Origin: Mantamonas sphyraenae STR306 | Taxonomy: Eukaryota > Protista > CRuMs | DNA length: 64,000 bases | Direction of reading: 5' to 3' | Assembly: GCA_026936335.1 (NCBI GenBank) | Contig: JAPMXV010000006.1 | Span: 310,001-374,000, forward strand | Part shown: positions 1 through 64,000 of the stretch, one piece after another | Numbering within the stretch: the stretch's first letter is position 1 | Layout of the letters: every line of letters begins with the position of its first letter | Notes under the pieces: model-generated | The model's input: only the letters and a program-made list of their open reading frames with translations | The model's database searches: none | Told to the model about the DNA's origin: nothing | Program-made: the position numbers and the translations under genes

Positions 1-133
1 GAATGATTGGGACAAGTTTGACTTCTGAAGGCGACAGTCGAAATCAATTCCATTTTGCTCGTTCGTTCCTGACTCAGGACGGCTGGGCGAGCGCCAGCCA
101 CCGGCCGTCTCGCACTCGCTACGCGTTTGCTGG

Positions 134-1918
134 TCAGGGAAAGTAGTTCTTGTACAGACCCTTGCCCTGGTGGAAGGCACTCCAGATGTGCATGGCCTGG
201 TTCATGATGTCCTTAAACTCGCCCTCATGGACCTCTGTGGCCAGCGAGGGACCACCATGCTTGTCCATGTGTGTGTTCTGCCATCCCAGGTAGATCTTGC
301 CCGTCCACTTGGCCAGGTTGCGCATGGAACTCTGGTGCCAGGTGGCCGGAAACAGTTCGACCACCACTGCCTCGTCGGGCAAGAACACCAGGTGTGTGCC
401 ACCGGCGCCGTGCATAAACACGTAAATGTCCGTGTTGCGAATGGTGGACAGCTGTTCACGGTACGAGAGGGCAGCAAAGTCGACCTTCTTGGCCTGGACC
501 TCGGAACAGCTGTCGAGGATGGCCATGAGGCGATCTTCGTTGAGGATGGTGCGTCCCAACTGGCCTGCCTTTTCCTTAAAGGGTTTCCGTGAGCTGAGGG
601 TGACGCGAGCCACCTTGTCCGAGGCCGGGGTGTACTCGAGGAGGTCAAAGTGGCGCAACACAGTGAGGGTGTACGCACGCATCAGATCGCTCATGCGACA
701 TTCGTTGGGCGCCCAAATGTCCTTCCACATAAAGGCACTGCCTGCCGGGATGGCCCAGATGGTGTTTGTGAAGCACACGAGGCCATCCAGGCTGCGATAC
801 TTGTCCAGAAAGGCACGGCCCGAGAGCACGCCCTTACCACCAAAGGCATTCCACAGCTCAAAGTACGGCCCATCCTTGTCCCCATCAAAGATGACCACCT
901 GCACATCCTTGGGGTCCAGACGCAGGATCTGGAGGGCCTGGAAGGCGTTGAGGAAATCGCTCATGGAGTGGAACACGTTGAGGAAGCCATCACGAGACAC
1001 AAACAGGGTGGGCGTGGTCACTGCCTCCTTGCACTGCATGGCATTGTTGGATTGGAAGGAACCCATGATGGCCCCCAAGTCGAGTTGGAAGTTGCCGTGG
1101 TTCCATTCCCCGGTCTTGCTGCAACGTCCCTGCAACGCACCTCCACCCAGACCCATCTTGTTGCCCAGTGTCATCTTGCGCACATCGAATCCAATGTTGC
1201 GTCCCACACAGAAATTGTCCGGTGCCGTGTGCTTGTGCTGCTGCAGGCGCCGGCAAAAAACTGCGCTCTCCAGCTTGCTCGCCTCGTCAGCGGTGATTGG
1301 CGCCTCGTCCGCACGAATCTCCACCGCCTGGCTGCCACAGTACACCGATCCCTGTTGACGCCACTTGTCCAGCAGCGGATATCCAAAGTCGTCCTCACAC
1401 CCCTTTTGGTGTGCGTTGAGTCCCTTTTGGGCCCACCACGCACCCGGATGTGCGTTTTCGCCCACATGGGCTGCCACCGACCCGGACAACTGGCTCACTT
1501 TGCTCTCCAGTTGCGCCACTTGTTGCTTCCACGCCTCCACCTGCTCCTCATGCGCTCGCTTGGCTTCAGCGTCCTGTGTGCCCGTCGACGGTGTGATGTC
1601 TGGAGACCCGGAAGAGGAGGAGGAGGAGGAGGAGGAGGAAGACGCCAGTTTGGCCACCAGCCGTCGATTCTCGTCCATGAGTTGCCGCAGTTGCTTCTCC
1701 ATCCGTTGCATGTCGGCATCCGTCTTGCTGTGGTGTGACGCCTGTGAGGAAGAGGAGGAGGAGGAGGCTGAGCCAGGGTGCGTCTGCTGGCCTGCTGGTG
1801 TGGGTGTGGTTGTTGTGTCGTGCTCTCGGGGGGCCGAGGTCCCGTGCCAGAAGATCACTTCGTACAAAAAGACCATGAGGACCATGGCGAACAGCAAGCG
1901 CGTTTGTAGCTTGGACAT
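134..1918 (-). CDS. Glycosyltransferase family 61 (EOGT/xylosyltransferase-like), type II membrane protein
   Basis: N-terminal TM (LLFAMVLMVFLYEVIFW), low-complexity/coiled-coil stem, GT61 motifs NVFHSMSDF, R-ILNE, EQLSTIRNTDIYVFMHGAGGTHLVFLP, VVELFP. Start set at MSKLQ. Confidence 0.85.
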   Translation of the reverse strand: MSKLQTRLLFAMVLMVFLYEVIFWHGTSAPREHDTTTTPTPAGQQTHPGSASSSSSSSQASHHSKTDADMQRMEKQLRQLMDENRRLVAKLASSSSSSSSSSSGSPDITPSTGTQDAEAKRAHEEQVEAWKQQVAQLESKVSQLSGSVAAHVGENAHPGAWWAQKGLNAHQKGCEDDFGYPLLDKWRQQGSVYCGSQAVEIRADEAPITADEASKLESAVFCRRLQQHKHTAPDNFCVGRNIGFDVRKMTLGNKMGLGGGALQGRCSKTGEWNHGNFQLDLGAIMGSFQSNNAMQCKEAVTTPTLFVSRDGFLNVFHSMSDFLNAFQALQILRLDPKDVQVVIFDGDKDGPYFELWNAFGGKGVLSGRAFLDKYRSLDGLVCFTNTIWAIPAGSAFMWKDIWAPNECRMSDLMRAYTLTVLRHFDLLEYTPASDKVARVTLSSRKPFKEKAGQLGRTILNEDRLMAILDSCSEVQAKKVDFAALSYREQLSTIRNTDIYVFMHGAGGTHLVFLPDEAVVVELFPATWHQSSMRNLAKWTGKIYLGWQNTHMDKHGGPSLATEVHEGEFKDIMNQAMHIWSAFHQGKGLYKNYFP

Positions 1919-2017
1919 GTTTGCCAGAAGGGAACACGGGAGAGGGAAGGTGTGTGTATGGGGGAGAGGGGGGGTGTCGAGAGAAGGTGGTGTTGCAGTG
2001 GGTGCGCCAAGGCAACG

Positions 2018-2798
2018 ATGAGCAGCAGACGTGGGGCAGGTGCTTCGTCTCGTGCAAGTGGCACACGGGGACGCAGTAGCCACTCATCATCAAGTGGAAC
2101 CAAGTCATCGTCATCGTCCTCGTCAAAGAGTGGCAGTGCCAGCAACATTGGACGACACAAGGCGGAAGACTTTGCAACGGTGCAAAAGATGCTGCGTGGC
2201 TGTACGTGACACAGACACAGACACAGACACCTGGGATGCACATTGGACCACTGACACCAGCACACGTGACACACACACACACACACACACACACTCCCTT
2301 CCCCACTTGGTAGTCGATCGTGAGGCGCTGGACGCACTGAAGGCACACTTTGCAGACATCACGCAAGGGGAGGACAGCGATGAGTTGACGCTGAAGCAGT
2401 TCAAGGCGGGACTGCGTGTGATTGGAGTGGATGGGGAGAAGGATGAGACGGCGGAGAAGCTGTTCAAGTTGTTTGACGTGGATGGCAACGAACGCGTGTC
2501 GTACCACGAGTTTGTGCTGGGCTTGGCAGTGGCCATGCGTAGCGATGCCAGCCTGGACGAACAGTTGGAGTTTTGCTTTGAATGCTACGACGTCAACACC
2601 GACGGTCGCATCTCTTACCAGGAGGCTGGCATGCTGTTGTACAACACCCTGAGTGCAGACACGGAAAAGGAACTGCGCAGACTCACCGCGGCCAAACTCA
2701 AGGAGTTTATGCCCGACAAAGACGCCTCTCTGTCCCTGCTCCAGTTCAAACGGGCAGTGAAGAAGGTGCCAGAGCTGGTGGAGGCCTTTGGCGGGTGA
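2018..2798 (+). CDS. EF-hand Ca2+-binding protein (calcineurin B/NCS-like), 2 exons
   Basis: EF loops DVDGNERVSYHE and DVNTDGRISYQE. Intron 2202-2313 (GTACGT...TAG) joins MLRG to FDREALDALKAHF in frame. Confidence 0.85.
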
Positions 2799-2867
2799 GA
2801 GGGCATCGGTGGGCAGCCACGGGGGGGGAAGGGTGGGGACGGAGGAGCAGTGCGCGGGTGGGGGCAC

Positions 2868-3368
2868 ATGAGCAGCACTACGGACGAAAATAAAAAGGAG
2901 GACGTGTCACAGGTGACCAATGGCAAGCAGGAGGAGGAGGAGGAGGAGGAGCTGGATGAGTGGGAGGAGCGGGAAGGGACAAAAGAGTGCAGTTGGTGCT
3001 TTCGGTGGAAGTTGCAGGAGACGTTGTTGCCGTGTGCCACATGCAACGAGGGCTACGTGTGTTCCCCGTGTGAAAAGGAGGACAGTCATGAGTACATGGA
3101 GCTGGGCTATGTGTCGCATGCATGTGGGAAGTGTGGGGCCCTGGTGTGTCGCGAGTGCTTGCGTTTCTGCCACGACTGCCAGAACGAGGGCATGGAACCC
3201 GACTTCTTCTGCCTGAATTGCTGCCCCGATGATCTCGAACGGGTGCCATGTGGCTACCACGAATGGTGGGTGTGTGGCAAGGAGCACGACTTGAACCCCG
3301 ATCCCACCGACAAACGCTGCTCCGTGTGTCACATGAATCGCAACTACGCCATGCGACAGACCAGATAA
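2868..3368 (+). CDS. Small Cys/His-rich zinc-binding protein
   Basis: Seven to eight CxxC pairs after an acidic N-terminus; no named family recognised. Confidence 0.65.
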   Translation: MSSTTDENKKEDVSQVTNGKQEEEEEEELDEWEEREGTKECSWCFRWKLQETLLPCATCNEGYVCSPCEKEDSHEYMELGYVSHACGKCGALVCRECLRFCHDCQNEGMEPDFFCLNCCPDDLERVPCGYHEWWVCGKEHDLNPDPTDKRCSVCHMNRNYAMRQTR

Positions 3369-3476
3369 CCTGTATGTATAGACCACACCCCCCTCTTTGC
3401 AGATGACTGGGGCCCTCTCTGCACAGAACGAGACCACACGCGAAAGGACCAAAACAGAGCAAAAAGTAAAGGAGAA

Positions 3477-3588
3477 AGACGCTCCGCAGAGCGCCCCAGA
3501 AATTGAAATTGAACAGGCATAGATGCCGCAACCCTAGTCCGGTCAAGGAAAAGGCATGACCGGAATTTCAGAGTTGCAACGCCTGTTG
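3477..3588 (-). ncRNA. RNU5: U5 spliceosomal snRNA
   Basis: Nested stems AACAGGCG/TGCCTGTT, GCAACTCT/AGGGTTGC and TCCGGTCA/TGACCGGA close an 11-nt loop TGCCTTTTCCT. Sm site AATTTCTGG (3504-3496) is followed by the 3' hairpin GGCGCTC-TGCG-GAGCGTC. Confidence 0.9.
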
Positions 3589-3861
3589 AACCTCCTTGTG
3601 GAACCGGAAGGGTTTGTCCGACGCACGCACACACTGCCACCGGACAACTTGCGACCAGCCGTTTTCCCATCTTTGGCTCAAGCGTCCATTGTCAAAACCT
3701 CGCCCATCTCTTCAGCCACGGCACACATGCACATACAGACACACATTGAAAGAGCCTCTGTGGACTGTATTTCCCTCGCCTCCACCCGTCCCCATTCCTC
3801 CCCCTGTGTTCGTTCTGCTCGCCGCGGTGGGAAGCAACGCAAAAATCCCTTGGCAGCCGAA

Positions 3862-5751
3862 ATGTCTGGCAGTACCAATGACACAGGCAGCCTGTTTGTG
3901 GCATCGGACGCAGCATGGGTTGCATTCTCCCTGCTGATGGTGCTGTTTGTGGCTCTGTCCACAAAGTATCTGTACGGCCGTTTCCTGCTCTTTGACGGCC
4001 TGCGTCTGCGCCGCACCTCTCGTGGCCAGCCGTTATCGCTTCAATCGGCCTCCGACGTGGGCGAGTACGCCATGCTGTTGCTCAACACCCTCCAGGTGTT
4101 GGCCTTTGCCATCAGCGCTGCCCTCCCATGGGGCATCCAACAGGAATCCCTGGCCATCATCCAGCTGCTGGGCTTCAACCTGTCCCGCGAGCAACGTCAG
4201 ATCACCGTCCAGCTGCCTTTTGACCAGCAGGTCATTGCCTGGCTGCAACGCACGGGACAGGACGTTGCCTTTCTTGCCCACTCCTACAGGGATCCCATCA
4301 TCCTCTTTATGGGGTGTGTCGGTGTTCCTGCCGCCCTCCTCCTCCTAACCTACCTCGTCCTCGCCGTCCTTGCCCTCATCCACGGCTCCAACCGTTGCCA
4401 CCTTGTCCATCCCTCCTCCCAGGAGACTCTCTACTATCGGCAACTGCCTGTCACCCAGAAACCCGTCTTTCTCCTCTATCTCCTCCTGTACAGCACGGGC
4501 AGTGACGACGACGACCGCACCAGTGATGATGATCATGATCATCATGACGCGGCAACGACTGCATCCCCACCCACCCTCTTGGATTCACCCGTACGTACCA
4601 TCAACCAGTCCCACTTTACCCTGGTGCGTCCCAACAAACCATCGTCCTCCTCCTCATCATCATCAACAGCGACGCAGTCGCAGGCCCCGGTGTCGCCGCT
4701 GCACATCTTTGGCGAGGAAACCATCCTGAGTGCCAAGAGTGTGCGTTCGCGTGCTGTGGCTCGCTTTGAGACATCGTATGCGTTCCAGCTGGTGCATGTG
4801 TTGATCGATCCCATGGTGGCCTTTACCTCCCTCCGCTACGTGGTGGAGATGCGTGTGCGTAGGCTACGACGTCGTCAGGAACGCATTGCCTCCTCTGTGG
4901 CTGTCTCTTCCTTCCAAGTCGTCACCTTTTACCTCGTATGGCTCGCTCGCTTTGCCATGCTCATTGCCACCATCCTCTCCCTCTCTGCCGTCCTCTTTCT
5001 CACCTCTCTGGCCTCCCTCACTGCCGTTGCCCTCCTCATGTACATTCTACTGGCCCCTACCATCAACCGTGCCTTTAGTCAGAACTTTCTGGCCATCCGC
5101 ACAGCCCTCGAGCGTCTCTTTCTCCTCCCTGTGGTCACCTTTGCCGGCTCCCTTCTCTCCTGCACCTACCCACTCGACACAACCTCCCGTATCACTCTCG
5201 ACCGCTTCCCAGAGATCCAGTGTTGGGTTGGCTTCCACTGGTTCATGGCCCTCTCTGCCGTCATTACCATCAACGTCATGATCTTTCAGTCCCTCGGCAA
5301 CGCACTCCTCAAGGCAGAGGTCCTCACACACGAGCGGTACAAGATGTTACCCAACTACGACACTGCAAACACGTACATCCAAGTGCTCATTGCCCTCCTC
5401 CCTGTGTTCTTCTCTCAGACGCGCTACCTCGTCACGGTCCACGCCGCCTACGTTGCCCTCGGCGCCCTCGACATCCTCCTGCTCATTTTCTATCAGCCTG
5501 CACGTGAGGACCACTACAACCACATCCGCATGGCCCTCTCTGTCGCACTCGAGTGGTCTTTTGGCGTCGCCCTGTACGTCGCCTTGGAGAACAACGCCGA
5601 CCCGGCTCTCTTCTGGATCTGGCTCATCGGCTTCCCGGCCGCCCTCCTTGCCGGCTACCTTTTCAATTGGCTTGTCTTCTACATCCGCTTCGAGTGCCTC
5701 GATGGACGTAGTGCTCGTGTGAGCGCGGACCCAGGTGTGGACGAACCCTAA
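3862..5751 (+). CDS. Multi-pass membrane protein of unknown function
   Basis: About 10 hydrophobic helices; extracellular C-x-C loop (LSCTY...IQCWVGFH). Start set at MSGSTND. Confidence 0.75.
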   Translation: MSGSTNDTGSLFVASDAAWVAFSLLMVLFVALSTKYLYGRFLLFDGLRLRRTSRGQPLSLQSASDVGEYAMLLLNTLQVLAFAISAALPWGIQQESLAIIQLLGFNLSREQRQITVQLPFDQQVIAWLQRTGQDVAFLAHSYRDPIILFMGCVGVPAALLLLTYLVLAVLALIHGSNRCHLVHPSSQETLYYRQLPVTQKPVFLLYLLLYSTGSDDDDRTSDDDHDHHDAATTASPPTLLDSPVRTINQSHFTLVRPNKPSSSSSSSSTATQSQAPVSPLHIFGEETILSAKSVRSRAVARFETSYAFQLVHVLIDPMVAFTSLRYVVEMRVRRLRRRQERIASSVAVSSFQVVTFYLVWLARFAMLIATILSLSAVLFLTSLASLTAVALLMYILLAPTINRAFSQNFLAIRTALERLFLLPVVTFAGSLLSCTYPLDTTSRITLDRFPEIQCWVGFHWFMALSAVITINVMIFQSLGNALLKAEVLTHERYKMLPNYDTANTYIQVLIALLPVFFSQTRYLVTVHAAYVALGALDILLLIFYQPAREDHYNHIRMALSVALEWSFGVALYVALENNADPALFWIWLIGFPAALLAGYLFNWLVFYIRFECLDGRSARVSADPGVDEP

Positions 5752-5851
5752 AATTTTGATTCACAGTGAAATGTATGATATGGTGGCAACGATTATATTT
5801 GGTCGTCAATCAAAATTTGTGCTCTTATTTGTGAGCGACATCGACAAGTCG

Positions 5852-7858
5852 TTAGTACGCGTAGCTGACGTCGAATCCAGCGTTGGTCGAAGAAGATGTC
5901 TTTTGCGTCGCGCTCAGGTCGTTCATCGCAAATTCCTGAGCGTATGGGTCGTACGCCTGAGTTTGGTTGTAGCTGGGCGTTGTCGTTGTTGGTTCGGGCT
6001 GCCATTCCATTGCCTCGTGTGCCTGCTCAGGTTGAGGCTCAGGCTCGTACGCTGGCGGCCCACTCTTTGGCTGTGGAGCAGAGTTTGGAGCATCATCGTC
6101 TTCTTCATCATGGCGACGTTCGGACTGCGCTCGTTGTCTGATTTGTCGTCTTCTCCAAATGATCAAGGCGCAACCGACGAACGTCATCGCAAGCACAACC
6201 CATATCCAGTTCATGTCTTCTCCGCTACCTGGTGCAGCCGTTGGTGTGGACGAGCCTCCCCCGGTGCCAGATGTTCCCAACACGTCCGCTGGATCAACTG
6301 TGGGTGTCGCAGTCGGCGTAGCAGTGGGTGTCGGTGTCGGTGTCGGTGTCGGGGTGGGTGTTGGTGTCGGTGTCGGTGTCGGTGTAGGAGTGGCACTGCA
6401 TGAGGTCTGCGCAGGTACGAGGTTGGACGGACACGAAAGGCACGAGGTGGACGAACTCGTGCCCGAGTATGTGCCGATGGGACACTGAGGACAGTCTTGT
6501 GTGGTGGGGTCGGATGGTGCTGGCGTGGCGTCAATTGGAGGTGAGAATGTTCCTGCTGGGCATGTTGACACAGACTTGATGCGACTGAGAAAGCTGCCCG
6601 CCGTGGAGCCACTGGAAATCATGGAGCCATGGGAGAAGCCAGTGACCAACACTTGGCCAGTGGCCGTCACAGCGACCCCTTGTCCCAGGTCGCGAACGGT
6701 GTTGCCCCACACTTTGCTCCATTCGAGAGCACCGGCAGCAGTCCACTTTCTCAGTTGTGGGCTCTCCTGACCACTGCTGATGGTGGCACCTGTGACATAG
6801 ACCTCGTTGGATGCAGATACGGCGGTTGAGATGCCTTGTGTTCCGCTCCATTGCCTGGTCCACTGCTTGGTCCCCGTTGTGTTCCATTTGGTGAGGAACG
6901 CGTTGTTGCCACAACAGAAATACTGCTGACCATCCAGGGACGAAGGGACGAATCCAGTGACGTACGCATCCTCCGAGGACGAGATGGCAACATCGTTTGC
7001 TTGATCCACCCCCGTGGTGCCCCATTGTCGGGTCCACTGCCTGTCCCCCGCTGCGTTCAACTTGGTCACAAACAGGTCGCGTGCGCTCCCTGTCCACGGT
7101 TGTCCGTCCAGGCTCGACCCAGTGGATCCAGTGACATACACATTGCCAGACAAGGCGACAGCGATGCCTCGCGCTCCGTCGAACTGGCTGGTGCCCCACA
7201 ATTTGGTCCACTGCTTGACCCCCGATGAGTTCCACATGGTGAGAAAGATGTCAAAATTGCCCATGTACAGTTGGCCATCCAATCCTTCGGTGGTTCCGGT
7301 GACATACACATTGCCCGAGGATGAGGTGGCGACTCCGTACCCGTAGTTGTCCAGGCTGGTGCCCCATTGCCTGGTCCATTGCTTCACACCAGATGAGTCC
7401 CACTTGGTGAGGAAGATGTCGTTCTGGCCACTGTACGTTTGACCGTCCAGGGCGCCGTTGGTGTAGCCGGTCACGTACACCTCGCCCGAGGAAGAGGTGG
7501 CGACATCAAGCGCACCATCGTCCTGCGACGTGCCCCACTGCCTCGTCCACTGTTTCACACCGGACGTGGCATTCCACTTTGTGACAAAGATGTCCTTGGC
7601 ACCACTGTGGGGTTGGGAATCCAAAGACCCCTGGGTCACCCCAGCCACGTACGCGCTGTCGTCCGAGGTGACGGCGACGGCGACGGCTTCGTCCGTAAAC
7701 GCGCTGCCCCACTGCACGGTGTAGTCGGCTGAGATTCCGGCAGCCAGCATCACCAGTACTGTCACGATCACAACACACTGGGTATTAATGGGGTGGGTGT
7801 CGGCGACTTGTGTCAGTGCACAGGGGGGTCCAAACACCTTTGCGTAGAGTTGGAACAT
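5852..7858 (-). CDS. Type I surface protein: SBBP beta-propeller + Cys-rich module + PT linker + TM
   Basis: Signal peptide; about 7 repeats (VKQWTRQWGT...D...VA.SSSG.VYVTG); CPAGTFS...CPIGTYS module; (TP)n linker; TM WIWVVLAMTFVGCALIIW-RRR. Likely 60-nt intron 7837-7778. Confidence 0.85.
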   Translation of the reverse strand: MFQLYAKVFGPPCALTQVADTHPINTQCVVIVTVLVMLAAGISADYTVQWGSAFTDEAVAVAVTSDDSAYVAGVTQGSLDSQPHSGAKDIFVTKWNATSGVKQWTRQWGTSQDDGALDVATSSSGEVYVTGYTNGALDGQTYSGQNDIFLTKWDSSGVKQWTRQWGTSLDNYGYGVATSSSGNVYVTGTTEGLDGQLYMGNFDIFLTMWNSSGVKQWTKLWGTSQFDGARGIAVALSGNVYVTGSTGSSLDGQPWTGSARDLFVTKLNAAGDRQWTRQWGTTGVDQANDVAISSSEDAYVTGFVPSSLDGQQYFCCGNNAFLTKWNTTGTKQWTRQWSGTQGISTAVSASNEVYVTGATISSGQESPQLRKWTAAGALEWSKVWGNTVRDLGQGVAVTATGQVLVTGFSHGSMISSGSTAGSFLSRIKSVSTCPAGTFSPPIDATPAPSDPTTQDCPQCPIGTYSGTSSSTSCLSCPSNLVPAQTSCSATPTPTPTPTPTPTPTPTPTPTPTATPTATPTVDPADVLGTSGTGGGSSTPTAAPGSGEDMNWIWVVLAMTFVGCALIIWRRRQIRQRAQSERRHDEEDDDAPNSAPQPKSGPPAYEPEPQPEQAHEAMEWQPEPTTTTPSYNQTQAYDPYAQEFAMNDLSATQKTSSSTNAGFDVSYAY
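6322..6385 (-). repeat. Coding hexamer repeat (ACACCG)n encoding Thr-Pro linker
   Basis: Tandem cggtgt units on the + strand. Confidence 0.85.
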
Positions 7859-8237
7859 TGCGCAGACCGCCTCCACTCAGCCCAGGCACACGGGGCCGCG
7901 AAGCTGTTGTGGGGGGTGGGTGCAAGGGGAAAGTGGAGAGCCTCATGGTGCTGCGGAAGCAGAGGGGGATTTAGGGGGAAAGCGAACACGAGGTTCACAA
8001 CATCTGTTCGTGCAATTTTGAGTGAATTTTGGTGCCACCACAAGGTCCACCAGGGATGGCCAGGCGCAGTGGAACAGTGAACCGACCTTGTTGTTGATTG
8101 CGGTTCTCATGACCTTCCTCGATTGAATGTGGCCTTGGATGTGACAATGTGGTGGCTTCGATGGCGATTTGGGACATGTCGCAACACTTTGTTTTCTCCA
8201 GGACGACTGTGCAGTACAGGGGTGGCTCGCAGATGCG

Positions 8238-10204
8238 CTACCTCTTGCTCGTGCTTGTGGTTGGTGTGCGCCGCAGTCGCTTGGACCTCCTCATGGGCGA
8301 GGGTGTTTCGGACACAACGTCTTCAAAGTCCTGTGCATCCCTATCGTCGTCCGTGTCAAAGCTGGAGTCCAACTTGCGCTTGGCTGACGATCCAGGGGTC
8401 AGCCGCGGCTCGGCCTTGCTTCTTGCATCCACCAGCAGATGCGGTGGTGTCTCTGGCAACACTTCTTCCTCTTCCTCCTCTTCCTCCTCTTCCAACACGT
8501 CGTCGTCGTCCACATCGCTGTCCGACGCCTCTATACAGAACGTTTGGGAAACCTGCGTCTTCTCCTGCGTCTCCTCCTGTGCCTTGGGTGCCTCAAACTG
8601 CCCAATCTGACTCACTGGATTGAAATAAAACGGCCTCTGTAGCTTGTCGGACCATACACTGCGCCAGGGCAATGGCAGAGACAGTGTAGGGATGGATGGC
8701 TGCCTCTGCTTCTGCTCCAGAGAGTCTCCTGGCTCATCCTCCAGCTTCATCCGCTCCTCCTCCGCTTCTCCTCCCTCCCGCTCCTCTCCCTCCTCCCTCT
8801 CTGGTATCCGTTTGGCCATCTCCATACGTTTGAGACGCTTCTCCTTCCGCTTGCGCCGCAGAATGTCTCGTGTCAACTGCCGGAACAGGGCTTCAGCTGT
8901 ACGGGGCAAAGAGTGTGAATGTGTGAGTTGGCGTGATCACATCCCTCCCCCCCATCCCCCCCCCCCCTCCCCCATCACTCGCACTGTCCACACGTACACT
9001 TATCCAACTCTTCCTGCTTGTTGTGGTTGCGCTTCTTCTTCCGCTGGCCCTTCTCCGCCTCTTCCCGCTCCTTTTCCATGCGCACAAACTCCATGCGGAT
9101 CTCCAAATCGCTCTTTGGTTGCACACTGTCCAGATGAGAGTTGTAGAAGAGCACCCAGTCTTTGTGACGCTGCACCAGTGTGTTTCGATCCCCGCTGGTA
9201 CTCAGACCGTGTTTCTTCAACAATGCCTTGAGCTTCTTGTCCTTCAATCCATGGTACACTTGTCTGCTCAGTCTGCGTCGTCCATGGCCCTTTTCCGGCG
9301 TCACTTGCGTCGGTGGCAATGCCAACGATGATTCCTCGCTGTTCCCGCTGCTGCTGCTGCTGCTCGAGCTGCTGCTCGAGCTGGACGCTTGTGACGACAC
9401 CATACCGGAGATCTGACGTGCCAGGCATGTGTTTAGGTGCTGGTTGATCAGAGTCTCACCCACTTTGGTGCTGCACACGGGACACTTCACCAGCCGGTTG
9501 CCGTCTTTGTCGTGTGTGGCCTCCTCCTCCTCCGCCTCTTCTTCTGCAGCCTCCCCGTTGTCCTTGTCCACATCTACACTGATCTCCTCCTCACTGCTGC
9601 CACTGCTGCCACCCTGCTTGCTATCTCCCCCCTCATCACTCCCACCCTTGCGTGTAGGGTCCTCACGCGTCTCGACAACCTCTTCCGCAGGTTTCCCGAG
9701 AACCAGCATGTCTCGCAACGCCGGCCTGTACTGCGTGTCAGTGTGTCCGGACCTGTCTGCCTGTCGTTCATGCATGCAGTGTGTCCCACTCCCCATCCTT
9801 GCCACCAGACGTGTGCGTGTGTGTGTGTGTCTGTGCGTGCCTGCTTACCTGGCGCGTTTCCAGTACGTCAGCGCCTGATCAAGGCGCCGGTTGGGCAAAA
9901 GGTCATGCTCCTGGGCGTTCTGTGGACGATGTGAGCACGTGGAAAACACCCACCCCAGAGAGACTGCAATGTTCAAAGGGAAGGAGGGGGCCACTCCTGG
10001 TGGTGTGCTGCTTACCCGTTTGCAGACAGGACACTTGCGCACAAAGGTGAGAGCTTTGTGGATGCACAGCGAGCAGAAGCAGTGGTGACACCCGCTGAGC
10101 ATCATGACATTGGTGTACAGTTCACCACAGATGGGACACCGGAACATATTGTCCATCTGGCCCAGGGCCTCGATGGGCCATTCGTCGTCGTCCAGCTGTT
10201 GCAT
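8238..10204 (-). CDS. RAD18: RAD18 E3 ubiquitin ligase (RING, UBZ4, SAP) with C-terminal WW domain, 4 exons
   Basis: C3HC4 RING (CPIC..CHHCFCSLCI..CPVC), UBZ (CPVC..INQHLNTC), SAP (YHGLKDKKLKALLKKHGLSTSGDR..LVQRH..YN), in exons linked by GT-AG introns. Confidence 0.9.
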
Positions 10205-10305
10205 ACAGAGAATGGGGTGTTGGTGTTGGCGACGCAAGGATCCAGACTCACTGAGGACAGGATGTTCGCATGCTGGTGGCATCCGCGTGTTTTTGTGTGC
10301 CCCCC

Positions 10306-10307
<2 letters not shown>

Positions 10308-10347
<40 letters not shown>
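10308..10347. repeat. (GT)n microsatellite in the RAD18/PARP divergent spacer
   Basis: About 20 GT units. Similar tracts at ~2269, 16498, 16668, 19165, 20718 and 32733. Confidence 0.95.
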
Positions 10348-10349
<2 letters not shown>

Positions 10350-10405
10350 CGTGTGGTGTGTGTGCCTCTGTGTGGTGTGGAAGGATTGCGCCAGCGAACC
10401 CAAAA

Positions 10406-11487
10406 ATGGAACTGATTGCACTGGAATGCCTGCTGGCCATGCTGGCAGCAGCATTGGGCAGTGGCCAACCCAACTCATGCACCAAACCATTGCCACGAGA
10501 TTGGACGGTGGAGTCCCTGCGCCCTGTGCTGGGTCGTGTGGAACCCGCCGTGTTTGCTGTGGCTGAAAGCGGTGTGGATGGTGCTGATGCATCGCATGTG
10601 CTGGCCATGTTGGAAGAACAGGGGGACAGTGAGGCAGTGCAGGTGTTGCACTGGCTCATGGCCACTCCATCCCAGTGTGACGAGCACACTCGGTCCTGGC
10701 TTGCCAAACAGCCCGAGGAGGTGTTGGAACACTCCTATGCCAAGCTTCTCCCCTGTTCCTGTGACACACACTCTGTCCTGGAGGCCTCTGCCCACGTCCA
10801 GCCCGACCATGTGTTCTGTGTGCCGTACTACGAGGGCACCGACGACGGACAACCCCACCACCAGGCCTCGCTGGCCTTTACACAACGTGCCAACGAGCTG
10901 GGCTGTGAACAGCAATGGTTCCATGGCTCGCACATGTCCAATTGGCACTCCATCCTCCACACCTGCCTCGATGAAGGCCGCACCAACCGTGGGGTCCTCT
11001 ACGGACGAGGTGTCTACCTTGCCAAGCAGTTGCGTGTCAGCATGGAGTTTGCCCATGCCCTTGACTTTGCCTCTGTCATGCGTCTGCCCCATCTTGGCTC
11101 ACGATGCTCCATGGTCGCCGAGTGTCAGGTCATTTGCGACAAAAGCCTAGCTCGATCCACCCTCACCGAGCAAGGGGTGCCCACACACTACCTTGTGGCA
11201 GGCGGGCAGTTTGTACGTGTCACTCACCTCCTCCTCTGGGTTCATCGTGACCCTGTGTCATCCTCACCTGTGTCATCGGCGGCTGCTCCTCCTCCTCCTC
11301 CGCCTCCTCCTCCACGGCAGACATCCATCCTACCACGGAGGCCACGCCCCCATCATGGACAATGCGCGTGTTCTCCCTGGTGCGCACACATGCATTGCTT
11401 GTCTGTGTCATACTGTACATCTGTGTGCTGTTGTGGGTCAACGCCCTTGACCAACCAATCAAGCAACGCACACGCAAGCTAAGGTGA
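10406..11487 (+). CDS. PARP16: PARP16-like mono-ADP-ribosyltransferase, tail-anchored (apparent frameshift ~11287)
   Basis: FHGS..NWHSIL, LYGRGVYLA and HYLV..VRVTHLLLW motifs. The -1 frame after 11287 gives poly-Ser plus a C-terminal TM (HALLVCVILYICVLLWV), stop 11485-11487. Confidence 0.8.
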
Positions 11488-11619
11488 CATTGGTTTGCAA
11501 CCTCCCTCCCCCACACACACATGGACAATCGCAAGAGGGAATGAATGTGTGGTTGTTTGACTCGTCGTCGTTTTTTTTTTGCGTTCATCTGTTCGCACAT
11601 TGGGTCTCGCTGACCCAAA

Positions 11620-14326
11620 TCACTCCACAGTCACACTCTTGGCCAGGTTGCGGGGCTGATCGACGTTGAAGCCACGTGCACATGCCAGATGGTAGGAGAG
11701 GAGCTGCATGGGGATGACGTTGATGATGCACTGCAGGTACGGGTCCACCTTGGGCACCTTGATGGCATTGACTGCCTGGTCATCCAGCGAGTCGTCGTCC
11801 TCGTGCACAAGCACAATGGGCTTGCCCGAACGAGACACGACCTGGTTGACAGCGTTCATGACACGGTCATACGAGCTGTCCCTGGTGGCAATGAGGATCA
11901 CAGGCATGGTTTCGTCAATCAGAGCCAGTGGTCCGTGCTTCAGCTCACCCGCCAGGATGCCTTCCGAGTGGATGTACGAGATCTCCTTGATCTTGAGTGC
12001 ACCCTCCACACAGGTGGCGTACTGCAGACCACGACCCATGATGAGAAGCGACTTGGCATCGTTCATGCCTTCAGCCAGCTCCTTGATCATGTCGTTAGCC
12101 TCCAGAGCCTTGCCAATGAGTTCGCTCAACTTGGCCATGTCGTCGATGATGGCAATGAAGCGTTCGCGCAGGGCCAGCGAGTCCTCGCCCAGCTTGAGGG
12201 CAAAGAGGATCAGGGCAATCACCTGCGAGGTGTATGCCTTTGTGGAAGCCACACCAATCTCCACACCTGCGTTGACGTGCACACCACAGTCGGTCATGCG
12301 AGCAATGGCCGAGCCCACCGTGTTGGTGAAGCCAATGCACAGCGCTCCATGCTTCTTGCAGTACTCCAGTGCACGCAGCGTGTCTGCCGTCTCACCCGAC
12401 TGGGAGATGAAGATGCACACGTCGTCACGGAAGATTGGCGGGTCACGGTCCATCATGTCCGATGCCAGCTCCAGGCTGATGGGCACGTTGGAAAAGTCTT
12501 CCAACAGCTGACGCGTGGCCACGGCAGCATGGTACGAGGTGCCACACGCAATCATGATGATACGACGACAGCGACGAATGTAGGGCAGGTGAGCCTGCAC
12601 CCCACCCAGCTTGACGGTGTGGTCCTGGAAGTTGATGCGACCTGCCATGGTGTTCAAACACGACTCGGTCTGTTCGTAGATCTCCTTCTGCATAAAGTGG
12701 TCAAAGTTGCCACGGCGGATCTGGTCCAACTCCATCTCCAGCGTGTGCACAAATCGCTTGGTGTCCGTCTCGGCCTCGGACTGCTCCTCCGACGACGACG
12801 ACGACGACGACCCGGCGTCCTCCTCACGCTGCACACGGAAGATGGTGAAGTTGTTGTCACACAGGTGCACAAAGTCACCGTCCTCCAGGTACAACACACG
12901 CTTGGTGTGTGCAATCAGTGCAGACGCATCACTGGCAAGGAAGTACTCCACCGGCTCCTCACGCTCCTGCACATGCACAGACGCAGACGAACGCAGCACG
13001 TCGTTCACAATCTCTGCGTCATGTGAGCTGTTCTCCTCAAACAGAGGCTCAAAGCTCATGGCTCCTGCCAGCAGGCCGCCTTCCTGCGACGTCGATCCGG
13101 CCGGCGACAACAGCGGCGTCCCTGCAAGCGACATGTTGCGCTTGTAGTTCACCTGCACCGACGTCTCTGTCTTGTCTGACGAGTCTGGGCGCGAGATGCT
13201 GTGTGTCATTTTGGGGGGGGGGGTGGGTGGAGGAGGTGTCAGGTGTCAGGTGTCAGGTGTCAGGGAAAAATCCTCTCTTCCCTCTGGCACCAGCCACGTA
13301 CCCAAGGATCAGGGGAGAGCCGCGCTTGGCAGCCACCAGTTCGTTGGGGTACAGCCTCGACTTGACAATGAGCGCATAGGCGCCGTGCTGCGTGTGTGCG
13401 GCAGGAGGGGTGTGTGTGTGAGTCGGACGGGGAACGGGGGACCCCAGCCATAATCACGAAACGTAAAAAAAAAGCAGAGAAACGTGTGGAAAACACAGTG
13501 GTGTGGGGAAGGGGGGAGCGGGGGTGGGGGTAGGGAACATACGAGGTGGAAGGAGACCTCCTTGATGAGGGACTTGAAGGTGGGCTTCTTGCCGTACTCC
13601 TCTGTGAGCTGCAGGTAGACGTAGTAAATGAGTTGGGCGACAATCTCCGTGTCGGTGTCGCTCTTGGGGCTGAAGCCCTTCTTCTGCAGCATCATCTTGA
13701 GGTCCTTGTAGTTGGTGATGATGCCGTTGTGCACCACAGTGAAGTGGGCGTCTTCGTCAGAGACGTGGGGATGCGAGTTGACGCGGCTCGGGGCACCGTG
13801 GGTGGCCCAGCGAGTGTGTGCAATGCCTATCCGGGGTGTTGTGGCAACACGATGGCATGAGCATACACACACACGCACGCACAGACACACACAGAGAGGG
13901 ATGTGCAGACACACGCATGGATCACGCAGTGCACGCAGCAGCAGGGAGGGAGGGCAGAAGGTGTCAGCGCACAAGAGGGCTCCGGAAACTGCTCGAAAAA
14001 CGCCTTTTCTGCAACTGCGGCGGAGAACGCCACACAACAGTCGTGGGATGACACAAAGGGCATGGACACTTACCGGCATGGTTGTTAAAGGTGAATTCGG
14101 CGTCGAGGTTGGTCATCTCCTCGCCAACCAGCTGGCGGAGGGCAGCCAAGTTTCCGACCTCACGAATAATCTTCGGAGCCAGACTCTGGTCGTCCTGGTC
14201 GATCGCAATGCCCGCAGAGTCGTAACCACGGTACTCCAGGGTCTGCAGACCCGAAAGCAGGACCTCAACAATGTCCGCACGCGTACGCGGAGTCAGATAG
14301 GAGAAAATGCCAAAGATGCCACACAT
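11620..14326 (-). CDS. GFPT1: Glutamine:fructose-6-phosphate amidotransferase (GFAT), 4 exons
   Basis: [42 protein letters not shown]-terminal [11 protein letters not shown]. Confidence 0.98.
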
Positions 14327-14767
14327 GATGGAAAGAGTTCTCTGGAAGGAATTTGAGGATTCAGAAGGTTTTGAGAGGTTGTGTCGAGAGGGATGCTCAA
14401 GTGACGCACAGTCGATGGTTGGGCGTGGTAGTATGGATACAGGGGTTCCGGTGAGATACAGTGAGGCTGTACGATAGGGAACGACTTTGGCGGCTTTCGA
14501 CTGAGTTGGCAAGGCTGGCGCCTGCTGCGATCGCAGTTTTGAAGTCGCCAGCTCCCCGAAAGCGCGACGCCCACCCCGGCCTCCACACGTCAGCGGTGAC
14601 CCCGAAACAGCAGCCGATGTGCTTTGGGTGGCCATTGCAGACAGTGGGACGTGGTTGCATGCTCACACAGACGTCGTCACGTCGGAATGGGTGGCAGGAA
14701 GAAGGAAACGCAGCAAGAAAGTTGACGTTTTGTTTGTGTTATGGAAGAAAGAAGAAACCGGACGCCG

Positions 14768-16408
14768 TCACACCTTGTTCACCTTGTTCCCAGTGATGAG
14801 AGCCAGCTGAACGCCCATGAAGAGGCTGAGAATGAACCAGGGGAGGTGGTCCTGGATGTGCTCACTCTGGACAGCGACGCACTGCTCTGGGAGAGGGAGG
14901 GAAAGGTCCACAGAGTAGTCTGACCACATGTGCAGAGGCGAGTCATCAGGCAACTTGCCATACTGGTCCACATACGCCGTCACGTCGCGTTCGTATGCTC
15001 GGATGCGACGCAGGGAGATGTGTTCGACGGCCATGTTGGCCAGAATCTTGACCACGAGGAGGACACCAAACTGGGCCACCATTGTCCACACCTGGGTCTC
15101 TGTGGACACATCACAGGCCACCATGCAGGGTCCAGGCACGTAGAGGTTGGACACCAGCAGCACACTGGCCAACACATCCGCCAAGTGCTCAGACATCATG
15201 TCCTGCACCGCATACAACCAGTACTTGCGAAGAAACAGGCATCGTCTGTACAGACGATACTCTTGCTTGTCCTGAGGGGTGGTGAGGGTGTCCACCACCG
15301 TCTGCACAGAGTCCCCTTTGATTGTTCGCCACAGCCAGTTCCATCCCTCCTCGCCCAGACCTGCGTCACGCACAATGAGACGCACGGTGAGTGCCACAAT
15401 CATGATGAGGGACACGACGTCAAAGCTGGCCACGTTGATGAAGAGGAGGGACCCAAACAGGTCGTCCACCACCTGCCAGGGAAACAAGAGCTGCACACTG
15501 CGCCACGAGTCGGTGGCAAAGTTGCTCAGCTTCCAAATGAGCAGAATGACAGCCAGCATGAGGATGAGATAGAAGATGTAGACGCCCAATGCCAGCACGT
15601 CGGATACACCGGCGGCCACTGCGTTGACTGTGACAGAGATGGTGGTGCCACCCAGAATGAGTCCCACAGCAAGGTTGGCATAGCCACGACCATAGCGCAC
15701 GCGTCGATGTCCACGGTTTTCCCACCAGACGACAAAGGCGATGGCAAAGACGACCACCAGCGTCAGACCACTCCCCAGCCCGGGGTCCATGCCGTAGTAT
15801 GGCAACAGAGTGCCTGTCATGAATGCCCCCACAGACATGAGATAGCCCCAAATTGCCATATGCGATGCCACATGCCGCCGTTGCTGCGGCGGACGCGGTT
15901 CAAACAGCCGTAGGCGCTCGGCATCACTTTTCATCTCGTACACCTCGATGCCGTAATCCTCAGGCTTCAAAAACGGTTTGATGGGCAAGTTATACTGCTT
16001 GCGAAACATATACTCGACGACCATGACCATGAGGGGTGTGCCCAGAAAGATACGCACGGCATTGACAAAGAGTGTGCTTTCGGGCGTGTGACCCAACGTC
16101 ATCCTGTCGCCCAGCATCACTGTGGGTGGACCCGTGGCCAGGTACACCACATGGGCCCATGAGTGCACAATGAGGCCCCATACGATCGACAGTGCCTTTT
16201 GTGTGCGGGTCAAGACGCCCGGGTAGCAAATCTCGATGCCTGTGGCAATCAGGGGTCCCTCGATCACGCTGAAGGTCAACGAGTCCAGTGACACCACCCC
16301 TTTGTACCAGGACACACATGCCACTGTCCAAATCATCGCTACGGCGTAGATGAGTACCTGCAGCCGTGTATGGTGCGACGGCGGCCAGACCCTCTCTAGG
16401 CTTGGCAT
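14768..16408 (-). CDS. Multi-pass membrane protein of unknown function
   Basis: About 12 hydrophobic segments. Start set at MPSLERV; the upstream ORF extension runs through microsatellites. Confidence 0.7.
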   Translation of the reverse strand: MPSLERVWPPSHHTRLQVLIYAVAMIWTVACVSWYKGVVSLDSLTFSVIEGPLIATGIEICYPGVLTRTQKALSIVWGLIVHSWAHVVYLATGPPTVMLGDRMTLGHTPESTLFVNAVRIFLGTPLMVMVVEYMFRKQYNLPIKPFLKPEDYGIEVYEMKSDAERLRLFEPRPPQQRRHVASHMAIWGYLMSVGAFMTGTLLPYYGMDPGLGSGLTLVVVFAIAFVVWWENRGHRRVRYGRGYANLAVGLILGGTTISVTVNAVAAGVSDVLALGVYIFYLILMLAVILLIWKLSNFATDSWRSVQLLFPWQVVDDLFGSLLFINVASFDVVSLIMIVALTVRLIVRDAGLGEEGWNWLWRTIKGDSVQTVVDTLTTPQDKQEYRLYRRCLFLRKYWLYAVQDMMSEHLADVLASVLLVSNLYVPGPCMVACDVSTETQVWTMVAQFGVLLVVKILANMAVEHISLRRIRAYERDVTAYVDQYGKLPDDSPLHMWSDYSVDLSLPLPEQCVAVQSEHIQDHLPWFILSLFMGVQLALITGNKVNKV

Positions 16409-16705
16409 GGTGTTGTGCTGGTTCAGCGTGCGGCAACACGGAACACAAGCAAGGGTTTGTTCTTTCCAGCAGGTGCCTGTGCACACAAACGATGTCTGTG
16501 TGTGTGTGTGTGTGTGTGTGTCGCTTGCGCAAACCTGTCGGCGCTGCGTCTTGCTTTTCGCGCAAAACTGGACTTTGCCCAGCTCTGCCCTTCCCCCCTC
16601 TCCAATCGCACCCAAACCCAAGAGCAGGGCCAAGAATGGGGTGATCCAAAGCAACAGCATTCTGCTAGTGTGTGTGTGTGTGTGTGTGTGTGTGATGAAC
16701 TGCAT

Positions 16706-17953
16706 CTATTCCTCGCTGGTGGTGGTGGTGGTGGTGGTGGTGTCAATCTCACCAGCCTCCACCACTCCCTTGGCCTCGAGCTCCTCCACAGAGGGACGTG
16801 AGCCAATCTTGCTCTCGAGGGAGTCCTTGGTACGCTCCACCTCCAATTCATGCTGCTTCTCGTGCAGCTTCGCCGACACAGTCACGTCTGCGTGCAGGAT
16901 GTTGCGGTCCAGCATCAGCTCCTTCTCCGGGCGGTTCTCAATCTTGAACTCCAGCTTGTCGACCAGACGGGCCTTGACCAGCTCATCCTCTTTGGCCTGC
17001 AGCGAAGGTGCCACCTTGCTGTCGTGGATGTAGTTGCGGTTCACCAGGTCCTCGCGTTCCGGACGACGCTCCAGCTTGTGCTCCAGCTTGTCGATCGTAC
17101 GCTTCTTCTCCAGGTCGTCCATCGCCTGCTGCAGCTGCGGGGCAAGGTTCGTGTCCAGCAGAATATGATGCTGTGTGTGTGTGTTGTCGTTGTGGTTGTG
17201 TGTCAGCCGTTGGGCGGATTTTCCACAGCCCGTTTTTTCCCTCTCTCTCTCTCCTGCTCCCCCAACCCGCTGCTTCCAACTGGGCCTCTCCACTTACGTT
17301 GACCAGGTCCTCACGGTCCGGACGGCGCTCCAGCTTCTTCTCCAGCGAGTCGCGTGCCTTGGCCTTGAGCAGGTCGTCACGAGCTGCCTGCAGAGACGGA
17401 GCCAGCGTGTCGCCTGCGAGAGTGGTGTGTTGTGGTGTGGTGTGTGTGTATCCACATCCATTGAGGAGATCAACGCCATGCCGTGTCAGATTGCCATCCT
17501 ACCACTGTGTTCCATCATGCCCACTCCCCTCACATGCCACTTTCCCACACACCCCACACCCCCCCCGTTTGAAATGAAGTCAAACGGGGGGGCCGCCCCT
17601 TTTTTTCCTTTCAGGAACGGTCGTTTTCCCCTCTCGCGCGCCCGTACTCGCCACCACATGCACCTCGCCACCCGCACATGCGTCCCATACGTACCCTTGA
17701 GCACGTTGCGTGCAATGAGGTCCTCACGGTCCAGACGCAGGGCGCCCAGCTGCTTCTCCAGGGCTGAGTGTGCCCAACGTCGTCGTCGTGTCATTTTGTG
17801 TGAGTTGGCTGTTGGCTGCCTAATTCCTCGCCCTCTCTCCAGGCCTGCACACTCACCCTCTCCAGAGCCGGCCAGGTCGATGTTGCTCTCGTCCACGGCG
17901 ACGACTTCCTCCTCCTGCTCCTCAATCTGCTGCTGCTGCTCGTTCTCGCTCAT
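16706..17953 (-). CDS. RPEL-repeat G-actin-binding protein, ~4 exons
   Basis: About 5 repeats of L..KLERRP.REDLV.RN(I/Y)I...VAPSLQA; exons bounded by GT-AG. Confidence 0.85.
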
Positions 17954-18060
17954 TTCGTGTTGGTTCGTTTGTGTGTTTTGTGTGGTTGAACCCACGCGAA
18001 TGTATTTCAGCTGACCCACTGTCACACACACACACACATTCACACACCCTCTTTCATTCT

Positions 18061-19867
18061 CTACGAGGCCATGCGCACCTGGTAATCGCCGTTGGTGGTG
18101 ATGTAGCGCACCCAGGGCAGGGCCTGGTAGCCGCTCTTTTCAATGATCTTCAGGTAGCGAACCTGGATGCCCGACACAGTGTAGTAAGGGATCTCAAACT
18201 GCACCGTAATGGGTGGCTTCTGCTGTGCGTTCTCCTCGTCGTCGATGGAAGGCAGTGCAAAGTGGGCTCGCATCAGGTACTCCTTCTTGCCACCGGGGAA
18301 CGACTTGATGGTCCACACAATGGCATTCTTCTGCGGTGCATACTCCACGCTGCCCATGGAAGTCTTGAACTTGGGCGACGAGGCGTCGGGGGGCACGGGG
18401 ATGTTGATGACCACGTTGTTGGCCGTGCTCTTCTCCTTGAACTGCGACTTGGCCTTGATGAGGTACTCGATGCGCGAGTGCGAGTGGGACTCCACCACAC
18501 TCTCAATCCAGATCAAGGGTCGCACCGCCGTGCTCAGCCTGTAGTTCATCAGGTCAAACTCCCCATCGGGAGGGATGAAGGAGATGGTACGGTCGTTCTC
18601 AAACCGACTCAGACGCACACACTGATGGAACTTGATGTCCTCCATGTCCACCGCCTTGGACTTGGACACCGTTTTGCCATGTGACTCGAACATCAGCTTG
18701 TCATTCAGGCCCAGACGAAGCTCAGGCATGCCCGACAGTTGCGAACGCATCTTGATGGCCCCCAGGATTTCAGAGTGCAACACGTTGCCATTGGCATTCA
18801 CCAGCAGGTTCACTGTCTCCACCACATCCAGGAACACCTCGTTCTTGCGGTGCACAATTCCAGGCGGACGCCACGACACAGAGTCTGTCACTGCGTCCGG
18901 AATGTCCATCACATCCTTGCTCTTGCCCTTGCCGATCGTGCGCTTGAACTTGTCCAACGCACTCTCGTTCTCCAGTCGGTGCGACTCCTGCGTGATGTAT
19001 TGCTGCAGGATCTTCGACTCGGTGATCTGCGGGTACCCAAAGTCCATCATCTCGTCGAGCAGCTCGTAGATAATAACAAAGTTGTCCCGGATCGATTCCT
19101 CCTCCAACACGGCAAAGTATTCTTCAAACACCTGATGGTGTGCACAAGGGAAAGCAGACACACAGTGTGTGTGTGTGTGTGTGTGTGTGGAGCGGGTGCG
19201 TCAGTCTCCGTCTCCTCCACGCTTCCGCCGCGGTTTCCCATCCCTCTCTACGTCGTCCCTGCCACATCCACATCCACACGCCCTGCCCACACCCCACTGT
19301 GGCGTGGTATGTTTGCAGCAGCATTGGCTGTGTGTGTGTGCATGCAGCCGTGGCGACGTGGAGGCTTGGTCTGAGGTGGCCTTTGGGCTTTTCCCTCTCC
19401 CGCTTCCCCTGCTTCGCTGCCCTTTTCCGCAACCTACCCGGATGAGATGGAACAGGAATAGTAGAATGCTCGTTACGTTGACGTTGCTCTTGGTGGCAGC
19501 CAGCACTGTGGTGTGGTGGTACGTGCGTGTGTGGTGTGTGGTGTGTTGGCCCTGTGTTGCTCCGCTGAACCAAATGATGGGCGGAGAGAATTCGCAAAGA
19601 GAGCAGCCTGGCAAGGAGCACCACGTGTGCACCTGCATCTCTGTGCCCTGCCTCTGTGTCCCGCTTCCACTTACAAATGAGGCCAGAGTATTTGACAAAG
19701 GCGTATGTGACGCCCTCCTCGTTCATGACGGGCTTCACGTCGATCTCGTCCTCGTCCAAAATGCGTTCGACAAACTTTTCGGCCACACTGAGCTTCACAT
19801 CGCCACGATAGTCGCGGCAGATGAGCAACTTGCCTGCGTTGTCCAGAATAAACACGGCAGAGGCCAT
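18061..19867 (-). CDS. AP1M1: AP-1 adaptor complex mu subunit, 3 exons
   Basis: MASAVFILD..GK.LICRDYRGD, EESIRDNFVIIYELLDEMMDFGYPQ, KNEVFLD, YQALPWVRYIT. Confidence 0.98.
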
Positions 19868-19953
19868 GGCGGGCAGGTGTGCAGGGGCAAGGGGGGGTGA
19901 GGAAAAGTTTGTTGTCGGCAGCCGGCGCCGACTGGGGCAAACCAAGGTCAGCC

Positions 19954-20643
19954 ATGTCCACGACCACACACACCGAGGAGGAGGAGGAGCCGATGTTGAG
20001 TGACGAGGAGGATCCAAACGAGTTGGGCATGCTTGTGGCACGGCTGCTGCACAGCAACAACGCCACGGCACGACGGTTGTGGGAGCAGCGGACGCCGTTG
20101 TTGCAGCCGCAAGAGACGGAAGAGAGGCAGACAGGAGGAGAGGAGGAGGACCATGGTGGCCAGGATGGGACCACCCAGGCAGAGGATGATTTCCTGGAAC
20201 GACTGCAGCTGCGCATGCGATCATCAAGCATGGATGACCAACGTGCAGAGGTGGTGGAAGGCCTGCGCAAACACAAGGAGCAGGCAGCAGCGCGTGTTGA
20301 GGCAGAGGCAGAGGCAGAGGCAGAGGCAGAGGACGAAGAGTGGCTGGATGAGGTGGATCGATTAGGCTCATTGTTGTTGCAGGATGAGTTTAGCAGTCGC
20401 ATGGATGACCAGCGGGCGTCAATGGATCCGCAGCAGAGTGGCAGCCAGGCCCTGGAAGAGGTGGAGTTGGAACGCCTGTTGGTCCGGCTGCTCCACAGGA
20501 ACAACCGGCTGGAGGACCAACGTGCGGAACACATCGACCAGGACGACGAACTGGAACGCATTCGTCTGCTGATCTCCCTGGCCACGTCACGCATGCGCAT
20601 GCGAGGCCAACGCAGCGCCGAAGACGGAAACGTGTCGGATTGA
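19954..20643 (+). CDS. Acidic coiled-coil hypothetical protein
   Basis: E/D/R-rich ORF with internal repeats (RLLHxNN x2; MDDQRA/LEDQRA x3). Confidence 0.6.
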   Translation: MSTTTHTEEEEEPMLSDEEDPNELGMLVARLLHSNNATARRLWEQRTPLLQPQETEERQTGGEEEDHGGQDGTTQAEDDFLERLQLRMRSSSMDDQRAEVVEGLRKHKEQAAARVEAEAEAEAEAEDEEWLDEVDRLGSLLLQDEFSSRMDDQRASMDPQQSGSQALEEVELERLLVRLLHRNNRLEDQRAEHIDQDDELERIRLLISLATSRMRMRGQRSAEDGNVSD

Positions 20644-20741
20644 ACCCCTCCCCAGCGACTGTATACGGCAGCAAATGGGCACACACACGCTCTGCTGATT
20701 ACATTGAAACCATTATGCACACACACACACACACACACACA

Positions 20742-22191
20742 TTACCGCTTGACACTGGGAAACACGTTGTTGACGGCGAGGCTGCTGCCTCGTTTGTTGT
20801 TGAGAGCAGGGTACATGCTGTTGCCACTGTTGCCACTGGTGCCACCTGTCTTTTCTCTGCGTCCACCACTCCTGGTGCTGGACTTGCCTTTGAGGTTGCG
20901 TGTGCGTGTGGTGCTGCCGCTGCCCTCGTTTGCCCCGCCGCCTTGTCGGAAGCGAGTGCCACCACTCACCGTGCTGCTGTATGGGCTGTTGGGCGTCCCT
21001 CCACTCGAGTAGTACCCTTGGATCAGACGGTATCGGTTCTGAGTCTGGTTGTCGTGCCCCGATGACGAGGAGGCCGTTGACGATGATGATGATGATGATG
21101 ATGTCGTCGTCGTGGTCGTTGAGTACACCCCACGTCCTGTGTTGGTGTGATTGTTGTTGTTGCTGCTGCTGCTGCTATGATGGATGTTGTGGTTGTTGCT
21201 GCTGCTGCTGCTGCTGTTGCTGTTGCTGTGTTGTGTGCTACGCTGCCGTGGTGACAAGACCAGGCCATTCGACGACCGTGGGCGCAGGTTGTACACGTTG
21301 AAGGACGTGCCTGACCCCGAGTTGCCCCCGCCCGCTGTTGTGCCACCGCCTGTGCCACTCGTGCTGCCACCCAGACCCTTGCGCAGGATGCGTGGCGAGT
21401 TGCCACTGCCACCCGTTCCAGTGGAGCCCACTCCTCCTGCTGTCCCACCCCCACGTGCCATCCGCCCATGGATCTGGCTTCCCGACGATCCTGTAATCAC
21501 ACTGCCCGACCCATACACTGAGTTGCTTGTCTTGTGCTGCACCACCTTGGGGGTGGCCGGTTGGGACGGTGACGATGCTGCACCCACCAACAGGGGTCCG
21601 GGGCGCCTTCGCGAGTGGGCAATCTTGCTTGTCTCTCGTGTCGACTCCACTTGTCGCCACTTGTCCCCTCCTCCACCTCCGGCCCCTCCCGATGTCGTCG
21701 TTGAGCCCGTCAGACCTGTCAATGGCAGCTTCTTTGCCACACTCGGTCCCTCCTGCTCCTCCTGCCTCGCGTACGCCGACGGCGACGATGAGGACGATGA
21801 CGACGACGACGACGACGACGACGATGATGACGATGTCGTTGATGTCGTCGTGCCCGTCGAGTATGATCCTCCGCTGCTCGACAGATGGCCTGAGCTCTTC
21901 AGGCTGTCGTGGTTCTTCTTGTGTGCCGAGCGCAACATGCTTGCCGTTGTCTCTGATGGCTCGTACACTTCCTCCGACAGCAAACCACTCCCTGTGCCTC
22001 CTGTGCCTCCCCCCTCGCTGGCACTGTCGTCCAGCGACGACAGTGACTCGGTGGAGCGCAATTCCACCATGCCCGACGATGACGACGACGACGACGACGA
22101 CGACGATGTGGACGACGTCGACGTGGTGCTCTTCAGCTTACCCAAACGCTTGCCCTTGCGTGTCTTGCGTGATTTGCGCTTGCTGTTGTTC

Positions 22192-22225
<34 letters not shown>

Positions 22226-23427
22226 TTGCAATCGTGCCCTCCTCCTCATTGTTGCGTGCCTCTTTGTCGTGTGCTTTCCACATGGAGCTTTGCATGGAGA
22301 CGAGAAAGTGTTGTTGGGGCCCAATGACGGATCCGGGCCTGCAGATGCGAATCCACCCCATGGTTTCCAGCGCCGTCATTCGCCAGCGACGCATCATGTA
22401 CAGACACAGCAGAGTGCCCGTACGTCCCAGCCCAGCCTTGCAGTGCACGGCAATAGCCTCGTCGTCAGGCACCGCAAGTGCAATCTTGAGGAACTTGTTG
22501 ACGATGCTCATGCTGGGTGTGCTGCCGTCGATAAAGAAGAGGTCGTGGTGTTTGAAGCCAGCATCGAGGAAGCGCCTCCGTTGGTACTCCTTCTTGTTGA
22601 GACGCACAATGTGACGCACGCCACGCGGGCGGAATTGGTCGATGAGGTCTTCGGGGGTCATGGGTCGGATGCCGTCCTCGTCGATGTCGTTGGTTTTCTT
22701 GGGTCCGGCAAAGGCAATCACCTTTTTCGGGATGATCCAGTTCCAGTCACCGTTTTCCACCTGTTCGTACTGCTCGTACTCGTCCAGGTCGAAGCTGCCG
22801 TCCTGAAACCCCACCCAGCCGAGTTGGTTTGCGCGGTACAGGCCCTTCAAACAGTCGTACACCGTCAGATGGAACGTCGACACACCCATGCTTGCGTCGC
22901 GGTATGCCAGCAGAGGTGGCTGTACATTCTTGAAGGGCTTGAAAGCCTCTGCTGGGGTGTACTCGTGGTAGAGAATCTGCGCGCCAAAAAGCGACGGTTG
23001 CGAGCCGTTTGCGCGTGGACAGGCGTCAGACATGTGCACCCCACCTGGGCAGACTTGGTGTGGACGGGCTGCTTGTTAGGCAAGAGACGGGCGGCATGCG
23101 GTAACGTACGAGGTAGGAACAGATGAGATAGGCAGCGTTTGTACGGCGCGCTGCCAAGGTGCTGCTGTAGAAGATGATCACCGCGTCTTTGGCGTCCTTG
23201 TTGTTCAACATGGAATGCAACAGGCGACAGAACCGGTATAGCAGCGCCAGGTTGAGGGGGCCAAAGTCTGCAAAGAATGGCTCGTACACCAGAGTGTCAT
23301 CCACACAGAAAAACACTCGGCTTCGATTCACCGGGTCGTGCGGCACCGAGCGCAGCGCCGTGTAGTACAGCCGGCCCGGGAAGATGGTGATGGCATTGCG
23401 CAGCTCTTTAATGCTGCTGATGCTCAT
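20742..23427 (-). CDS. CDC14: CDC14 dual-specificity phosphatase, 2 exons
   Basis: YEPFFADFGPLNLA, VENGDWNWIIP, catalytic HCKAGLGRTG, RICRPGSVIGPQQ; long S/G-rich tail. Confidence 0.97.
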
Positions 23428-23573
23428 GCTGGGGGACCGGGGGGCAGGACAGACGCCTGGTGAGGAGGGTTGGTTGGTTGGTTTGGATGCGTCCGCGGAG
23501 GCAAGGAAACCTCCAAAAAACTCACATTTATTTCACAAACAAAGGCATCGTGACATCACCCAACGACCAGTCC

Positions 23574-24165
23574 ATGTATTTGAATGCGGAGAACTTGAGG
23601 GAACTGGACCAACGCGAGGGGGGCGAGGTTGTGGAGCAGGAGACGGAAACCGACGAGGAACTCGACTCCATGCTTACGAATCTGCAGCTGCGATTCCAAG
23701 GTAGGTGTGCACAGTGGAGAGGGCGAGTGTGCGCACACGTCTGTGCCGTGGCTATCCGTTCAAAGGCACTGTGTGACGCTTCCGGGCGTGTAAACATGAG
23801 GGCCCAGAACAATTTGCGCCGCTGCCCGAACCCTCTCGTTCCGGACCGTCTGGACACTCACACACGTGCGCATATGGCTGATAGCGAGCGGCAGGAGTAT
23901 GCCCAATGGCAGGCGCAGGTCCACACGTGATATTCTGGCTTCTCCGCTCTCCGAGGTGCGTTGAGAAGAATGAGACGGCCGGGTTTTTTCCATTTTGCGT
24001 CCAGCAGCTTCGTGAAAAAACCCTTCTGCCGATAAAAAAAACGCATTGTGTGGGCGATTGGGATGTGGGGCCGCTCGCTAACACGTATCCACGGCCCACA
24101 ACACACAGGGAGAGAACTTCGACGATGACGAGTTGGAAAGATTTCGTCTGGACCGGCGACGCTGA
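23574..24165 (+). CDS. Small acidic 3-exon hypothetical protein (~84 aa)
   Basis: Introns GTAGGT...CTGATAG and GTGCGT...GCTAAC..CAG join three segments in frame: MYLNAENL...FQ/ASGRS...LSE/GENFDDDELERFRLDRRR*. Confidence 0.5.
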
Positions 24166-24524
24166 GCGACCTGGACTGCGGATTTGTCGTCTTCCGTTTT
24201 TCAAGGCTGTTGGTGCCACACTGCGGTTGAGTGTGGCCCCCAACTAGGAAGACCCATTGTGTATGGAATCGGTACGCACACACGAGTGGACGTGTGCAAC
24301 CATCCACGCATGCAGAAGCGAGAACAGTCAAAACCAGCAATGAACGTGACAAAAGGTGTGGAATCCAATCCGGGAGGAGCCTAGCCGATGTGGCACGTGT
24401 TGCAACCAAAAGGGGGATGGGGGAATGATGGGTTTGTGTTGTTGGGAAGAAGCAGGCATCTTGGCAATGGTTGCTTGTCGCTGCGGGAACGAAAGCAAGT
24501 CAAACGTGACATTGTTGGTCAAGA

Positions 24525-26027
24525 ATGACGGACACGTCGATTGCTTGGTCGGCGGTGCTGGACAGTGAAGACGATTTGGACGATGTGGATGACTTTTTCC
24601 GCGACTCGGACGACGAGAGCGGCGGCGGAGGTGAGGCGACGGATTTGGCGCGAAAACGAGGAGGACGTCAAGGCACAGACGGGCAAAGGAGACTGACGCC
24701 AAGCGCAAACACACAGACGTGTCGTTGCAAAGTATGCGTGCGGATGGATCGGGACTGAAATCCGTGGCTGTGAGCAGCATCAAGAAGCGCAAGGAGAGCG
24801 GAGCAACAGGCACCTTTCCCGAACCGCAACGGCTGGACTTTGGCGGCGGCAAGGGGGAGAGACAACACAGAGACGGAACAGGAGGAGACCGAAGACAGCG
24901 CAGTAGATATGTCTGTAGGCAGCACACCCAACAGAGGAGGGAACAGTGCACGCAAGCGCAAGCGGGGATCGTCGTTGGGCGGCCGTCAAGATCCCGGTGA
25001 CGACACGGAGCTGGACGACAGCGACCTGAGCTTCCTGGAGGAGGACCTGCCCCTGGGAGACGAGGAGGAGGAAGAGGAGGAGGATGACGATTATGCGGCA
25101 GCATCATCGTCTTCTTTGTCGTCCTCGTCTGGGCTGGACCGGAGCTACCTGTCGTTGAGTGGCGCATCGCCGGCGAGGTACGCCGGTCTGGATACGACGG
25201 TGATGTCTGTGGCAGGAGAAGCAGACACAAAGGAGTATCAACCGAAGCTTGTGCGGTTGGAGAACGACAAGGGGTCGAGCAGCCGAGGAGTGGCAGCACA
25301 GAGGCGATCGCGACGCAACCGCATCAAACCGCTGGAGTACTGGCGAGGAGCAAAGGTGGAGTACGAGCGTACCAGCAACGCTGAACTGCCCACATTGAAG
25401 GGTTACCGCGAGGCACCACCTGCAGAAGACGTGCCCGCACGACGCACAGGCAGCCAGGCAGCCAAGAAGAGGAGGAAGGAGAGCCCAAGCAAGACGAAAA
25501 AGACGAGGAAGGAGGACAGCAGCTCACAGGGAGGCGGCACAGATGGTGCAGGTGGCGCAGGTGGCGCACGAGGGAACTATGATTATTTCCGGGATGAGGA
25601 CCAGATGGGTGGCGTGGAGATGGTCTACGACACCGAGAATCGTGGGAAGCACAAGGGGGTGCTGGTTCACCACTTGGAAACAATGGCAGAGAAGCGGTTG
25701 CAGGGCACGCTGGCGCGTCAAGGAAGGCTGTCTATTGCGTTTCACGAAAGCGATTACTACACAGGGCTGCTGCGTCTGGACCCGCGCGGCAGCAAGCAGG
25801 CACACAGCGTGCAGAACACGTCGCGTGTGTACATGTGCATGTCTGGCGAGGGTCGCATCACCGTGGCGGGAGTGCCGATTCAGTTTGGGACTGGATCCCA
25901 GCTGCGCGTGCCGCCGCACACCAGCTACACCATGTTCAACACCTCGTTTGCTCAAGAGTTGGTGATGCACTTTGTCACTGTGGCAAACAACGACGACGAC
26001 GACGATGAGGATGAGGATGAAGAATGA
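24525..26027 (+). CDS. CENPC: Kinetochore protein CENP-C/Mif2 (5' exon structure uncertain)
   Basis: CENP-C motif RRSRRNRIKPLEYWRGAKVEY, C-terminal cupin domain, N-terminal DDVDDFF motif. Confidence 0.88.
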
Positions 26028-26057
26028 GTGCAAGGAAGAAAAAGGGGGGGGATTGGA

Positions 26058-26280
26058 ATGTCAGACACCTAGCGTGCTGAGCAGCGACCGCAGACCCGCG
26101 CTGGTTGCTAGTAGCGTCGGGAATACCGCATGCCCAACATAAAATGATGCTGGATCGAAACGCTACTGCGCTTTTTGTGTTTTTGGCAAACGCAGCAGGC
26201 TCTTTTCTCTTCGCTTGGGTATGATTCTGAACGGCTGGTAGGATGAAAACAGCCGCCCAGTGTATGACCAGCGGTGACAT
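26058..26280 (-). ncRNA. Candidate structured ncRNA (H/ACA-like)
   Basis: 11-bp stem with G-U pairs on the minus strand, followed 16 nt later by AGAGAA (H-box pattern); further hairpins; complementary ends ATGTCA/TGACAT. Confidence 0.4.
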
Positions 26281-26513
26281 GCATGGACCCGCCGCGGGGG
26301 AGGGGGCACATGGTGTGCGGAGGGGACAGGAGAAGGAGATGGTTGACACGCACCTATTCTGCAGTACTGTACCAGGCACATGAGAGGTCATCACTCACGG
26401 GACACAGCGTGAGAGGGGGTGGGTTCCTGGAATGCGCAAGGTAGCGTGTGTGTCAGCGGCAGGAGGGGAGGTGGAGACGGAAAGGACGTTCAGCGGGGCA
26501 GGCAGAGGCACCA

Positions 26514-26613
26514 TGGCTCAGAAACGAGGAATCGCACGACTCATCAAGCTGAATTCAGTAGATGATTATTGCAATATAAAAAGTTTGGGTGTTATCGATA
26601 ATCATCATCGCCA
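26514..26613 (-). ncRNA. Box C/D snoRNA, snR57-like (SSU rRNA Gm1572 guide)
   Basis: Terminal stem TGGC/GCCA; C ATGATGA, D' CTGA, C' TGATGA, D CTGA; D guide ATTCCTCGTTT is antisense to the conserved SSU sequence AACGAGGAAU. Confidence 0.85.
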
Positions 26614-26968
26614 GGGAGGTGCAGAATGGAAAGCGGACACTCTACAAATGTGGACACACATACCATCGATAAAAAGGCACACCATGGGGTGGAGGGATGC
26701 GCGTGTAGGAGGAGACACCAGGCAGTGTCGTTGAGGGAGGAGGGTGGTTGTGTTGAAAGAATGGCTCAGGGTTGGTGAGCAGATCACTGTGACAAACGCG
26801 GAATCGAATTCCAAGGGTCAGCGGGAACGCACACAGGAAGGGTGGACACACAAAGGAAAATAGTGGATTGCGTGCGGATGGATGCAGTGGATCCAACGTG
26901 CGAGGCACGCAACAGGTGACATGCAATCCACAGAGAGGGAGGGGAAGGGAGGGCAAGTGTGGTTGCCG

Positions 26969-27095
26969 GGGGATCAGACAGTCAGCCGCAAAGGCGTCGT
27001 TCACGACTCCCGCCCCCTCCTCGGTGAGTTTGACGCCGAGGATTAGCGAGGGTAGAAATGTATGACTCGGCCGACACGATATGCATCATGTCCCC
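26969..27095 (-). ncRNA. Candidate box C/D snoRNA (target unknown)
   Basis: Terminal stem GGGGA/TCCCC, variant C box ATGATGC, D box CTGA, internal hairpin CCTCGG/CCGAGG. Confidence 0.5.
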
Positions 27096-27430
27096 GTGCG
27101 TGTGCAGTGTGGCGGAGGCCGTTGGGGCCTTGCAAGGCGTGCCAAGAGGGCAAGCAAGCTGAAATGGCGCATGCAGACAAAGGGCTGTGGGCATGGGCCA
27201 TGGTGGATTGGTGGGCAGAAAGCAGGGAAGAGGGCAGGGAGCAGATGAGGGCAAGGCAACGAGGCAACAAGTGGAGGAGGGAACGGGCAGGGCCCAAGGG
27301 AAAGGGACACGCACAGGCATGGTCAACCCAAAAGAGAGGAAAGGTTTGGATGAGGCGGCGGCGAGGCGGAGACCAGACACCGCCACGGCTGAACCGAACA
27401 CAGTCCAGCGGAGGCCAACAGGGCGGGGGC

Positions 27431-29135
27431 ATGGAGGGGAGTGACAGTGAGAGCAACAGCAACACGCACGAGAACGTGCAGACACATAATTCGGGCAATG
27501 ACGGAGAGTCCGTCTCGGCACGATTTGGGCAGGCAGCCGAGTGGGCACCAAGGACACGTGGACGAGCAGCACCCAGCCTGGGAGGCAAGAGTGCAAGCAT
27601 GTCGTCCATCGACGCATCGAGCATGTCCGCGGCTTTGGACATGAGCGAGAACGGGGGCGGTTCGGAAAGAGGGGAAAACACAGGGGACACATCAACGGGG
27701 GGCGAGTCGTTGCGCAGCAGGGGACGCACAAGCTCGGGACAACCACCCACATTGGACCAGGTCATGCGTGCGCCTGCATCGGACAGCGATGACAGCCAGG
27801 AGGACGGTGAGGAGGGCAACGCGGGCGCGGAGTGCGAGGACGCAGGCGAAGGGGCAACATTGCACCGCCCAGGTTGGCACGCACACAGAGTGCAAACGCA
27901 TCGGTGATTGGCTCCGGATCGGCAAGCAACACAGACACCGCCTCGGCCACAGGTTCAACCCATGGATCGGGGGGAGCAAACAGAACCAGAGGAGGAGGAA
28001 ACAACGGGGACGACGACGAAGACGACGACGACGACGAGCTGCAACGGTTGCGTGAGCAGCAGGCGGCTCGCAGGCGCACACGAGGCGTGCAACAGAAGAT
28101 CTTTGAGGTACAGAAGCAGAAACGAGACGCAAGCAAGGCACCAGTGGCACAGGAGGAGGGCAAGGTGGAGGCAGAGGCGGGCAAGGGCAAGGAACAAGGG
28201 ACGAGTGGCGGTGGCGCGGGCGTGTCGCTGGAAGACGAGCTGAGCGAAATTGCCGCCATGTTGGAGAAGGAGGAGGAGAGCAAGAACAAGAGCCCACGCA
28301 TGGCACAAAAGGTGGTCACCGCGTTTGGAGACCCGTTTGTGGAGCAGATTTACAAGCGAGACCTGCGCAAGTGGCACCAGGGATTCAAATGGGGCATCCG
28401 CGAAAAGGCGGTGCGATACAATTTTATCCTGCGAACCAACTCGGCAGCAGCCAGCAAGCTGGCAGGCAAGTTTAGCATCGACCGTGTGGAGTTTCACAAC
28501 CGAGTGCAGGTGAGCAAGCGACCCGTGGACGACTCGGTGTTGAGCATGATGTACTTTGGCGACCAAACCGCTCAGCATGACACACACGACAGCATGTACC
28601 TTGTACGCGACCACACCATCCACCAACGCCACTATGGCTGTCCACAGATGATTGGCAGGGACATGCACTTTGCTGGTGGCGAGGAGGAGGCTCTCGAGTG
28701 GGCCACCCACCACGTCCTCCCGCTCCTCCTGGCCCAGCAGCTGGCCGAGGAGTTTAACAAGGCCATGTCGCGCCATGCCCAGCAAGAGTTGAACATGAAG
28801 CGCAAGTTGAAGGAGGAGGACGCAGGAAACAAACAGCAGGGAGAGCAGGAGAGGGAAGACCAACAGGAGCAGGGACAGGAACAGGACACAGAGGCCACAG
28901 GGTGTGCCACCACCACCACCACCACAACAACAACAACAACAACAACAACAACAGCGTCGTCATCGACAGATGGACAAGCGGACGAGGTGACGATCGACCG
29001 TGCGGACGATCTTCTGATCGAGTTTGACGACCTGGGTGTGTACAGATTCATCCACCCGCGAGGCCATACGTTCATGCTCACTGAAGCAGTGCACGAAACC
29101 CTGTTGCCAGACCTGTACCAGGCTGGGAGAAACGA

Positions 29136-29167
<32 letters not shown>

Positions 29168-29723
29168 CAGCAAGCGGAGACATCAAGGATGCAGTGAAGC
29201 AGGCACGTGCAAGCAAGGTGGATGGCCTCGAGTATGCACTGAGCATCGAGCGGCATCAGGACGAGGTGGATCGCCTGTTGGAGGCCTTTGCACACTTTTC
29301 CTTTGATTATTCGCAGGGCAAGCTGGTGGTGACGGGTGCAGACGCAGCTCTGTGCAGACACTACCTGTTGGGTATGCCTGGCACAAAGACCACCCATGAC
29401 AAGCTGCAGAGCCAACCATCGGCGTCGTCGCTGCTTAGTACGGATGACGGCGAGGACGACGACGCATCGGGCGTCACCGACGTCAAGGCCACCAAGTATG
29501 TGTTTGTGAAGCCACAGGTGCACGGCAGCATGTTGCATGCCTTTGACAACACTCTCTTTGCCCACGAGGGCCATTTTGCAAACATGGTGTCAGCCCTCGC
29601 CCTCGAGGATGGCCTCGCAAGTATGCAGACGACCCCGTGTTCCAGGACGTGGCCGCATGGTACCAAAACCACACGTGCAACGAACTGTGCCGTAAGCTGG
29701 GCCTTTCAAAGTGGGTCCAATGA
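27431..29723 (+). CDS. Alpha-kinase (eEF2K/MHCK fold) family protein, probably a pseudokinase; two apparent frameshifts (~27815, ~29570)
   Basis: LAQQLAEEFNK, EAFAHFSFDYSQGKLVV and PQVH motifs; the -1 frame supplies the Zn-binding end HTCNELCRKLGL, stop 29721-29723. Confidence 0.78.
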
Positions 29724-29764
29724 ATCAAGAAGTCGCTCTGTTCGTATTGTACATTTTGTTCGCC

Positions 29765-30604
29765 TCACGTCGTTCCATCCATCCACACCACATCCTTCAC
29801 CTCGTGGACATTGTCAAACTCGGATCCGTGCTCGTACTCGTCAAACTCGGCACTGTATGTCCAAAACGGCGTCTGGACGTCGTAGGGCATTGGCAACCCA
29901 GCCAGCTCCAGAATGCGCTGAAGCACCATGACCGTGAAGCCCCACACCACAGGAGACTCATTGTTGTAGCCACTGCGGCGGCTGTCGTCGCCGTAGGCCA
30001 CCAGAGTGAGGTCACCACGCTTGTACGGAGTCAGATCGACCTCGTTGCCCGTGTCCAGGAGTACGTCCTTGTTGATGGGCTGGCAGTGGTCCAGAGGGTA
30101 GTATGGGACACGAAACACACTGTTGGCAAACACAAGATCCTGTGTGGCCAGGCCTTGGGTGCTGGTGTACCGTCGGAGGGGCGAGAACAACACGTGCTCC
30201 ACTTCTGGCCCCAGCGTCATCGGCATCTGTTCAAGCATCTGTTGCACACTGTCAAACTCTCCCAAATAGCCTGCAAAGGGCCTGACCAGCACATGGTGCC
30301 GCGAAACAATGTCCTCGCAGTGTCCCAGCACATCGGCGTCCGCGAGACCGATTTCCTCCTGCATCTCGCGCACTGCACACTCCTTCAGCGTCTCGCCAGG
30401 GTCACACTTGCCACCTGGAAAGGCGTACAGGCCACCTTCGCTCAGTCCGGCCGCACGCAAGGTGAGCAGCACATGCAACTCGTCTTGAAGGAGCACAAAC
30501 GGCACCAGAACCGCTCCCGTTTGCACGTCCGTCCTCTCTGGCAGCTGTGGCGAGTGTTCACGTAGCCTTTTGCGCAGATGACTCAATCCCCGTCGTGAGA
30601 ACAT
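29765..30604 (-). CDS. Nudix hydrolase, CoA pyrophosphatase (NUDT7/8)-like
   Basis: AVLVP..VLLTLRA, FPGG..D, Nudix box AVREMQEEIG, VWGFT. Confidence 0.9.
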   Translation of the reverse strand: MFSRRGLSHLRKRLREHSPQLPERTDVQTGAVLVPFVLLQDELHVLLTLRAAGLSEGGLYAFPGGKCDPGETLKECAVREMQEEIGLADADVLGHCEDIVSRHHVLVRPFAGYLGEFDSVQQMLEQMPMTLGPEVEHVLFSPLRRYTSTQGLATQDLVFANSVFRVPYYPLDHCQPINKDVLLDTGNEVDLTPYKRGDLTLVAYGDDSRRSGYNNESPVVWGFTVMVLQRILELAGLPMPYDVQTPFWTYSAEFDEYEHGSEFDNVHEVKDVVWMDGTT

Positions 30605-30795
30605 GTGTCGATGGGATGATTGGAGTGGGTTGCGGTGCGCTGTGCCGAGCAGAGTCGGTTGCGCAGCGCGCTCTGGCCTTTGCATCGGACATTGCATGCC
30701 AACCGTGCGCTCAGATGCAAGACGATGCACCGTCGATGCACCCCGTGTGTCCTTCCCTGCCATCAATTGGAAACGAGCCAACAATCAAGGGTCAA

Positions 30796-33381
30796 TCAAG
30801 GGGAAAAGTTTTTCTTCATCGCGCCGATAAACCGCTCTGCATACTCGGCCGGTGGAACGACCGAGATGCCATGCTTGTCGTGCACAATGCCCTTGAGACC
30901 GTGTTCTGTCTTTTTGCGCACCCCATAGTCGATGAGCATGTCGATGATGCCCAGAAAGTAGATCTCTTCCCCGTCCTGGTGGCCAGTCACCTTGCCATTC
31001 GAGTCCTTGATTGCCACCTGTTGTCGAATGCCACCCCGATGCTTCTGGAACACTGTTTCCGTCCCGCTGATGTCCTTGCTCGTCTTGCCATGCAGCCGTC
31101 CGTACGACTCGACGACATCGTGCTCAACCACCACCTCTGTGCCTCCCACGTGGACCACTGTGGTCTCCTTGACCACGGTGTCATCGTCATCATCGTTTGC
31201 ATGATCGTCCTCGTCACCATCCCCATCCCCATCTCCGTCGCCGTCACCGTCTTCGGCATCGCTGCTGCTGTTGCTTGCGTTCTCCTTCTCCGTCTTGTCC
31301 GTCTCGACTGCCTCGACCGTGGTCTGTGCACAATGGTGCACCCCCACCAACAGGGAGTAGTCAACCACCTTTTGGGACGCCAGGAACTGTGCGTCTGCCT
31401 GCAACTGCTCCATGAGGGTGTCGTACATGGTGGAGCCGATGTGGAAGGGTTCGGTGATGTCCAAGTCCTTCAGGATGCTTCCCTGCTTCTTCACCTTTGT
31501 GGTACGTCCCACCGTGGAGCCCTTGAGGTCGTAGCGCTGATGGATGGAGCAGGTGGTGCAAAAGACGTTGCTCATGACAATGAAGCGCACCTTGTCGGTC
31601 TTGCTGAGGGTGATCTTAAACAGGCCAAAGAAGCGCGTGAGCAGACTGTTGTCGTACTTGAGCATGTGCTGGTAATATGCAGGCAGCATGTCGACGAAAA
31701 AGTCCTTCTCCCCCTTGGACACGGTCTTGATGAGGAAGCGGCCGTCGTGCGAAAAGAAAAACATGGAGCCGCTCTTGCCCTCGGAGCCAATGCTGGAGTA
31801 GGAACTCAGACGACCCAGAAAGAGGTTGCCCAGGATCTGTTCCGGCCCAATGCTCAGCATAAACTCGCTTTCCTGCACGCCAAAGTGTTTGCGCAGGGAT
31901 TGGAACACCGCCGGGCAGTAGGCGGTGAAGTTGTGATGCTTGGGAGTGGGCAGTGAGAACTCCTGTTTGCGCTCAATCTCCTTGAGCAATCCCACCTCCA
32001 CCTCATCCCCAATGCTGACCTCTTCAAAATCCAGCTCCGCTGCCAGTGCCTTTGCCGAATCGGATCGTTCACCACCACCACCACCACCACTGCTGCTGCT
32101 GCTGCTGTTCCCTCCACTGGCAGATGTGTTGGCAAGCGATGGAGACGATTCTGTGGAGGCAGAGGCGGAAGAGACGGAGGAGGACTCGCTGATGTCCAAA
32201 GAGTCACTCTCGCTGAGATCGGAACCCAGTGCTAGCCGCATGCCCAGGGACATACACAGGGCCAGATCCCATTCGGGAGAGCCAAAGGTGATGGTGCGTC
32301 CCGCTTTGAGGTTTTGCTTCTCCAACACGTCTTCGCTCAGGTGTGTGAGCACACCCAGCGCCTGGAACTTGCGGGCGTGCAAACGAGCGCCTTGTTTGTA
32401 CTCCTCCAAGGAGATGGAGTCGTTGCCATCGACGTCCAGAGCATCAAACAGGTCGTCTGTGGACAATTGGACGGGGTGGTTGCATGGAGGGTGAGTCCGT
32501 GCGGGCCAGAGAGGGGGACACAGCTTTGGTTTGAACGGGGTGGGATTGTTGCCAAAAGCGGCACTCACCGACGTATTTCTCCACGTTGTCCACGCCCACG
32601 AGGACGTGTGACAGGATGCTGTACATAGAGGTGACCACGCTGGTCATCTCTGCGCGCGAGATGGCGCCTGAACCATCGCTGTCGACCATGGCAAAGGCAA
32701 CTGCGGGTGGGTGATCACCGACGTGGCACAAAGGTGTGTGTGTGCGTGTGTGTGTGTGTGTGTGTGTGAGATATCAGCCTGTTGATGGTTGAACGGGCCA
32801 AGAGCAGGAAGGGAAGGAGGAACAGGGGGGAGGGGTCACTGTGTTACAAGACATCGCATGCACAGGCAGGGGGCCAGGCGGAGGAAGGCAGTGATTGCGG
32901 GAGGGTCGCCGCCGAATCGAACGCACAGTTGAGTTTCTCGTCTTCGGAACCCTTGGTCATGACCAGCATGCCGGTGAGGAACTCGTAAAAGTTGATGGTG
33001 CCATCTCCGTCTTTGTCGTAGGCTTCAAACAGACGGTCGGGTAGAGTGGAGTCATCCACACCCAGCAGACCCAAACAGGCCTGGAACTCGCTCTTGTCCA
33101 GATTGCCATCCCCGTTCTTGTCGATGCGCTTGAACACTTCCTTGGCACTCTCGAGGTCAGAGGTGCTGACTGTGGGTGGCCAAACGGGAGCGGCCAGGGT
33201 GGGGATGTGTGTGAGTGTGTGGGGAAGGGGAAGGAGCCGAAGCCGGGGGGTGGGGGGTGGCGGGGAAGCATGGTGGAGGTGTTCACCCTAGATTTGGATG
33301 CCTGTGAATGAACGTACACTCAAAGCGGGACAATGAGGACGACTCCTCCTCAGAGAGTTCGTAGCTGTGTTTGTTGCCCAT
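30796..33381 (-). CDS. N-myristoylated EF-hand (NCS-like) - phosphatidylinositol phosphate kinase (PIP5K) fusion, ~4 exons
   Basis: Start MGNKHS; 4 EF loops (DKNGDG, DKDGDG, DSDGSG, DVDGND); PIPK motifs GKSGS, LIKT, YDLKGS, DYSLLVG, GIID. Confidence 0.92.
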
Positions 33382-33457
33382 GGCAGAAGGGGGGGGGTGG
33401 GGGGATGGATTGGCGGCCGGGACGCTGTCGCGGCCAAAGTCACTCCCTCACGCCACC

Positions 33458-36400
33458 ATGTCCGACCCAGAGCTTTCTGTTCTCCCATCGCCACGTGGGG
33501 AGTTGGGTGGGATCCCGGGAGGAAGTGGGACAGGGGCCACGAACGAAGGATCCAATGCGCAGGCGCAGAGTGAGCGAAGCGAGAGTGTGGGAACGGTGGC
33601 GGCCGGGGCGTCGTTGAGAGACTCGGTGGCAAAGAAGCGTCTGCTGGAGGCATTGCAAGTGTTGGCCGACAGTGAAGAGAGGCGCGTGCAGGGGAGGCCC
33701 TGGTGGACGAGTGTATACGAAAGTCGACACGGAGCAGGCGTGGTGTTGCTGCTGGTGGCCACGCTGCTGTTGCTGGTCTGCGTGATTGTGGCGCCGGCGC
33801 AGTTTGCCGCCGAATTCGTCCTCCTGCTTCTGTGGCTGCTCCTCATCATTGGCATGGTTGTGCGTCAGGAGAGGATGCGACGACACCAGGACGCCCTGCG
33901 TATCCGTTCGCATTTGCAGGCCATGGCTGCGAGCAAGTCGTGGAGTGCCTTCCGCTCGTTCCTGAGAGGCATTCAGAAGCCGTACGTGCCCGACACAGAC
34001 AGTGCCACCCGCCTGGTGGTGCGTCGCTCAGGCCGATGGGTCAAGATGCCTGTGAACCTGTTGGTCAAGGGCGACCTTGTGTCTCTGCCCTCTGGGGCGG
34101 TGGCACCGGTGGACTTGGCACGACCGGAAGCGCCGGAAAGCGTGGTGTTGCACAACGGGGCCCTCCACGAGGGGGCATCGCACGCCGTGGGCCAAGTCGA
34201 GTCTGAGGATGACTACGACGTGGAAACACACTATTACAACAGCGACACGGCGGAGTTGGTGGACAACCTGTTTGTGGTGACACGGACCCCTGCCGTGGAT
34301 GCACTCCAGCGACACCTGGAACACACCGTGCATCCCACCAACAGGGTGCCTTTGTTGCACCGTGTGGCCACCACCCAACACTTCCTGGCCACACGCATGT
34401 TGCCCGTCCTGTTGCTGCTCTCGCTCGGTGTCAATCTCGCCTGGTTTCTGGCAGGCGGCCGCCACGCAGGTGACCCGCTCACTGCCCTCATTGCCCACCA
34501 GGCATACATCCTCATTGGCTCTGCGCCTCTGGTCACCTTTCCTTGGGTGTGGGAGGTGGTGTGCGCCTACGCCTACGCACACTTTGCAGGAAGGGTCACC
34601 GGGTATCTCAACCCGCGGCGGGCACGTGCAAACAGCATGTCACAGGGTCGCTCACGACGAGACACGGAAACAGAAGATCCGGGCGATGGCATCTCCATGT
34701 TGGGTGCGCAGGACGATTGGTCGGATGAGTCGGATTCGGAGGACGACGGAGACGTGGATGGCGATGCTGCCACACGTGTGGTGCCGGGAAAGGTGTTGTG
34801 GAAACACTTTGTGGCCTACTTTCAGAGCAAGCCTCCGGTGGTGCCCCGGTTTGTGGGCGAGGGATCCGACGCCTGTGTGATTCCCCACGTGCTGGGCTCC
34901 GTCACAGCCATGTGCTTCCTGGACAGGGACGGCGTGCTCAGCGCATCCACACCCACGGTGGAAAAGATTCTGCTGCTCAAGCCTCCGCGGCGATCTGTGT
35001 CGGCGTCGCCACAGCGCAAGAGCGTGATCTCCGCAGACGGTGGAGAAGGCCAGGGGGACGGGCAACAGCAGAGCGAGGGCCAGGGATCGACAGGGAGTCC
35101 CAGCAGCACAGAGGGGACGTTGAATGCGAACAGTGGCCTGTTGGAGATGGGAATGACGTACGACGAAAACACGGTGCATGGGATTCGGTTTGAGGACGCA
35201 AACTGGGAACAGCACATGGACTCGTTGAAGCCGCTGGGGCTGAACTGCGTGCTCAACACAAATTGTGCGCACGGATCGCGATCGGTGTACATCGAAGAGG
35301 TGCTGAAACACCGGGCCAAGGAGTTGGGAGGGCGGCTGTGGCACGAAACGATCGAAAAGTGCTGCTGTCGGCTGGGTCAGGCGGTTGGGTTCACAGACAC
35401 ACTGCTGGACCGGTACTCACGCATCAAGGAGATCCACACGTTTGCACCTGTGAGTGGAGACAGTGCGTCGGATGACTTTCGTGCGTTTCTGCCGTTGCCG
35501 TACATGATGTCTGTGGTGATTGAGGATCCGGGCAACCCGAACCTGCAGCTGTTCAGCAAGGGCACGCCAGACATGATCCTGCGCCACTGTGCGTCGTATT
35601 GGGACGGACAGGGCATCTGCGAGCTGGGCGACACGGAACGGAAGAACATCATGGACACGTACAGGCGCTGGGGTTTCACGGACGATCTGAGCGTGGTGGC
35701 GTTTGCCTACGACCCCATCAGCAACGATCACAAGTGGCTGTTTGCGGAAGAGGATGAGGCAGACCCCAGCGTGTACATTGTGCAGACGGTGGATCCGACA
35801 AAGGTGGACATGGCGCATGTGGAGCGCACGGCCAGTTTCATGAGCCGCGAGGACGATGGATTCAGCGAGTTTGGCGAGGAGGAGGAGGAGGTAGAGCTGG
35901 GAGAGGAGTACGAAGAGGTGGAAGAGGAGGAAGGGGAAGAGGGGGAGGAAGGAGAAGAGGGTGACGTGGAGGTGAACGACGTGATGGTGGGTATGGAGGA
36001 GGAGGAGGAGGAAAGTGAGACGACTCCGAGGGAGCTGGAGACACCGACAAAGGAAGTGAGCAAGGAACAACTGAAGCGTGCGTCGTCAGCGCTGTCGCTG
36101 GGCTCTGGGCTGAGTGTGAGCGACGTGGACACGCAAGGAGGGTATGAGGACGACGAGGACGACGAGGATCTGGAGATGGATGAGGAGGAGGAAGTGGAAC
36201 ATGACATGCGGCGTCTGCTTCAACGACAGATCTTTGTGGGCATGGTTGCGCTGTCGAAACGACCCAAAGCTGAAGGACAGGGGGTCATTGAACAGCTGGA
36301 CAAGGGCGGAGTGCGTTTTGTACACTTTAGCAAGGACAACGACCGCAAAGCCAAGGCGTTTGGGCGGCAATTGGGCTTGGAGATGGATTGGAACTGCTGT

Positions 36401-37771
36401 GTGATGCTCAAGTCGCCGGATGCGGAGGATGCGGAGCCCGAGCAGCCACGCAACATCTCGCAGATGCCGCAGGGGGTCAAAAACATCCGAAACCATTTGG
36501 AGGAGGTGGACAACGTGCCACTGCTGATCCACATGTTTAGCCACGGGAGCACAGAGAGTGTGCGTGAGATGGTGGAAATTCTGCAGGAGAACGGGGACAT
36601 TGTGTGCACGGTGGGCAGTGCGGCCAACGCAAGCAACCAGGACGTGTACGCACAGAGTGACGTGTCGATTGGGTGGGAACCGATTGGGGTGCGCAAGTGT
36701 CTGCGTGCACGCAAGTACATGGGCAAGCACAAGCCGACGGCAGATGTATGTCCGTCGCCAATGCCTCTGGGGAACCGGTCGATGTCCATCAACGACTCGC
36801 TGAGCTCCGTGACGGGGTCCACGACGACAGGCAGTGGGAACAAAGGCAATACGCGACGAGGCAGTGCCAAGGGGGAGGGAAGCGGCGGAACGTCATCGTC
36901 GGGGTCAAGCCTGGGCAACAGCAGCAGCAACAAGCTGCTCGAAACTGCACTGGCAGCCGACGGGGAAGATCCGTCGTTCCTGTCGAACCTGGGATGCAGC
37001 ATGACGTTTACACGAGAGGCGAAGCTGACTCTGTTGCCGGAACTGCTGTATGAGTCGCGGCGGCTGGTGTCTGCCACGAGCCAGGTGATGTTGTTCCTTG
37101 TGGCGCTGCACCTGCAGCTTGCGGTGTTGCTGTTGGTGGGATATGCGGCTGCGGAGGGCCTAAGTGTGTTGAGTGGGTGGCAGCTGATGTGGCAGGTGTT
37201 TGTGGTGACCCCCATGCTGTCGCTGTCGCTGCTGTGGAGCGGCACGGAGGAGAATGTGAGCACGCTGATGCCGGTCAAGTTTACAGAGGTGGGCGAGGAC
37301 AATGGGCGGCAGGTGTGGTACGTGCTGATGCGCTTCGTGCCGACGGCGGTGCTGGATGCATTGATGTTTGCGTGGATGATTGGGCGAGGCACAAGCGTGG
37401 TGACAGCCCAGGCACTGCTGCAGTGGCTGTATGTACTGCACGCAGTTGTACTGTCTGCAGGCTATGTACACCGCTTGTTGAGTGTGCTAAAGGCAGCGCC
37501 GTGGCGTTCGCACAGGTGGTTGTGGACCTCGGTGGCTGTGTTTGTGCTGCAGACAGCCCTGTCGCTGGGTCTGCTGCTGGATTCGCCCACTGTGATGTTG
37601 TCGAGTGGCGTGGTGGAGGTGGTGGTGGTGGCGTTGGTGTGGCCGCTGGTGAGCACGCTTGTGGACGAGCAGGTGAAGAAGAAGGCGGCTGCCGCGTGGA
37701 AGCACAGACAGAGGTTCCTGCGCATGGAGTTTGACACAAAGTTGGGCATGCATTCACCGGTGGCAAGATAA
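33458..37771 (+). CDS. TMEM94: TMEM94 (P-type ATPase-like ER membrane protein)
   Basis: LGSVT...D..G.LS, F.D..W..H..SLKPLGLN, VRFVHFS, DWNCC, HL..VDNVPLL, C-terminal FDTKLGMHSP. Confidence 0.93.
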   Translation: MSDPELSVLPSPRGELGGIPGGSGTGATNEGSNAQAQSERSESVGTVAAGASLRDSVAKKRLLEALQVLADSEERRVQGRPWWTSVYESRHGAGVVLLLVATLLLLVCVIVAPAQFAAEFVLLLLWLLLIIGMVVRQERMRRHQDALRIRSHLQAMAASKSWSAFRSFLRGIQKPYVPDTDSATRLVVRRSGRWVKMPVNLLVKGDLVSLPSGAVAPVDLARPEAPESVVLHNGALHEGASHAVGQVESEDDYDVETHYYNSDTAELVDNLFVVTRTPAVDALQRHLEHTVHPTNRVPLLHRVATTQHFLATRMLPVLLLLSLGVNLAWFLAGGRHAGDPLTALIAHQAYILIGSAPLVTFPWVWEVVCAYAYAHFAGRVTGYLNPRRARANSMSQGRSRRDTETEDPGDGISMLGAQDDWSDESDSEDDGDVDGDAATRVVPGKVLWKHFVAYFQSKPPVVPRFVGEGSDACVIPHVLGSVTAMCFLDRDGVLSASTPTVEKILLLKPPRRSVSASPQRKSVISADGGEGQGDGQQQSEGQGSTGSPSSTEGTLNANSGLLEMGMTYDENTVHGIRFEDANWEQHMDSLKPLGLNCVLNTNCAHGSRSVYIEEVLKHRAKELGGRLWHETIEKCCCRLGQAVGFTDTLLDRYSRIKEIHTFAPVSGDSASDDFRAFLPLPYMMSVVIEDPGNPNLQLFSKGTPDMILRHCASYWDGQGICELGDTERKNIMDTYRRWGFTDDLSVVAFAYDPISNDHKWLFAEEDEADPSVYIVQTVDPTKVDMAHVERTASFMSREDDGFSEFGEEEEEVELGEEYEEVEEEEGEEGEEGEEGDVEVNDVMVGMEEEEEESETTPRELETPTKEVSKEQLKRASSALSLGSGLSVSDVDTQGGYEDDEDDEDLEMDEEEEVEHDMRRLLQRQIFVGMVALSKRPKAEGQGVIEQLDKGGVRFVHFSKDNDRKAKAFGRQLGLEMDWNCCVMLKSPDAEDAEPEQPRNISQMPQGVKNIRNHLEEVDNVPLLIHMFSHGSTESVREMVEILQENGDIVCTVGSAANASNQDVYAQSDVSIGWEPIGVRKCLRARKYMGKHKPTADVCPSPMPLGNRSMSINDSLSSVTGSTTTGSGNKGNTRRGSAKGEGSGGTSSSGSSLGNSSSNKLLETALAADGEDPSFLSNLGCSMTFTREAKLTLLPELLYESRRLVSATSQVMLFLVALHLQLAVLLLVGYAAAEGLSVLSGWQLMWQVFVVTPMLSLSLLWSGTEENVSTLMPVKFTEVGEDNGRQVWYVLMRFVPTAVLDALMFAWMIGRGTSVVTAQALLQWLYVLHAVVLSAGYVHRLLSVLKAAPWRSHRWLWTSVAVFVLQTALSLGLLLDSPTVMLSSGVVEVVVVALVWPLVSTLVDEQVKKKAAAAWKHRQRFLRMEFDTKLGMHSPVAR

Positions 37772-37822
37772 GGAGAGAGGGGAGAGGGGAGAGGGAAGAG
37801 GGAAAGACGGAGGAAAGACGAT

Positions 37823-40328
37823 TCATCGTTCATCGAATTCTGCAAAAGGGTCCTCGTAGTCGTCTTCGTCATCGTCATCGACGACGACAATACCGTCCAG
37901 AGTCTGCAGTAACCTGCGCTGGCCTTGTGCTCGCTGTTGAGCGCGTGCTTGTTCACGCTGGTCGCGTTCGGCCTCGTGGCGTTCCTTGGCCTGGTCGTAG
38001 ACGTGCTGGGCCCATTCGCGCAGGAAACTGCGTTGCTTGAGGAGCCATCCGTCGGGCATGTACTTGAGGAGGACCGGATCGAGGGTGTTGCTGTCGAGTT
38101 CGTCAGCAATGGAGCGTTCAGCAGGCGCAATGTCCTCCTCGCTGTCGCTGAGGGCGGCGCGCACGGCGAGGTACATGGTGGCAGCCATCATCTTCATGTT
38201 TGTGACGGTGAGCTTGCCATGAGGCGGGCTGCTGCTGTAGATGCCGTTGTCCCAGGGCTTGAGGACGATTTCCATGATCATGACGCGGGTGATGAAAAAG
38301 TTGAGGATGAGCATGCGACGCAGGCGGTCGTCAAAGTTTGTGATGTGGCCCGAGACGTCAAAGGCGAGCTCGTGGGTCTCTGTGTCAAAGAGGTAGTTGT
38401 CGGGCAGGCGCATCTCCTCGCTGGTGAGCTTGTAGACAAAGGCGTAGTACTTTGAATCGGCAGCGCCCGTGGCGACGTAGAGGTTCTCCGCGGCGAGACG
38501 GGAAAAGACAAGGCCCGCACGGATGCAGATGCGCTTGACGCGGTCGCGTGCGACCGAGGGAGTCAGGCCGCCAAAGATGTTGAGCTTGGAGGTGGGCTTG
38601 ACCTCGAGCGGGGCCTCCTCACGCACGAGGCCGCCGACATACTCCTGGCAGATGCGGCGCATGTAACGCTTGCGTGTCATGTTGAGAAAGGTGGCGAGGA
38701 CAAACTTCATGTCTGTGCTCTCGTCGAGTTTGCGCTTGCGTTTGTTGCCGACCATGTTGCGGAGGGCAAAGCAGAAGCGCATGGCAATGAGGGCCCGTTT
38801 GAGTTTGATGGGGATGATGCCTGTGCGCAAGTCCTGGGGTGGGTCTGGGCTGGCGGGCTGGGAGAGCATGTCAAACAGTTCGTCGAGATCGTCGTTTGTG
38901 GGCGAAGGAGGCTGTGGTTGCTGCTGGGGTTGGGGCTGCTGCACCTGTTGCTGCTGGCCTGGGTTTGTGATGTTGACAGTGATTGCGTGCGGTTGGTTTT
39001 GGTGTTGGTTCGGGTTGGGTTGTGGAGCGTCGTCGCTGCTGTCGCTGCCACGTCGTTTGCGTCGCTTCTTCTTGCGTTCCTTGATGACCACAGGTGGGGC
39101 ATCGGGCTTTTTCATGAGCTGTTCAATCATGGTCTGCTGCATCTGCATGCCTTGTACCATCATGTCCTGGAAGGCCTTGTTGGAGGCATCGTCGGAGGAG
39201 GAGGATGAGGCGGCAGCCGCGGCGGCCGCAAGCTGGGCTGCACGTTTGCTCTCCTCGGCCATCTTGGCGAGCTTATCGTCGAGTTGGGAGGAAGAAGCGT
39301 TTGCTGCAAGGAGGGCCTGTTTGCTGTTGCTGTTGTTGTTGTTGTTGTTGTTCACGCTTGTGTTGGCGGCGTTTACGTCTGCGACGGCGTCTGCGGCGTT
39401 GCTGCTTGCGCTGTTTGGCTTGCCAAGCTTGCATGGCATGTGGATCCATGACAAGGCCGTTGGGACCACCTGAGATGAGGGTCATGAGGGAAGCAATGTC
39501 TGCGCTGTCCTGATCCGAATCCGAGTCGGAGGCGAGAAAGACGTCGTCGTCGTCGTCGTCGTCGTCGCTGTCGGAGTCGCCGCGGGTCTTGTCGACAAGG
39601 TTGAGTTGTGCGTGGAGGAAGGAGGCCTGCTGGGCCTGCTGCATGCGTGCCTGGGCTTCCATCTCGCGCTGGATCTTGACAGAGTCGGCAAGGTCGATGA
39701 GAGAGGCAAGGAAGTGTTGGGTGCGGTCGGCCATGGCTTGGCCAGAGGCACGCTGGTGGGCAGCCGTTACAGAGGCCTGGAGTTGCTGGCGCTTGCGGGT
39801 CGAGGAGCGTAGCTTTTGCTGCTGGTCCTGGAGTTGTTGTTGGAGAGCAGTGAGGGTGGCTTGTTGTGTGCGTTGTTGCTGCTGGGCTTGGAGCTGGGCA
39901 CGCAGGTGCTTTTGGCGAGCGAGGCGTTGCTCGTGCTGTTGGAGCAGCTCAGGGTCGATGGAGCCATCCTGGATCTTGTGTTGCTTGACACGCGCCAACT
40001 TGCCCTTGAGATGCTGGAGGCGCAGTTTGGTTTCCTGGCGTACGATCTCTGCGGCAGCAGCGGCGGATTCGTCCGAGGAGTGGGCGGCGGCGGAGGCGGC
40101 AGCCGGGGGAGTGCGGACACGTGCGAGACGAGGAGGGCTGGTCCACTCGGATTGGACCTGTGGAGCACTGGAGCGGCTGATGAGAACATGTGGAGGGCGT
40201 GGATTGGAGGAGGAGGAGGAGGAGGAGGAGGAGGAGGAGGATGCGGCAGAGGCAGAGCGGGAGGTGGAGGATGCGGAGGATGGTTTCCACCAGGTGGGGG
40301 GTGGCTGTGTGGAGTAGGTTCTACTCAT
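37823..40328 (-). CDS. Coiled-coil/low-complexity protein with globular C-terminal domain (apparent frameshift ~39321)
   Basis: Two overlapping long ORFs join at the poly-Gln tract (REQQQQ/QALLAANAS). Confidence 0.65.
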
Positions 40329-40475
40329 TGGGGTGGGAGGTGAGGAAGGGGGGTTGGGATTGGTTTGGGGAAGCGAACGTGGGGTCAAGGCAAGTGTTTC
40401 GTCAGAAGATGAGGTGCGTGGAGGCAATGAAGAGACGGGAGAAGGGGGGTTCGGATGGCTGGGGGCTGACAGTGC

Positions 40476-41597
40476 GTGTGTTTGTGTAGCGGGCGTGCTG
40501 CACGGAAGGGAAGGAGCAAGGCGGGACAAGGGAGCCACGGGGCTGGGGAGGAGAAGGGTGGACGGGGAAGGAGGCGGCGGGAAGAGCGTGCTCGGGAGCG
40601 GGAGGAGAAGAAGAGGAGAGGGAAGAGAGGAGAGAGGGAAGAGGAAGGGTTGGAAGAGGAGGAGGGTGGGGAATGGAAGCGGAGGGAGGAGGCGGGGCGG
40701 GAAGGCAGCGGGGGGAGGCGAGGGAAGCAGCAGCATGAGCGGGAGGAGGAGGAGGAGGAGGAGGAGGAGGATGGAGAGGAATGGGATCATGAGGAAGGAC
40801 AAGGAGGAAAGGGCAAGAAGAAGGATGAGGCGCAGTATGAGGTGCGCACAGGAAGACCGGACAAGACCGGGTTGAGGTGGTGGTGGTGTGTGCTTCACGC
40901 GTTCTTCCTGCTATCGCTGCTGTCGCCGCTGTTCTCGTGCGAAGAGCCCGACTGTGGGACGGACTACTATCTGCACACTGTATACCTGCTGACGTGGGAG
41001 TATGCGTTCTTTGTGGCAGGTCTGGTGGGCCTGTTTGCGGCGGGGCTGCAGATGTGGCTGCACTTTTGGGGCGTGTTTATGGTGGGAGGGGCACGTGTGG
41101 TGAGCACTGTGCTTGTGCTAACGGTGGGGAGGACGCCTGGGGCTCTGGCAGGGCTAGGGCGGCAGAGGTTGTCGTCGCTGTTGTATGCAGAGCGGATGGG
41201 AGACGGCCTTGTGTACTATCCAGCGTTTGCGTGGGTGGTGTACGTGTGGTACCACTGGGACCGGATTGCACTTGCATTCCGCAGCTACTACGGGTACACG
41301 CTGGACAGGATGCAGAGGAGGCTGAATGTGGTGTTTCAGGTGACGAGTGGCCTGCTGCTGACAAGCTACTGGGCACTGCGGTACAATCCCGGGGTTGCGC
41401 ACACGACAGAGGTGCCGCAGCAGTCGTGGGTGACAATAGCAGTGGTGAGCACAGTGTATATGTGTGGGGCGTGGTTGGCGTTGGTGTACGGGGTGTTGCG
41501 GCGCGCTCGCAAGGTGTACAAGCGGACAGTATGGCGTGTGGATGTGCAGACGGGGGGAGTGGCGAAGGATTGGGAAATCGCAGTGGTGGAGGCTTAG
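40476..41597 (+). CDS. Multi-pass membrane protein with acidic N-terminal region (start uncertain)
   Basis: About 6 hydrophobic helices after an E-rich tract. Confidence 0.6.
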   Translation: MCLCSGRAARKGRSKAGQGSHGAGEEKGGRGRRRREERAREREEKKRRGKRGEREEEGLEEEEGGEWKRREEAGREGSGGRRGKQQHEREEEEEEEEEDGEEWDHEEGQGGKGKKKDEAQYEVRTGRPDKTGLRWWWCVLHAFFLLSLLSPLFSCEEPDCGTDYYLHTVYLLTWEYAFFVAGLVGLFAAGLQMWLHFWGVFMVGGARVVSTVLVLTVGRTPGALAGLGRQRLSSLLYAERMGDGLVYYPAFAWVVYVWYHWDRIALAFRSYYGYTLDRMQRRLNVVFQVTSGLLLTSYWALRYNPGVAHTTEVPQQSWVTIAVVSTVYMCGAWLALVYGVLRRARKVYKRTVWRVDVQTGGVAKDWEIAVVEA

Positions 41598-41711
41598 ACG
41601 GCACAACGGGGCGATGGGTTGGAAGGAGGCAAGGGTGAAAAGTGGATTGTGGGAGAGAGTGCGCCGAGGAAACCATTGAATTCTTCGTGCAAACACACAG
41701 CAATAGCAAAC

Positions 41712-43385
41712 ATGAGTTCTTCTTCTTCTTCTTCTGATGCATCGACCTCGACGGTGGAGGGCCTGCTGAAGCAGGTGCAGGATCGCGACGGCGACCAGCC
41801 GGAATTTGTGCAAGCGGTGACGGAGGTGTTGAACACGTTGGCGCCTGTGTTTGAGCAGAGCCCCGAGTAGGTTTTTGTGGCCATGAATGGGACGGGGCAG
41901 CACTGGAGTTGGCAGAGAGCGGGCGAGACGGCGTGCAGAGGCGTGCAATGGGTTCGGGGAGGTTGGAGAAGGAGCCGGGGCGATGTCCGGAGAGAAACGA
42001 CGAGATGTTCCACGTTTTTTCGCTTGTGGCGTTGTTGGCGAACGGGAAGCTGACGCATGCAATGGGGCTGCAGGTATGTGGAGGTTGCGCAGGCTTTGCT
42101 GGAGCCCGAGCGGCAGATTATCTTTCGCGTGCCGTGGCTGGATGATGAGGGTAAAGTGACGGGGGGGGTTTTTTAAGGGGCAAACGGTTGGGCAACGGAC
42201 GGGATGGAAAGATTGACACGTTCGTCGGGGCGTGGGAACACAGGGAAGCGCCGGGTGAACCGCGGGTACCGAGTGCAGTTTAACAGCGCGCTGGGGCCGT
42301 ACAAGGGAGGGCTGCGTTTCCACCCTACAGTGACGCTGAGTGTGATCAAGTTTCTCGGGTTTGAGCAGATCCTGAAGAACTCGCTGACGACGCTGCCGAT
42401 CGGCGGTGGCAAGGGCGGATCGGACTTTGACCCGAAGGGCAAGAGCGAAGCAGAGGTGCACCGTTTCTGCCAGTCGTTCATGACGGAGCTGGTGAACTAC
42501 ATTGGGCCGAACCAGGACGTTCCTGCGGGAGACATCAACGTGGGCAAGCGTGAGATCGGCTACCTGTTTGGACAGTACAAGCGTCTGACGCGGCAGTTTG
42601 AAGGGTCGTTGACAGGCAAGGCGACCAACTGGGGTGGATCGTACTTCCGTCCGGAGGCCACGGGCTACGGTGTGGTGTACTACGCGACGAACGTGGTGGA
42701 GGGCCTGATGGAGGACTCGATGGAGGGCAAGTCGGCCCTTGTTTCCGGATCGGGCAACGTGGCGACGTTTTGCGCACAGAAGCTGGTGGAGAAGGGAGTG
42801 AAGGTGTTGACGCTGTCGGACAGCAGCGGGTACGTGCTGGAGAAGGAGGGATTCACGCAGGAGCAGATCGACTGGGTGATTGAGCTGAAGACGGTGAAGC
42901 GTGGGCGTCTGAGCGAGTATGCAGAGTGGTCTGAGAGCGCAGAGTACTTTGAGGGGGAGAAGCCGTGGGGAGTGGCAGCGGACTTTGCGTTTCCGTGTGC
43001 GACACAGAACGAAGTGGGCGAAGAGGACGCCAAGAAGATGGTGGACAACGGAGTGAAGCTGCTGGTGGAGGGAGCAAACATGCCGTCGACAAACGAGGCA
43101 ATCGAGGTGCTGACCAAGGGAGGCGTTGTGTTTGGGCCGGCCAAGGCAGCAAACGCAGGCGGCGTGGCTGTGTCTGCTCTGGAGATGGCGCAGAACGCGC
43201 AGCATCTGCAGTGGGAGCCGTCGCGTGTGGACGAGGAGCTGCAGCGCATCATGAAGGACATCTACGAGTCGTCGCTGGAGGCGGCGAAGAAGTATGGTGT
43301 GGAGGAGAACGTGCTGCAGGTGGGAGCCAACATTGCCGGCTTTCTCAAGGTGGCAGACTCGATGCTGGACCAGGGTTGTGTGTGA
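41712..43385 (+). CDS. gdhA: NADP-specific glutamate dehydrogenase, 3 exons
   Basis: QPEFVQAV, EPERQIIFRVPW, GPYKGGLRFHP, GGGKGGSDFDPKGKS, RPEATGYG, GSGNVA, KAANAGGV. Confidence 0.97.
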
Positions 43386-43599
43386 TGGGGGTGCAGAACA
43401 GGAGTCCCCATTCGAAAGGATTGGTTTTGTTGGTTGTCTTGAGGAAAACACAGGAGCCTCGGTCGCAAAGACCTTGCACATAGTGAGTCGCAAGTCCCCT
43501 TCTGTCGCCTAAAGTCCATCAAGGGGTGGACGATGGTGTCGTGCGGGTCGTGCGAACTGCGGCGGAGGCAAGCAAAAAGCGTGAAAAGAACCCACAAAC

Positions 43600-44055
43600 A
43601 TGCACCACGGCGAGCTGATGGATGGCCATGACCTGACCGATCTGGTCAAGGTGACAGTGCCGATGGTGAGTGACAGTCTGCTGGAGACGAGCGCGCGCAT
43701 TTATACGTTTCTGGCCTACTGGTTTGCGTACTTGTCGAGCCTGTTGCTGTGGATCTTGCTGCCGCTGATGATGGTCTTCTTGGGGATTGCCCGAGGTCTG
43801 GCGACGCTTTGGATTGTGTCTGCGCAGGTGGCTGCGCACTTTGCAAAGGTGTTGTACGCCATTTTCAAGCCGCTGGCGCACGTGCTGCGTGACCACCTGA
43901 AGGCGTTGTTTGACTACAGGCAGGACAGCCTGGAGTCGATTGCGGATGCAATCCGTGGGAGCAGCAGGCAGGATGGCAACCAGCGTTCGTACGGGGCTGT
44001 GCACGGTGGGACGACGTCGACGAGCAGCTCGGACGCCTACGAGCAGGTGCCGTGA
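43600..44055 (+). CDS. Small hydrophobic (membrane/hairpin) protein
   Basis: 151-aa ATG ORF with one long central hydrophobic stretch. Confidence 0.6.
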   Translation: MHHGELMDGHDLTDLVKVTVPMVSDSLLETSARIYTFLAYWFAYLSSLLLWILLPLMMVFLGIARGLATLWIVSAQVAAHFAKVLYAIFKPLAHVLRDHLKALFDYRQDSLESIADAIRGSSRQDGNQRSYGAVHGGTTSTSSSDAYEQVP

Positions 44056-44174
44056 GTGGCGAAATGGGAATGAAGCAGCGTTGAGCAGAGTTGTGTGGCG
44101 GTGGATTGCACAGGATTGAGGAGATGGATCATTTTGTTTGTTTGCACTGTGTGCTGTGTGTGTCTGATGGGTGA

Positions 44175-45633
44175 TCAGAGGATGATGCACTTCTTCTTGT
44201 TGGGCACAATGCCCTCGTGCTGGCGGATCTCGCGGATGATCTCGGCAAAGACCATGTCGATGTTCTTGTTGGCCTTTGCCGAGCACTCGACAAAGGGGCA
44301 GCCCCATTCCTTTGCGAGCTCCTTGCCGTCGACGTTGGGCACCTGACGGTCGTCCTCGAGATCGCACTTGTTGCCTGCCAGGACCATGGGGGTCGTGTCC
44401 ACGTCCTTGACGCGCAAGATCTTTTCGCGAAGGCCCGATACCTCCTCAAAGCTCGAGCGCGACGTGACGCTGTATACACAAACAAAGCCGCGGCCCTCGC
44501 GCCACCACTGTTGAGAGAGAGAGAGAGTGTGTGTGTTTCAAGGGCAGAGAGTGAGCAGGAGAGACGCGGGAGGCGACGCGGCGGTGTTTGCGGCGAGAGG
44601 GGAGAAAAAAGGGGATGCACAGCGGGAGTGCAAGCGGCGGTACGGGCAGAGCGGGGCAAAGGAGGGTCGCAAGGGGACGACGGCAAGGATGTGTGCGGAG
44701 GAGGCGTGTGGTAGAAGGAGTTGGAGGGGTATGCAAGGGCAGGGTGGCGCAGGGTGAAGCGGGAGGGGAAGGAGAGGATTGCGAGGGGGGCCTCGCGCCA
44801 AATTGGGTGAAAAGCGGATGGCGAGTGCAAAAACGAACCTGGTCCTGGATGGTCTTGTACTCTTCCTGGCCTGCTGTGTCCAGAATGTCGAGCACGGCAT
44901 CGGCGCCGTCGACGACGGTCTGCTTCCTGTATGAATCCTCTGCACGGGAGAGAGGCCGGACGGGGGGAGGGAACGCGAAGCGCGCAAGTCGCGGAATGTT
45001 AGCGGTTACGAAGGGAGCGGACGGAGGCGTACGCACGTAGGAGAGGTGCAGGCGGCACAGCGTGGATAGGAACGGCAGAAAGGGGCCTCGAAGCAGAGGT
45101 GTGAGACGGGTATGAGTGCGACGTACCAATGGTCGGGTCGTACTCGGCGACAAACTTTGCGTTTACGTATTGGATGGTCATGGCCGACTTGCCGACACCG
45201 CCTGTAAGAGGAGGGAACGGGGGTAGGGGAGTGAGCAGAGGCGGGAGGCTGGAGGCGGGAGGTGTGTGCGGGTGTGGAGGCAGTGCGGGAAGAAGGTGGA
45301 GGCGTGTGGGAGACAGGCGAGTGCAAGTTATCCAGAGGCCTCACGGACGAATTCTGCAAGTTATCCTGGAGCAGGCTTGGAAGCGGTTGGATATGGGTGG
45401 GGAGCAGGGAGGATGCACAGGGGTGGTGCAGGAGGATGTACAAGGTGGAGAAAGTGGGTGCGGGGTGATGGGGACATGTGCGCGGGGAGGCGGGGGAGGG
45501 GGCGGGGAAAGTGGATGCGGGGTGCGGGGTGATGGAGCTTGGGGGGATCCCCCACGGGGGAGGACGGGGACGGAGATGGGAGAACGAGGGTGTGAAACAT
45601 ACCACCGCCAACAACAACTACGCGGAACCCCAT
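44175..45633 (-). CDS. Ras-family GTPase, 4 exons
   Basis: VVVG/GGGVGKS, effector loop YDPTI/EDSYRKQ, DTAGQEE, NKCD, SAK, CaaX CIIL. Confidence 0.95.
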
Positions 45634-45841
45634 GATGTGTTTGGTTTGGTTTTGATTTTGGGTTGGCTGGCGCGGAGCTGGCGCGACTGGTTTTGCGCGT
45701 CGGCGGAATTCCGGGTGATCCTGGAATGGATAGGGTGCGGGTCACAAACGGATCATGTTGGCGCGGAATGGGCCAGCACACAGGGCTGGTGTATCCTCGC
45801 GCACGTTGAACCAAGATTGCAAGAGAGAGGGGTCAACTGCG

Positions 45842-46445
45842 ATGACGACGCCGTTTGAAGAGCGGCTTCTGCTGGTTGTGATGGGGGGTGGGGGCGTGGG
45901 AAAGTCCTCGCTGGTGCTTCGACAGGTGGAGAACAGGTTCTACGACGAGTTTGATCCGACGATCGAGGATTTCTATACGACAGAGTGTATTGTGAAGGAC
46001 GAGCTGGGGTCAATCAGCGTTTACTTGAACATTTTCGACACTGCAGGCCAAGCAGACACAGCAAGCCTGAGGTATTGGGACGTGTACCTGAAGAAGGCAG
46101 ACGCATACATGTTCTTGTTTCAATAGCACGAGCGAGGACTCGTTGGAAACGGCGCGCGTTCTTATGGCCTCACTGGAACGACTGATGGGTGTAGAGGCAG
46201 CAAAGCTGCCTGTGGTGGTGGTAGAGACCAAGATTGATCTGCAGGAGTATCGGCAAGTGGATGAAAAGAGTGGGGAGGCGCTTGCGGAGGAGTGGGGCGC
46301 TACGCTGGTGCGGACGAGTGCAAAGGAAGGCACAAACGTGCAGGAAGCGTTTGACGAGGCGGCTGTGCTGGCGTTAAAGACACGGAGGGCATCGCTGGAC
46401 AAGAGGGAGAGTGCCAAGAGGAGGGAGGTATGTGTGGTGGCGTGA
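45842..46445 (+). CDS. Divergent intronless Ras-like GTPase (frame break ~46120)
   Basis: GGGGVGKS, FDPTIED, DTAGQ, TKID, SAK, CaaX CVVA; the two halves are one base out of frame. Confidence 0.8.
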
Positions 46446-46473
46446 AAACCGGGGGGGAGTGGGGATTTTTTGA

Positions 46474-47484
46474 TCACGCTCGGCTGCGCTTTCGGTCGTG
46501 TTTGCTGCTTGCGGGGGAGTCGTCGAGGGATGAAGAGTCGGCGTTTCGCTTCTTGGAGTGTTTGGGCTTTTTCTTGGAGGTGGATTTGTCCTTGGGGGCC
46601 TTGGGGTTGGTGTTGGTGGTTTTTGGTGTTTTCGTCTTTGAGGAGGAGGAGGAGGGGGTGGAGGTGGAGGTGGTGGATGAGGATGATGATGAGGTGGTGG
46701 AGGTAGGGGTGGGGGTGGGGGTGTCGGTGTCGGTGGTGTTCTTGTTGCGCTTCTTCCTGCGGCCGCGCTTGTGCTTGCGCCGTGGCGTGTCTGCAGAGGA
46801 AGAGTCGGCATTGGGGTTGGAGGAGGAGGAAGAGGAGGAGAACGCAGGCGCAGATGCATCGTCGTGGTCGTGGTCGTCGTCGTCAACTTGCTGGGAGGCG
46901 TCGATGAGGACGGCTTCGTCTCCGTACTTTGCTCGGATGCGGTCTTGGTGCTTCTTGCCTGTAAAGTGGCGGTGGGCATCGTCGACAGAGTAGAGGCCGA
47001 CACCAGGGCATTCGCCGCAAGCGAGGCTCTCGCCGTAGGGCAGCTGGGCAAAGGCCTCGCGCAACTGGGTGCGCAGCGGAGTGTCCATGAGCTTCTGTGT
47101 AAGCAGCTGGGCCTGGGCCTTGGTGAGTGAGGCGACGTCCTGTACGCCTGGGACGACGTTGTTGGCGCGCAGGTCGGCCAGGTCGTCGGCTTGCTGCTCG
47201 CGGATTGCGTCCGCGACGAGCTCGCGCATTTTGTCGGCGTCCAACGCCTGCTCCTTGCTCTGGACGCGATCGAGAAGAGCACGGAAGAGGCGGTTTTGTT
47301 TGTTGTCTGGCAGGGCGTCGTCACTGTCGTCGCCACTGTCGTCCGCGTGGTCGTCGCCGTTGTCGTCGTGCGAGTCGTCGTCGCTTGAGTCGTCACTGCT
47401 GTCGGCGTCGCTGTCCATGACGTCATCCTCGTCCTCCTCGCCACCCAGCATGCCGGCGCGCACCTTTTGCATTCGTTTGTACAT
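46474..47484 (-). CDS. Matrin/U1-type C2H2 zinc finger protein with basic C-terminal tail
   Basis: CGEC...HFTGKKH motif; acidic N-terminus, K/R-rich tail. Confidence 0.7.
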   Translation of the reverse strand: MYKRMQKVRAGMLGGEEDEDDVMDSDADSSDDSSDDDSHDDNGDDHADDSGDDSDDALPDNKQNRLFRALLDRVQSKEQALDADKMRELVADAIREQQADDLADLRANNVVPGVQDVASLTKAQAQLLTQKLMDTPLRTQLREAFAQLPYGESLACGECPGVGLYSVDDAHRHFTGKKHQDRIRAKYGDEAVLIDASQQVDDDDHDHDDASAPAFSSSSSSSNPNADSSSADTPRRKHKRGRRKKRNKNTTDTDTPTPTPTSTTSSSSSSTTSTSTPSSSSSKTKTPKTTNTNPKAPKDKSTSKKKPKHSKKRNADSSSLDDSPASSKHDRKRSRA

Positions 47485-47703
47485 TGTGGGTTGGGACGGT
47501 GGGTGGTGGATGCGCAGGCGCAGGCAGCAAGAAACGCCGACTCGAACCGACACTTTTCCTGCCACCCCCCAAGCTACCGTTCAACCCCCTTTCCCCTTTT
47601 GCTTGCTTTTGTTCACGGAGAATCGTGAGGACGACCAAGCAAACGACATAGAGACGAACCCGAACGCGACCCCTATCAAGAACCCACCGACACACACGAC
47701 GCA

Positions 47704-48465
47704 ATGTTTGGCAACAAGCAGACCCTCGCGTTGATTGTATGCATGCTGGCCATGCTCTGCACCGTGGTGAACGCCGTCAACCTGGCAGGCGCTCCCGCGG
47801 AGCTGACTGTGGAGAGCAGCGTGCCCCAGGCAGATGCCAACGGGTAAGTTTTCTGCAGGGGGGAGAGATGGCGAAATGGAGGGAAAAAAAAGGCCCTCTG
47901 GAGCAGAGACGGATTTTGGTCCCGCGCAGGCGATGGAGGAGCCGGTGTGCCATCGGATGGTTGTGGACATGGGCAAAGGGCGTGTGGGCAGAGGATGCGA
48001 GGAGGCAGGAGGGCGCAGAGGCAGTGGATGGGCAGCTAACACGGAGGGTAACTCGGGGCACACAGGGCAACGAACCGAAACACCCTTGCCGAGACTCGTG
48101 GCGTTGCCGCTGAGCAGGAGCAGGTGGAGGAAGAACCGGCCAAGGAGCTGGAGACGCCCGCCACCGAGAGTGCTGCTGCTGAGGAGAGCAACGTGGACGA
48201 GCCCGAGCAGGCAGAGCCGACGGAAGTGATGGACCTGGCGGACGACGAAAGCGCGTTTCACGACGTGAGCAACTCGTCGGAGGATGAGGAGGAGGAGGAC
48301 GAGGACAACAGCGACGATTCAGACGACGAGGAACAGGACTGGGACTCGTTGCACATGGCGCTGGACATGTCGTCGACCGAGGACAGCGACAGCGATGCGG
48401 ACGCGTCGTTTGGCATGCTCGATGCAGAATTTGCAGAGGCTGCCGAACACGTGCACGCGCTGTAA
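47704..48465 (+). CDS. Secreted highly acidic protein, 2 exons
   Basis: Signal peptide MFGNKQTLALIVCMLAMLCTVVNA; donor GTAAGT at ~47844; second exon from ~48124 is D/E-rich. Confidence 0.6.
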
Positions 48466-48517
48466 GCTGCCCCCCTTCATCATGGCGGGCAATCATCACC
48501 TTTCCCATGGCTTTTTG

Positions 48518-48715
48518 CCACCCCGGCCACCCCATAGGCCCACGCACTCTGCCGGGACGACAACAGCATGTGCGAACAAACGCGCGTGCTGGGGCCGTCG
48601 CCCACCCAGGCCAAACTGGGTTGGGAGCAGGCGCAATGGAGGCATCCAGCCCTCGTTGTTGCTTCCTGCTTCCCACGGGCGACGGTTTGAGCGTCTGCAA
48701 GCGTAGCCAGGGTGG
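48518..48715. other. ~200-nt highly base-paired intergenic element (candidate ncRNA)
   Basis: Nested stems CCACCCCGGC/GCCAGGGTGG, CAGCATGTGCG/CGCGCGTGCTG, CCGTCGCCC/GGGCGACGG, TGGGAGCAGG/CCTGCTTCCCA. Confidence 0.45.
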
Positions 48716-48766
48716 ACGGAATCAGAAAATGAACAACACTTAGAAATTGCAAACCCCTATTCTGTA

Positions 48767-49306
48767 TTACGACTCGTGGCATGAGGCGCCGACCTCGGCC
48801 TCGTCCACAGGAAGGTTGTTGTGGAAGAAGAAGAAGCCTACGCCCGAAGCGAGCATGATCACGAGGAAGATGCCGAGGTTGTAGGTCATGACGAGGAGCA
48901 TGATGAGGTAGTTAAAGGTGAACGAGAGGGTCCAGGTGGCGGCTCGGATGAGCTGCTGGCGGGCCGAGTAGCGCGTGGCGCGCTTGGCAGAGACGGTCAG
49001 CGGTGTTTCCATGTTGGTCTGGTCGCTTCCAGCCGGCTTGTCGAAGCGGCGCTTCCATGCAGAGAACCATTGGTTGAAGAGACAAAACGCAAAGATGGCC
49101 AGCAGCGAGGCCAGGTAGCCGCCGTATTCGGTGGTCTTCCACGACTTGAAGAGCATGGTCACTCTGTGTGGGGGCGAGGGAGAAAAAGCAAAGCAAGGTC
49201 AGTCCACGCAAGCGGGTGAATCGCGGGCATGGAGCTCCATGCATGGAACGCACTTGGGGCTGTCGTAGAAATACATCTGCATCATCATCATCATGTCGTC
49301 CTTCAT
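48767..49306 (-). CDS. Ctr (SLC31) copper transporter, 2 exons
   Basis: Met-rich N-terminus MMMMMQMYF, LF..W motif, MxxxM (YLIMLLVMTYN), 3 TMs, C-terminal CH. Confidence 0.95.
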
Positions 49307-49409
49307 GGTGGCTGAGCGGGCAGGCAACGTTTGGCTGGTCGGACGGGTGGACGAAGCGCAAGGCGCCCCCAGCGTGGGCAAGCAAACATCACACGGGGCT
49401 CAGAGGCGG

Positions 49410-51419
49410 ATGAGCAAGAGGAAACAGGCGGTGTTGGAGCTGGTGACATCGGGCTCGGAGGACATCGAGGAGTTTGAGGCGGACAGGGACGGAGACGTAG
49501 AGCCGAGGTCGATGGAGGCGCAGACGAAGCAGCAGCTGACGTGGGTGGACAAATACGCACCGTCACACCCGTCTCAATTGGCCATGCATCCAAAGAAGCT
49601 GGACCAGGTGCGGCAGTGGCTAAAGATGGCACTGGGGGAATTTGAAGTTCGAGGAGCGCGCGCGTACAGCAAGGCGCTGTTGCTCACGGGCCCCAGTGGG
49701 TGTGCAAAGACGGCGGCGGTGCGTGTGCTTGCGCGGGAGTTGGATCTGGAGCTGTGCGAGTGGACGAGTCCGACGCAGAACGGTTGGACGGACGTGGACG
49801 GGTTGCCGCGGGCGGGAGAGTACAGCTCGCCGCTGCAGGGGTTCTCGGACTTTTTGGTGCGCAGCACACGGTACGCATCGTTGCCTGGTCTTGCACACAC
49901 GGCAGGTGACGGCGCGGGAGAAGGATCGGTCTCGGGCGGGGCTGGGAGAGCCAAAAACGGAGTTCCTGAGAAGGTGACGGATCGGCAGCGGAAACTGCTG
50001 TTGGTGGAGGACATCCCGCTGCTGTGGACCAGCGAGCAGAAGGAACAGTTCCACGCGTTGGTGAGCGAGTTTCTACGCGACGGCCTGTGCCCTCTGGTGA
50101 TTATTATTAGTGACGAAGCGACGCACGGGAGCAACACGCGGTCGCGGTACCTGAGCGAGGAGATCCTGTCGTCGCCGTACATGGCGTACGTGACGTGCAA
50201 CGCCATCGCAAAAACGATTCTGACCAAGACTCTGAAGTACGTGGCGACGTGCGAGCAGATGTACCGAGCAGTAAGCCGTGGGTCGCCACTGACGGTGGCT
50301 GCGCTGGAGCTGGTGGCCGAGAGCTCGGGCGGAGATGTTCGCCATGCAATCAACACATTGCAATTCTTTTGCGTGGGAGGGTCGAGCATGTCGCGCAAGT
50401 CGCTGCGGGAGCTGAATCGGACGGCGGCGCTGGTGAAGGGAGCGGCGAAGAAGGGCAAGGGAAACAAGAAACGCAAGGCGGTGGACATGTACAGTGTGGA
50501 TGCACAGGGGGACCGGGACGACGACGGAGAGCGCGTGGACAGCAGCGGAGTGGTGGGGACGCGTGAAATGTCGCTGGACTTGTTCCGGGCGCTGGGCAAG
50601 TTTCTGTATCCGAAACGGCGTGAGGAAGGAGATGCATTGAGTGCAACGACGTTGGATGAGCTGGAGCCGAGCCCATCGATCTTTTCGCCTGCATCGCTGG
50701 GCGAGGAGCAGGCGACGAGGTTTGTCTCGCCCGTGGGCGGCCGTGTGTGGCGGTACGAGTCGCCGTACCCTGCGCAGAGGCTGGGGAACCCGGAACAGAA
50801 GCTGTTGGTAGCGCCAGAGGTGGTGCTGCACAATGTGCCGATGGACCTGGAGACGTTTTCGCTGTTTCTGCAGGAGAACTACGTGGAGCACTTTTCAGAC
50901 ATTGAGCAGGTGGCAGAGGCGGCACAGTTGCAAAGCGATGCACAGGCCATGTGTGCGTACCGAAGCGCAGACTATGTGCAAGTGCAAGGGAGCCATTTGC
51001 GAGACATTGCGGCGAGCGTGGCTGCGCGTGGGATTGTGTTTACAAACAGGGCGCCTGCGACGCCAGAGTTTCGCAGTGTACGTGGACCAGGGTTCTTTGC
51101 GCTTCGGCAGAATCAGGCAGAGCTGGGCTCGCTGGTGGGGACGGTGTTTGAAGAGGAGCGGGCAGTGCACACTCAGGCGACACTGTGCACGGAATTGCTG
51201 CCGCTGATGGCCAAGTGCAAGACAGGGGATCGAAGTGTACGTCAGCAGCAGCTGCTGGCACGAGTGGGACGGCTGCCGGAGGTGATGGGACACCGTGCGC
51301 GGCGGATCGAGTGGCAGTCGAGCGGACGTGGAGCGGTGGCGGCTGCAGAGACGGTGGGATGGAAGCGACAGCGTGTGGAAGAGCTGGAAGAGGAGATTGA
51401 AGAGGATGAAGAGGGGTGA
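49410..51419 (+). CDS. RAD17: Checkpoint clamp loader RAD17/Rad24
   Basis: WVDKYAP..LAMHPKK..VRQWL, LLLTGPSGCAKT, LLVEDIP, GDVRHAINTLQF, LFRALGKFLYPKR. Confidence 0.95.
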   Translation: MSKRKQAVLELVTSGSEDIEEFEADRDGDVEPRSMEAQTKQQLTWVDKYAPSHPSQLAMHPKKLDQVRQWLKMALGEFEVRGARAYSKALLLTGPSGCAKTAAVRVLARELDLELCEWTSPTQNGWTDVDGLPRAGEYSSPLQGFSDFLVRSTRYASLPGLAHTAGDGAGEGSVSGGAGRAKNGVPEKVTDRQRKLLLVEDIPLLWTSEQKEQFHALVSEFLRDGLCPLVIIISDEATHGSNTRSRYLSEEILSSPYMAYVTCNAIAKTILTKTLKYVATCEQMYRAVSRGSPLTVAALELVAESSGGDVRHAINTLQFFCVGGSSMSRKSLRELNRTAALVKGAAKKGKGNKKRKAVDMYSVDAQGDRDDDGERVDSSGVVGTREMSLDLFRALGKFLYPKRREEGDALSATTLDELEPSPSIFSPASLGEEQATRFVSPVGGRVWRYESPYPAQRLGNPEQKLLVAPEVVLHNVPMDLETFSLFLQENYVEHFSDIEQVAEAAQLQSDAQAMCAYRSADYVQVQGSHLRDIAASVAARGIVFTNRAPATPEFRSVRGPGFFALRQNQAELGSLVGTVFEEERAVHTQATLCTELLPLMAKCKTGDRSVRQQQLLARVGRLPEVMGHRARRIEWQSSGRGAVAAAETVGWKRQRVEELEEEIEEDEEG

Positions 51420-51437
51420 GGTGCGTGGCGGGAGGCA

Positions 51438-52969
51438 ATGGATTCGGTCAGTGACGACTCGGTGTTCTTTGAGGAGGCAGAGCGAGGGATCACTGAAGAA
51501 ACGATAGCGGAGCAAGAGCGAGTGGCACGTGTGCTGTTTGGAGTGTTTGTGTGCATCTTACTTGTGATATGGACGTTTTGGCGGCAAAAGGGCGACTTGA
51601 TCCGCAACACGCTGGGGCGGCCGACGCGGGTGCGAGAGCGAGAGAGAGAGCGAGAGCGAGAGCACGCCGAGTAGAGCAGGTGCGGCGTGTGGACAGGACA
51701 GGACACATGCGTGCGATGCAAAGGACGCTGGAACGGCTGTTTGGGCGCGGGCGGAGGGCGGAATGGCCTCTGAAGGTGCTGGAGGGGGAGTCGCTGAGCG
51801 ATGATGTGGAGGAGGTGGTGGGGTTTGTGGAACGGGAGAGTGTCGGGTGGAAGCTGTTGCAGCAGAGCGTGTGGGCACAACACGATGGCGTTGGGACAGG
51901 GCTGGGCGAGCTTGTGTGCGCGGTGAACACGTTGTGCGGAGGGTTTGCACGTGTGCAACACGGCGTGCGTGCGTGGCCGGTGCACCGTACGTTGGCCAGG
52001 GTGAGGGAGGAGCTGCGCGAGCGGGTGGGGCGTATGAGCGTGCGGGTGGAGGAGGTTGTGAGCAACCAAGTGCGTGTGCCGGAGCGGTACCGAGGGCTGG
52101 TGGCGCTGGCTGCGGCGTGTGACGTGGATAGCAGGCACGTGTATGTACATACGTTGGGCAAAGAAGGCCAGGAGGCGAGCTGCGTGTTGAAGAACAGCGT
52201 CGGGCTGGAGATACGCGCTGGGCGAGTGCAAAGTGTCGGGGAAGCGGTGCCGCGCGCAGGGACAGCACAGGAGTGGGCAGAGAGGCGTAAAGACGGAGCG
52301 GATGGAGGCAAGACATGGCGTGTGTTGTTTGTGCAGGACGGGCGGGGCTTGAGAGAGTTGCAGGTGGAGGTGGAGGCGGTGGTTGTGAGTGGACAAGTGG
52401 ATGCAGCGGAGGCAGAGGAGATGTGGGATGAACGCAGAGTGCTTGTGCTGGACAACGTAAAGTACGATGCAATGCAGGCGTGGGCGCGCATGGTGGGCTG
52501 TTGGCCTGTGGAGAGGGCGCGTGATGGAGAAGAGGAAGATGTTGGGCGAGCGGTACACCGTGCGGTGTTGGTACGGGATGAGACACTGTGGGTGACGGTG
52601 GAGGTGGAAGGAGGGCGGGTAGAGTGCGCAAGTGTGCTGCTGTGCCACCGACTGGGGTGGATGGTAAACGGGCAGCGACGCGCGTTCCGGCAACTGCAGC
52701 GGCTAGGACTGCGCAGGCGGGTTGTGCGGGACGTGGGCAAAGCGTACGCGCAATTGGCAGAGGAGTTGCGGGTGTGGGGAAAGGCGCTGGTGGGGGAAGG
52801 GGCGCTGGCGGTGGACGGGGTGGTGTGGGCGTTGGAGGCCCTGAGCAGCGGGAGCGGGCGCGACGAGGGCTGGGTGGACGCAGAAGGGGTGGAGAGAGGA
52901 CTGGAAGCAGCGTTGCGGTTGGTTGGGGCGTTGTGGAGGGTGGAGTGGATGGTGACGTCGAGCGCCTGA
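51438..52969 (+). CDS. Hypothetical protein with N-terminal TM (frame break in (AG)n tract ~51640)
   Basis: ORF 51438-51674 (TM) overlaps ORF 51551-52969 at a dinucleotide repeat. Confidence 0.55.
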
Positions 52970-52988
52970 GCGCTGGGTGAGGGAAAGA

Positions 52989-54284
52989 ATGGACGAGTTT
53001 TTTGATGCCATTGAAGATGGGGATTTGGGGACAGTGGAGGCAATGGTGGAGAAGGGAGCAGATGTGCATGGGGTGAGGGCAGGCGGGTGGACGGCGTTGA
53101 TGGTGGCCGCAAGGGAAGGGCAGGTGGAGGTGTTGGAGTGGTTGCTTGATCGAGGTGTGGATGTCCATGCTCGCACGGAAACAGCGCTGTGGACGGCATT
53201 GATGATTGGGGCAATGGAGGGGCATGTCAAGGTTGTGGAGAGGTTGGTCGGGGCAGGGTCGCAGCTGGAGGCGAGGAGCAGGCAGGGGAAAACGGCGTTG
53301 CTGGTGGCTGCAGCACAGGGCAGGGCAGGTGTGGTTGCGGCGTTGGTGGGCCACGGTGCACGTTTGGAAGCGCAGGACGCAGACGGGAAGACGGCATTGG
53401 TGGCAGGTGTGCGGTCTGTGGAGGTGACGAGAGTGTTGGTGGAGAATGGGGCGGAGGTTGGGACGGCGGCAGCGGCAGCGGCGGCGGTGAATGGGTTTGT
53501 GGCGTCGTTGGAGGTGTTGGTTGGTGCAGGGGCGGATGTGTGGCTGGCTGTGATGGCTGCAGTGGACTATGCGCGGAGCGAGGTGGTGCGGGAGGTGGTG
53601 GAGTGGGGGATTGGGAGGAATATGGACGTGAACCGGGTGGATGAGGAGAGAGGAAGGACGCTGCTTTTGGCAGCAGCACGTGTGGGCGAGGCAGCGTCGA
53701 TGGAGATGCTGCTGGAGGCTGGAGCAGATTGTGGGGTGCGGGATGCGAGGGGGAACACGGCGCTGCATCTGGCTGTGGATGCAGACAAGGGAGCACAGGG
53801 GCCGCTGGTGCTGCTGAGGTATGGGGCAGAAGTGGATGCAAAGAACAAGGCGAGGTTCACGCCGCTGGCGCGGGCGGTGATGTTCCAGAGCTTGGCGTGC
53901 ACGAGAGCGTTGGTGGAAGCCGGCGCGGATCTGGAGGTGCACATGGACGGCCTGGGGCGCACACCGTTGATGTATGCCGCGAGGCAGTGGAGGAGTGAGG
54001 TGGTGTGCGAGCTGGTGGAGGCCGGGGCGAACGTGCAGGTGCGAGATGTGAACGGGGTCACGCCGCTCATCGCGAGCTGCGGAACAGGGTGCACGGTCAA
54101 GACAGAGAGGCTTTTGCGTGCTGGCGCGGACGTGTTTGTGTGTGGAGATGATGGGAGGACGGCGCTGGATGTTGCTGTGGAGAGTGGGAATTTGGAGCGG
54201 GTGTGGCTGTTGGTGGACAGCGGGGCGGATGTGAACTCGGTGAGGGATCGGAGGGAGTTGATGGAGGAGTTGGGAGGGGGATGA
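52989..54284 (+). CDS. Ankyrin repeat protein
   Basis: About 12 G-TAL..AA..G...V..LL..GAD repeats. Confidence 0.93.
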   Translation: MDEFFDAIEDGDLGTVEAMVEKGADVHGVRAGGWTALMVAAREGQVEVLEWLLDRGVDVHARTETALWTALMIGAMEGHVKVVERLVGAGSQLEARSRQGKTALLVAAAQGRAGVVAALVGHGARLEAQDADGKTALVAGVRSVEVTRVLVENGAEVGTAAAAAAAVNGFVASLEVLVGAGADVWLAVMAAVDYARSEVVREVVEWGIGRNMDVNRVDEERGRTLLLAAARVGEAASMEMLLEAGADCGVRDARGNTALHLAVDADKGAQGPLVLLRYGAEVDAKNKARFTPLARAVMFQSLACTRALVEAGADLEVHMDGLGRTPLMYAARQWRSEVVCELVEAGANVQVRDVNGVTPLIASCGTGCTVKTERLLRAGADVFVCGDDGRTALDVAVESGNLERVWLLVDSGADVNSVRDRRELMEELGGG

Positions 54285-54375
54285 GAGGGGGTGGGTGTGT
54301 GGGGGAGGGGGTTGGGGGGAGGAAGGAGTGGGAGGGAGTGCGCCGGGAAGTCCACAAGAAAGGAGTCATCCAACA

Positions 54376-56054
54376 ATGAGTACACGCGTGTGTTCCACCT
54401 GCAATTTGCAGACGATCATCCCCAACGACTGTCAGTTTCAGGGAAGATGCCATTTTGGCCCGGGCCGGTGCTGGAATCACCATCACAGTTTCCCGACGAC
54501 TACGGTGCGCAAGACAGCGGCAATGGGAGGCAATTCCACACATCCACGTTTGATACTGGCGCGTATCGACTGCATCGACATGAGCGCAACCAAGGAGGTG
54601 GGTTGCGATGGAGCGTGTGACGTTTCCCTCCGATTCTTGCTAACGACGACTGCACACGCACAACTGCACGCACACACGGACAGCGAGTGGTCCCTCAGGG
54701 TCGTCCTCCAGCTCGAGCACCGGTGGCTCATCTAACAGCACGGAAGGTGACGTGGGGATCAAGATGAGGGCCATGCAGTTCCACGGGGAGTTGCGCGTGG
54801 AGCAAAAGGTGGATTTGATGCTGGAAGCGATTCTGCGCGGCGTTGTGGGACCTCTGGCGGCATCGCTGCTGATTGACCACGGGGATCTGACGTGGGACAT
54901 CAAAGGAGCCTACAGTGGCACGGATGCCACACACCCAAAGCCCAATCAAAGCATGCCTGTGGAGCGGAAGAACCGGTTTGTGGCAGCGTACCAGCGGTGG
55001 GAGGAAGACGGAAAGCCAGCGGACGTGTTTCCGTACGTGAGGGATCTCATGGACATCCTTCTGGCGTGTGACATTCTGTGGCAGGCGGGGATCAGCGATG
55101 GGGATATCGATGAGTACGGACTTGTGTGTGGTCGGTGCCTGAAGCGACTTGGCGTGTGGCAACATGAGGAGGACTGTGCGCCACATCCGCAGGGATGGTG
55201 TGACTGTGGTGAACAATGGACATGCACCAACAGCAGGTGTCGCAAACACAATGGTGGAGACTGTCCATGCGAGGCGGATGGTGTGGAGCGGTGCCATTGC
55301 GCGTGGAAGCATCCGCAGCTGGTGTTGCATCGCAGCGTGTGGATGGCAGTTAAGGATCTCCGCACAAAGACACAGGGGCATGTGACGGATCTTTCAGACG
55401 TGGGGTGGAGATGCAAGGGCTGTGGAATGCGTTGAAGCAGGAGGTGTTCAACGCAAGGGAGGGAACGGCGATGTACGAGCTGGTGAGCCATCCAGAGAGC
55501 AAACACACCCATGGCGAGTGTTGGAAGGGATTGAGCAGCAGCACAGGGGAGGCGTCGACAGGAAGCAAGACATGGTGCAAGCAGTGTGTGTGGCTGATGG
55601 CCAGTGGGATGCAGGAACTGGTCAGACCGAGTAGTGATGATGACGGGGGGCACAAGTACATCGATGTGGTGCGTACGGGAAAGTATGTGGTGGAGCATCC
55701 ACACCAACCACTGGTGGTGTACGAGGGCACAGAGAAGAGTCTGCTGGAGGTGATGGAGGATGTGACCACGGAGGAGCTGCACCCGTGCATGCGGGAGCTG
55801 GTGAAGGGACAGAAGTCGGTCAAAAGAGTGGCCAAGGAGCTGGAGTGGATGGTGGAAGTGGACAGCGCGGGCCAGTTGACGCAGGTCCAGGTGCAGCCGA
55901 AACGAACCCGGCTGCTGGATGAGGTCCTGCCAGAGGCTGGGTTTCCTGAGGCGTGTGCAGTGGTGTCGTGGAATGGCACGCGTTCAGAGGTGGTCGAGTG
56001 TGTGAGTGGGCTCACTGTGGAGCTGGGGACGTCCTTGTCGCCGTCGTCGTCGTC

Positions 56055-56095
<41 letters not shown>

Positions 56096-57524
56096 GGGTG
56101 CAAGAGACAGGGATGCCACGATACCCTCCGCGAGTGGCAGGAGGTGCATCGGGTGTGACGGAGTTGGGGCAACTGGAGGAAGGAACGATTGTTCGTTGGC
56201 AGTGTCTGTCCATCCTGCGTGCATGTGCCAGAGGCGTGTGCAAACCAGCGCTTTACAAATTGCATGTCGCACCGAGATACGAACTGCAAGCCATGGACGA
56301 AACCACCTGCGTCAAGCGCTTTGCCGATGCCTCATCGTCGTCGCTGTCTCATGCCGCATGGGGACTGGCGAACCATCGCAACGCCGTGCACCATCGCAAT
56401 GAGGAATGGCAAGATTTGCTGATCATGTCAAAGACTGTGCCAAGACCTTGAAGCAGAAAGTGAAGGACTTGCCAAACACCTGTCCGTTTGAGGGCGAATG
56501 CGCTACAAAAGCACACGAGGAGCAGTTCTGGTGTCGCAATTGCGTCAACTCGGCCCTTTCATCGCCACCGAATCCCGATGGCAACAGTGCCATGGACACA
56601 GTGCAGGTTCTGCGTGACCTGTCTGTGGATGGACGCGAGGACTTGCCCCTGGAGCTGTTTGCCACCGATGCCCGCTTTGACTACGAGGACGGGGATGTGG
56701 TCGATGGCAGCGTGGTCGAGGCACTGACTGCCTTTGTGGCAGACTACGCCGGGGCTGTCGGACAGAATGAGGAGGAGGAGGAGGAGGATGATGAGAGCCC
56801 CAGAAGCAAGGTGGACATGCTCAGGGCACGGAATCGACTGGCTCTGGTGCAACTGCAGCGACTGCTGGGTCAGGCGGAGGAGTACGAATGGGACGCACGC
56901 ACGGATGCGCTGGGTTACCTGCGCGCGGTGATCGTGACACGCAAGACTGAAGACGGGGACTCGGAGGGAGAGGAGCCGCAGGAGCAGTACCTCTTTGAGT
57001 TTCGTGTGCCGGTGCACAAGGAGTTGCGTGATGAGATGCCACTGACACTTGGTGGTGGACTGGGTGGGGATGGAGTGGATGATGTGCGTGTGTTGCTGGC
57101 GGATGGACAGCTGGCGGACTGCTGGGTGGCATGTGGACCCACTGCGGAGCGACGGGCTGGAAGGATGGTGACACGTGAACAGTTGGCGCATCTGCGGGTG
57201 GTGTGTGGTGGTGGCGATGGGAACGAGGTGGGGGATGAGGAAGTGTATGGTGTGCGTGTGCTGGTGCAGCGTGAGCCAGGGGAGATGGTGGAGCGTGTGG
57301 CTCAGTTTGGTTGGGAAGACGGCGTTGGGGAAGAGGGCATGGATGTGGGTGCACGTGTGGCACAACTGGTGAAGGGAGAGTGGCGACAGAGGGTCGAAAG
57401 AGTGGTGATCATGCTGCTCTCGAGTGAGGTGGAGGACATGGGCAGGGGTGAGAACTCGTTGCCATTGGCAGAGGTGAAGGATGTGTCGGATGTGGTCGCT
57501 GTGGTGGATGTGCGTGTGGGATGA
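54376..57524 (+). CDS. Large Cys-rich hypothetical protein (CCCH-like and RING-like Zn motifs); one intron, three apparent frameshifts
   Basis: ORFs 54295/54291, 54752, 55405 and 56406 join via intron 54598-54682 and single-base shifts at ~54495, ~55428 and ~56406. Could alternatively be 2-3 separate genes. Confidence 0.5.
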
Positions 57525-57568
57525 GAGAGGAGGCGCAATGGAGGCCAAGACAACCGTAGGTCGACAAG

Positions 57569-59542
57569 ATGTCATCATCGTCATCGTCGTCGTCATCATC
57601 TTCATCTCCTGAAGGAAGAGTTGTGCGTGCGCTGATCGTCCAGTGTGGGGAGAACGAGACAAAGGGAAAGGAAGACCCGCAGGCCAGAGCTGGCATGGCC
57701 AACAGCGTCCAACTGGTGAAGGAGTATGTGCTCAAGTCGCCCTTGCTGCGGTGGTGCAATGGCAACAAAGACATCAAGAATCTTGTCGTGTTGACTCCTG
57801 ACGAGCTGGTGGACAAGGCGAGGCTGGAGAAGGAGCTGGAATCGCTTGAGGACGCGGCCGACGAGTACAAACAGCGACTGCTCGTGGTTGTGTACCTCAT
57901 TGCGCATGGAAAGAAGAAGAAGGACTTCTTTGTGGTCAACAGTGATAATGACGAGTTTATGGAGAACGAACTGCTGGCCGCTCTGGCAGACAAGGTGACC
58001 AAGAACGGGGACAGGGAAGAGGGCGCCGACTTGCTCTACTTTCGCGACTCGTGCTACACAGGGACCGCAGGCATGGGCAACATCACCATGGATGTGCATC
58101 GTGGCTACTCGTTTGCACCCGAGGAGGGGGAAACCAACACCGTGGACTCCTACGAGAACAACCCGAACCTGGTGGTCCTCAGCGGCAGCAATCGCACCGT
58201 GAAAAGCCGCTTTGTGGACGAGACTACTGAATGGCCACTGGTCAGCAAGGCCAGTGGGTTGATCAAGGCCTGTAAAATCACGTGGGAGAACAGCGAGAAA
58301 GTTGTGGTGCATCCTGTGTCTGCGTTTTCCCTGGCGCTTGCCGTTCACTTTGGCAAGGCGTTGTCCAAGGCCGAGGAGACCGCATTCACATCGCAGGCAC
58401 CGGACAAACTGGACAGGGCGTGGTTGCATCGCAACTGGGGCCTGATGGCACGGAAGATGGCCTTGGAAGGGGCTGTGTACGCCGTGGATGCCGGGGACGG
58501 AGAAAAGAAGGTAGACGCCCGGATGCAAGTGACGTCGGTGGCCTACAACGACACTCATTTTGCGCAGTTGGCATCGATGATGGTCATCCGTGCTACCAAG
58601 AAGGGAAATGGGCGAATGGAGCTGTTGTGTGACGGTGGGGCACTGGCAGGCGTGCAAGAGGGCCAACGCTGGGCTATGTTCGAGCCATTGACAGACGTGC
58701 ACACGGGGACGCCCAGCTACACAGCCACAGTGACAGAGGTGACGGGAGTGTGCACGAGTTTGCTCGAGGTGGAGGAAACGGTGGATGAGGACGATGAAAA
58801 GGGTCTCGAGGCTGGGTGGCACCTGGTGGACCTGGACATGGCGTATCTGCATGTAGAGGATGGGTCTGTGGTGGGGCTGGAGTCGGGGCAAGGAGTGGAG
58901 AACGAAGAGAAGGCTGTGGTGAAGGGAAAGGTGACTTTGGAGGAGGACGGTGGATACCGAGTGCGCGTCACGCTGAAGGACGAGGAGTTTGACTCATCGC
59001 GGCTGTTTGTGTTGCCCAGCAAAGTGGAAGCAACGATTGCATTGCGCAAGATGGCACGGTATGCGTGGTTGCTGCGAAAGCAGGGCCCAAAGTCGATGTC
59101 CGACTTCAAGGTGACGGTGGATGACAATGATGAGGGCAAGGGACGCGAAGGGTTCTCATACATGCGCTCAGTGCAGTTGAGCACAGAAAAGAAGGGGAAA
59201 GGTGTCCAAGTGGCTGCGTTTGCGTTCTCCTGGGCGTACGGGGTGCATTGGCACACGCGTGAGGTGCATCTGCTTCAGAAGGGCAGGCCCATCACGTTTA
59301 CGTCGTACGGCATCACACCACCCTCGTCGGATGGGAACCCACTGCCACCAGAGTATGTCAAGTTTTACGTGTGGGACAGCAAAGACACGTGCAACCTGTT
59401 GTACGCCATGGAGCAGGAGGGGGTCATGCGCGGCACAGAGGAAGAGGTGTTGCAGGCGCAGAAGGCAGCAACGGAACGGGATTCTCAATCAGGAATGAGG
59501 AGTGTGACTGAGTGGGCGTGTGAGGTTGTGCAGTTGGAGTAG
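57569..59542 (+). CDS. Caspase-fold (peptidase C14/metacaspase-like) protease with C-terminal beta domains
   Basis: RALIV first strand; catalytic dyad VVYLIAHG (His ~57905) and YFRDSCYTG (Cys ~58052); VVLSGS; SAFS; then a G-ALAGV-EG module. Confidence 0.75.
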   Translation: MSSSSSSSSSSSSPEGRVVRALIVQCGENETKGKEDPQARAGMANSVQLVKEYVLKSPLLRWCNGNKDIKNLVVLTPDELVDKARLEKELESLEDAADEYKQRLLVVVYLIAHGKKKKDFFVVNSDNDEFMENELLAALADKVTKNGDREEGADLLYFRDSCYTGTAGMGNITMDVHRGYSFAPEEGETNTVDSYENNPNLVVLSGSNRTVKSRFVDETTEWPLVSKASGLIKACKITWENSEKVVVHPVSAFSLALAVHFGKALSKAEETAFTSQAPDKLDRAWLHRNWGLMARKMALEGAVYAVDAGDGEKKVDARMQVTSVAYNDTHFAQLASMMVIRATKKGNGRMELLCDGGALAGVQEGQRWAMFEPLTDVHTGTPSYTATVTEVTGVCTSLLEVEETVDEDDEKGLEAGWHLVDLDMAYLHVEDGSVVGLESGQGVENEEKAVVKGKVTLEEDGGYRVRVTLKDEEFDSSRLFVLPSKVEATIALRKMARYAWLLRKQGPKSMSDFKVTVDDNDEGKGREGFSYMRSVQLSTEKKGKGVQVAAFAFSWAYGVHWHTREVHLLQKGRPITFTSYGITPPSSDGNPLPPEYVKFYVWDSKDTCNLLYAMEQEGVMRGTEEEVLQAQKAATERDSQSGMRSVTEWACEVVQLE

Positions 59543-59641
59543 GTCCCGCGTGCAGTCGCAACCAGAGTGAAGAAGCGCTCGCGACACTGCCCCGTTGGAA
59601 GCAAACCAACAAGACACACACAGAGAGACCAAACGACACAG

Positions 59642-60295
59642 ATGACAGGAAATGGCAATTCCCGGATGCTGGCGGTGATGGTGGACGGGAGCATGACGCG
59701 CAAGGCGGTGAAACGAGCAGCAAAGGTGGCGAGCGAGGTGACGCAGCGATGTGCAGTCGGGGCGGACGTGGTGTGTTGGGTGCCGTTTGGGGCACAGGCC
59801 TTGTGTGGGATGGGGCCGGTGGAGATGGGCAAGCTGGGAGAGGGGAGGGTGAAGGAGAGGGCACGGAGGATGGGACGGGAGGCAGCGTGCGTGGCGAGAA
59901 GGAGCGGGCCGGTGGTGGCCCTGAGGCAACGACGGGGCATCATGGCATGGCACATGCGTGCACGGGGGCAAAAGACACTGCAGGTGGTGTGGCTGTGTGG
60001 CAGGAGGTATGCACAGGAGGGGGGAGAGGAGGAGGTGCTGCAGTGGACGGAGAGCAAGGGCATCCGGCTTGACATGCACGTGGTGCAGCTGGAGAAGGAG
60101 GGAGAGGAGGGAGAGGGGGTAGAGGGGGGAGAAGATGTCCATGCTCTGTGGGCTGGGTGTGAGCGATGGAAGGACGGGGAGGTGGATGACCTGGTGCTGG
60201 CACTGAAGGGCAAGGAGGAGAATGGAGCGGGAGGTGAGGCTGGTGAGGACGGTGGCGGTGGGACAGAGGAGGGAGGGGGAGAAGCAGAGAGGTGA
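59642..60295 (+). CDS. Universal stress protein (USP)-like, degenerate
   Basis: LAVMVDGS..KAV..A start and DDLVLALKG end; alpha/beta pattern. Confidence 0.5.
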   Translation: MTGNGNSRMLAVMVDGSMTRKAVKRAAKVASEVTQRCAVGADVVCWVPFGAQALCGMGPVEMGKLGEGRVKERARRMGREAACVARRSGPVVALRQRRGIMAWHMRARGQKTLQVVWLCGRRYAQEGGEEEVLQWTESKGIRLDMHVVQLEKEGEEGEGVEGGEDVHALWAGCERWKDGEVDDLVLALKGKEENGAGGEAGEDGGGGTEEGGGEAER

Positions 60296-60395
60296 GAGGA
60301 ATGGAACAGGGTGCGGGCAGGGCAATGGAGTGGGACTTGTTTGTAGTTGTTGCCGCAGGTCTGGGAACACAAGCGTCCCCACGCGACCCAACAGA

Positions 60396-63198
60396 ATGTT
60401 TGTGCGCCGTGTGGGGCCAAGAGCCGCGTCTACAGCTGTGCGTGCTACCCGTATCCGCTGCACATCAAGGCCAAATACTGTTGTGCAGCGATGTGCGCAT
60501 TCTAGCACGAAACGCACCCCCATGAGCATAACCAACTTTCGGCGCCTCCAAACCTACCCGCACACACAACTGGGGTCGGTGGAGCGTGTGACACCGTGTG
60601 TTGCATGGTCTATGGGTGGCACAGTTCATCGCTATGCTCTGTCCACAACCACAAGCGACACAAATGAGCTCTCCCGCGCTCGCGCTGTGCTTGAACGGCA
60701 GCAACGCCGTCTGGAGGAGCTCTCTTCTGAACTCAGGGATGCTCGTGGACAGTTGCGCCACTGTACACGAGAGGAACGCCCAATGCTGGAGCTTGCAGTT
60801 GCCAAGATGGAGCTGGACGTGGCGAAAGCGGAATTGGTCGTGGAGGAAAGCAAGCTCGACGTCGCCAAAGCCGAGGGAAACAACCCCCTTAGGGAGTTTT
60901 ACATACAACAGATGGTTGGCGCAGCACAGCAAGTCACTGTTGCCAGAGAGCAAGTGAACAACGCGCAGGCTCGTGAGTAATCCGCTCATCCCACTTTTTG
61001 TGTGTTTGGCATGCCTCTGCTGACCACCACATGCTTTCTCCACAGGTATGAGCATGTTACAGACACGCTCCGCACCCAAACGTACGTTTTCATCGCCCTG
61101 ATAGGGAGAGGGGCTCCACCGCTCAGCCACTCACGCGGATCTGCATCGCACAGAGGACCTGGTGTCAGTGGAGCAGTTTGCCCAGCTTCTGGACCGCGAA
61201 CCCTGCTTCGACTTGAGCAAGAAGAACACGCCGCTTGGTGATGCCGACCTCACACGGCGACTCTTGAGCATCCCGCTGCAAAACAGGAAGGCAACCGTAG
61301 AAGCGTTTCGCTCCACTGTGCATACACAGCTGCTCAACCCCAACCAACAGCGCACTGGGACGTGGCTGTACTCGCTCGCAGGCATGCCGGGCTCAGGCAA
61401 GACACGCATGCTCATGGAACTAGGAAACGTTCTGAACGACGTCACCAAAGAGGATGCTTTGGCGCACCTACACGCTGTCCCTGTCCTGCTTACCCTCAAC
61501 AACCGCAACCATCATGAGATCGAGGGGATTTGGGGCGAATTCGGCCTCGGCGTGCGCATGCTGTACGACTACGCCGTGGATAACGGTCTCGAACGCCGTC
61601 TTCTTCCCAGCGATGTCCAGCTACTGGAAGAGGCGTTGGTCCGACTGCCTGAACCCGTCGACGCAGCTAAACTGATCATCAGGCACGCGCAGAGACAGAA
61701 TGGTGGCGCCCCAGTGCTTCTGTATTTGGGGTTTGACGAAGTGCAGCGCATTGTGGACAATGACCCGTCCAAACAAAAAACGATGGAGCAGGTCATCCGC
61801 TCTGCCGCGGGCATCATGGCATCAACGAACCAGTTGCGGGGCACCCACAACGGCCAGGAGCACCCGTGTCGCGCGGTGGTCGCCGTCGCTGGGACCCGAG
61901 ATCTGTACCTGCTCGGAGCACTGCAGCGCACATCGTCGTACATCGCCTACTCGCTCGCTGTGCCCACTCTCGGTCTGGCAGAATCCCTCACGGCTGTGCT
62001 GGGCTTTGTGGGCACGTCACTGAAAGAGACACCACCGAGCCATGTTCCCGTACTCGTCAACAGCCTGCGTCGTGTGTTTGGTGTCCCGCGTGCTGTGGAG
62101 ATGCTTGCGGTGGAGTACGCCGCCAAAAAGGACTGGGATGTCGCACACATCGCCAAAGACTTGGATGCGACGCTAGAGCTCGTGAAGCTGCGCATCAACA
62201 CCAAAGAGTTTCCTGGAGACCTGGCCAAACAACTCATCCGCATGAGCCTGTTCAAGGAGCGCGTGCAGCTGACGGACGAGTACAATGGCTCAACGGTGCA
62301 GGAGCACATGGACTGTGGACTGGTGATTGTGCACGATGGCCTTGTGACTCCCATTCCTCTGCGTGTGGAGAAGGAAGCGCGGAAGAGGAGCCTCCTGCTT
62401 CGCTGGATGGACAGATTGGACCGGGTGGATCACTGGGAGGAGTACGAACGGTTTGCGCGCCACTACCACCGCCTGCGCGCACAGGCGCTGGTGGAGAGCC
62501 CACCGTCGTTCAGCTCCATGGATGGCGCGCAATGGCATCAGGGTGCGTTGTGCAGCCCGCGACTACAGCGCATCGAGTACCGCACACGTGTGACGGACTC
62601 GCAGTTGGTAGATTTGAGCAAACCATTTCCAACCAACGTCGATGAGGTGACCGCCATTGTGCGGAAGCTCGCGCAGCAGCAGCCAGACGGTCTCGAGCAC
62701 AGCATCCACATGCTCAACGCGGACAAGGCGCCGTTTGCCGACGTGATTGCTGTGCATCCTGCGCAGGATGGAGTGGTGCTGGAGTGCATCCAGTGCAAGT
62801 TCAGCGAGGACGGAGAACACGCGAGCGGCAAGGTAGACTTTGGGATGGTCAAAAAGGAGTACGACAAGGTGATGGGCACAAATTACTCGGGCTCGAACAA
62901 AAACAGCGCGTGGCAGTGTGGAAAGGGGGACACCGAAGAGTTCCTCGAGCAGATGTTTCAACCGCTCGCTGGTCCAGAGGGCAAGGTGCACGTGGTGTTT
63001 GGCCTGAGCAGCGTCAAGGCGCCCAGGGGCGTGTTGGAACACCAGCTGCTGGGCGATTTTGATGATGGCTGGACTGCAGACAAGAATGTGTATGTGGTGC
63101 ATGGGAACAACCATCGCGACTACTATGGCCAGCTGATGCAGTCGGTGATGGGGTTGCAGATGGTGGAGGCCGAGGTGCGAGGGGAGAGTGGGAAGTAA
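60396..63198 (+). CDS. Crinkler/RHS-type effector: coiled coil + P-loop NTPase + PD-(D/E)xK nuclease, 3 exons
   Basis: Introns 60973-61045 and 61082-61153 join exons in frame. Walker A AGMPGSGKT, Walker B LYLGFDE, AGT sensor, GVPRAVE; nuclease NADKAPFAD...IQCK. Confidence 0.82.
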
Positions 63199-63314
63199 GC
63201 GTACAAGCATCCAAGTGTGAACACGGATTGACCTTTGTCGAGACTATGTTCACGAGCAACCAGTGCAAGGGGCCACGAAGTTCCCGGCCGTCGCCAAAAC
63301 AACCCCGGTGAACC

Positions 63315-63755
63315 ATGACGTGGACGGTGCGATACGGCGGTGACTTTCCCGTGTATGTGGACAAAAGAAAAGCCCCTCACTTCTTCGTGGCGATCTGTGG
63401 CAATCGCGATGCCGGGTGGGAAGACGTCAAACAACGGTGGTCCACCTCGGGGGAGATCTGGGAGAGCAGTGCGCACATTGCCATCGGCGTGGTGGTCAAC
63501 CACCGGAATGAACGTATGGTGTTTGCATGCATCAGCAACCCGCAGGAGTACACACCTTGGAAGCTCTGTGTGGCCCCGCAGCTCGCGGACGAGTGGTACG
63601 CAAACACTCGCACCAACCTCACGACACAGGGAGAGGCGTATTTATGGGATCGACACACTGTGGATCTGGACACTGCAGCGGTGAGTGTGGGAGTGGGGCT
63701 GTTGGGAGGCAAGGGTGTGCGCACGGGCCAACGAGCTGACACCCGTTTTGCGTGA
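63315..63755 (+). CDS. Hypothetical protein (possibly spliced at GTGAGT ~63681)
   Basis: 146-aa ATG ORF with protein-like composition; no family recognised. Confidence 0.4.
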   Translation: MTWTVRYGGDFPVYVDKRKAPHFFVAICGNRDAGWEDVKQRWSTSGEIWESSAHIAIGVVVNHRNERMVFACISNPQEYTPWKLCVAPQLADEWYANTRTNLTTQGEAYLWDRHTVDLDTAAVSVGVGLLGGKGVRTGQRADTRFA

Positions 63756-64000
63756 AAACCCTCTTTTGCACTTTAAGCGAATTGCGGGCGTGGCAGACGA
63801 GGCGCATGGTTGGAAGTGTGTGCAAAAGGGAGGCATGCTGAGCCAATACCAGCCAAATGACTTTCTTTTTGATTATGGACGCAAGGTCGAGCAGGGGGCG
63901 AATTGGAACTCGGTTCTGCTCGATTGGAGTCGCACAGGTCAAATCTGGACGCCTGTGGACACCGATGGGCAATCGCCCGTTGCCCTGTTGGTGTTTGACA

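Follow-up and report, generated by a model that had tools for sequence, protein, structure and literature searches.

Near the end of the 64,000-nucleotide window analysed here, the forward strand carries a predicted nuclease gene whose three exons (577 + 36 + 2042 nt), separated by two GT-AG introns, can be spliced to an uninterrupted frame of 885 codons. Exon 1 (577 nt; 60396..60972) contains the start codon (ATG at 60396), a basic leader and a coiled-coil region, and it ends at a GTGAGT donor at 60973. Intron 1 (73 nt; 60973..61045; GTGAGT...CTGAC...CACAG) is followed by exon 2, a micro-exon of 36 nt or 12 codons (61046..61081), and then by intron 2 (72 nt; 61082..61153; GTACGT...CACAG), which has canonical ends. 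Exon 3 (61154..63198) encodes an NTPase domain, a helical/winged-helix region and a nuclease domain and finishes with a TAA stop; it holds a 678-codon open frame (61162-63198), hereafter called the body, by which NTPase and nuclease residues are numbered. Because the first Met of this frame is residue 75 and no ATG lies ahead of the Walker A motif, an upstream exon is required.

The initial annotation had tied the 678-residue frame to such an exon through two canonical introns, and this arrangement, including the 36-nt micro-exon, recurs in the eight other copies of a family that numbers nine in the 25 Mb genome, broken copies included. All eight paralogs have a homologous first exon upstream that begins at the same Met. 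The position of intron 1 is kept in 7 of the 8, and exon 2 measures 36 nt in every copy retaining it; paralog L002 has lost the exon 2 acceptor, and skipping of exon 2 preserves the reading frame. In the paralogs exon 1 spans 652-880 nt and the introns 64-68 nt, the frame remaining open in all of them nevertheless. Since the layout recurs in eight copies with differing lengths and always in frame, it goes beyond chance, and the comparison of the nine copies demonstrates, at the sequence level, the three-exon gene model that had been proposed. The eight other copies, which have a homogenised 5' module in common, are embedded in conserved subtelomeric repeat blocks at distances of 4.5-8.4 kb from telomeres. 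The present copy is the diverged member of the family and is located 14.9 kb from its telomere. Its body is under strong purifying selection (dN/dS of 0.17-0.19 against the closest paralogs), values among recent copies of the family being 0.5-0.8, and the locus is an intact gene kept by selection.

[quoted passage not shown] AlphaFold2 modelled these 267 residues with a pLDDT of 83.7 and a pTM of 0.83, and the model contains the alpha-beta-beta-beta-alpha-beta core of this fold (model helix 14-33; strands 103-107, 117-123 and 126-135; helix 149-160; strand 197-206). Nearly all of the best 45 structural matches in VIA-align 2 were REase-fold nucleases, with individually moderate Z scores of 8.7 to 4.5; AF1548 came first (Z 8.7), followed by MspJI, FokI, N.BspD6I, Hna, Card1, NucC, Can2 and Shedu. 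A Foldseek search of the model against the PDB returned nothing at E <= 0.001. Structural matches in the Atlas comprised Mrr_cat and, at TM 0.54-0.60 (0.60 over 200 residues), 'Crinkler family protein' clusters of 600-625 residues, together with related Mucoromycota clusters; an Atlas cluster carrying PF20147 gave a TM of 0.43. The predicted catalytic site follows the E...D...(D/E/Q)xK pattern, its residues distributed over the first helix and strands 2 and 3. E429 (62446..62448), the acidic residue on the first helix, and D527 (62740..62742; motif APFAD) are invariant in 17 homologs, and K546 of the Q544-C-K546 motif (62791..62799) is nearly invariant. Residue 544 is Q in most homologs, and two distant ones carry a canonical D-A-K. 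The N...A..D...QxK signature and the C-terminal REase fold, both put forward in the initial annotation, are recovered here, the former as N519...A523..D527...Q544-x-K546, conserved in paralogs and distant homologs, and the latter in the AlphaFold2 model and its matches.

Upstream of the nuclease, a P-loop NTPase domain (body residues ~40-290; 61279..62031) was recognised from conserved motifs, sub-threshold Pfam resemblances and Atlas features. Its Walker A motif, GMPGSGKT (61381..61404), is invariant and is followed by a conserved Walker B motif, VLLYLGFDEVQ (61714..61746); across the 17 homologs G77, G79, K80, R132 and D192 do not vary, and E193 and Q195 hardly do. The Pfam resemblances, all of them sub-threshold, were to AAA_16, AAA_22, ATPase_2, NACHT, NPHP3_N, NB-ARC and nSTAND, and the nearest Atlas feature clusters were of the ATPase_2 type (score ~0.91). 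Between NTPase and nuclease lies a helical module (62032..62394), delineated from conservation and a low-confidence model, in which the G307-x-P-R310 motif (G307 and R310 nearly invariant) precedes helices and a beta-hairpin, probably a winged helix. The whole-protein AlphaFold2 model, built with 7 paralogs, was poor (pLDDT 41.6), and for this reason the assignments of the NTPase to an archaeal-ATPase/STAND-like class and of the winged helix (HTH) are tentative.

Sequence searches were run on exons 1 and 3 separately, the 12 codons of exon 2 being left out. A profile search with the body retrieved 15 distantly related proteins (best E 4e-10). None bears the name Crinkler, and Mantamonas plastica supplied the best of the remote homologs. 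A word-index search with the single body sequence gave no match; the same type of search with the 17-sequence alignment came back blank, probably a candidate-selection artefact and hence uninformative on absence. Scans of the protein against Pfam, NCBIfam and PADLOC and sequence searches of the PDB yielded nothing significant, be it to Pfam Crinkler, to RHSP or to any family of nucleases.

The motifs and the fold agree with the C-terminal toxin module of Crinkler/RHS-type (CR) proteins, of which NTPase-HTH-REase is the commonest form, the HTH part being tentative here. Such NTPase-nuclease modules act as host-delivered or nuclear-acting effectors and carry ubiquitin-like or helical headers. 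The order of P-loop NTPase, helical/winged-helix module and REase-fold domain is the same in CR effectors (600-770 residues), and so are the variable N-terminal header before a conserved body, the lineage-specific expansion with recombination at the header/body boundary and, as the best nuclease matches, the Mucoromycota 'Crinkler family protein' clusters. A C-terminus made of NTPase, HTH and REase is described for CR effectors in the summary of Zhang et al. 2016 given in PMC5289972. The CR-type architecture suggested initially is thus upheld as a structural resemblance, with no named CRN matched significantly by sequence. Differences from CR effectors concern the N-terminus and the organism: the Crinkler ubiquitin-like header (PF20147), LxLFLAK and HVLVxxP are all absent, a presequence-like leader and a coiled coil taking their place, and host delivery would not be expected of Mantamonas sphyraenae, a free-living bacterivore. 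Prokaryotic ATPase_2 (PF01637)/STAND NTPases with Mrr-like nucleases (Avs3/Avs4, Hna, Shedu and Card1/Can2-type systems) likewise place a PD-(D/E)xK nuclease under the control of an NTPase or sensor; the present nuclease model aligns with these defence nucleases at Z 5-7, and the nearest named clusters of the NTPase are of the ATPase_2 type. The present gene differs in being eukaryotic and intron-containing and in having no repeat-type sensor domain, and its nuclease is C-terminal, whereas that of Avs proteins is N-terminal; all sequence similarity to the prokaryotic families is sub-threshold. We conclude that the protein is an NTPase-nuclease module of the Crinkler/RHS type that carries a probable mitochondrial presequence at its head. 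A keyword-level search of the literature found no report of a CR-type NTPase-nuclease module with such a header.

The header itself consists of two parts. Residues 88-192 (60657..60971) form a coiled-coil region rich in E, R, A, L and Q, with heptad-compatible stretches at about residues 86-117 and 130-160, consistent with the coiled coil anticipated after the leader, and it aligns with variable-length repeats of the EAKAEVAKAE type in the paralogs. A Pfam scan of exon 1 gave no match at E <= 1 except a chance one to BioT2, and neither the Crinkler ubiquitin-like domain (PF20147) nor a defined helical header, the header domains described for CR proteins, was found in the protein. A survey of the paralogs, proposed together with the initial annotation, placed an MF-x-RRV leader and coiled-coil repeats ahead of all eight. 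We also asked whether effector bodies outside the family carry this header, by analogy with the CRNs of oomycetes, and rejected the idea: it occurs with this family alone and with one degraded fragment.

The first part, residues 1-87 (60396..60656), resembles a mitochondrial presequence. As had been noted, its first ~60 residues are rich in R, S, T and A and acid-free: residues 1-62 contain 11 R and 1 K, 15 S/T and no D/E, the first acidic residue being E63. The leader is net positive, could form an amphipathic helix (maximum hydrophobic moment 0.73, compared with 0.46-0.72 in real presequences of this genome) and lacks a hydrophobic core, by which a signal peptide was ruled out. We discounted a plastid transit peptide, the genome having no gene for a chlorophyll a/b-binding protein. 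Near residues 77-86, a conserved V-x-R-x-x-x-S-T-x-T represents a candidate processing site, at which cleavage might fall after R79. Comparable leaders were not found in the remote homologs of Mantamonas plastica.

The present copy and its paralogs share the start MF-x-RRV (MFVRR here, with MFARR also in the family), though their overall identity is ~30%. The leader could in principle be untranslated or bypassed, with starts at the in-frame Met43 or Met72 here and at Met82 in the paralogs, which would give a cytosolic coiled-coil NTPase-nuclease; the internal Met codons would allow this, and control ORFs indicate that GC-rich non-coding frames of this genome are often rich in R, S, A and P. 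We regard such a bypass as highly unlikely, given that the leaders of the eight paralogs are free of indels and show a pN/pS of 0.54 in the coding frame, compared with 1.03 and 1.20 in the two alternative ones, and that the ATG and MF-x-RRV are kept between two lineages at ~45% nucleotide identity through different, synonymous Arg codons. In addition, the present copy lacks the Met82 of the paralogs, and just ~100 bp separate the end of the neighbouring upstream open frame (60295) from the ATG.

A translated leader may still be addressed to different compartments, and here the mitochondrial proteins of the same genome are informative. The start M-F-[A/S/T]-[R/K] was found in eight sampled mitochondrial proteins, namely IscU, an MPP-like protein, a Tim44-like protein and five acyl-CoA dehydrogenases; the sample does not comprise citrate synthase, the aconitases, the SODs and two M16 peptidases, whose N-termini were unreadable from single exons. 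In a small control set of ~160 further long ORFs from 164 kb, some of them spurious, none began in this way. The presequence-like character proposed initially therefore holds up, and the case for it is stronger than it was from the sequence alone, because the genome's own mitochondrial proteins share the M-F-x-[R/K] signature and the leader resembles their presequences. From its composition and conservation, the leader is a probable mitochondrial presequence, and mitochondrial targeting is, on the in silico evidence, the somewhat favoured outcome.

The main competitor keeps the architecture and reads the leader as a nuclear or nucleolar address, or as a nucleic-acid-binding tail, so that the family would have its targets in the nucleus, in chromatin or DNA that is perhaps subtelomeric. 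The leader is indeed unusually Arg-rich, with a net charge of +10 over the first 40 residues against +3 to +6 in the sampled genuine presequences, and it is longer than these. The family is also multi-copy and subtelomeric like the genes of trypanosomatid RHS proteins (PF07999), which are nuclear and constitute another largely subtelomeric P-loop NTPase family with broken copies; to our knowledge, no mitochondrial leader has been described for them. By Atlas features the protein resembles an RHSP cluster weakly, at a score (0.85) below the tool's trust level, and Pfam RHSP is not matched by the present protein, in which respect it differs from RHS proteins and which speaks against a nuclear role modelled on them. 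Characterised CRN C-termini localise to nuclei (PMC5289972), again in favour of that address. Set against this, the leader begins with the genome-specific mitochondrial M-F-x-[R/K] start, has no classical K/R-cluster nuclear signal and stays free of acidic residues for 62 positions, and we consider nuclear action unlikely.

Our preferred reading, to which we give a probability of roughly 55%, is that of a maintained, imported, conflict-type protein of 885 residues with the order mitochondrial presequence, coiled coil, NTPase and nuclease. It would comprise a presequence of ~60-85 residues, the coiled coil, an archaeal-ATPase/STAND-like NTPase with its helical/winged-helix module, and a nuclease with E429, D527 and Q544-x-K546 as putative catalytic residues. 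The precursor would be imported into the cell's own mitochondria, where the nuclease might be gated by the coiled coil and by an NTPase that assembles in a nucleotide-dependent manner, and the gated nuclease would then cut mitochondrial DNA. Every step of this scheme is inferred, from import through NTP dependence and DNA cleavage to the substrate and the role in the cell. The roles suggested in the initial annotation, namely mtDNA elimination, uniparental inheritance, cell death or action on an endosymbiont, are likewise hypothetical.

An imported protein might instead serve as a housekeeping enzyme of mtDNA maintenance (recombination, repair or processing), with no part in conflict or cell death. 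Other PD-(D/E)xK enzymes do so: MGME1 and DNA2, which serve mtDNA maintenance, are nuclear-encoded mitochondrial nucleases. The present protein, with its candidate presequence, shares with them the nuclear gene, the REase fold and an N-terminal leader. Unlike it, they come from single-copy housekeeping genes and have nothing comparable to its NTPase/coiled-coil arrangement, and PDB and Pfam sequence searches found no similarity to either. The strong purifying selection on the body would suit maintenance, as would the large mitogenome of M. sphyraenae, which is unusually gene-rich (bioRxiv 10.1101/2024.01.30.577968). Nine copies, a subtelomeric location, broken copies and a dN/dS of 0.5-0.8 among the recent ones are rare for housekeeping genes, and the protein's nearest relatives are of the CR type, with a patchy distribution and varied headers, which makes a maintenance role decidedly improbable in our view. 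A conflict or suicide role is favoured over it because the family is multi-copy, subtelomeric and fast-evolving. The most specific form of this conflict role, a subtelomeric arsenal of NTPase-gated restriction-type nucleases that would be imported to destroy mtDNA when triggered, for instance, by infection, by cell fusion or mating, or by mito-nuclear conflict, is speculative, and we think it unlikely.

If import is real, an organelle address can occupy the header slot of modular CR toxins, and the family would be a candidate agent of the programmed destruction of mtDNA, whether for cell suicide, for control of organelle inheritance or for defence. The protein would then be an organelle-directed Crinkler/RHS toxin module with a presequence as its trafficking header. 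M. sphyraenae is a deep-branching protist whose mitochondria are among the most bacterium-like, and its lineage, the CRuMs, is relevant to reconstructing early eukaryotes and their mitochondria.

Two further observations are of use in their own right. The genome-specific presequence signature M-F-[A/S/T]-[R/K] could aid annotation of the mitochondrial proteome. Moreover, the subtelomeres are built to a conserved plan, and two gene bodies that have diverged from each other have there come to share one promoter/leader module by its spread.

The 678-codon frame at window positions 61162-63198, which carries the NTPase and nuclease (hereafter the body), has its first methionine at residue 75 and no ATG ahead of Walker A, and therefore cannot be a gene by itself. 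The initial annotation had spliced it through two introns to an upstream exon. Exon 1 (577 nt, + strand) runs from the ATG at 60396, and its ORF stops shortly past a GTGAGT donor at 60973; intron 1 (60973-61045, +, CACAG acceptor) is followed by a 36-nt micro-exon of 12 codons (exon 2, 61046-61081, +) and by intron 2 (61082-61153, +, GTACGT donor and CACAG acceptor). Splicing yields 577 + 36 + 2042 nt, that is, 885 stop-free codons, and skipping of the micro-exon likewise keeps the frame. We tested this model by comparison with the further copies in the genome, of which there are eight, plus fragments. Ahead of each of the eight, an upstream ORF aligns with exon 1 from the same first methionine, so that the proposed survey of paralogs found the same header throughout. 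The two-intron layout with its 36-nt micro-exon is common to all copies and every spliced frame is open, even with lengths that vary across the other copies (exon 1 of 652–880 nt, introns of 64–68 nt) and in L002, a copy on contig 69 that has lost the acceptor of intron 1 and stays in frame through micro-exon skipping. At the level of genomic sequence, this comparison among copies establishes the predicted three-exon gene and upholds the earlier splicing model.

Searches took in exons 1 and 3, exon 2 being too short, and the body gave no significant match in Pfam, NCBIfam, PADLOC, PDB sequence and word-index searches. A profile built from seven paralogs and searched against 1.8 billion representatives recovered 15 distant relatives (best E-value 4e-10). 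Their sources are Mantamonas plastica, which supplies the best remote homologs, two dictyostelids and metagenomes, and their length is 560–770 residues except in three short entries that are probably partial. In 17 sequences, G77, G79 and K80 of Walker A, R132, D192 of Walker B, E429, P490 and D527 are invariant, and E193, Q195, G307, R310, N519, K546, E566 and K569 nearly so (numbering along the 678-codon frame). Most sequences carry the nuclease motif N-x3-A-P-F-A-D ... Q-C-K, with D-A-K in two, which is recognisable as the classical E...D...(D/E/Q)xK pattern. L002 (1498-3477, contig 69) has the lysine and glutamine swapped, reading I-K-C-Q versus I-Q-C-K.

The C-terminal 267 residues, modelled with distant homologs (pLDDT 83.7, pTM 0.83), form an alpha-beta-beta-beta-alpha-beta core. 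A Foldseek search of this model against the PDB gave no significant match. In an exhaustive structural alignment, the top ranks were almost all restriction-endonuclease-fold nucleases, with AF1548 first (Z 8.7), followed by MspJI, FokI, N.BspD6I, Hna, AspBHI, LlaBIII, Card1, NucC, Can2, Cap4, Shedu, McrC, Hjc and Avs3/4; single Z-scores are moderate, and the fold is assigned because the ranked list is consistent. The best ESM Atlas matches were eukaryotic clusters of 600–700-residue proteins, including a ‘Crinkler family protein’ (TM 0.60 over 200 residues), with bacterial Mrr_cat clusters next below. The model, the structural ranking and the motif with E429, D527 and K546 together bear out the PD-(D/E)xK restriction-like nuclease proposed for the C-terminus, with both the predicted restriction-endonuclease fold and its motifs in place. 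The predicted NTPase is identified by its Walker A and B motifs; it resembles AAA_16, AAA_22, ATPase_2, NACHT and NPHP3_N only below threshold, and among named Atlas feature clusters those of ATPase_2 (archaeal ATPase) types come closest to it. Since the whole-protein structure model is poor, the class of the NTPase is a tentative call, as is the winged helix downstream of the G-x-P-R motif.

Crinkler/RHS-type (CR) proteins combine a variable header with a C-terminal toxin module, the commonest reportedly being NTPase + HTH + REase (PMC5289972). The domain order of our protein is that arrangement, its HTH part being tentative. The N-terminal regions of the homologs are unrelated, one homolog having an added HhH domain, and thus fit the modular header-plus-toxin pattern. 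Hence the CR-type architecture claimed at the outset stands, on the agreement in domain order and the Atlas Crinkler match, with no significant match in Pfam. A keyword search of the literature brought up no report of a mitochondrial presequence heading a CR-type protein.

Residues 1–62 of the spliced protein comprise 11 Arg, 1 Lys, 15 Ser/Thr and zero Asp/Glu, the first acidic residue being E63, and have no hydrophobic signal core; two heptad-compatible stretches follow (residues ~86–117 and ~130–160), as expected from the acid-free leader and coiled coil described initially. At only ~30% identity, the leaders of the paralogs (MFARRVSKRGG...) share with the studied one an M-F-x-R-R-V start, spaced arginines, encoded by differing codons, and a V-x-R-x-x-x-S-T-x-T block right ahead of the coiled coil. 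A downstream start could bypass the leader altogether. Against this, the eight paralog leaders have zero indels, and their pN/pS, computed from the sum of all pairs (which are not independent of each other), is 0.54 in frame and 1.03 and 1.20 in the alternative frames, which argues for translation under relaxed constraint.

The strongest test of the leader was its local calibration against mitochondrial proteins of the same genome. IscU begins MFAKSV, an MPP-like peptidase MFSRTV, a Tim44-like protein MFARRK and five acyl-CoA dehydrogenases MFTRQ, MFARV, MFSRL, MFART and MFSRI, so that M-F-[A/S/T]-[R/K] opens eight sampled mitochondrial proteins (L024, L031, L045, L050, L052, L054, L055 and L058, on other contigs). 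Among 164 distinct long ORFs in 164 kb, a small and in part spurious control set, an MF-x-[R/K] start occurred in 2, both among those mitochondrial genes. Because mitochondrial proteins of this genome begin in this way and other scanned ORFs do not, the NTPase-nuclease family looks as if it bears this organism's presequence signature, which could also aid annotation of the mitochondrial proteome. The studied leader exceeds the sampled presequences in length and in basicity, its first 40 residues having a net charge of +10 as opposed to +3 to +6. It might instead be a nuclear or nucleolar basic tail, serving a nuclear role as in RHS proteins or CRN C-termini, but its match to the MF-x-[R/K] starts speaks against a reading without import. 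We put the probability that the protein is imported into mitochondria at roughly 0.6. Its working would then comprise nucleotide-gated oligomerisation of the NTPase and DNA cleavage by the nuclease domain, with mtDNA as the putative substrate, in a conflict or suicide role or, as a rival explanation, in a housekeeping job in mtDNA maintenance.

The window covers positions 310,001-374,000 of contig 6. The genome (25.06 Mb in 78 contigs, G+C ~59%, with TTAGGG telomeres at contig ends) agrees with the published FALCON assembly of Mantamonas sphyraenae, which has 78 contigs, 25.06 Mb and 59.19% GC (PMC10492846); a search of it for a chlorophyll a/b-binding protein gene found none. The bodies fall into three groups, namely the studied copy, group A (L002-L004), which has ~70% identity to that copy, and group B (L005-L009), with ~52%. 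Comparing group A with group B gives 86–99% identity over exon 1, the introns and the promoter region, except for the diverged promoter stretch of L006 (~51–55%), and only 57–68% over the bodies. Recombination or gene conversion has therefore carried one 5′ module onto diverged bodies, and the studied copy retains an old, diverged form of that module. The dN/dS of 0.17–0.19 between the studied copy and group A indicates purifying selection on the body; among recent subtelomeric copies it is 0.5–0.8. An in-frame TGA interrupts L004, and L009/L010 is divided over two frames, which makes two broken copies among the eight. Broken or fragmentary members lie at L004/L011 (contig 34), L009/L010 (contig 71), contig 58:4191-4370 and contig 29:86360-86636; the fragments include an NTPase piece of 60 residues and a degraded leader piece containing stops.

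A telomeric contig end is 4.5–8.4 kb away from each of the eight other copies, whose transcription leads away from the telomere and which are flanked by subtelomeric repeat blocks of ~90% identity. For the studied copy, the distance to the contig 6 end is 14.9 kb, and the gene is oriented toward the telomere. Common blocks occur on each side of the NTPase-nuclease gene at the ends of contigs 12, 17, 30, 34, 69, 71 and 72, so that the gene has direct repeats to either side and is part of an architecture conserved among these chromosome ends. The blocks measure 3.9–7 kb and have internal repeats of ~1.1 kb (L035-L043, with L002-L008). Within this common repeat on contig 17, a single 1639-codon frame (L038:257-5176, +) with no Pfam match immediately follows the telomere repeats. 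In L009 (619-2697, contig 71), the two introns (65 + 64 nt) keep the reading frame open, probably by chance, so that header and body form one ORF. Upstream of the studied gene lie a Gly/Glu-rich 242-codon frame (59567-60295, +) and a 657-codon ORF with a poly-Ser run at its start (57569-59542, +), neither with a Pfam match; the gaps between the gene and its neighbours are ~100 bp on either side. Window positions 32000-60000, a stretch of ~28 kb on the 5′ side of the gene, have a strong, sustained positive GC skew (0.15–0.49), and the + strand carries most long ORFs there.
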